A DNA stretch of 26,227 nt, taken from a virus. The stretch is taken from the UHGV virus genome UHGV-1489845. One strand, 5' to 3'. Positions 1 to 26,227 of this stretch are shown here, piece after piece; position 1 is the stretch's first letter, and each line of letters starts with the position of its first letter. The position numbers were made by a program, and so were the translations under genes. The notes under the pieces were generated by a model. The model was not told the origin of the DNA, made no database searches, and saw only the letters and a list, made by a program, of their open reading frames with translations.

Positions 1-464
1 ATTTCCAGATCTGCAGCATCCTGAAGCGGCGCAATATGCTCACTGGCTACCTGCATCAGGTTGTTTTTTGTTTCTTCCGCCTCCCGGATCCGGAACAGTT
101 TTTCTGCTTCCGTATCCTTCACCCAGGCTGTGCCGTTCCACTTCTGAAACTCCCCTTCCGGCGATAACCAGGTAACATTTTCCGGTAACGGACCGAGTTC
201 AGAAATAAATAACGCGTCGCCGGAAGCCACGTCATAAACCGTTTTACCCCGATGATCTTCAACGAGATGCCACGATGCCTCATCACTGTTGAAAACAGCC
301 ACGAAGCCTGCCGGAATATCTGGCGGTGCAATATCGGTACTGTTTGCTGGCAGACCTGTATGAGGCGGAATATATGCATCACCTTCACCAATAAATTCAT
401 TAGTTCCGACCAGCAGATTATAAATTGTTATGGTCCGTGGTTGTTCACTCATTCTGAATACCAT
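1..464 (-). CDS. tfa: Tail fiber assembly protein Tfa, partial (3' end of gene lies beyond the window start)
   Basis: Manual minus-strand translation from ATG at 464..462 gives [18 protein letters not shown]...[24 protein letters not shown]... with no stop down to position 1; recognised as lambda Tfa. Start overlaps the stf stop as TAATG. Not in the supplied ORF track because it has no stop inside the window. Confidence 0.85.
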
Positions 465-3400
465 TATGCAAGCCTCACAATATAGTTAAATGCGATGTTT
501 TTGACGGTGTTTTCCGCGTTACCAGCAGCGTTAACGGTGATGGTGTGTCCATGTGAGCCAATCGCAACGGAGTGCGTATGAGCACCAATACCGACAGTAT
601 GTGCATGTGCGCCTGCGCTTGCAGCAGTGCCGGACAGCGAGTGGGTATGAGCACCATCTGATGATGTCTTCCCTGCATTACGAGTCTGGCCACTACCGCT
701 TGTTGTGCTCATAATCCCCGCGCTTAGATTTGAAATCGCGGTATAACCATTAGGGAAAATGCTCGTGTTCGTGCCACCAAATGCACCGGAACTCTTGTGT
801 TGGTGCGCACCGGCACTATTTGCAGTCCCGCTAATACTATGGGTATGCGCCCCGGTGTTATTCGTGGATTTGGTTCCGTAATCAAACGACGATGTGTTTT
901 TCGTCCCCAAATCCGTACTGGATGCGCTGGCGCTGTGGGTGTGCGATTTAATGCCGTCCTGTTCCTGAGATAATACGGCTCGACCACTGGCAGGTTTGCC
1001 CTTAATCGTCCAGCCACGCATATCAGGGATCACGCCTGACGGATAAGCGGCTGCAAGTTTTGGGTAGGCAGATTTGTCAAAAGTCTGCCCCTGCATCAGG
1101 GCATAACCAGACGGAACGGTATCTGATGGCCACGGGATTGGTGCACCGACTGGATAAAACTCTGCAGGAGGATGAGCCGAGGTGTAAAGCTGCGCCCAAC
1201 CACTTTCAAAACCATAACCGTCTCTTGAAGAACGGTAGAACAGACCACCATTTCTGTAATGCGCCTTCATCTGCAAGGTCCGGCAACTTCCGACTCCGGT
1301 ATAGAAGTTAACCAGAATATAGCTGTCGCCAGAGCGGGTGACATTGTAAGCGCCTGATTCGGCATTCCAGGGAACGGCTCCATCCGAATCCGCATAAGCT
1401 CCCGTCGAACGTCGGGCAAATGCACCAATATTTTCCGGCGTGAGGTTAATATCCGCCGAGCCATCAAACTTAACACCGTTAATTTTTGGGGCTGCCGCAA
1501 GTTTCGTCGCGGTATCGGCGTTCCCCTTCAGTGCCCCGGTGATCCCATCAGTAACAGACAACGGACCTGAAATAGTCCCTCCAGTCGTTGGCAGCGCTCC
1601 AATATCTGATGGTGTAGGTTTCTGATGTGAGCTATACATCGTATAAACAACACCATCGGTAACGCTGGAAGGCTTACTCGCTGAATATGTTGGCGAGGTA
1701 TAAATAGAAACTGACGCATTTGTAGTACAATCCCAATGGATATTTACACTCGTCGCATAATTGCCAATCTCAACGTAAATATCATATGTATCGCCGGATG
1801 TGTTGATCCAGGCGAAATTCGTTAATCCGACGGCTGTACGCTTCCACAAAGCTCCGGTAATCCCTTTGGGGTTTCCATTGCCTGCTCGTAGAACCAGTTC
1901 TGAAATACCTGCCTGCTGTGGGGAGCCGACGTTGTAACCAGCGCCACCAATCAATGCGATGTAAACGATGGAACTCGCTTGTGGCATGGTAACCGTTGCC
2001 AGTTTGAACCACCCTGCCCCGCCAGAGAAAGAGATCGTTACTGAATTTAAAGTGCCAATATCTTTCGGTGTTAATGTTATATCCGCAGTCAGTGCTTTCC
2101 CGTTAACTTTTCGGTTAGATGGTACCCTACCATTCGCATTGTCATTCGCTGCTTTAACTACCTTCGGTGTCGCGGCAAGCGTTTCAGATGTGCTGTTGGT
2201 TGCACTACTGAGCTGGACTATCCCCTTTTTCGTCGTGCTCGCATCCTCAAGCGCCACGGCGGATGCAATATCCTCTGCCCGTTTTGCCGCTGTCTCAGCG
2301 CGCGTTGCTGCGGATTCTGCCGTACTTTTGCTCTGTGCTGCCGCCGTCGCACTGCCAGCAGCCTCTGTTGCCTTCGTGGATGCCGTCGTGGCGCTGCCCT
2401 TCGCTGCTGACGCCTGTCTGGTCGCCTCATCTTTTGAAGCAGACGCCGATGAGGCCGATGACGCCGCCGAACTGGCGGACGATGCGGCAGCCGTTTTTGA
2501 GGATTCTGCGCTGGTTTCCGACGCTTTCGCGTTCGTTTCGGATGTCTTCGCTGCGGAAGCTGACCTCGCTGCTGCGCTGGTCTGTTCAGTGGCTTCGCCA
2601 GCCTTCGTTGTGGCTGTTGAAGCGGATGATGCGGCGCTTTCTGCCGATTTTCCGGCGGCGATGGCACTGGCTGAGGCCTGCCCGGCACTTGTTGACGCGG
2701 CACTGGCAGACGACGCAGCCGCTGTTTTTGAGCCTGCCGCAGCTGAGGCGCTCTGTCCCGCTGCCGTCTCAGAAGACCTGGCGTTCGTCTCGGCCGTTTT
2801 TGCCGCCTTCGCGGAATTTCCTGCCGCCGTTGCCGAGGAGGCTGCACTGCTGGCGCTTGTGGAGGCGTTCGTTTCTGATGATTTTGCCGCCTCTTTGGAG
2901 GCCGCCGCATCCCGGGCTGAGGTGGCAGCTTCTGACGCTTTCGTGGTCGCGGTGGATGCAGAAGTGGCTGCTGATTGTTGTGACGCTGCCGCATTCGTTT
3001 CTGACGTTTTCGCCGCACCGGCACTGGTGGCCGCCGCGCTTTTTGAGGACTCTGCAGCGGCAGCACTTTTTGATGCTTCAGTAGCCTTTGTTGATGCCGT
3101 TCCTGCGCTGGAAGATGCTGACTGAGCAGATGATGCAGCCTGTCCGGCTGACGTGCTGGCGGCACGAGCTGAGCCTGCAGCATCGGTTGCATGAGTTGCC
3201 GCCTCACTGGCAGATGTGCTGGCATCACTGGCTGACTTCTTCGCGGCTGCCGTGTTCTGTGCCACTGCGGACGCGTTACGCGCCACCTCTTCCACCATCA
3301 GTTCAAAACGTCGCAGAGCCTCCGGACGGGCATCATCCTCCGTCATGGCACCGAGAAAATCATTCAGCGTACCGGGTTGAGAATCTTCATACACGGTGAT

Positions 3401-3622
3401 GGTCCCGGCATGTGACGGCGGGAATCCCTCCACCAACAGAATAACGCTGTACTGACCGTACTCAACGTCCATGCTGTAACGCCCGGCTTCATCCGGATTT
3501 TCTGAGGCCAGCGTGTTCACCACCACCGTGGTGCTGTTACGTTTTGCTTTCAGCTGGATTGTGCAGTTCTGTACCGGTTTTCCTGTGCCGTCTTTCAGTA
3601 CACCTGAAATCTTTACTGCCAT
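464..3622 (-). CDS. stf: Side tail fiber protein Stf, intact long form
   Basis: ORF 464..3628 (1054 aa). N-terminus ([26 protein letters not shown]...) and His-rich C-terminus (GAHTHS/GAHAHT repeats, ...[11 protein letters not shown]) match lambda Stf as I recall it. Likely true start is the ATG at 3622 (MAVKISG), preceded by GGGGTGA; the track start at 3628 is an upstream GTG. Confidence 0.85.
2250..3300 (-). repeat. Low-complexity Ala/Ser/Thr-rich coding repeat inside stf (about 350 codons)
   Basis: Translated Stf residues about 110-460 are almost entirely A/S/T/K/E with recurring motifs ([19 protein letters not shown]). The same DNA yields long spurious ORFs in other frames. Confidence 0.6.
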
Positions 3623-3630
3623 ATTCACCC

Positions 3631-3660
3631 CACAAAAAAGCCCGCCTGAACCGGCGGGCT
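3631..3660 (-). terminator. Rho-independent terminator-like hairpin between lom and stf
   Basis: Minus-strand RNA AGCCCGCC-GGUUCA-GGCGGGCU followed by UUUUUUGUG; 8-bp GC-rich stem plus U-tract. Confidence 0.55.
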
Positions 3661-3686
3661 GTCATAACACTGTGTTACCTGGCTAA

Positions 3687-4286
3687 TCAGAATTTATAAC
3701 CGACACCCATGATGAAACCGTCAGTGCGCCAGTCGCCACTGCCGGAGCCTTCATAAGCAATATCAATGGCCACGGACTCGGTCGGGTTAAACTGCACGCC
3801 AGCCCCCCACGCCAGAGACGTGTTGCTGTGGCAACCGTCATCACTTCCGGTCAGCACATCGTGCGTTTTCCCCTTGTTGTCAGTTACGCGGAGATAATCT
3901 CCGGAGAAAGTCGACACACGGCTGTAAGACACACCCGCCATCGCATACGCGCTGAACCATTCATTCACGCGCACAGACGGCCCCGCCATCACGCTGAACC
4001 AGCGGTTACGCACGGAATCTTCATGCCAGCGGGTATCGCTGTAACGGGTCAGCTGGCGATTCTTGTCTCCTGCATAGCTGAATGACGTCACCAGCCCCAG
4101 TGTGTCCGTAAACTCATAACGGTATTTCACGTTAATCCCGTTCAGATCATCGCTGCCGGGAACGTTCGTCGAGGCATGAAGATACCCCGCGCTCAGCGTG
4201 GACTGATGTTCAGATGCCCATGCAGGCGCACCGGATACGGCCAGACAAATGGCTGCGGAAAAAATGGCGGCATAAAGTTTACGCAT
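3687..4286 (-). CDS. lom: Lom/Ail/PagC-family outer membrane beta-barrel protein
   Basis: 199-aa ORF with N-terminal signal peptide (MRKLYAAIFSAAICLAVSGAPAWA) and C-terminus ...DIAYEGSGSGDWRTDGFIMGVGYKF matching lambda Lom; position between J and stf as in lambda. SD GAGAGG upstream. Confidence 0.85.
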   Translation of the reverse strand: MRKLYAAIFSAAICLAVSGAPAWASEHQSTLSAGYLHASTNVPGSDDLNGINVKYRYEFTDTLGLVTSFSYAGDKNRQLTRYSDTRWHEDSVRNRWFSVMAGPSVRVNEWFSAYAMAGVSYSRVSTFSGDYLRVTDNKGKTHDVLTGSDDGCHSNTSLAWGAGVQFNPTESVAIDIAYEGSGSGDWRTDGFIMGVGYKF

Positions 4287-4308
4287 AATTACCTCTCGCT
4301 TTTCTGCA

Positions 4309-4337
4309 ATAAAAAAGGCACCATTTCTGGTGCCCTT
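4309..4337 (-). terminator. Terminator-like hairpin between J and lom
   Basis: Minus-strand RNA AAGGGCACC-AGAAAU-GGUGCCUU followed by UUUUUUAUUG. Confidence 0.45.
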
Positions 4338-4355
4338 ATATGGGTTATAACAATT

Positions 4356-7300
4356 TCAACGAATACTGATGCCGGAAGCGGCTTTTTTGGTCACAATCAC
4401 CGTACAGTCGGTGATATTACCTGCCCGCTGATTGCCTTTATGGAAAACCTTAAACTCCAGAGTGACGCTTCCCCTGCCACTCGGCATATCAATAACCGCA
4501 CTGTAGCTACCGGGAATGGCCCCTTTAGTTTCTCTGGATGCGATTAATACACCGTTTTTGCGAACTTCAAAACCATAACCCGTGTATCTTGTACCTCCCG
4601 GGTTATTACCACTTCCCGGATCGCTATACGCTATTCCGTTAAAGATAATGGGCGGAATAATGATTTGACGGTCAAAGTTATGATCATCGCTGATGGTGAC
4701 TGTAACCGTCCCGTTTGGTGTTTCCGTGTTACCCCACGTACCAGCCTGTTTCGGGAATGATTTGGATACAGCTTTAACGAAGTCACCTCTGACCTGAGTC
4801 GCCTCCAGCATGCCCTTAATCGTACAGTTTTCATTTACCGTGACATTGTTGAGCGTCCCGGCGTTCGCATTCACACTGCCACTGATATCCGCATTTTTAG
4901 CGGTCAGCTTTCCGTCCGGAGTCAGGGAAAATGCCGGTGGATTTCCACCGCTGGTAATGGTGGGGGCCGTCAGGCGTTTCAGGAACACGTCGTTCATGAA
5001 TATCTGATCGCCCTGCCCAACAAACATCGGCTTTGTGTTGCCATTCGCAGGATTAATCATCGCAATCCTGTCTGCCGCCAGCAGCACCTGACTCTGCATG
5101 CCGTCAGGGGTGTTCTCAATACCGGCACCAATACCCGCGATATAAAGGCGTCCGTCCTGCATCTGCTGCAGCTTCACAGCCCACATGCTGTTCAGGTTAT
5201 TATTTGTATCAACCTGAACCTTCTGTATCTGCTGAATTGCCGCACTCTGGTCTTCCAGTTTCTTATTGACGGTCTGCGTGATTTCATTGCTGACATCCGT
5301 AATGGACGTCCTGATTTCAGCCAGGTCAGGCGCAAGCTGACCGTTATCAATCTGCGTCCACAGCTCCTGAGCCAGATGGGTTTTCCCTATCTCGCCTTTG
5401 AAAAAATCCAGATAGCCGGATGCATCATCACTCGGCTGACCAACAGCCTCCACGAATGCCGATTTGCCAACGGTGTTCACACTGCGAACGTAAAAATAAT
5501 AATCATGGCCCGGTTTGATATTGATACTGGCGGCTATCCAGTACAGCGCCGTACCAAGATAGCGGGCTGTGGTTTCAACCTGCCTGATATCGGTAATCCG
5601 CTTTTCCGAGAACCAGAACTCAAACTGTACCGTCGGATCATAAACCGCAAGATGCGGCGTGGCGGTTATCTGAAAATACCCCGGCGTCAGCTCAATCCGC
5701 GACGGCGCTGCCGGGGCGGCAATCCGGAACGATACCGACGCCGGATCGCCCTGCTGTCCCCACGCATTTACCGCCCGGACTGTCAGCGTGTACCGCCCCA
5801 GCGCCAGTTGCGTGAAGCGGTATGTGGTTTCCGTCGTCCGGGCCGTGCTGACCAGCCGCTCACTGCCGTCATCCGCTGCCACGGTCAGGCGAAGCAGGAA
5901 GCTCACCCCCTTCACCACCTTCGGTGTGTCCCAGCGCGCCAGCACCTGATATTCCCCGCTGTCTGCGGTGACTTCTGCGGTCAGGTGCTGCACCGCTGGC
6001 GGCGTGACACCATTTACCGTGCCGCTCTGGTCGCCGTCAAAGTGCGCCCCGTTATCCACGATGGCCTCTTTTTCCGGTACATGCTGCACGGCGGTGATGG
6101 CATACGTGCCGTCGTCGTTCTCACGGATACTCACGCAGCGGAACAGGCGCTGGCGCAACGTCGGCAGCTTCAGCCCCCATACGCTGTATTCAGCAACGCC
6201 GTCAGGAACACGGCTCACTTTCACCTTCACGCCGTCGGTGACGGACTGAACCTCCACGCTGACCGGACTCCCCTGCCCGTCAACCAGGCTTATCAGCGTG
6301 GTGCCGGAAGATGGCAGCGTGATTTCACGGTCGAGCGTCAGCGTCCGGGTCTGGCTGTTTACCGCCAGCACGCGCCCGCCGGTGCGGATACCGGCATAGT
6401 CATCATCGCAGATTTCAATGACATCGCCCGGTACATGGCGAAGCCCTTCGGCACCCACGCTGAAGTCCACGGTCTGCGTTTCCAGCAGTTCTGTTTTAAT
6501 CAGCCACAGCCCGGCGCGGTGTGCCTGCCCCCGGCTGGTACAGCCAAAAGCATCCATCTTCGTGACGTTACGACCGTAACGGAGAATGGCCTGCGTGTCC
6601 TCCACAAGCTCTGTCGCCGTCTCCCAGCCGTTATTCGGGTCAATCCAGTTCACCTCAACGGCATTATGGCGGTCCTTCAGGGCGCTGAAGCTGTAGCGGA
6701 ACGGCGCACCATCATCCGGCATCACCACATTACTGCGGTTATAGGTCCACACCTTATCCGACGGTCGGTCCTGCACGAACGTCAGCGTCTGCCCGTTCCA
6801 TACCGGCATACAGCGCATCGCCGAGCAGAAATCACTGAGAACATCCCACGCCTTACGCTGTGTGGTCAGGTACGCATTACAGGTGATGCGCGGCTCCGTG
6901 CCGCCAAAGCCGTCCGGCACTGACTGGTCGCAGTACTGGCCGATGACATACAGCGCCCATTTGTCCACATCCGCCGCACCAAGACGTTTCCCCATGCCGT
7001 AGCGTGGATGGGTCAGCATATCCCACAGACACCAGGCCATGTTATTGCTGTATGCTGGCTTAAACGTTCCGTCCCAGATACCGCTGTATTGCCGCGTCTG
7101 CGGGTTATAGTTCGACGGCACCTGCAGAATACGCCCGCGAAGATGATAATTACGGCTCACCTGCTGGCTGCCGAACTGCTCCGAATCCACCTTTACGCCG
7201 ACCAGTGCCGTGTTCGGGTAGCCCTGTTTCACATCGATGATTTCGGTGTATGATGACCAGAGCGTTTTGTTCTGCAGCTGGTCTGTGGTGCTGTCCGGCG

Positions 7301-7853
7301 TCATTCTGCGCATCCGGATATTAAACGGGCGCGGCGGCAGGTTATCCACCACCACCGAGGCCAGATACTGCGAGGTGGTTTTGCCCTTAATGGTGATGTC
7401 TTTTTCCGTCACCCAGCCACCATTACGCTGTATCTGAACCAGCAGGCGAACTTCCGACGGATTCCGGTCCCCCTTTGAGGTGGTTTCCACCAGTGCCTGC
7501 ACACCGAAGGTAAAGCGCAGTCGGTCGATGTTTGCCGACGTGATGGCGCGGGTGATCGGCGTGTCATATTTCACTTCTGTACCGAGCACCGTCTCGGAGC
7601 CGGAGGATTCAAATCCCTCCGGCGGTGTCTGCTCCTGCTCACCGGCCCGGAACACCACCGTGACGCCGGATATATTGGTATTCCCCTCACTGTCCAGCAC
7701 CGGCGTACTGTTCAGCAGCACGCTTTTTAATCCATCCACCGGACCTTCAACCGGCCCTTCGCTGATGGCATCGATCACACTCAGCAGCTGCGTGGACTTC
7801 AGGTTGTCCTTCGCTTCGCGCGGGGTATGCCCCTTACTGCTGCCTTTACCCAT
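4356..7853 (-). CDS. J: Tail tip / central tail fiber host-specificity protein J
   Basis: 1165-aa ORF; N-terminal about 800 residues ([34 protein letters not shown]...) match lambda gpJ as recalled; C-terminal part diverges (see findings). Confidence 0.9.
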
Positions 7854-7875
7854 TCCTCACGCTCCATAAACGACA

Positions 7876-7895
7876 AAACCGCCCGCAGGCGGTTT
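7876..7895 (-). other. Hairpin in the I-J intergenic region
   Basis: Minus-strand AAACCGCC-UGCG-GGCGGUUU followed by UGUCGUUUAUGG; sits just upstream of the J ribosome-binding site. Confidence 0.3.
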
Positions 7896-7913
7896 CACAT
7901 AAAACATTTTTCA

Positions 7914-8555
7914 TCAGCGACCAATCACCACAACCTGACCACCATCACCTTCATCTGCTGTGCTGATCTCCTGAGATACCACCCGCGACCCCACACGCAT
8001 TTCACCGTACAGAACGGGCAGGACATTGCCCTGGGCAACCATATTATCCAGTGAAGAAAAATAGGTGTTCTGTTTGCCGTTATCCGTTGTCTGTGTGCGG
8101 GGGGTTTTGGGTTTAGGGGCCAGCATCTGTGCAACACCGCCAAGCGTCATACTGGCACCGAGAGAAAACAGCAGATTACTCGCCATAATTCCTACCCCCG
8201 GCATCCATATAGCAACCGCCATAACAGCCGCCCCCAGCACAGCCTGAAACACACCGCCACTTTTGGCTCCTGCTAGACGCGGCACGATATGGATCACAGC
8301 ACCATTTGCCAGCGGTTCATTAAGACGGGCTGATAATTCATTTTCGCCTGCATCACGCCCGGCAATCCGTACCTGATACCAGCCGTCGCTCAGTTTCTGA
8401 CGAAACACCGGGAGCTGTGTGGCCAGTGCGCGGATGGCTTCAGCCCCCGTTTTCACACGAAGGTCGATGCGGCGGCCAAATCGTTGCAAATCCCCGTAAA
8501 GGCAGATGCGCGCCATGCCCGGTGACGCCAGAGGGAGTGTGTGCGTCGCTGCCAT
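7914..8555 (-). CDS. I: Tail tip assembly protein I
   Basis: 213-aa ORF starting MAATHTLPLASPGMARICLYGDLQRFGRRIDLRVKTG..., ending ...ADEGDGGQVVVIGR; matches lambda gpI. Its 5' end overlaps the 3' end of K in another frame. Confidence 0.85.
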   Translation of the reverse strand: MAATHTLPLASPGMARICLYGDLQRFGRRIDLRVKTGAEAIRALATQLPVFRQKLSDGWYQVRIAGRDAGENELSARLNEPLANGAVIHIVPRLAGAKSGGVFQAVLGAAVMAVAIWMPGVGIMASNLLFSLGASMTLGGVAQMLAPKPKTPRTQTTDNGKQNTYFSSLDNMVAQGNVLPVLYGEMRVGSRVVSQEISTADEGDGGQVVVIGR

Positions 8556-9196
8556 TTGTCGGTATACCTCTCTCGTTTGCTCAGTTGTTCAGGAATATGG
8601 TGCAGCAGCTCGCCATCACCACAGTAAATGGCGGCATGATTCGGCACCGATGAACCAAAACAGCACAGCAGCACATCGCCCGGTTGTGCTGATGACAACG
8701 GTACCTGATACAGCCCTGTGGCCTCCAGATTATCCAGATAGAGATTCTGACCGTGACGCCACCAGTCATCCTCGCGATGAAAATCCGGCATCTCAATCCC
8801 CGCCAGATGATAAGCATCCCGGAACAGCGTGTAACAGTCCGTCACCCCGTGCTCAAAGCGCCGCCCGGTGAGATGCGGCACACAGCGGAACTTATGAATC
8901 GTCCCCCGGCAGACCAGCCACCACGGCAAATCACTCTGCACCTGCAGCCGCCGGTCGGCCTCACTCAGCCAGGGCAGACCACCGGGGTGGCTGTGGACCA
9001 GCGCCACAATCTCACCCTGCATTTCTGCCTGCAGCCAGTCTTCCGGCGACATACGGAAATACGCCTCCGGCTCACCGGAGATATTCACGCAGGGGAAATA
9101 TCTTTCCCCCTCCGGCGTGCTTACCACGAAGCCGCACGACTCCGCTGGCGCACATCGCCGGGCGTGCGCCAGAATCGCTGATTCTGTCTGTGTCAT
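8453..9196 (-). CDS. K: Tail tip assembly protein K (MPN/JAMM-like HSHP motif plus NlpC/P60-like Cys/His region)
   Basis: 247-aa ORF MTQTESAILAHARRCAPAESCGFVV...; contains ...VALVHSHPGG...SEAD and a downstream ...DCYTLFRDAYH... region; matches lambda gpK. The classical lambda annotation uses an internal start and is shorter. Confidence 0.85.
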   Translation of the reverse strand: MTQTESAILAHARRCAPAESCGFVVSTPEGERYFPCVNISGEPEAYFRMSPEDWLQAEMQGEIVALVHSHPGGLPWLSEADRRLQVQSDLPWWLVCRGTIHKFRCVPHLTGRRFEHGVTDCYTLFRDAYHLAGIEMPDFHREDDWWRHGQNLYLDNLEATGLYQVPLSSAQPGDVLLCCFGSSVPNHAAIYCGDGELLHHIPEQLSKRERYTDKWQRRTHSLWRHRAWRASAFTGICNDLAAASTFV

Positions 9197-9201
9197 GGGA
9201 T

Positions 9202-9900
9202 TTACTGCGAAAGTTTGTTAATGGAAAGGAAGCCGCCAAAGTTGCCGACGTTATTGCGAAACTTACAGCCACTCAGGCATTTGCTGCATTTATCCTTCGT
9301 GATATCGGACGTTGTCTGGTCATATTCATCCGCGACCGCCGGACCGTGATAACCGCACTCATCGCCGCGATAGGTCCAGGTGCAGGTGTTGGCCAACATG
9401 ATACGTCCCGGAAAAACAGCGCCATCTGTTTCCGTCGGCGTGGACAGTACAAAGGAGGCACTCACCGCGCTCAGTTCGCTGCACTGCTCGATGCGCCAGC
9501 GGCTGATCACCTCCTGCTCCGGATCGGCGTCACTGTTTCCGTTAACGAAGTTCACCGCATCCAGAAAACGGGCGTAAACCTTACGCCGGACCACCGTTCC
9601 GCCGACCAGACTCTGCAGATCTTCCGCCATCCCGGTGACCATACCGTACAGGTTAGAAACCGTCAGCGTGGGGCGCGTACTGGTGCCTTTGCCATTCAGT
9701 TCAAAACCACTCCCCTGAATGGGATACGGCTGATACTGTCGCCCCTGCCAGGTGACCGGCTCACCTTTTTCGTTCTGCTCATTACAGAAAAAATAACGTT
9801 CTCCACCGACCTCTGTCAGGTCGATTTCCCAGAGCACCACGCTGGCCGACTGCTCCGCACGGGTGCATTCATTCAGTGTTTCCTGCCGGATATCCTGCAT
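9202..9900 (-). CDS. L: Tail tip assembly protein L
   Basis: 232-aa ORF MQDIRQETLNECTRAEQSASVVLWEIDLTEVGGERYFFCNEQNEKGEP...; lambda gpL; Cys cluster near the C-terminus. Confidence 0.9.
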   Translation of the reverse strand: MQDIRQETLNECTRAEQSASVVLWEIDLTEVGGERYFFCNEQNEKGEPVTWQGRQYQPYPIQGSGFELNGKGTSTRPTLTVSNLYGMVTGMAEDLQSLVGGTVVRRKVYARFLDAVNFVNGNSDADPEQEVISRWRIEQCSELSAVSASFVLSTPTETDGAVFPGRIMLANTCTWTYRGDECGYHGPAVADEYDQTTSDITKDKCSKCLSGCKFRNNVGNFGGFLSINKLSQ

Positions 9901-10229
9901 CAGTTCACCACCTGTTCAAACTCTGCGCTGAACTCAACACGCAGCATACTGACCCGCGACGACCATTTTGCGCAGGTCACCTTTATCTGCCGCCACTCAT
10001 AAGGCGGCGTCCACAGAAAGGCTTTCCAGCCCCCGTGCTCTTCCAGAAACGACTCCAGTACCGTGGCCTCCTCACGGGGGACAGAAAGCGTCACGCTGTA
10101 CGTTTTCAGGTTGGCATTCAGCCCGGCAGGCGCTCGCTGGGAATAGCCATCACCAAAGCGCACCTTTCTTACAGAAGGGGCCGAAGCTACATCCATACCG
10201 GGTTTCACTTTCCAGCGGAAGGTTTTCAT
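9900..10229 (-). CDS. M: Tail tip assembly protein M
   Basis: 109-aa ORF MKTFRWKVKPGMDVASAPSVRKVRFGDGYSQRAPAGLN...; lambda gpM; 1-nt and 4-nt overlaps with neighbours. Confidence 0.9.
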   Translation of the reverse strand: MKTFRWKVKPGMDVASAPSVRKVRFGDGYSQRAPAGLNANLKTYSVTLSVPREEATVLESFLEEHGGWKAFLWTPPYEWRQIKVTCAKWSSRVSMLRVEFSAEFEQVVN

Positions 10230-12787
10230 CGTCCACCTCCGGAGAACAGGCCACCATCACGCATCTGTGTCTGAATTTCATCACGGGCACCCTTGCGGGC
10301 CATGTCATACACTGCCTTCATCATCTGTGGACCTGGCAGACCATTCGTACCGTCGTTCTGAATCACCACGTGATTGTTCTGATTAAAATTAATGCCTTCA
10401 GCCCGCCGCATCTGCGCCGGACTTCCGGCACCGCCCACATAACCACCTTCCGCATAGCCCCGCATCAGGCGGTACAGGTTGCCGACACCAATCCGGCTGG
10501 TTGCCTCCTTCGTGAAGACAAATTCACCACGGTGAACAATCCCCGCTGGCTCATATTTGCCGCCGGTTCCCGTAAATCCCCCGGTCGCAAAATGGAATTT
10601 CGCCGCAGCGGCCTGAATGGCTGTACCGCCTGACGCGGATGCTCCACCACTGGCAGCACCGCCAATGGCGCTGCCGATACTCCCGACAATCCCCACCATT
10701 GCCTGCTTAAGCAGAATTTCTGTCATCATGGACAGCACGGAACGGGTGAAGCTGCGCCAGTTCTGCTCACTGCCGGTCAGCATCGCCGCCATATTCTGTG
10801 CAATACCATCAAAGGTCTGCGTGGCTGCACTTTTAACCTGCGACATACTGTCCGTGGCGCTCTCTTCCCACTCACTCCAGCCGGACTTCAGGCCTGCCAT
10901 CCAGCTCCCGCGAAGCTGGTCTTCAGCCGCCCAGGTCTTTTTCTGCTCTGACATGACGTTATTCAGCGCCAGCGGATTATCGCCATACTGTTCCTTCAGG
11001 CGCTGTTCCGTGGCTTCCCGTTCTGCCTGCCGGTCAGTCAGCCCCCGGCTTTTCGCATCAATGGCGGCCCGTTTTGCCCGTTGCTGCTGTGCGAATTTAT
11101 CCGCCTGCTGCGCCAGCGCGTTCAGGCGCTCCTGATACGTAACCTTGTCGCCAAGTGCAGCCAGCTGGCGTTTGTACTCCAGCGTCTCATCTTTATGCGC
11201 CAGCAGGGATTTCTCCTGTGCAGACAGCTGGCGACGTTGCGCCGTCTCCTCCAGTACCGCGAACTGACTCTCCGCCTTCCACAAATCCCGGCGCTGCTGG
11301 CTGATTTTCTCATTCGCTCCGGCATGCTTCTCCAGCGTCCGGAGTTCTGCCTGAAGCGTCAGCAGGGCAGCATGAGCACTGTCTTCCTGACGATCGCCCG
11401 CAGACACCTTCACGCCGGACTGTTTCGGCTTTTTCAGCGTCGCTTCATAGTCCTTTTTCGCCGCCGCCATCAGCGTGTTGTAATCTGCCTGCAGGATTTT
11501 CCCGTCTTTCAGTGCCTTGTTCAGTTCTTCCTGACGGGCGGTATATTTCTCCAGCGGCGTCTGCAGCCGTTCGTAAGCCTTCTGCGCCTCTTCGGTATAT
11601 TTCAGCCGTGACGCTTCGGTATCGCTCTGCTGCTGCGCATTTTTGTCCTGTTGAGTCTGCTGCTCAGCCTTCTTTCGGGCGGCTTCAAGCGCAAGACGGG
11701 CCTTTTCACGATCATCCCAGTAACGCGCCCGCGCTTCATCGTTAACAAAATAATCATCCTTGCGCAGATTCCAGATGTCGTCTGCTTTCTTAAACGCAGC
11801 CTCTGCCTTAATCAGCATCTCCTGCGCGGTATCAGGACGACCAATATCCAGCACCGCATCCCACATGGATTTGAATGCCCGCGCTGTCCTGTCTGCCCAG
11901 GTCTCCAGCGTGCCCATGTTCTCTTTCAGGCGGCGGGTCTGGTCATCAAACCCTTTCGTTGCGGCTTCGTTCGCCGCCTGCAATGCCCCGGCTTCATCGC
12001 CGGAACGCTGCAACTGAGCAACATACGCAATCTGCTCCGCCGTCACGTTATGGAACTGGCGCGCCATCGCCGTCAGCCCCGACGTCGGGTCAGTGGTCAG
12101 CTTCCCGAAGGCTTCAGCGACCTTGTCCACCTCCACACCGGATGCAGAAGAGAAACGCGCCACACTCTGGCTGATGGACGCAATCTGAGCCTCACCGCTT
12201 ACCCCCGCCTTAACCAGTGCACTGAGTGACTCGCTGGTCTGGTTAAACGTCAGCCCTGCCGCCTGCCCGGCTCTGGACAGGACCAGCATACGATCTGCCG
12301 TCAGACCCGACTGATTACCGGAAAGGACCAGCGTTTTGTTGAAATCGGACAGGGTTGAGTTACCCTGATACCAGGCATACGCCAGCGCACCGGTCGCCAA
12401 CGCCAGCGAGGTGGCCCCGACCATCGGCAGGGTGATCGCACCGGCAAGCCCCCGGAACATGGGGATCATCCCGCCGAAGGAGTCCTTAACCTGACCACCC
12501 TGTTGCAGCAGGATCAGCCACGGGCTTTGCCCGCCTGCAAGCTGCGTGGCCACGTCGGTGAACTGTGCAGGCAGCATACGCATGGCGGCTTTATACTGCC
12601 CGACGGAAATCCCCGCTTTCTGTGCAGCCAGCGCCTGTCGGCTCAGCGACTGTTCAACGACTGCCGCTGTTTTTTTCGCATCACTTTCCGTACCGAAAAA
12701 ATGACGCCTGACTCTGGCCATCTGCTCGTCAAATCTGGCCGCATCCAGACTTAAATCAACGACCAGATCGCCTACCGGTTCAGCCAT
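10226..12787 (-). CDS. H: Tail tape measure protein H
   Basis: 853-aa ORF, lambda gpH length; long coiled-coil-like central region and Gly-rich C-terminus. Confidence 0.9.
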   Translation of the reverse strand: MAEPVGDLVVDLSLDAARFDEQMARVRRHFFGTESDAKKTAAVVEQSLSRQALAAQKAGISVGQYKAAMRMLPAQFTDVATQLAGGQSPWLILLQQGGQVKDSFGGMIPMFRGLAGAITLPMVGATSLALATGALAYAWYQGNSTLSDFNKTLVLSGNQSGLTADRMLVLSRAGQAAGLTFNQTSESLSALVKAGVSGEAQIASISQSVARFSSASGVEVDKVAEAFGKLTTDPTSGLTAMARQFHNVTAEQIAYVAQLQRSGDEAGALQAANEAATKGFDDQTRRLKENMGTLETWADRTARAFKSMWDAVLDIGRPDTAQEMLIKAEAAFKKADDIWNLRKDDYFVNDEARARYWDDREKARLALEAARKKAEQQTQQDKNAQQQSDTEASRLKYTEEAQKAYERLQTPLEKYTARQEELNKALKDGKILQADYNTLMAAAKKDYEATLKKPKQSGVKVSAGDRQEDSAHAALLTLQAELRTLEKHAGANEKISQQRRDLWKAESQFAVLEETAQRRQLSAQEKSLLAHKDETLEYKRQLAALGDKVTYQERLNALAQQADKFAQQQRAKRAAIDAKSRGLTDRQAEREATEQRLKEQYGDNPLALNNVMSEQKKTWAAEDQLRGSWMAGLKSGWSEWEESATDSMSQVKSAATQTFDGIAQNMAAMLTGSEQNWRSFTRSVLSMMTEILLKQAMVGIVGSIGSAIGGAASGGASASGGTAIQAAAAKFHFATGGFTGTGGKYEPAGIVHRGEFVFTKEATSRIGVGNLYRLMRGYAEGGYVGGAGSPAQMRRAEGINFNQNNHVVIQNDGTNGLPGPQMMKAVYDMARKGARDEIQTQMRDGGLFSGGGR

Positions 12788-13618
12788 ACCGGACTCCTCC
12801 TGCGATCCCTTCTGATACTGTCATCAGCATTACGTCATCCTCCGTCATGTCCGCCACATCCGGGGAAGCGGGGATAACTTCATTCCCGTCCGGGCCAAAG
12901 CGGACACCTCCGGCAAGCCCTGCCGCTTTCTGCATCAGCACATCATCTTCAGGCTCTTCGTCAGCCTCGCGCCGGTTCAGCAGACTGAAATCCAGCGGAT
13001 GCATATCCGGATCGCTGAAAAACAGGCTGAGCACGGTGTACGTCAGCCCGGAAAAGTGCATATCCAGCAGAACATCATGAAAATAATGGGTACTGTAAAA
13101 GCGGTGCCAGTCGGCATACTCCGTGGATGACATCCCGGCAAGCATGGCACGCCAGTCGGGTCGCCCCATCTCACGCGCCAGTTTCAGGGCAAAACTCAGC
13201 TCACCGTCGAACACTTTCCCGCAGAAACAGGCTCTGCGGGCCCGGCGTCCTCTGTCTGTTCAGGGGCATTATTCACCACAAACTCATACATACCAGACAG
13301 CCGGTACACCACGTTTTCAGCATGAGAAATTGCCTCCGTGGGCCAGGTGGTAAGCACTTCCTGCTCAATCTGTTTAACGGCTTCATTCATGGACGGCATC
13401 TGCGTCTTCTGCGGATGGTTATGCCACAGGGACATCGCCACCAGAAACGCGCCGGTTCTGATGGCGTCTTCCACAGTAAACTTCCGGTTGCTGTCTGACT
13501 CCGCCTGTTCTGCCTGCCGTTTCATCAGGGCGAGATGCTCAATGCGCTGCAGGGCTGACAGTTCAGAAAGCGTGACGGTCACACCGTTATGTTCAAATGA
13601 TTCGGTTTTCAGGAACAT
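12780..13618 (-). CDS. T: Tail assembly chaperone G-T fusion made by programmed -1 ribosomal frameshift from G into the T frame
   Basis: T-frame ORF 12780..13214 (FDGELSFALKLAREMGRPDWRAMLAGMSSTEYADWHRFY...) has no independent ATG or RBS and begins inside the end of G; slippery heptamer present (next feature). Matches the lambda G/GT arrangement. Confidence 0.7.
13196..13618 (-). CDS. G: Tail assembly chaperone G
   Basis: 140-aa ORF MFLKTESFEHNGVTVTLSELSALQRIEHLALMKRQ...; lambda gpG. Confidence 0.9.
   Translation of the reverse strand: MFLKTESFEHNGVTVTLSELSALQRIEHLALMKRQAEQAESDSNRKFTVEDAIRTGAFLVAMSLWHNHPQKTQMPSMNEAVKQIEQEVLTTWPTEAISHAENVVYRLSGMYEFVVNNAPEQTEDAGPAEPVSAGKCSTVS
13214..13220 (-). 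other. Slippery heptamer G GGA AAG (-1 frameshift site for G-T)
   Basis: Minus-strand GGGAAAG read as GCG GGA AAG in the G frame, six codons before the G stop. Confidence 0.7.
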
Positions 13619-13633
13619 CGCTGACTCTCCGGA

Positions 13634-14374
13634 TTAACTGGCGGTGACGGTAATTTCTGCAACCGCAGCAAGTTCACCATTACCGGATACAACCGGAATG
13701 TTGACCTTGCCTGCAGCAACGCCGTTCACGGTGATGGTCATACCACTGACCGACACGGTGGCTTTTGTTTTATCCGCAGACACCGCACGAAAGCTCTTGT
13801 CGGTTACGCCCTCCGGCTGGAAGGCCACGGTCAGCGTGGTGCTCTGCCCTTTCACCACCGAGGTGCTGGCAGGCGTCACGGTCATGCCGGTTGCCGCTGT
13901 TACCGTGCTGCGATCTTCTGCCATCGACGGACGTCCCACATTGGTGACTTTCACCGTGCGGGTGATCACTTCCTTCGCCGTCACCGCCTTACCGATACTG
14001 CTGACCCAGCCACGGAACACATCGACCGTGCCGTTCGGGAAGCGGATTTTATAGGCACGGGTATCGCCTTCATTAAACCACGCCAGCAGCGCCTGCTGCC
14101 CCTGCTCTCCGGGCATCCACGCCAGCGTGAAGCTGGTATCTCCGGCAGATTTCTGCCCCTGCCCGGTCGCAGTCCAGTCTGCATCTTCATCATCGAGATA
14201 GCTGTCGTCATAGGACTCAGCGGTCAGTTCGCCGGGCGTCAGGTCTTTAACTTTTGCCAGACGCGACCAGTCAACGTCTGAAAGCGGATTCGCATAAGGG
14301 TCACCGCTCCCCTTATAAACCCACAGGGTGGTCCCGGCACCTTTCACCGGCATTGTAGGATTTGGTACAGGCAT
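13634..14374 (-). CDS. V: Major tail tube protein V with C-terminal Ig-like domain
   Basis: ORF 13634..14404; lambda gpV begins at [30 protein letters not shown]... (residue 11 of the track ORF), giving a start at 14374, 7 nt after the U stop. Confidence 0.9.
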
Positions 14375-14381
14375 AGCGTCC

Positions 14382-14777
14382 TCACATTTCATAGGTAATG
14401 ACATAAGTCAGATCGGCTGAACTCCACAGGCCCGCATCATCGTCGCGCCGGTAGTCATAGCCGCTGGCCACCATACTGGTGATCAAATCTGACAGTGCCG
14501 GGATATCACTCATCACCGGATAAATCCGGGACTCCATCCACTCATCCAGCTCTGAATCCGGCACCTGAGCAGGCAGGAAAACTTCGATATGCAGCTCCGC
14601 CTGCCAGGTATCGCTGTCCAGCTCTTCGCCCGTGTATTCAGCGCCGGTGAGATAAACGGCAACTGCCGGAAAATCCGCCTCATCAAAAACAGCGGGGCGA
14701 CCATCAAAAAACGTCGCCCCGGTGTCATGCTTCTCCAGTGCATCCAGTACGGCTGCACGGAGTTCAGTATGTTTCAT
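14382..14777 (-). CDS. U: Tail terminator protein U
   Basis: 131-aa [51 protein letters not shown]...; lambda gpU. Confidence 0.9.
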
Positions 14778-15352
14778 CGCTTTATTACCATTCTCAGTTG
14801 ATGCTGCAGCGCATAGCCCAGCTCTTTCGGAAGACGTTCACGCCGTATCCGTTCAATATTCTGTTTAAACGCCGTGGTCAGCGGCACCGCCATCGGGATT
14901 TTCAACACATCAATGGGGTAACGGTTTTTCCCGGCCACACGCTGCATGACATGCCAGCGGCCATTTTTCAGTTGCTGAATAAACGCGCCGGGAATACGAC
15001 GGTTTCCCACCACAAGCACGCTGCCGCCACCTTTCAGGGCTGAACGCTGCCCCTTTTTACGACGCCAGCGTCGGGACAGGACAACCCGCGCGTTACCCAG
15101 CTTTATTACGGGCAAATCCCCCCGGTTAACCCTGATTCTGGCCTGCGGATTTTTGACCGTGGCCCTTTTCAGCCTGGCCCTTTCCTTTACCAGTTTCCGG
15201 CGTACCTTTGTCTCACGGGCAACCTGTGCCACCGACTGCGATATCGCGGATGAAGCAACGCGGTTAATGGCCATTGCGGCGGCACCGGGCACCGCCGTTC
15301 TGCTGATACGGCTGAGGTTTTCAACGGCCTGCTCAAGACCTTTTATGGCCAT
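14774..15352 (-). CDS. Z: Tail completion protein Z
   Basis: 192-aa ORF MAIKGLEQAVENLSRISRTAVPGAAAMAINRV...; lambda gpZ; 4-nt overlap with U. Confidence 0.9.
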   Translation of the reverse strand: MAIKGLEQAVENLSRISRTAVPGAAAMAINRVASSAISQSVAQVARETKVRRKLVKERARLKRATVKNPQARIRVNRGDLPVIKLGNARVVLSRRWRRKKGQRSALKGGGSVLVVGNRRIPGAFIQQLKNGRWHVMQRVAGKNRYPIDVLKIPMAVPLTTAFKQNIERIRRERLPKELGYALQHQLRMVIKR

Positions 15353-15363
15353 ACATCCCCCTT

Positions 15364-15717
15364 TCAGCGGCGACGGTTAACGGCAGGCGGTACGCCCCGC
15401 CCAAGCCAGAGATGACAGCTTCCGCCATCATCCGGCGAAATCCGGTCTATCCAGAAGTTTTCCTCACCGATGGTCAGCGTGTCGCCGCGCCGCAGCTGCC
15501 GCACATCATCAGTCCGGACAAACAGGGACGGGCTGGAGCCTTCAACGCGCACGCCCTGTCCGGCATAGCTGATATTTTCAGGGTCATCAAAAACACCACG
15601 TATCACAGCACCGGACTGCTCACCGGATGTCATGGTGGCTGACGTTCCCATGTATCCGCGTATCGTTTCATCGGCGCAGGCAATGGCAGCATCGAACAGG
15701 TTATCGAAATCAGCCAC
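15364..15717 (-). CDS. FII: Head-tail connector protein FII
   Basis: 117-aa ORF MADFDNLFDAAIACADETIRGYMGTSATMTSGEQSGAVIRG...; lambda gpFII. Confidence 0.9.
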   Translation of the reverse strand: MADFDNLFDAAIACADETIRGYMGTSATMTSGEQSGAVIRGVFDDPENISYAGQGVRVEGSSPSLFVRTDDVRQLRRGDTLTIGEENFWIDRISPDDGGSCHLWLGRGVPPAVNRRR

Positions 15718-15728
15718 AGCGCCTCCCG

Positions 15729-16124
15729 TTATTGCATTCTGGCCAGGCCGCGCTCTGTCATTTCTGCTGCCATACCGGCAGAGACACGAAACGCCGTTCC
15801 CGGCAGCACAAATGCCACAGGTTCATCCCGCGTGGCGTGAAGTGCATCAGTATGCAGCGTCACCAGTGCCACGACCGTGACCAGAGCAGCCGTATCAGTC
15901 ACGGTATCCGGCTGCGCTGATACCACCTCATTTTCATGCACGGTCAGCACATTTTCCGGGCTGACAGACGTGTCCTGACCGGCTGCGTCATCCGTGTCAT
16001 CAAGCTCCTCTTCCAGCTCTGCCACACGGAGCGCCAGTTCTTCTTTCGTCCCCGTCAGGCTGACATCACGGTTCAGTTGCTCACCCAGCGAACGGAGACG
16101 GGCAATCAGTTCATCTTTCGTCAT
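15729..16124 (-). CDS. FI: DNA packaging accessory protein FI
   Basis: ORF 15729..16163; lambda gpFI begins MTKDELIARLRSLGEQLNRDV... (residue 14 of the track ORF), giving a start at 16124 with GGAGGAG three nt upstream. Confidence 0.85.
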   Translation of the reverse strand: MTKDELIARLRSLGEQLNRDVSLTGTKEELALRVAELEEELDDTDDAAGQDTSVSPENVLTVHENEVVSAQPDTVTDTAALVTVVALVTLHTDALHATRDEPVAFVLPGTAFRVSAGMAAEMTERGLARMQ

Positions 16125-16141
16125 GGACTCCTCCACAGAGA

Positions 16142-16163
16142 GAAAATGGCCCCGAAGGGCCAT
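16142..16163 (-). other. Stable hairpin with UUCG tetraloop immediately downstream of E
   Basis: Minus-strand AUGGCCC-UUCG-GGGCCAU followed by UUUUCUCUG; lies between the E stop and the FI RBS. Confidence 0.4.
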
Positions 16164-16165
16164 GA

Positions 16166-17191
16166 TTACGCCAGTTGAACGGACACGAACTCATCAGGGT
16201 CAGCCAGCAGCATCAGCGGTGCTGACTGAATCATGGTGAACTCTCGCGCCGGATCGCCGGATGTCTTCCAGTTTTTCGGATAACGGGGAGACGCATTAAT
16301 ACCCTCACTCAATGCATCTGCATCCTGAATACAGCCATAGGTGCGCAGACCGCGTGCATGAGTGTTACCCAGCACCATCGTGTTGTCCGGCAGGAAGTTC
16401 TTTTTGACGCCGTTTTCCACGTACTGTCCGGAATACACGACGATGGCCACATCGCCATACATTCCCTTATAAGACACCGCTTTGCCCAGGTCTTTTACCG
16501 CTGTCTCCAGTTCGGAATGAGAGCCGCGACGGGTATCCAGCTTCTCCCTGACGGCTTTGAAGGAACGGAACAGCGCCCAGCCTTTCGGGTCAAACACGAT
16601 GATATTCACCACGCCGCTGGCATTCAGCGCGTAGGCTTCGATATCGTCGGTCGGGTCATACGTGGACTTGTCACGCTTGCTCCACTCCGTGCCGCCGGAC
16701 TGCGTGATGTTGTTCGCCGCACTGCGGCCCATATCCACCTCAACCGGATCGAAGGCTTCACCGGTCATGGTGTATTTGCCCTTGAGCACGGCAGAAACTG
16801 CCTGCATCTCTTCGACCTGAGCAATGGCCAGCTCTTCGTCACGCATGTTCTGCATGATGATGCGACGGCGGCGGTAAGCCGGGTCCGCCAGATTCTGCGG
16901 ATCTTCATCCGGCAGGCGACGCAGGGTCATCTGCGGATTCACTTCATGCTTGGGTTTGACATATCCCGGCGTAAATTCAGAGGTGGAGCCGCCACGGGAA
17001 CGGATAACCTCACCGGAAACAATCGGCGAAACGTACAGCGCCATGTTTACCAGTCCCGGAATTTGTGAGAGATAGACTTTCTCCGTAGTGAAGGGATAGC
17101 TCTCACGGAAAAAGAGACGCAGAAACAGCGGATCAAACTTAAATTTCTGCTCATTTGCCGCCAGCAGCTGGGCGGTTGTGTACATCGACAT
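16166..17191 (-). CDS. E: Major capsid protein E
   Basis: ORF 16166..17218; lambda gpE begins MSMYTTAQLLAANEQKFKFDPLFLRLFFRESYPFTTEK... (residue 10 of the track ORF, whose own start is a GTG), giving a start at 17191. Confidence 0.9.
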   Translation of the reverse strand: MSMYTTAQLLAANEQKFKFDPLFLRLFFRESYPFTTEKVYLSQIPGLVNMALYVSPIVSGEVIRSRGGSTSEFTPGYVKPKHEVNPQMTLRRLPDEDPQNLADPAYRRRRIIMQNMRDEELAIAQVEEMQAVSAVLKGKYTMTGEAFDPVEVDMGRSAANNITQSGGTEWSKRDKSTYDPTDDIEAYALNASGVVNIIVFDPKGWALFRSFKAVREKLDTRRGSHSELETAVKDLGKAVSYKGMYGDVAIVVYSGQYVENGVKKNFLPDNTMVLGNTHARGLRTYGCIQDADALSEGINASPRYPKNWKTSGDPAREFTMIQSAPLMLLADPDEFVSVQLA

Positions 17192-17202
17192 AAAAAAATC
17201 CC

Positions 17203-17226
17203 GTAAAAAAAGCCGCACAGGCGGCC
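17203..17226 (-). other. Hairpin plus U7 tract between D and E
   Basis: Minus-strand GCCGC-CUGU-GCGGC followed by UUUUUUUACGGGAUUUUUUUAUG (E start). Confidence 0.35.
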
Positions 17227-17246
17227 TTTAGTGATGAAGGGTAAGG

Positions 17247-17579
17247 TTAAACGATGCTGATTGCCGTTCCGGCAAACGCGGTCCGTTTTTTCGTCTCGTC
17301 GCTGGCAGCCTCCGGCCAGAGCACATCCTCATAACGGAACGTGCCGGACTTGTAGAACATCAGTGTGGTGCTGGTCTGGTCAGCATCAACCGCCAGAATG
17401 CCAACGGCAACACCGTCGGTGGTGCCATCCCACGCAACCAGCTTACGGGTGGAGGTATCCGGCATCAACGGAGTCATTGCTGGCGTTTTCTTACTCAATC
17501 CGCCGGGCGCGGTTGCGGTATGAGCCGGGTCACTGTTGCCCAGCGGCTGGTAATGGGTAAAGGTTTCTTTGCTCGTCAT
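17247..17579 (-). CDS. D: Capsid decoration protein D
   Basis: ORF 17247..17585; lambda gpD begins [12 protein letters not shown]... (residue 3 of the track ORF). Confidence 0.9.
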
Positions 17580-17588
17580 AAACATCCC

Positions 17589-18194
17589 TTACACTGGTGT
17601 GTTCAGCAAATCGTTAACGGCATCAGATGCCGGGTTACCTGCAGCCAGCGGTGCCGGTGCCCCCTGCATCAGACGATCCAGCGCAGTGTCACTGCGCGCC
17701 TGTGCACTCTGTGGTGCAGCTGCCAGAATGCGGCGGGCCGTTTCCACGGTCATACCGGGGGTTTCGGCCAGCACGCGTGCCTGTTCTTCACGTCCGTGAG
17801 CCTCCTCACAGTTGAGGATCCCCATAATGCGACTGTTTTCTGCCGCAACCGCTGCGGTGATCTGCGCGTTCACGTCCGGCTGCGCCGCGCTGGCGTTCTC
17901 GCCCTCCGTCGCTTGCACCACGCCAGTAACGTCAGCCTGCGAAGCAGTGGCTGAAACAGTTGTTGATTGAGTCTCTTTGGTCATTCGCCCTCCTGAGAGA
18001 CGGGATTTACGTGCATCCAGTGCATCACGCATGACGGTGATCGCATCGGTACTGTTAACAAGTTCATCAGCAAGTCCGGCATCAATGGCCTCCTGACCGC
18101 TGTACACTGCAGCCTCGGTATCCAGCACAGCCTGCACAGACAGGCCGGTATATGCCGACACCTTCTGTGCAAACATCCGGCGGGTTGCATCCAT
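17589..18194 (-). CDS. Nu3: Scaffolding protein Nu3, nested in frame in the 3' part of C
   Basis: In-frame Met at track residue 284 (MDATRRMFAQKV...) gives a 201-aa product sharing the C stop, the lambda Nu3 length. By analogy only. Confidence 0.55.
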   Translation of the reverse strand: MDATRRMFAQKVSAYTGLSVQAVLDTEAAVYSGQEAIDAGLADELVNSTDAITVMRDALDARKSRLSGGRMTKETQSTTVSATASQADVTGVVQATEGENASAAQPDVNAQITAAVAAENSRIMGILNCEEAHGREEQARVLAETPGMTVETARRILAAAPQSAQARSDTALDRLMQGAPAPLAAGNPASDAVNDLLNTPV

Positions 18195-18888
18195 CCGGGA
18201 CTGCAGTGTTTCCCGGACATCATCCGGTAGATGGCTGTAGGGGTTGCCATCCACCTTATGGCTGCCGCTGTAAATCAGCGTGATTTCCACGCCCTGTTTC
18301 TCCAGCGCAGCGCCGTAATTACTGTGAGCCATCATGACGCCGATGGAGCCTGTCCGGGCGGTCTGCGTGACCAGACGCCGGGAGGCGGCACTGGCAAGCA
18401 GCTGACCTGCGCTGCAGTTCATGTCATTGGCCAGCGCCCATACCGGCTTTATGTCACGCACACGGGCGATGATGTCAGCGCAGTCAAATGCCCCCGCCAC
18501 CATCCCGCCTGGCGTGTCCATATCGAGCAGAATGCCGTCCACCATCGGGTCGCTGGCAGCCTGTTGCAGACGGGCGATAATGCCGTTGTAACCGGTCATC
18601 CCCGAATACGGCTGCAGCGCCCGCGTCCGGCTGACCAGCGTGCCGGACACCGGCAGCACGGCGATGCCGTTCATGACCTGATAACTGCGGGCCTGTCGTG
18701 GTCCGTCATCATCACCGGATAACACCAGCGTCGCGGGTGCCTCTCCGGCAGCCAGGCTGTCACCGGACACCGCATCCGTCAGGCGGCTGATCCCAAGCTG
18801 GCCTGCAAGCGCACAAAAGAAAACCCGCGCATAGGCGGGTTCAAGCATCAGCGGCTCATTAAAGGCCATGCTGGCAATATGCGGGAGA

Positions 18889-18908
<20 letters not shown>
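17589..18908 (-). CDS. C: Capsid maturation protease / scaffold protein C (S49/ClpP-like)
   Basis: ORF 17589..19043; lambda gpC (439 aa) begins at ...TAELRNLPHIASMAFNEPLML..., where the track ORF shows V at residue 46, so a non-ATG (probably GTG) start at 18908 overlapping the end of B. Confidence 0.85.
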
Positions 18909-22589
<3,681 letters not shown>

Positions 22590-22615
<26 letters not shown>

Positions 22616-23135
22616 TCAGCAACCCCGGTATCAGTTCATCCAGCGCGGCTGCTTTGTTCATGGCTTTGATGATATCCCGTTTCAGGAAATCAACATGTCG
22701 GTTTTCCAGTTCCGGAAAACGCCGCTGCACCGACAGGGGGAGCCCGTCGAGAATACTGGCAATTTCACCTGCGATCCGCGACAACACGAAAGTACAGAAT
22801 GCGGTTTCCACCACTTCAGCGGAGTCTCTGGCATTCTTCAGTTCCTGTGCGTCGGCCTGCGCACGCGTAAGTCGATGGCGTTCGTACTCAATAGTTCCTG
22901 GCTGGAGATCTGCCTCGCTGGCCTGCCGCAGTTCTTCAACCTCCCGGCGCAGCTTTTCGTTCTCAATTTCAGCATCCCTTTCGGCATACCATCTTATAAC
23001 GGCGGCAGAGTCATAAAGCACCTCATTACCCTTGCCACCGCCTCGCAGAACGGGCATTCCCTGTTCCTGCCAGTTCTGAATGGTACGGATACTCGCACCG
23101 AAAATGTCAGCCAGCTGCTTTTTGTTGACTTCCAT
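22590..23135 (-). CDS. Nu1: Terminase small subunit Nu1
   Basis: 181-aa ORF MEVNKKQLADIFGASIRTIQNWQEQGMPVLRGGGKGNEVLYDSAAVI...; lambda Nu1; 26-nt overlap with A. Confidence 0.9.
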
Positions 23136-23376
23136 TGTTCATTCCACGGCCAAAAACAGAGAAAGGAAACGACAGAGGCCCAAAAGCTCGTTTTCAGCAC
23201 CTGTCGTTTCCTTTCTTTTCAGGGGGTATTTTAAATAAAAACATTAAGTTACAACGAAGAAGAACGGAAACGCCTTAAACCGGAAAATTTTCATAAATAG
23301 CGAAAACCCGCGAGGTCGCCGCCCCGTAACCTGTCGGATCGCCGGAAAGGACCCGCAAAATGATAATGATTATCAT
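23136..23376. other. cos region: cosB-like segment (23136..23312), cosN (23313..23324) and cosQ-side sequence including a 15-bp palindrome (23361..23375)
   Basis: Plus strand reads ...cgaaaacccgcg AGGTCGCCGCCC cgtaacctgtcggatc...; its complement GGGCGGCGACCT is the lambda 12-nt cohesive end, flanked by sequence I recognise as lambda's left and right ends. TGATAAT-G-ATTATCA palindrome at 23361..23375. Confidence 0.8.
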
Positions 23377-23523
23377 CTACATGTCACAACGTGCATCTAC
23401 GCCATCAAACCACGTCAAATAATCAATTATGACGCAGGTATCGTATTAATTGATCTGCATCAACTTAACGTAAAAACAACTTCAGACAATACAAATCAGT
23501 GACACTGAATACAGGGCAACCTC

Positions 23524-23757
23524 ATGTCAACGAAGAACAGAACCCGCAGAACAACAACCCGCAACATCCGCTTTCCTAACCAAATGATTGAACAAATTAA
23601 CATCGCTCTTGATCAAAAAGGGTCCGGGAATTTCTCAGCCTGGGTCATTGAAGCCTGCCGCCGAAGACTGTGCTCAGAAAAAAGAGTTTCGCCTGAAGCA
23701 AACAAAGAAAAGAGTGACATTACTGAATTGCTCAGAAAGCAGGTCAGACCAGATTGA
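23524..23757 (+). CDS. Hypothetical small basic protein (77 aa), predicted ribbon-helix-helix-like DNA binder; possibly DUF3950 (YnfO/YlcI-like) - unverified
   Basis: ORF MSTKNRTRRTTTRNIRFPNQMIEQINIALDQKGSGNFSAWVIEACRRRL...; basic N-terminus, then a beta-strand/helix/loop/helix pattern typical of Arc/CopG-type folds. Opposite strand to all phage late genes. Family assignment is from memory of E. coli cryptic-prophage gene neighbourhoods. Confidence 0.6.
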   Translation: MSTKNRTRRTTTRNIRFPNQMIEQINIALDQKGSGNFSAWVIEACRRRLCSEKRVSPEANKEKSDITELLRKQVRPD

Positions 23758-23814
23758 AGCAATTTAGATAATCGTGCAGACTAGGTACCTTCATATCACA
23801 TGGAAGGTACTACA

Positions 23815-24225
23815 ATGGCTCAGGTTGCCATTTTTAAACAAATATTCGATAAAGTGCGAAATAATTTAAACTATCACTGGTTTTATTCTGAACTAAAACG
23901 TCACAATGTCTCACATTACATTTACTATTTAGCCACAGAGAATATTCATCTTGTTCTTGAAAACGATAATACGGTTTTAATAAAAGGACAGAGTAAGGTT
24001 GTAAATGTAAGATTTTCAAAAAATAAATGCCTTATAGAAGCCACCTTAAAAGGATTCAAATCAGGAGAGTTATCATTTTACGAATACAGGAAAAATCTTG
24101 CTACAGCAGGGGTTTTCAGATGGATTACAAATATCCACGAAAACAAAAGGTATTACTATACCTTTGATAATTCATTACTCTTTACTGAGAACATTCAGAA
24201 CACTACACAAATATTTCCGCACTAA
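23815..24225 (+). CDS. Hypothetical protein (136 aa from internal Met), possibly DUF1398 (YdfO/YbcV-like) - unverified
   Basis: ORF 23800..24225; GGAAGG sits 7 nt upstream of the ATG at 23815 ([31 protein letters not shown]...). Strongly AT-rich relative to the flanking phage genes, so a stop-free reading frame of this length is unlikely by chance. No recognisable catalytic motif. Confidence 0.65.
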
Positions 24226-24483
24226 ATCATAACGTCCGGTTTCTTCCGTGCCAGAACCGGACTCGCTGGCATGATGAAATATGTGTACCCGGTAACCCCG
24301 GTGTGCATCGTTATTGATTATTCCCGCACACTCGCGCAGAAGGAGTTCCCCGTCGGGCTACGGTCTCTGTTAATACGGGAATACGGCGACGATACAGCGC
24401 ATGATGTGTCAGGCTTGAATACCTTTATCCTTTAAAAGGGATATCAGTTAAGTTATCCCGTGTAGGGTATAAGCCATTATCAA

Positions 24484-24510
24484 AGCCACTCTGTAGGAAG
24501 TGGCTTTTGT
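24484..24510 (+). terminator. Plus-strand terminator-like hairpin downstream of the convergent cassette
   Basis: AGCCACU-CUGUAGGA-AGUGGCU followed by UUUUGU; part of a longer imperfect inverted repeat 24474..24515. Confidence 0.4.
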
Positions 24511-24513
24511 AAT

Positions 24514-24543
24514 GGCAATAAAAAGCCCCGCGAATGCGAGGCT
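24514..24543 (-). terminator. Minus-strand terminator-like hairpin downstream of Rz
   Basis: Minus-strand RNA GCCUCGC-AUUC-GCGGGGC (one G-U pair) followed by UUUUUAUUGCC. Confidence 0.4.
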
Positions 24544-24716
24544 AAATCCTGGTATTTGTAATGACTGGCTCTTATCTCAACGCAGCCCCTTACCGCGCGC
24601 AAAATGCTCAATATCAAGCATCAGCAATGAGATGTTTAATCTGGATTCACTCCAGAAGTGAGCACCACCCTGTCTACAGAGCCAGATGTGAAGGATGATG
24701 AGTAAAATTATCGCTA

Positions 24717-25184
24717 TCATCGAAGGCATTGCGTCCTGATGTATTCCTGAAGCGTTCTCAATGCTGTTTGGTCGCGGATAATTCCGTCCCGGATACCGAG
24801 AACGTTTCGTCCAGCAACTGGAGAGAGTTCGACGGTGGCATCATTGCCCATGCCGGAGGCGCTGGAGGTTTCGGCTGAGGATGGCACAGGGCATTTTCCT
24901 TTGACGAGCACCCGACCACCATTATCAAGCTTGCGCCGAAGAGCATCATTTTCAGCTTTCGCATCAGCTAACTCCTTTGTGTATTTATCATCGAGTGCAT
25001 CAGCATCACGCTGGCGCTGCTGCATGTCAGTAATGGTGGCGTTCGCCTTCTCCAGTTCACTGGCCTTGTTATCGCGCTGTTCTTTGTAGGCGATTGCATT
25101 ATCACGGTAATGATTAACAGCCCATGACAGGCAGACGATGATGCAGATAACCAGAGCGGAGATAATCGCGGTTACCCTGCTCAT
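24717..25184 (-). CDS. Rz: Spanin inner-membrane subunit Rz (i-spanin)
   Basis: ORF 24717..25196; from the ATG at 25184 ([31 protein letters not shown]...) the N-terminal half matches lambda Rz; start overlaps the R stop as ATGA. C-terminal half diverges from lambda. Confidence 0.8.
24758..24964 (-). CDS. Rz1: Spanin outer-membrane lipoprotein Rz1 (o-spanin), embedded in Rz in the +1 frame
   Basis: 68-aa [24 protein letters not shown]...PKPPAPPAW...; signal peptide with lipobox (VVGC) and a Pro-rich segment, as in lambda Rz1; lies wholly inside Rz. Confidence 0.75.
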
Positions 25185-25678
25185 TGTTGCCCCCACAAAC
25201 AGACCTCACGCTCAATCTCACGACGAGCCATGAGACCTTTCCATTGCTTACCGCCAGCATATGTCCAGCGACGTAGCTGATCACATGCGCCTTTGATATC
25301 GCCCTGGTTTATTTTGCGAAGAAGCGTCGATGTTCTGAAATTGCCAGCACCCACGTTGTAAACGAATGAGTAAAGAGCGCCGCGCGTTGTTTCCGGTATA
25401 TCGACTTTGATGTACGGGTTAATTTGTCTGGCGACAGTGGCAAGGTCTTTATTCAAGAGTGCTTTGCATTCTGCTTTGGTATACGTTTTACCGAGCATGA
25501 TGTCTTTTCCTGTATGCCCGTGACATACAGTCCATACACCAACAATATCTTTGTATGGTATGTAGCTGACACCCTCCAGACCATCGTTACCACTTGAGCC
25601 AGTGATTAACACTGATGCTATAGCAATTGCTCCGCCACCAATAGCAGCAGCAACGGCTTTTCGTAATGATGGAGGCAT
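25181..25678 (-). CDS. R: SAR endolysin (T4-lysozyme-like muramidase with N-terminal signal-arrest-release domain)
   Basis: 165-aa ORF; Gly/Ala-rich weakly hydrophobic N-terminus ([20 protein letters not shown]), then E-x8-D-x5-T ([16 protein letters not shown]) typical of phage-21-type endolysins. Resembles E. coli DLP12 RrrD as I recall it. Confidence 0.85.
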
Positions 25679-25893
25679 TATTCACCTCTCGCAGCCTTGC
25701 GCTTATCTTCTTTAATCTTGAAATAAAGGTTTGTCAGGTACGTCAGCAGGCCAAATACCAAGCTACCCAGCACACCTATTGCTGCCCACTGTGAGGGCGT
25801 GACTTTATCGAGCAGCTGTAAAAACCAGTAGCCAGCACTGCCTGCGGAGGTGCCGTAGGCAATGCCCGTTGTTAACTTATCCATGGATTTCAT
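25678..25893 (-). CDS. S: Pinholin (phage-21 S-type class II holin) with dual-start motif
   Basis: 71-aa [63 protein letters not shown]...; two hydrophobic segments, Met1/Met4 dual start, strong RBS GGAGGTGAGG; TAATG overlap with R. Confidence 0.85.
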
Positions 25894-25985
25894 AGCCTCA
25901 CCTCCGCAAATAACGGATGGTGTACACGGTTCGGAACGAAGAGGAAAGGTATAGAAGTTACATTAGCGTAAGGCTTGAACATCTA

Positions 25986-26020
25986 TTCAAAAAGAAAAAC
26001 GCCAGCGATTATTCTGGCGT
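25986..26020 (-). terminator. tR'-like intrinsic terminator in the late leader
   Basis: Minus-strand RNA ACGCCAG-AAUAAUCG-CUGGCGU followed by UUUUUCUUUUUG, about 95 nt upstream of the S start. Confidence 0.5.
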
Positions 26021-26125
26021 AGCTGAAAGCATCATACAATTATCAAATACGAAAATTACAAAATCATTAAAACGCATCACGTTACATCATGTCTTTTTCT
26101 AAAAAAAGTCGGTAATGACTCCAAC
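26021..26125 (-). promoter_or_regulatory. Predicted late promoter (pR'-like) / Q-utilisation region
   Basis: Position only: AT-rich about 105 bp between the upstream gene stop (26126) and the leader terminator. Candidate -10 TATGAT and -35-like TTGTAA are present but I could not define a convincing promoter. Confidence 0.3.
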
Positions 26126-26227
26126 TTATTGATAGTGTTTTATGTTCAGATAATGCCCGATGACTTTGTCATGCAGCTCCACCGATTTTGAGAACGACAG
26201 CGACTTCCGTCCCAGCCGTGCCAGGTG
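26126..26227 (-). CDS. 3' end of a gene entering from beyond the window end; probable late antiterminator Q (C-terminal 33 codons only)
   Basis: Minus-strand frame from 26227 reads [33 protein letters not shown] then TAA at 26128..26126. Assignment as Q is by position upstream of the late promoter and lysis cassette; I do not recognise the peptide. Confidence 0.35.

Follow-up and report, generated by a model that had tools for sequence, protein, structure and literature searches.

The window analysed here, the whole 26,227-nucleotide stretch of the virus genome UHGV-1489845, belongs to an apparently intact lambda-like prophage and carries two small genes on its plus strand (Table 1). An earlier note, made from the sequence alone, had described two plus-strand reading frames spanning 23524-24225, between cos and the lysis genes and opposed to everything around them. 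This description is accurate: both frames lie exactly there, cosN stands on one side and Rz on the other, and all annotated neighbours (Nu1, Rz, R and S) are on the minus strand, the pair being antisense to the late operon.

The open reading frame listing gives 77 amino acids for gene 1 and two possible starts for gene 2: an ATG at 23800, yielding 141 residues, and an internal ATG at 23815, yielding 136. We prefer the latter, because a GGAAGG Shine-Dalgarno sequence is placed 8 nt upstream of it, which the ATG at 23800 lacks, and because a RefSeq E. coli chromosome that is 100% identical across 23100-24750 also starts the gene there. A spacer of 57 nt then separates the two genes. The virion DNA has its right end at the 12-nt cohesive end of cosN; gene 1 therefore starts 200 bp from this end and is read away from it.

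G+C content is 0.30-0.345 over 23700-24199, against 0.51-0.60 in the head, terminase and morphogenesis genes; gene 2 itself has about 31%, close to the third that the earlier note had estimated by eye against a GC-rich backbone. Downstream of gene 2, a non-coding block is shared with lambda and DLP12, where it precedes bor, and with Stx phages devoid of DUF1398; indels in the alignment disrupt any reading frame in it. We considered a structured RNA or an intrinsic terminator at this place and rejected both: RNA folding z-scores were not significant, the covariation term was not supportive, and an Rfam search returned only sub-threshold matches.

Table 1 Features at and around the two-gene locus (positions in the window)
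Feature	Position	Strand	Basis
Nu1	22590-23135	-	Pfam
cosN 12-nt cohesive end	23313-23324	-	Exact match to lambda GGGCGGCGACCT, 0 expected by chance
Imperfect inverted repeat ATCAATTATGACG / CGTATTAATTGAT	23422-23454	.	Repeat search: 13-nt arms, 85% complementary
Gene 1, YnfO/YlcI family (DUF3950), 77 aa	23524-23757	+	Pfam, NCBIfam, PHROG 949
Conserved N-terminal domain of gene 1, codons 1-50	23524-23673	+	
PdhR-box-like palindrome, core GGTCAGACC at 23742-23750	23737-23753	.	Single match in window; four-way alignment
Candidate -10 hexamer GATAAT for gene 2	23767-23772	+	Relaxed promoter scan, 8/12 matches; inferred only
Gene 2, DUF1398 (YdfO/YbcV/YcgX family), 136 aa	23815-24225	+	
Non-coding block 3' of gene 2	24226-24470	.	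Alignment; in lambda/DLP12 and Stx phages
Rz	24717-25196	-	Pfam
Lysozyme (R)	25181-25678	-	Pfam
P21-type holin (S)	25678-25893	-	Pfam

Counterparts in lambda, DLP12 and Qin

The block had been taken for the only part of the window that is not recognisably lambda. Lambda itself contradicts this: between cos and Rz, read in the orientation of the window, it carries a 64-residue ylcI-like frame, an antisense ybcW-like frame (lambdap79), the DUF1398 gene lambdap78 and bor. The ylcI-like frame is 95% identical to gene 1 over its first 55 residues and lambdap78 is 76% identical to gene 2, both homologues having the same orientation as here. DLP12 shows the same expanded layout (ylcI, ybcW, ybcV, borD).

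With lambda and DLP12 the window shares the 5' region of DUF1398, of approximately 75 bp, and a downstream block of approximately 200 bp. Unlike in the window, about 650 bp containing the antisense ybcW-like gene are placed between the two genes, bor lies downstream, and the product of gene 1 has 64 residues with a C-terminus different from that of the 77-residue protein. The window is without ybcW and bor, and has a small frame (PHROG 11822) after Rz instead. In a four-way alignment, the compact and expanded layouts become homologous again exactly at GGTCAGACCAGATTGAA (23742 onward), roughly 75 bp before the DUF1398 ATG. With homology returning only there, the C-terminal tail of the 77-residue protein is a product of the junction.

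The analogy with the bor site, also drawn in the earlier note, is approximate: the position between cos and Rz stands, but in lambda bor lies between the DUF1398 gene and Rz, and the window is without it. Using lambda Bor as a tblastn query, we found nothing in a locus identical to this region of the window, while the same search finds bor in loci of the lambda and DLP12 type. Gene 2 has no hydrophobic N-terminus, and hence no Bor-like lipoprotein signal.

The layout of the window corresponds to that of ynfO-ydfO in Qin, with the same families, order and strand (ynfO of 234 nt, a 57-nt gap, ydfO of 411 nt) and the same position beside a Nu1 homologue, nohA. Gene 1 is 97% identical between the two and the PdhR-box palindrome is conserved; the DUF1398 protein of the window, however, is only 76% identical to YdfO. 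Qin is furthermore rearranged, with gnsB/cspI downstream, whereas the prophage in the window retains Rz, R and S. The earlier note was thus right to compare the pair with the genes at this place in E. coli Qin (ynfO-ydfO beside nohA) and DLP12. What the window holds here is the Qin-type, compact form of an accessory region found at the right end of lambda and of most E. coli lambda-like prophages.

Protein families, folds and linkage

The assignment to DUF3950 (YnfO/YlcI) and DUF1398 (YdfO/YbcV), made in the earlier note, is correct. Gene 1 scores 74.6 bits against Pfam DUF3950 (PF13132; cut-off 25) and 35.7 bits against NCBIfam NF041551, YlcI_YnfO_N (cut-off 30). Gene 2 scores 146 bits against Pfam DUF1398 (PF07166; cut-off 22), covering profile positions 1-119 of 119, and matches the NMR structure of E. 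coli YdfO (PDB 2HH8) with E = 1e-69 and about 76% identity, which assigns it the YdfO fold. The suspicion of a conserved but functionally undescribed system, rather than a new family, is likewise borne out: both families are already catalogued, the 2024 E. coli y-ome review still lists ynfO and ydfO as uncharacterised, and our finding adds no new family or system. In the literature collection searched, no paper title has these family names, and the few abstract matches were spurious word fragments.

Both are real genes under purifying selection. Measured against the Stx-phage copies, which are near synonymous saturation (dS of about 0.7-1.6), codons 1-50 of gene 1 give a dN/dS of 0.04-0.10; gene 2 gives 0.18-0.36 when compared with its lambda, Qin and DLP12 counterparts. 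The first 50 residues of gene 1 are nearly invariant across the family, and the tails beyond residue 50 differ.

Gene 1 encodes a very basic protein (pI 10.6). In its AlphaFold2 model (mean pLDDT 69), helices 19-32 and 34-52 follow an unstructured arginine-rich N-terminus, with G33-S34-G35-N36 between them; this model, of a monomer, shows no N-terminal strand. Like Arc and Mnt of P22, it is small and basic, with an N-x-R-x-P strand motif, a helix, a G-x-x-x-N-S turn and a second helix in register: RNIRFPNQMIEQINIALDQKGSGNFS of gene 1 aligns with FNLRWPREVLDLVRKVAEENGRSVNS of Arc, N-I-R-F-P...G-S-G-N-F-S facing N-L-R-W-P...G-R-S-V-N-S. Since hhalign gives P = 0.02 and the comparison sequences were typed in rather than retrieved, we treat this alignment as a lead rather than a test. 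Sequence and profile searches with gene 1 gave nothing significant for Arc or for any Pfam ribbon-helix-helix (RHH) family, nor any match to a PDB sequence; a weak PHROG match to HicB-like antitoxins (E = 0.007) counts in favour of the RHH reading. Of the Arc/CopG-type binder seen by the earlier note, the two helices after a basic arm and the Arc register are recovered; an Arc/Mnt-like protein is plausible, if tentatively so. Arc and Mnt are themselves encoded in an accessory regulatory island inside the late-gene region, immI of P22. A match to a Pasteurella phage 'transcriptional repressor' was discarded as spurious, being on the strand opposite to the annotated gene.

The DUF1398 fold consists of two alpha2-beta3 repeats and is an orphan fold; a BFVD fold search returned no matches. 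The protein has a pI of 9.4 and 16% aromatic residues, and a sequence scan detects no hydrophobic segment, signal peptide or membrane segment in it, as is expected of the soluble protein that we take it to be. Across the family only L27, T41, Y35, N43 and G99 are invariant or nearly so, and none of these residues points to catalysis. Evolution is much faster in the helix-bearing parts (omega 0.26-0.93) than in those with strands (0.05-0.12), a hint of a variable interaction surface that does not amount to proof of positive selection.

Several labels on gene 2 were set aside. A HEPN_AbiA_CTD match (E = 0.013; 15.9 bits) falls below its cut-off of 27 and meets an alpha/beta fold, and the R29-x4-H34 motif (Rx4-6H) that would suit it is not conserved across DUF1398. 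Searched against PADLOC-DB 2.0, gene 2 retrieves only Csx23 (E = 0.02, 12.9 bits) and gene 1 nothing; gene 2 belongs to none of the toxin families of Pfam, NCBIfam or PADLOC. Finally, DUF1398 proteins are labelled 'head protein' (PHROG 413 and RefSeq lambda) or 'putative envelope protein', and no homology supports either label.

The two families differ in distribution. In the phage collection, DUF3950 occurs in 155 records and DUF1398 in 43; at least 112 of the 155 are without DUF1398, and the obligate linkage typical of type II toxin-antitoxin pairs is therefore lacking. In Stx phages, DUF3950 is alone: no other gene between lysis and the HNH-TerS-TerL packaging module runs antisense, and no co-directional gene follows it. 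Conversely, 33 divergent DUF1398 loci (L035-L043, L048-L057 and L059-L072) show neither DUF3950 nor Nu1 nor Rz within 4 kb. Among them are the K-12-type ycgX, next to bluR/iraM, and copies from Citrobacter, Klebsiella, Kluyvera, Raoultella, Pseudocitrobacter and Salmonella diarizonae; their chromosomal surroundings are unrelated. An identical 77-residue gene 1 is moreover joined to two DUF1398 alleles, 99% and 76% identical to that of the window.

At the same time, DUF3950 stands ahead of nearly every phage-type DUF1398: among the IMG/VR loci with a 77-residue gene 1, DUF1398 lies directly downstream in 79 of 80, so some functional link between the genes is possible. As phage-type DUF1398 nearly always follows DUF3950, which is often alone, we read it as a cargo gene inserted at a fixed site beside a resident one. 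Apparent natural DUF3950-DUF1398 fusions (P0013 and P0014; 761 members), which would have spoken for functional coupling, proved to be gene-caller read-through of an in-frame TGA or TAG, translated as W or Y. Altogether, the distribution suggests two independent accessory genes that happen to be neighbours, rather than the halves of a new defence or toxin system.

On a larger scale, DNA similar to the first 150 nt of gene 1 is found in 4184 of 5426 complete E. coli genomes (approximately 77%) at 9861 places, and DNA similar to gene 2 in 5376 (approximately 99%) at 8879 places, distant paralogues included. The gene 2 allele recurs at 99% identity or more in 1063 records. Out of 1.84 billion representative proteins, only 188 clusters were retrieved at E <= 0.001, many of them fragments. 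The true host range of DUF1398 is Enterobacteriaceae: occurrences in Pseudomonas, Kitasatospora, Brevibacillus and others are lambda control-DNA contaminants, since they show 100% lambda gene order and are confined to contigs of about 3.5 kb or to the termini of longer ones.

Upstream elements and expression

The PdhR-box-like palindrome sits at the 3' end of gene 1, which is also the 5' boundary of the DUF1398 module: the gene has a conserved 5' block of its own, of about 75 bp, that begins at this published box. By genomic SELEX, PdhR binds in vitro the ynfO/ydfO site of Qin (AAcaGGTcagACCAgaT) and the ybcV/ybcW site of DLP12, and in a pdhR mutant the mRNA levels of ybcV and ybcW are about 10-fold lower (PMC7660256).

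A relaxed promoter scan proposes a -10 hexamer for gene 2, whose weak -35 candidates overlap the PdhR box; GATAAT is found upstream of the lambda and DLP12 DUF1398 copies as well, with a 3-nt offset in the alignment. A stricter scan of the plus strand finds no consensus sigma-70 promoter upstream of either gene, and neither between the genes nor after them is there a terminator-like hairpin with a U-run; transcription units are therefore inferred. With a 57-nt spacer and no terminator in it, co-transcription is quite possible in the compact layout.

Upstream of gene 1, the imperfect inverted repeat (70-100 bp before the gene) is a candidate protein-binding site. Lambda conserves it, while Stx phages have HNH coding sequence in its place. 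A conserved operator serving both lambda-type and Stx-type gene 1 loci was looked for and rejected, as the alignment of the upstream regions holds no candidate common to the two.

Published expression and phenotype data all concern the K-12 paralogues, 76-78% identical to the allele of the window. Imidazolium ionic liquid induces ydfO from 12-fold (microarray) to 117-fold (qPCR), while NaCl does not (PMC4077768), and overexpression of YdfO is cited there as raising resistance to oxidative stress (Wang et al. 2010, as cited in PMC4077768). For ybcV, the only effect reported upon overexpression from the ASKA clone is a glycogen-deficient phenotype, and the ybcV::kan deletion strain is viable. 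Strong induction of ybcV and ybcW was reported in BL21(DE3) alongside that of lambda late genes; as it may be read-through from the latter, it says little about normal control. Loss of ydfO is one of the changes listed for a phage-resistant APEC mutant.

Readings of the pair

We now propose, with somewhat better than even confidence, that the locus unites two separate units: a resident small DNA-binding protein and an inserted, host-regulated moron. Gene 1 would be the resident of the right-end position, its N-terminal 50 residues most likely forming an Arc/Mnt-like RHH dimer that binds DNA as a transcriptional regulator. Gene 2 would be an AT-rich moron inserted downstream of it, bringing its own 5' region of about 75 bp. 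Because this region opens at a site for the host pyruvate-sensing regulator PdhR, expression, presumably in the lysogen, is probably governed by host factors and stress; neither the phage repressor nor gene 1 is likely to set it. The gene 2 product, presumably soluble and cytoplasmic, with an orphan alpha/beta fold and no conserved residues of catalytic type, most likely binds a host partner (protein or nucleic acid), and the allele of the window may thereby alter lysogen physiology, for instance stress tolerance.

Gene 2 has two marks of a moron, deviant composition (0.30-0.35 G+C) and presence/absence polymorphism (43 records against 155), which it shares, together with the strand opposite to the late genes, with bor and lom. 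The products of these two genes are envelope proteins whose phenotypes and expression in lysogens are known; DUF1398, unlike them, is soluble and cytoplasmic by prediction, unrelated in sequence, and has no demonstrated lysogen phenotype.

The earlier note had placed the pair in the company of toxin-antitoxin, abortive-infection and superinfection-exclusion modules. The separate occurrence of the genes, the conserved upstream block proper to gene 2, the lack of a PADLOC or toxin-family match and the overexpression of YbcV and YdfO with no reported lethality all speak against this. In one form of the idea, an RHH protein would autoregulate a bicistronic ynfO-ydfO in the lysogen, with YdfO as a superinfection-exclusion or abortive-infection effector. 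We consider it possible, if rather unlikely. It draws on the shared strand and short terminator-free spacer, on the near-constant adjacency in IMG/VR, on the small RHH gene coming first, as is common in such modules, and on fast-evolving helix-bearing parts of DUF1398 that might be an arms-race specificity surface. It has to contend with the many phages where DUF3950 is alone and the many chromosomes where DUF1398 is, with the antisense gene and 650 bp that part the two in lambda and DLP12, with the absence of an operator-like repeat conserved between lambda-type and Stx-type upstream regions and of any PADLOC match, and with the fact that no phage-resistance phenotype is reported, ydfO loss being just one listed change in a single phage-resistant APEC mutant.

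The stricter form, a type II toxin-antitoxin pair in which YnfO is an RHH antitoxin neutralising a YdfO toxin, appears highly improbable. A small RHH-like gene does precede a slightly larger one, the HicB-like PHROG match of gene 1 points the same way, and ydfO has been flagged 'essential only by TraDIS', for which a mapping or H-NS artefact is the likelier cause. The pair is however not obligately linked, and solo DUF1398 genes such as ycgX persist partnerless; DUF1398 matches no toxin family, the sub-threshold HEPN_AbiA similarity having no conserved Rx4-6H. Furthermore, YdfO was overproduced for NMR, ybcV overexpression affects glycogen only, as reported, its deletion is tolerated, and a ylcI gene placed 650 bp away is also a viable arrangement.

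The right end of lambda is injected first, so genes placed there could be the first transcribed on entry and counter host defences or prepare the cell. Both genes do point inward from this end, gene 1 beginning close to cosN and being transcribed away from it; DUF3950 keeps its right-end antisense position even next to a different terminase type, and the helix-bearing parts of DUF1398 evolve fast. Yet scans of the plus strand detected no promoter, the known anti-restriction function of lambda is located elsewhere and not at this pair, no similarity to any known anti-defence protein was found, and both the chromosomal solo copies and the control by PdhR suggest a function for the host, not one during infection. 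We hold this early role to be very improbable. A structural or morphogenetic function, which database labels alone would favour, is effectively refuted: the DUF1398 gene is antisense to the late operon and absent from most phages sharing the head and terminase genes, solo copies exist in chromosomes, gene 2 has no signal peptide or membrane segment, and the protein is not known to be among the well-established virion proteins of lambda.

Under the favoured reading, a resident and probably DNA-binding protein stands beside an orphan-fold protein encoded by a host-regulated moron; their separability argues for single-gene tests and against filing ynfO-ydfO as a toxin-antitoxin or defence system. 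Although both genes are found in E. coli K-12 and in the most thoroughly studied phage, their database labels are unsupported. A bolder combination, in which DUF3950 would be a conserved Arc-like regulator at the first-injected end and DUF1398, with its fast-evolving helix-bearing parts over a conserved sheet, a specificity-bearing binder protecting the lysogen or the incoming phage, seems to us quite improbable; if true, it would mean a so far unrecognised defence or counter-defence function in lambda itself and in most E. coli.

Sites flanking the two genes

On the cos side of the DUF3950 and DUF1398 genes, in the cosQ region and some 35 bp from cosN, lies a Fur-box-like palindrome that matches the Fur consensus at 16 of 19 positions on both strands, where 0 such matches are expected by chance. 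It overlaps a promoter-like site directed towards cos and Nu1, and lambda keeps the palindrome with one central base different.

In the HK97-type Stx phages, only 42 bp separate the DUF3950 start codon from the start of the divergent HNH endonuclease gene, and therefore the DUF3950 promoter of these phages must lie within or overlap the HNH coding sequence.

Downstream of DUF1398, a conserved non-coding block is kept in lambda and DLP12, where it stands 5' of bor, as well as in Stx phages without DUF1398. Neither RNA folding nor covariation was significant for this block. Beyond it, a strong intrinsic-terminator-like hairpin is placed directly past the lysis cassette and a 50-aa ORF; in the same region Rfam returned a sub-threshold match to the Hfq-binding sRNA STnc560 (24454-24645, minus strand, E = 0.18). 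The ORF shares 13 nt with the end of Rz, matches PHROG 11822 (labelled unknown function; E = 2e-36) and recurs at roughly 36 of the 80 related loci in IMG/VR; its position is that of bor in lambda.

Coordinates of features in the window, Stx phages and lambda
Feature	Record	Position	Strand	Remark
Fur-box-like palindrome	window	23356-23380		GATAATGATTATCAT; Fur consensus match
Promoter-like site	window		-	GTGACA-16-TATCAT, 10/12
Conserved non-coding block	window	24226-24470		roughly 200 bp; imperfect long inverted repeat TTATTCCCG...CGGGAATA
Terminator-like hairpin	window	24524-24543	- (late-gene strand)	AGCCTCGC/GCGGGGCT, then TTTTATT
50-aa ORF	window	24577-24729	-	hydrophobic N-terminus; RefSeq 'hypothetical'
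DUF3950/HNH region	Stx phage locus L076	2594-3228		
DUF3950/HNH region	Stx phage locus L079	2429-3201		
DUF1398 gene	lambda, NC_001416.1	47048-47452		RefSeq

Database copies and an apparent fusion

Numerous public 'genomes' assigned to unrelated bacteria, among them Pseudomonas, Kitasatospora, Brevibacillus and Flavobacterium, carry the lambda right end. It sits either on a contig of some 3.5 kb or at an end of a larger contig, which may be as long as a whole genome. These copies, comprising loci L011-L032 and L043-L047 and catalogue proteins P0019-P0118 among others, are most likely sequencing control DNA, and frame-shifted variants from noisy copies have swollen the protein catalogues.

The two genes (23524-24225) share one reading frame, with the stops TGA (23755) and TAG (23782) between them. 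A 233-aa 'fusion' cluster (P0013 and P0014; 761 members) was rejected as a real protein: it arises because some gene callers translate past both stops, as W and Y.

Labels and rates of DUF1398

In lambda and related phage records (H86, H98, H100 and H111), DUF1398 is labelled 'head protein' or 'putative envelope protein', the former originating from PHROG 413; sequence, fold and genomic behaviour support neither label. Omega is 0.05-0.12 in its strand-bearing parts (codons 31-56 and 99-135) and 0.26-0.93 in the helix-bearing ones (codons 1-30 and 57-98), the value of 0.93 coming from the comparison of the window allele with lambda.

Follow-up and report, generated by a model that had tools for sequence, protein, structure and literature searches.

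The moron concept reportedly goes back to Juhala and Hendrix. Morons are independently transcribed insertions that bring their own promoter and terminator, with bor and lom as examples (PMC4104026, PMC7067206). The closest described relative of the locus considered here lies next to one of them, namely the spacer between lambdap78 and bor in phage lambda (NC_001416, approximately 46,753-47,041). In the DLP12 prophage of K-12 the spacer between ybcV and borD is arranged as in lambda. A second point of comparison is provided by the prophage sRNAs of E. coli and Salmonella, including AgvB (RF02702), AsxR (RF02703), STnc100, Esr41, IsrK and others, which are non-coding and occupy conserved lambdoid positions beside moron sites. 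These sRNAs lie downstream of pR'/Q, and not between Rz and cos (PMC4104026; bioRxiv 10.64898/2026.05.13.724894).

The window, that is, the whole 26,227-nt stretch of UHGV virus genome UHGV-1489845 that was analysed, corresponds to the right-hand end of a lambdoid prophage and is written in the direction opposite to its late operon. An initial annotation of this DNA had drawn attention to a 54-codon ORF behind a two-gene cassette, proposing it as a third cistron while allowing that it may be a chance ORF or a gene remnant. We conclude that the ORF is a chance reading frame over a non-coding spacer and not a conserved gene, with a probability of about 0.85. Judging by the pattern of substitutions, the conservation of the spacer is better explained by a hairpin than by a protein.

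The spacer and its neighbours

The features of the region are as follows.

20690-22615, minus strand: terminase large subunit
22590-23135, minus strand: Nu1-type small terminase subunit
near 23320: lambda-like cos sequence
23524-23757, plus strand: ynfO/ylcI-family gene (DUF3950), cassette gene 1
23800 or 23815 to 24225, plus strand: ydfO/ybcV-family gene (DUF1398), cassette gene 2
23524-24225, plus strand: the ynfO-ydfO cassette as a whole, with ydfO under purifying selection
24226-24716: stretch of 491 nt without accepted genes, which contains the ORF
24233-24401, no strand assigned: homologue of the ybcV(lambdap78)-bor spacer in lambda and DLP12, at about 82% identity
24234-24262, no strand assigned: left-boundary hairpin, GTCCGGTT-13 nt-AACCGGAC, from folds and compensatory variants
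24271-24435, plus strand: 54-codon ORF, a chance reading frame by shuffles, pN/pS, broken homologues and the lack of a family
24304-24396, minus strand (inferred from G·U asymmetry): multi-helix stem-loop of about 93 nt, from pair counts and compensatory changes
24434-24459, minus strand: terminator-like hairpin, GGGATA-10 nt-TATCCC followed by TTTT, read from the sequence and from folds and invariant across variants
24473-24516, no strand assigned: long inverted repeat, a bidirectional intrinsic terminator with its stem in folds and a TTTTG tail
24524-24543, minus strand: intrinsic terminator that follows Rz and the 50-aa ORF, from a terminator scan
right of the 491-nt stretch, minus strand: a 50-aa ORF, Rz, endolysin and holin, in that order

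Window positions 24226-24401 align with the lambda lambdap78-bor spacer at about 82% identity. In lambda and DLP12, as in the window, the spacer comes directly after a DUF1398 gene, and both the left hairpin and the stem-loop are present. The likeness ends at the position equivalent to 24401, where lambda and DLP12 continue into the bor moron whereas the window has a terminator module instead. The bor moron is absent from the window, and the homology stops before the AT-rich segment upstream of bor. A further difference is that the ORF does not exist in lambda or DLP12, in which its start is lost and its frame is interrupted by frameshifts and an in-frame TAG.

The spacer sits just upstream of bor in lambda, DLP12, phage 21 and 933W-type phages. 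In the window it is joined to the terminator module (24402-24520), part of which (24424-24513) occurs without the left part in HK97, HK620, Sf6 and other phages. In a lambda-type phage (L126:1640-1752, upstream of bor), the direct repeat TGTTTAGGGTTTGTTTA was found in the AT-rich segment specific to bor, which the shared block does not include; we take this repeat to resemble the PhoP box reported for borD. The possibility that the block is the bor promoter was considered and rejected, because the PhoP-box-like repeat and the AT-rich segment both lie in lambda's bor-specific part.

Of 5426 complete E. coli genomes, 2945 contain a match to part of the 24226-24716 stretch, as do hundreds of lambdoid phage records. 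In an alignment of 119 loci retrieved by a 22-nt exact pattern, the conserved block began abruptly on its left side, at the 24234-24262 hairpin, and was preceded by at least six unrelated left-hand sequences. This diversity of left neighbours implies that the block can occur independently of the ynfO-ydfO cassette. The boundary hairpin itself covaries, with GTCCGGCT/AGCCGGAC in Qin and GTCCTGT/ACAGGAC in mEp460-type phages. The locus is moron-like in the sense that its spacer is a junction at which different phages carry different morons, and also in that its ynfO-ydfO cassette runs against the late operon and stops at a terminator of its own.

A scan of genome contigs for divergent homologues returned, outside Escherichia, only lambda DNA contamination, and no diversity was gained. 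The lambda-type element was present in loci L136-L171, which are labelled Pseudomonas, Kitasatospora, Cohnella, Brevibacillus, Flavobacterium, Shewanella and others, on contigs of approximately 48.4 kb or 3.5 kb. These matches most likely represent contamination of public genomes with lambda DNA or a sequencing control strand.

On the plus strand, we infer that the ynfO-ydfO transcript extends through the region as its 3' UTR and ends at the 24473-24516 terminator. At the same place in other phages, the stem of this terminator is replaced by an alternative hairpin of the GCCCACC..GGTGGGC type, which constitutes a compensatory replacement. Reading along the late strand after Rz, three terminator-like hairpins follow one another (24543-24524, 24516-24473 and 24459-24434). 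The 50-aa ORF at 24577-24729 on the minus strand overlaps the Rz stop, corresponds to the PGAP protein WP_001139678.1 and has a full-length match to phrog_11822.

Base pairing in the spacer and its strand

The stem-loop at 24304-24396 comprises four helices.

24304-24310 with 24390-24396: helix 1, TGCATCG with CGATACA
24319-24328 with 24374-24383: helix 2, TATTCCCGCA with TACGGGAATA
24335-24339 with 24358-24362: apical helix, CGCAG with CTACG
24349-24351 with 24355-24357: small CCC/GGG hairpin

It occurs in lambda (approximately 46,868-46,962; L127:965-1068), phage 21, 933W-type Stx phages, mEp460, and the Salmonella phages ES18 and S135. We quantified pairing in an alignment of 47 distinct sequences (A2), using as controls the same helices with one partner slid by 1-3 columns and 500 shuffles. 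On the plus strand, 90.1% of the cells in helices 1 and 2 were paired, compared to 22-51% in the slid controls. Six pairs had changed on both sides, versus zero to two in the slid controls and a number that none of the 500 shuffles reached, although the aligned sequences are closely related and few independent events stand behind these pair counts. Of the 17 pairs that make up helices 1 and 2, at least nine are represented by more than one Watson-Crick type. Compensatory base-pair changes of the kind expected for a structured RNA element were thus found beyond the level of the controls.

Individual variants illustrate the pattern. Helix 2 of the lambda type reads CCCGGA...TCCGGG, a swap of C-G for G-C, and the Salmonella type (TATCATTGCA...TGCGATGATA) contains three double changes. 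A scan for helix-2 variants recovered TATTTCCGCA...TGCGGAAATA, which is again compensatory, while one demanding a non-C at the next helix-2 position returned no match. Across the variant scans, one pair was seen as C-G, U-A and A-U, and a single locus (L291) carries four compensatory pairs spread over both helices. From these substitutions, we take the stem-loop to be a real structure.

Folding programs were applied to single sequences and to alignments. The window's own element did not fold significantly better than its shuffles when taken singly (z = -1.45 on the minus strand and +0.28 on the plus strand); lambda's element folded better than shuffles on both strands (z = -3.2 minus, -4.3 plus). 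With default settings, RNAalifold recovered only part of helix 1 from the plus-strand alignment and did not recover helix 2. RIBOSUM-scored alifold recovered helices 1 and 2 on both strands.

Searches of Rfam gave no family for the element. At gathering thresholds, IS009 (RF02111) was the only model to pass in the whole window, and it did so at 1-121 on the minus strand, where the match is cut by the window edge (129.6 bits against a gathering score of 117). Under permissive conditions (E ≤ 1) across 23100-24800, the best matches were microRNA or STnc560 models at 18-25 bits, versus gathering scores of 50-98. The weak match to STnc560 (19.9 bits versus 55) was rejected.

A one-sided transition in a stem affects the two strands differently, giving a G·U pair in one of them and a C·A mismatch in its complement. 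In a first count, 97.4% of cells were paired on the minus strand versus 90.1% on the plus strand, a difference that is partly biased because many of the sequences had been fetched by a pattern inside helix 2. The count was therefore repeated on sequences from IMG/VR that had been retrieved with a pattern lying wholly between the two arms of helix 2, and thus outside helices 1 and 2; this yielded 47 haplotypes. In these, 677 cells of helices 1 and 2 were Watson-Crick pairs; a further 83 were G·U pairs possible on the minus strand alone, 15 paired on the plus strand alone and 24 on neither. All but one of the 15 plus-only cells fell at the terminal pair of helix 1. In total, 95.1% of cells in this outside-anchored sample were paired on the minus strand versus 86.6% on the plus strand.

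The four-helix model behaved similarly in a minus-strand alignment (A3), with 96.0% of cells paired compared to 34-65% when slid, and with U·G at nine pair positions. Polymorphism in unpaired columns showed no bias comparable to that of the stems, with 14 C/T versus 12 A/G. Transversions numbered 25 in unpaired and 10 in paired columns, as expected if pairing is selected. Wobble pairs were accordingly distributed in a strand-specific manner, with partial exceptions among the Salmonella variants, which carry one or two plus-only wobbles. The excess of minus-only G·U pairs suggests that the element is read as a late-strand RNA, antisense to the ORF, and that the late (minus) strand is more likely to be the functional strand of the stem-loop.

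Possible roles of the element

On the late strand, the element follows the lysis genes and whatever morons are present, and precedes cos or the packaging genes, in every phage in which its position was examined (lambda, 21, 933W-type, 1717-type, mEp460 and ES18). In lambda, the late strand is transcribed from pR' under Q antitermination. By this arrangement, the late strand would be the sole strand certain to be transcribed in all of the contexts examined. A promoter scan returned no sigma-70-like site for the ORF or for the element, and candidates picked out by eye were all poor. Lacking a promoter-like site, the element is presumably not an independent sRNA.

We propose that the compensatory pairs and the minus-strand G·U pairs would reflect a hairpin that acts as RNA inside the late transcript made under Q antitermination, on the strand opposite to the ORF. 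On the sequence comparisons presented here, we would give this proposal somewhat less than an even chance. Within such a transcript, the hairpin might contribute to processing or stability of the late mRNA at the junction of the lysis and packaging segments, although this narrower role, our best guess, is speculative and rather unlikely. Because the element is conserved, it could double as a crossover point for the exchange of neighbouring morons. The spacer itself is a mosaic, hairpin-rich, non-coding stretch, flanked by the ynfO-ydfO moron cassette on one side and by the Rz lysis gene on the other. Putting these parts together, the element may be an undescribed cis-acting RNA element of the lambdoid Q-dependent late transcript, perhaps with a processing or stability function, that also serves as a linker for moron exchange. 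We advance this composite more tentatively than the transcript role by itself.

Such an element would explain why a non-coding stretch is so strongly conserved, both in lambda and in roughly half of the complete E. coli genomes. If true, an RNA element at the lysis-packaging junction has been overlooked even in the best-studied phage, and the element marks the site at which virulence morons such as bor are exchanged. As a lead, the hairpin is modest but testable.

Among described RNAs, the element is most readily compared with the prophage sRNAs, with which it shares a non-coding nature and a conserved lambdoid position beside moron sites. It differs from those represented in Rfam in matching no model, in sitting between Rz and cos, and in having no evident promoter. 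Identification as an anti-sRNA of the AgvB/AsxR type or as a Pas sRNA was rejected on its position and on the missing Rfam match. The supplement of a Hfq-crosslinking dataset from strain Sakai listed no sRNA at ECs1217-1219, the site of the Sp5 copy.

The alternative that survives best places the function in DNA, either as a linker for homologous recombination between neighbouring morons or as a strand-specific hairpin in ssDNA, for example a signal for rolling-circle priming or assembly. The sharp boundaries of the block, its many different neighbours on both sides, and the phages with two direct copies around an insert of about 0.85 or 1.7 kb are all in keeping with such a role, and G·T pairs are tolerated in DNA hairpins too. 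However, a pure recombination linker predicts conservation of sequence and not compensatory change in stems, and we know of no protein or origin that acts at the element. Moreover, lambda grows with this region considered non-essential. We regard a DNA-level role as unlikely, if worth keeping in mind.

A role on the plus strand is less probable again. The hairpin would in that case stabilise the 3'-UTR of the ydfO/ybcV mRNA or act as an upstream element of bor, as might be supposed from its position directly after the DUF1398 gene in lambda, DLP12 and the window. The lambda version also folds well on this strand (z = -4.3), and the U·G wobbles of the Salmonella variants are valid on it. Yet on the plus strand the majority of sequences, the window's among them, show C·A mismatches where the minus strand has G·U, and phages of the mEp460, 1717, 933W and ES18 types have no plus-strand gene before the element. 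The location of the PhoP-box-like repeat in lambda's bor-specific segment further suggests that the control region of bor lies outside the block. Function in the late transcript is thus our preferred reading of the hairpin.

Two further observations were made on the element in other phages. In 933W-type phages (L134:1071-1274; Sakai ECs_1218), an annotated 67-aa late-strand ORF starts in the apical part of the hairpin. This ORF may be a doubtful call, given that the same frame stops after 17 codons in lambda. Five IMG/VR loci (L178, L198, L206, L222 and L226) have two direct copies of the element, approximately 950 or 1785 nt apart, between cos and Rz. The inserts flanked by these paired copies measure about 0.85 or 1.7 kb, which fits the footprint of moron exchange at the element.

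The 54-codon reading frame

The ORF was found exactly as first described, with an identical peptide. It starts at the ATG at 24271, which is followed immediately by a second ATG, and runs for 54 codons to the TAA at 24433-24435. Several properties given for it by the initial annotation were also borne out. Its GC content is higher than that of the cassette genes (0.49 versus 0.45 in ynfO and 0.315 in ydfO), and its stop lies close to the plus-strand terminator, 47 nt before the hairpin core AAAGCCACT...AGTGGCTTTTG at 24482-24509. The U-tract of the minus-strand hairpin at 24434-24459 overlaps the stop codon. The 15 nt before 24271 contain no Shine-Dalgarno-like run, the bases upstream of the ATG being ...CCGGACTCGCTGGC. 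Neither translational coupling nor a ribosome-binding site is apparent, as the ATG is 45 nt past the ydfO stop and the stable 8-bp hairpin at 24234-24262 intervenes, stopping 8 nt short of the ATG. The ORF is unlike the gene of a moron in having no promoter, ribosome-binding site, protein family or coding signature.

We asked how often an ORF of this length arises by chance in the 491-nt intergenic stretch (24226-24716). Closed ATG-initiated ORFs were counted in 5000 shuffles, and 1846 of these (37%) had one of at least 54 codons, with a median longest ORF of 47 codons. The length of the ORF is therefore no evidence for a gene. The opposite strand of this region has no ORF of 30 aa or more.

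Substitutions within the ORF showed no sign of coding. Using 29 alignable haplotypes and a 132-nt core of the ORF, the pooled pN/pS was 0.82 in frame, compared to 0.59 and 1.11 in the other two frames. This comparison of synonymous with nonsynonymous change, suggested at the outset as a check, hence came out against a gene. The minimum number of substitutions at codon positions 1, 2 and 3 was 19, 13 and 13, without an excess at the third position. As a control, the neighbouring ydfO gene compared among the window, lambda, DLP12 and Qin had a pN/pS of 0.13-0.42 and no indels, which indicates purifying selection. Nucleotide conservation continued unchanged beyond the ORF stop up to the terminator in the five phage types first aligned, with the next 50 nt invariant. 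The ORF also crosses at least three mosaic segments that assort independently among phages.

Conservation of the frame, the second check proposed, likewise failed outside close relatives. The frame is lost in lambda, DLP12, 933W-type and POCJ13-type phages, and Salmonella ES18 and S135. In lambda and DLP12, the first ATG is replaced by ATA (both ATGs in DLP12), single-base indels shift the frame, and an in-frame TAG stands where the window has CTG. POCJ13, Stx2_4151 and phiSTEC1589 share a 10-nt deletion within the ORF region, and ES18 and S135 have a +1 insertion with a TAA. Among 123 close relatives at more than 90% identity, the frame from a GTG at 24301 to the stop was open in every one. 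A 12-nt deletion among these relatives keeps the frame, one lineage has a 1-nt deletion, and the mEp460-type 5' variant retains an in-frame ATG. In 19 of the 123, however, an in-frame TAA or TAG upstream of the core leaves no ATG. At this level of identity, an open frame from the GTG is weak evidence for a gene, and it does not contradict what might be expected of a young, lineage-specific peptide.

Such a peptide is the stronger of the two alternatives to a chance frame. The ORF would then encode a real small protein of recent origin, translated as the third cistron of the ynfO-ydfO transcript or from its own start in mEp460-type phages. The ORF does lie on the strand of the cassette and ahead of its terminator, its frame is open from the GTG in all close relatives with an in-frame ATG kept in two 5' variants, and some automated pipelines call it. 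Against this stand the missing Shine-Dalgarno sequence and the hairpin ending 8 nt ahead of the ATG, the pN/pS of 0.82 without a codon-position signal, the in-frame stops before the core in 19 of 123 relatives, the destruction of the frame in lambda, DLP12, 933W-type, POCJ13-type and Salmonella homologues, the steady conservation past the stop, the mosaic segments crossed, and the want of any family or distant homologue. We consider a functional small protein very improbable. The proposed third cistron in particular does not hold up, there being no purifying selection, no ribosome-binding site and a broken frame in every more distant homologue examined; the spacer block is also found without the ynfO-ydfO cassette, in at least six different left-hand contexts. 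The alternative that the region is the decayed remnant of a longer ancestral gene, as the higher GC content and the conservation of the DNA in thousands of genomes might suggest, is scarcely credible, because no longer protein aligns in either protein library, the other strand has no ORF of 30 aa or more, and the compensatory substitutions fit base pairing rather than coding and are not expected of a decaying gene. A chance ORF, which the initial annotation had mentioned only as a hedge, is the reading supported by the shuffles, the pN/pS and the loss of the frame in distant homologues.

Protein searches agreed with this outcome. The ORF had no match in Pfam, PHROGs or NCBIfam. A word-indexed search of 5.8 billion protein clusters returned 56 clusters, all from Escherichia or Shigella, which were 42-79 aa long, at least 71% identical and variable in their N-termini. 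An exhaustive phmmer search of 1.84 billion representatives added more short ORFs from Escherichia and Shigella prophages and one long protein (P0057), and nothing else. P0057 was rejected as an unrelated repeat protein. The homologous matches are repeated calls on one stretch of DNA, without a protein family behind them.

Annotation of the ORF varies with its source. On DNA that is 100% identical, RefSeq/PGAP places no gene at 24271-24435 while annotating ynfO, the DUF1398 gene, the 50-aa minus-strand ORF and Rz. Nor is there a gene at its position in the curated records of K-12 MG1655 Qin and DLP12, lambda, phage 21 and ES18, although these list even very small proteins. In contrast to PGAP and the manually curated records, which omit the ORF on the same or homologous DNA, the automated records of phage Kati (CDS0057) and PhiR49_1 (XSB42958.1) call it from the second ATG as a 'hypothetical protein'; these short calls are the same ORF as the window's. 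As a gene call, the ORF should be dropped, and it is already spreading under that name in some automated phage and genome annotations. Three of its homologues in the protein libraries (P0033, P0034 and P0053) bear the UniRef/NCBI name 'Arginyl-tRNA synthetase', an evident annotation error on a non-gene.
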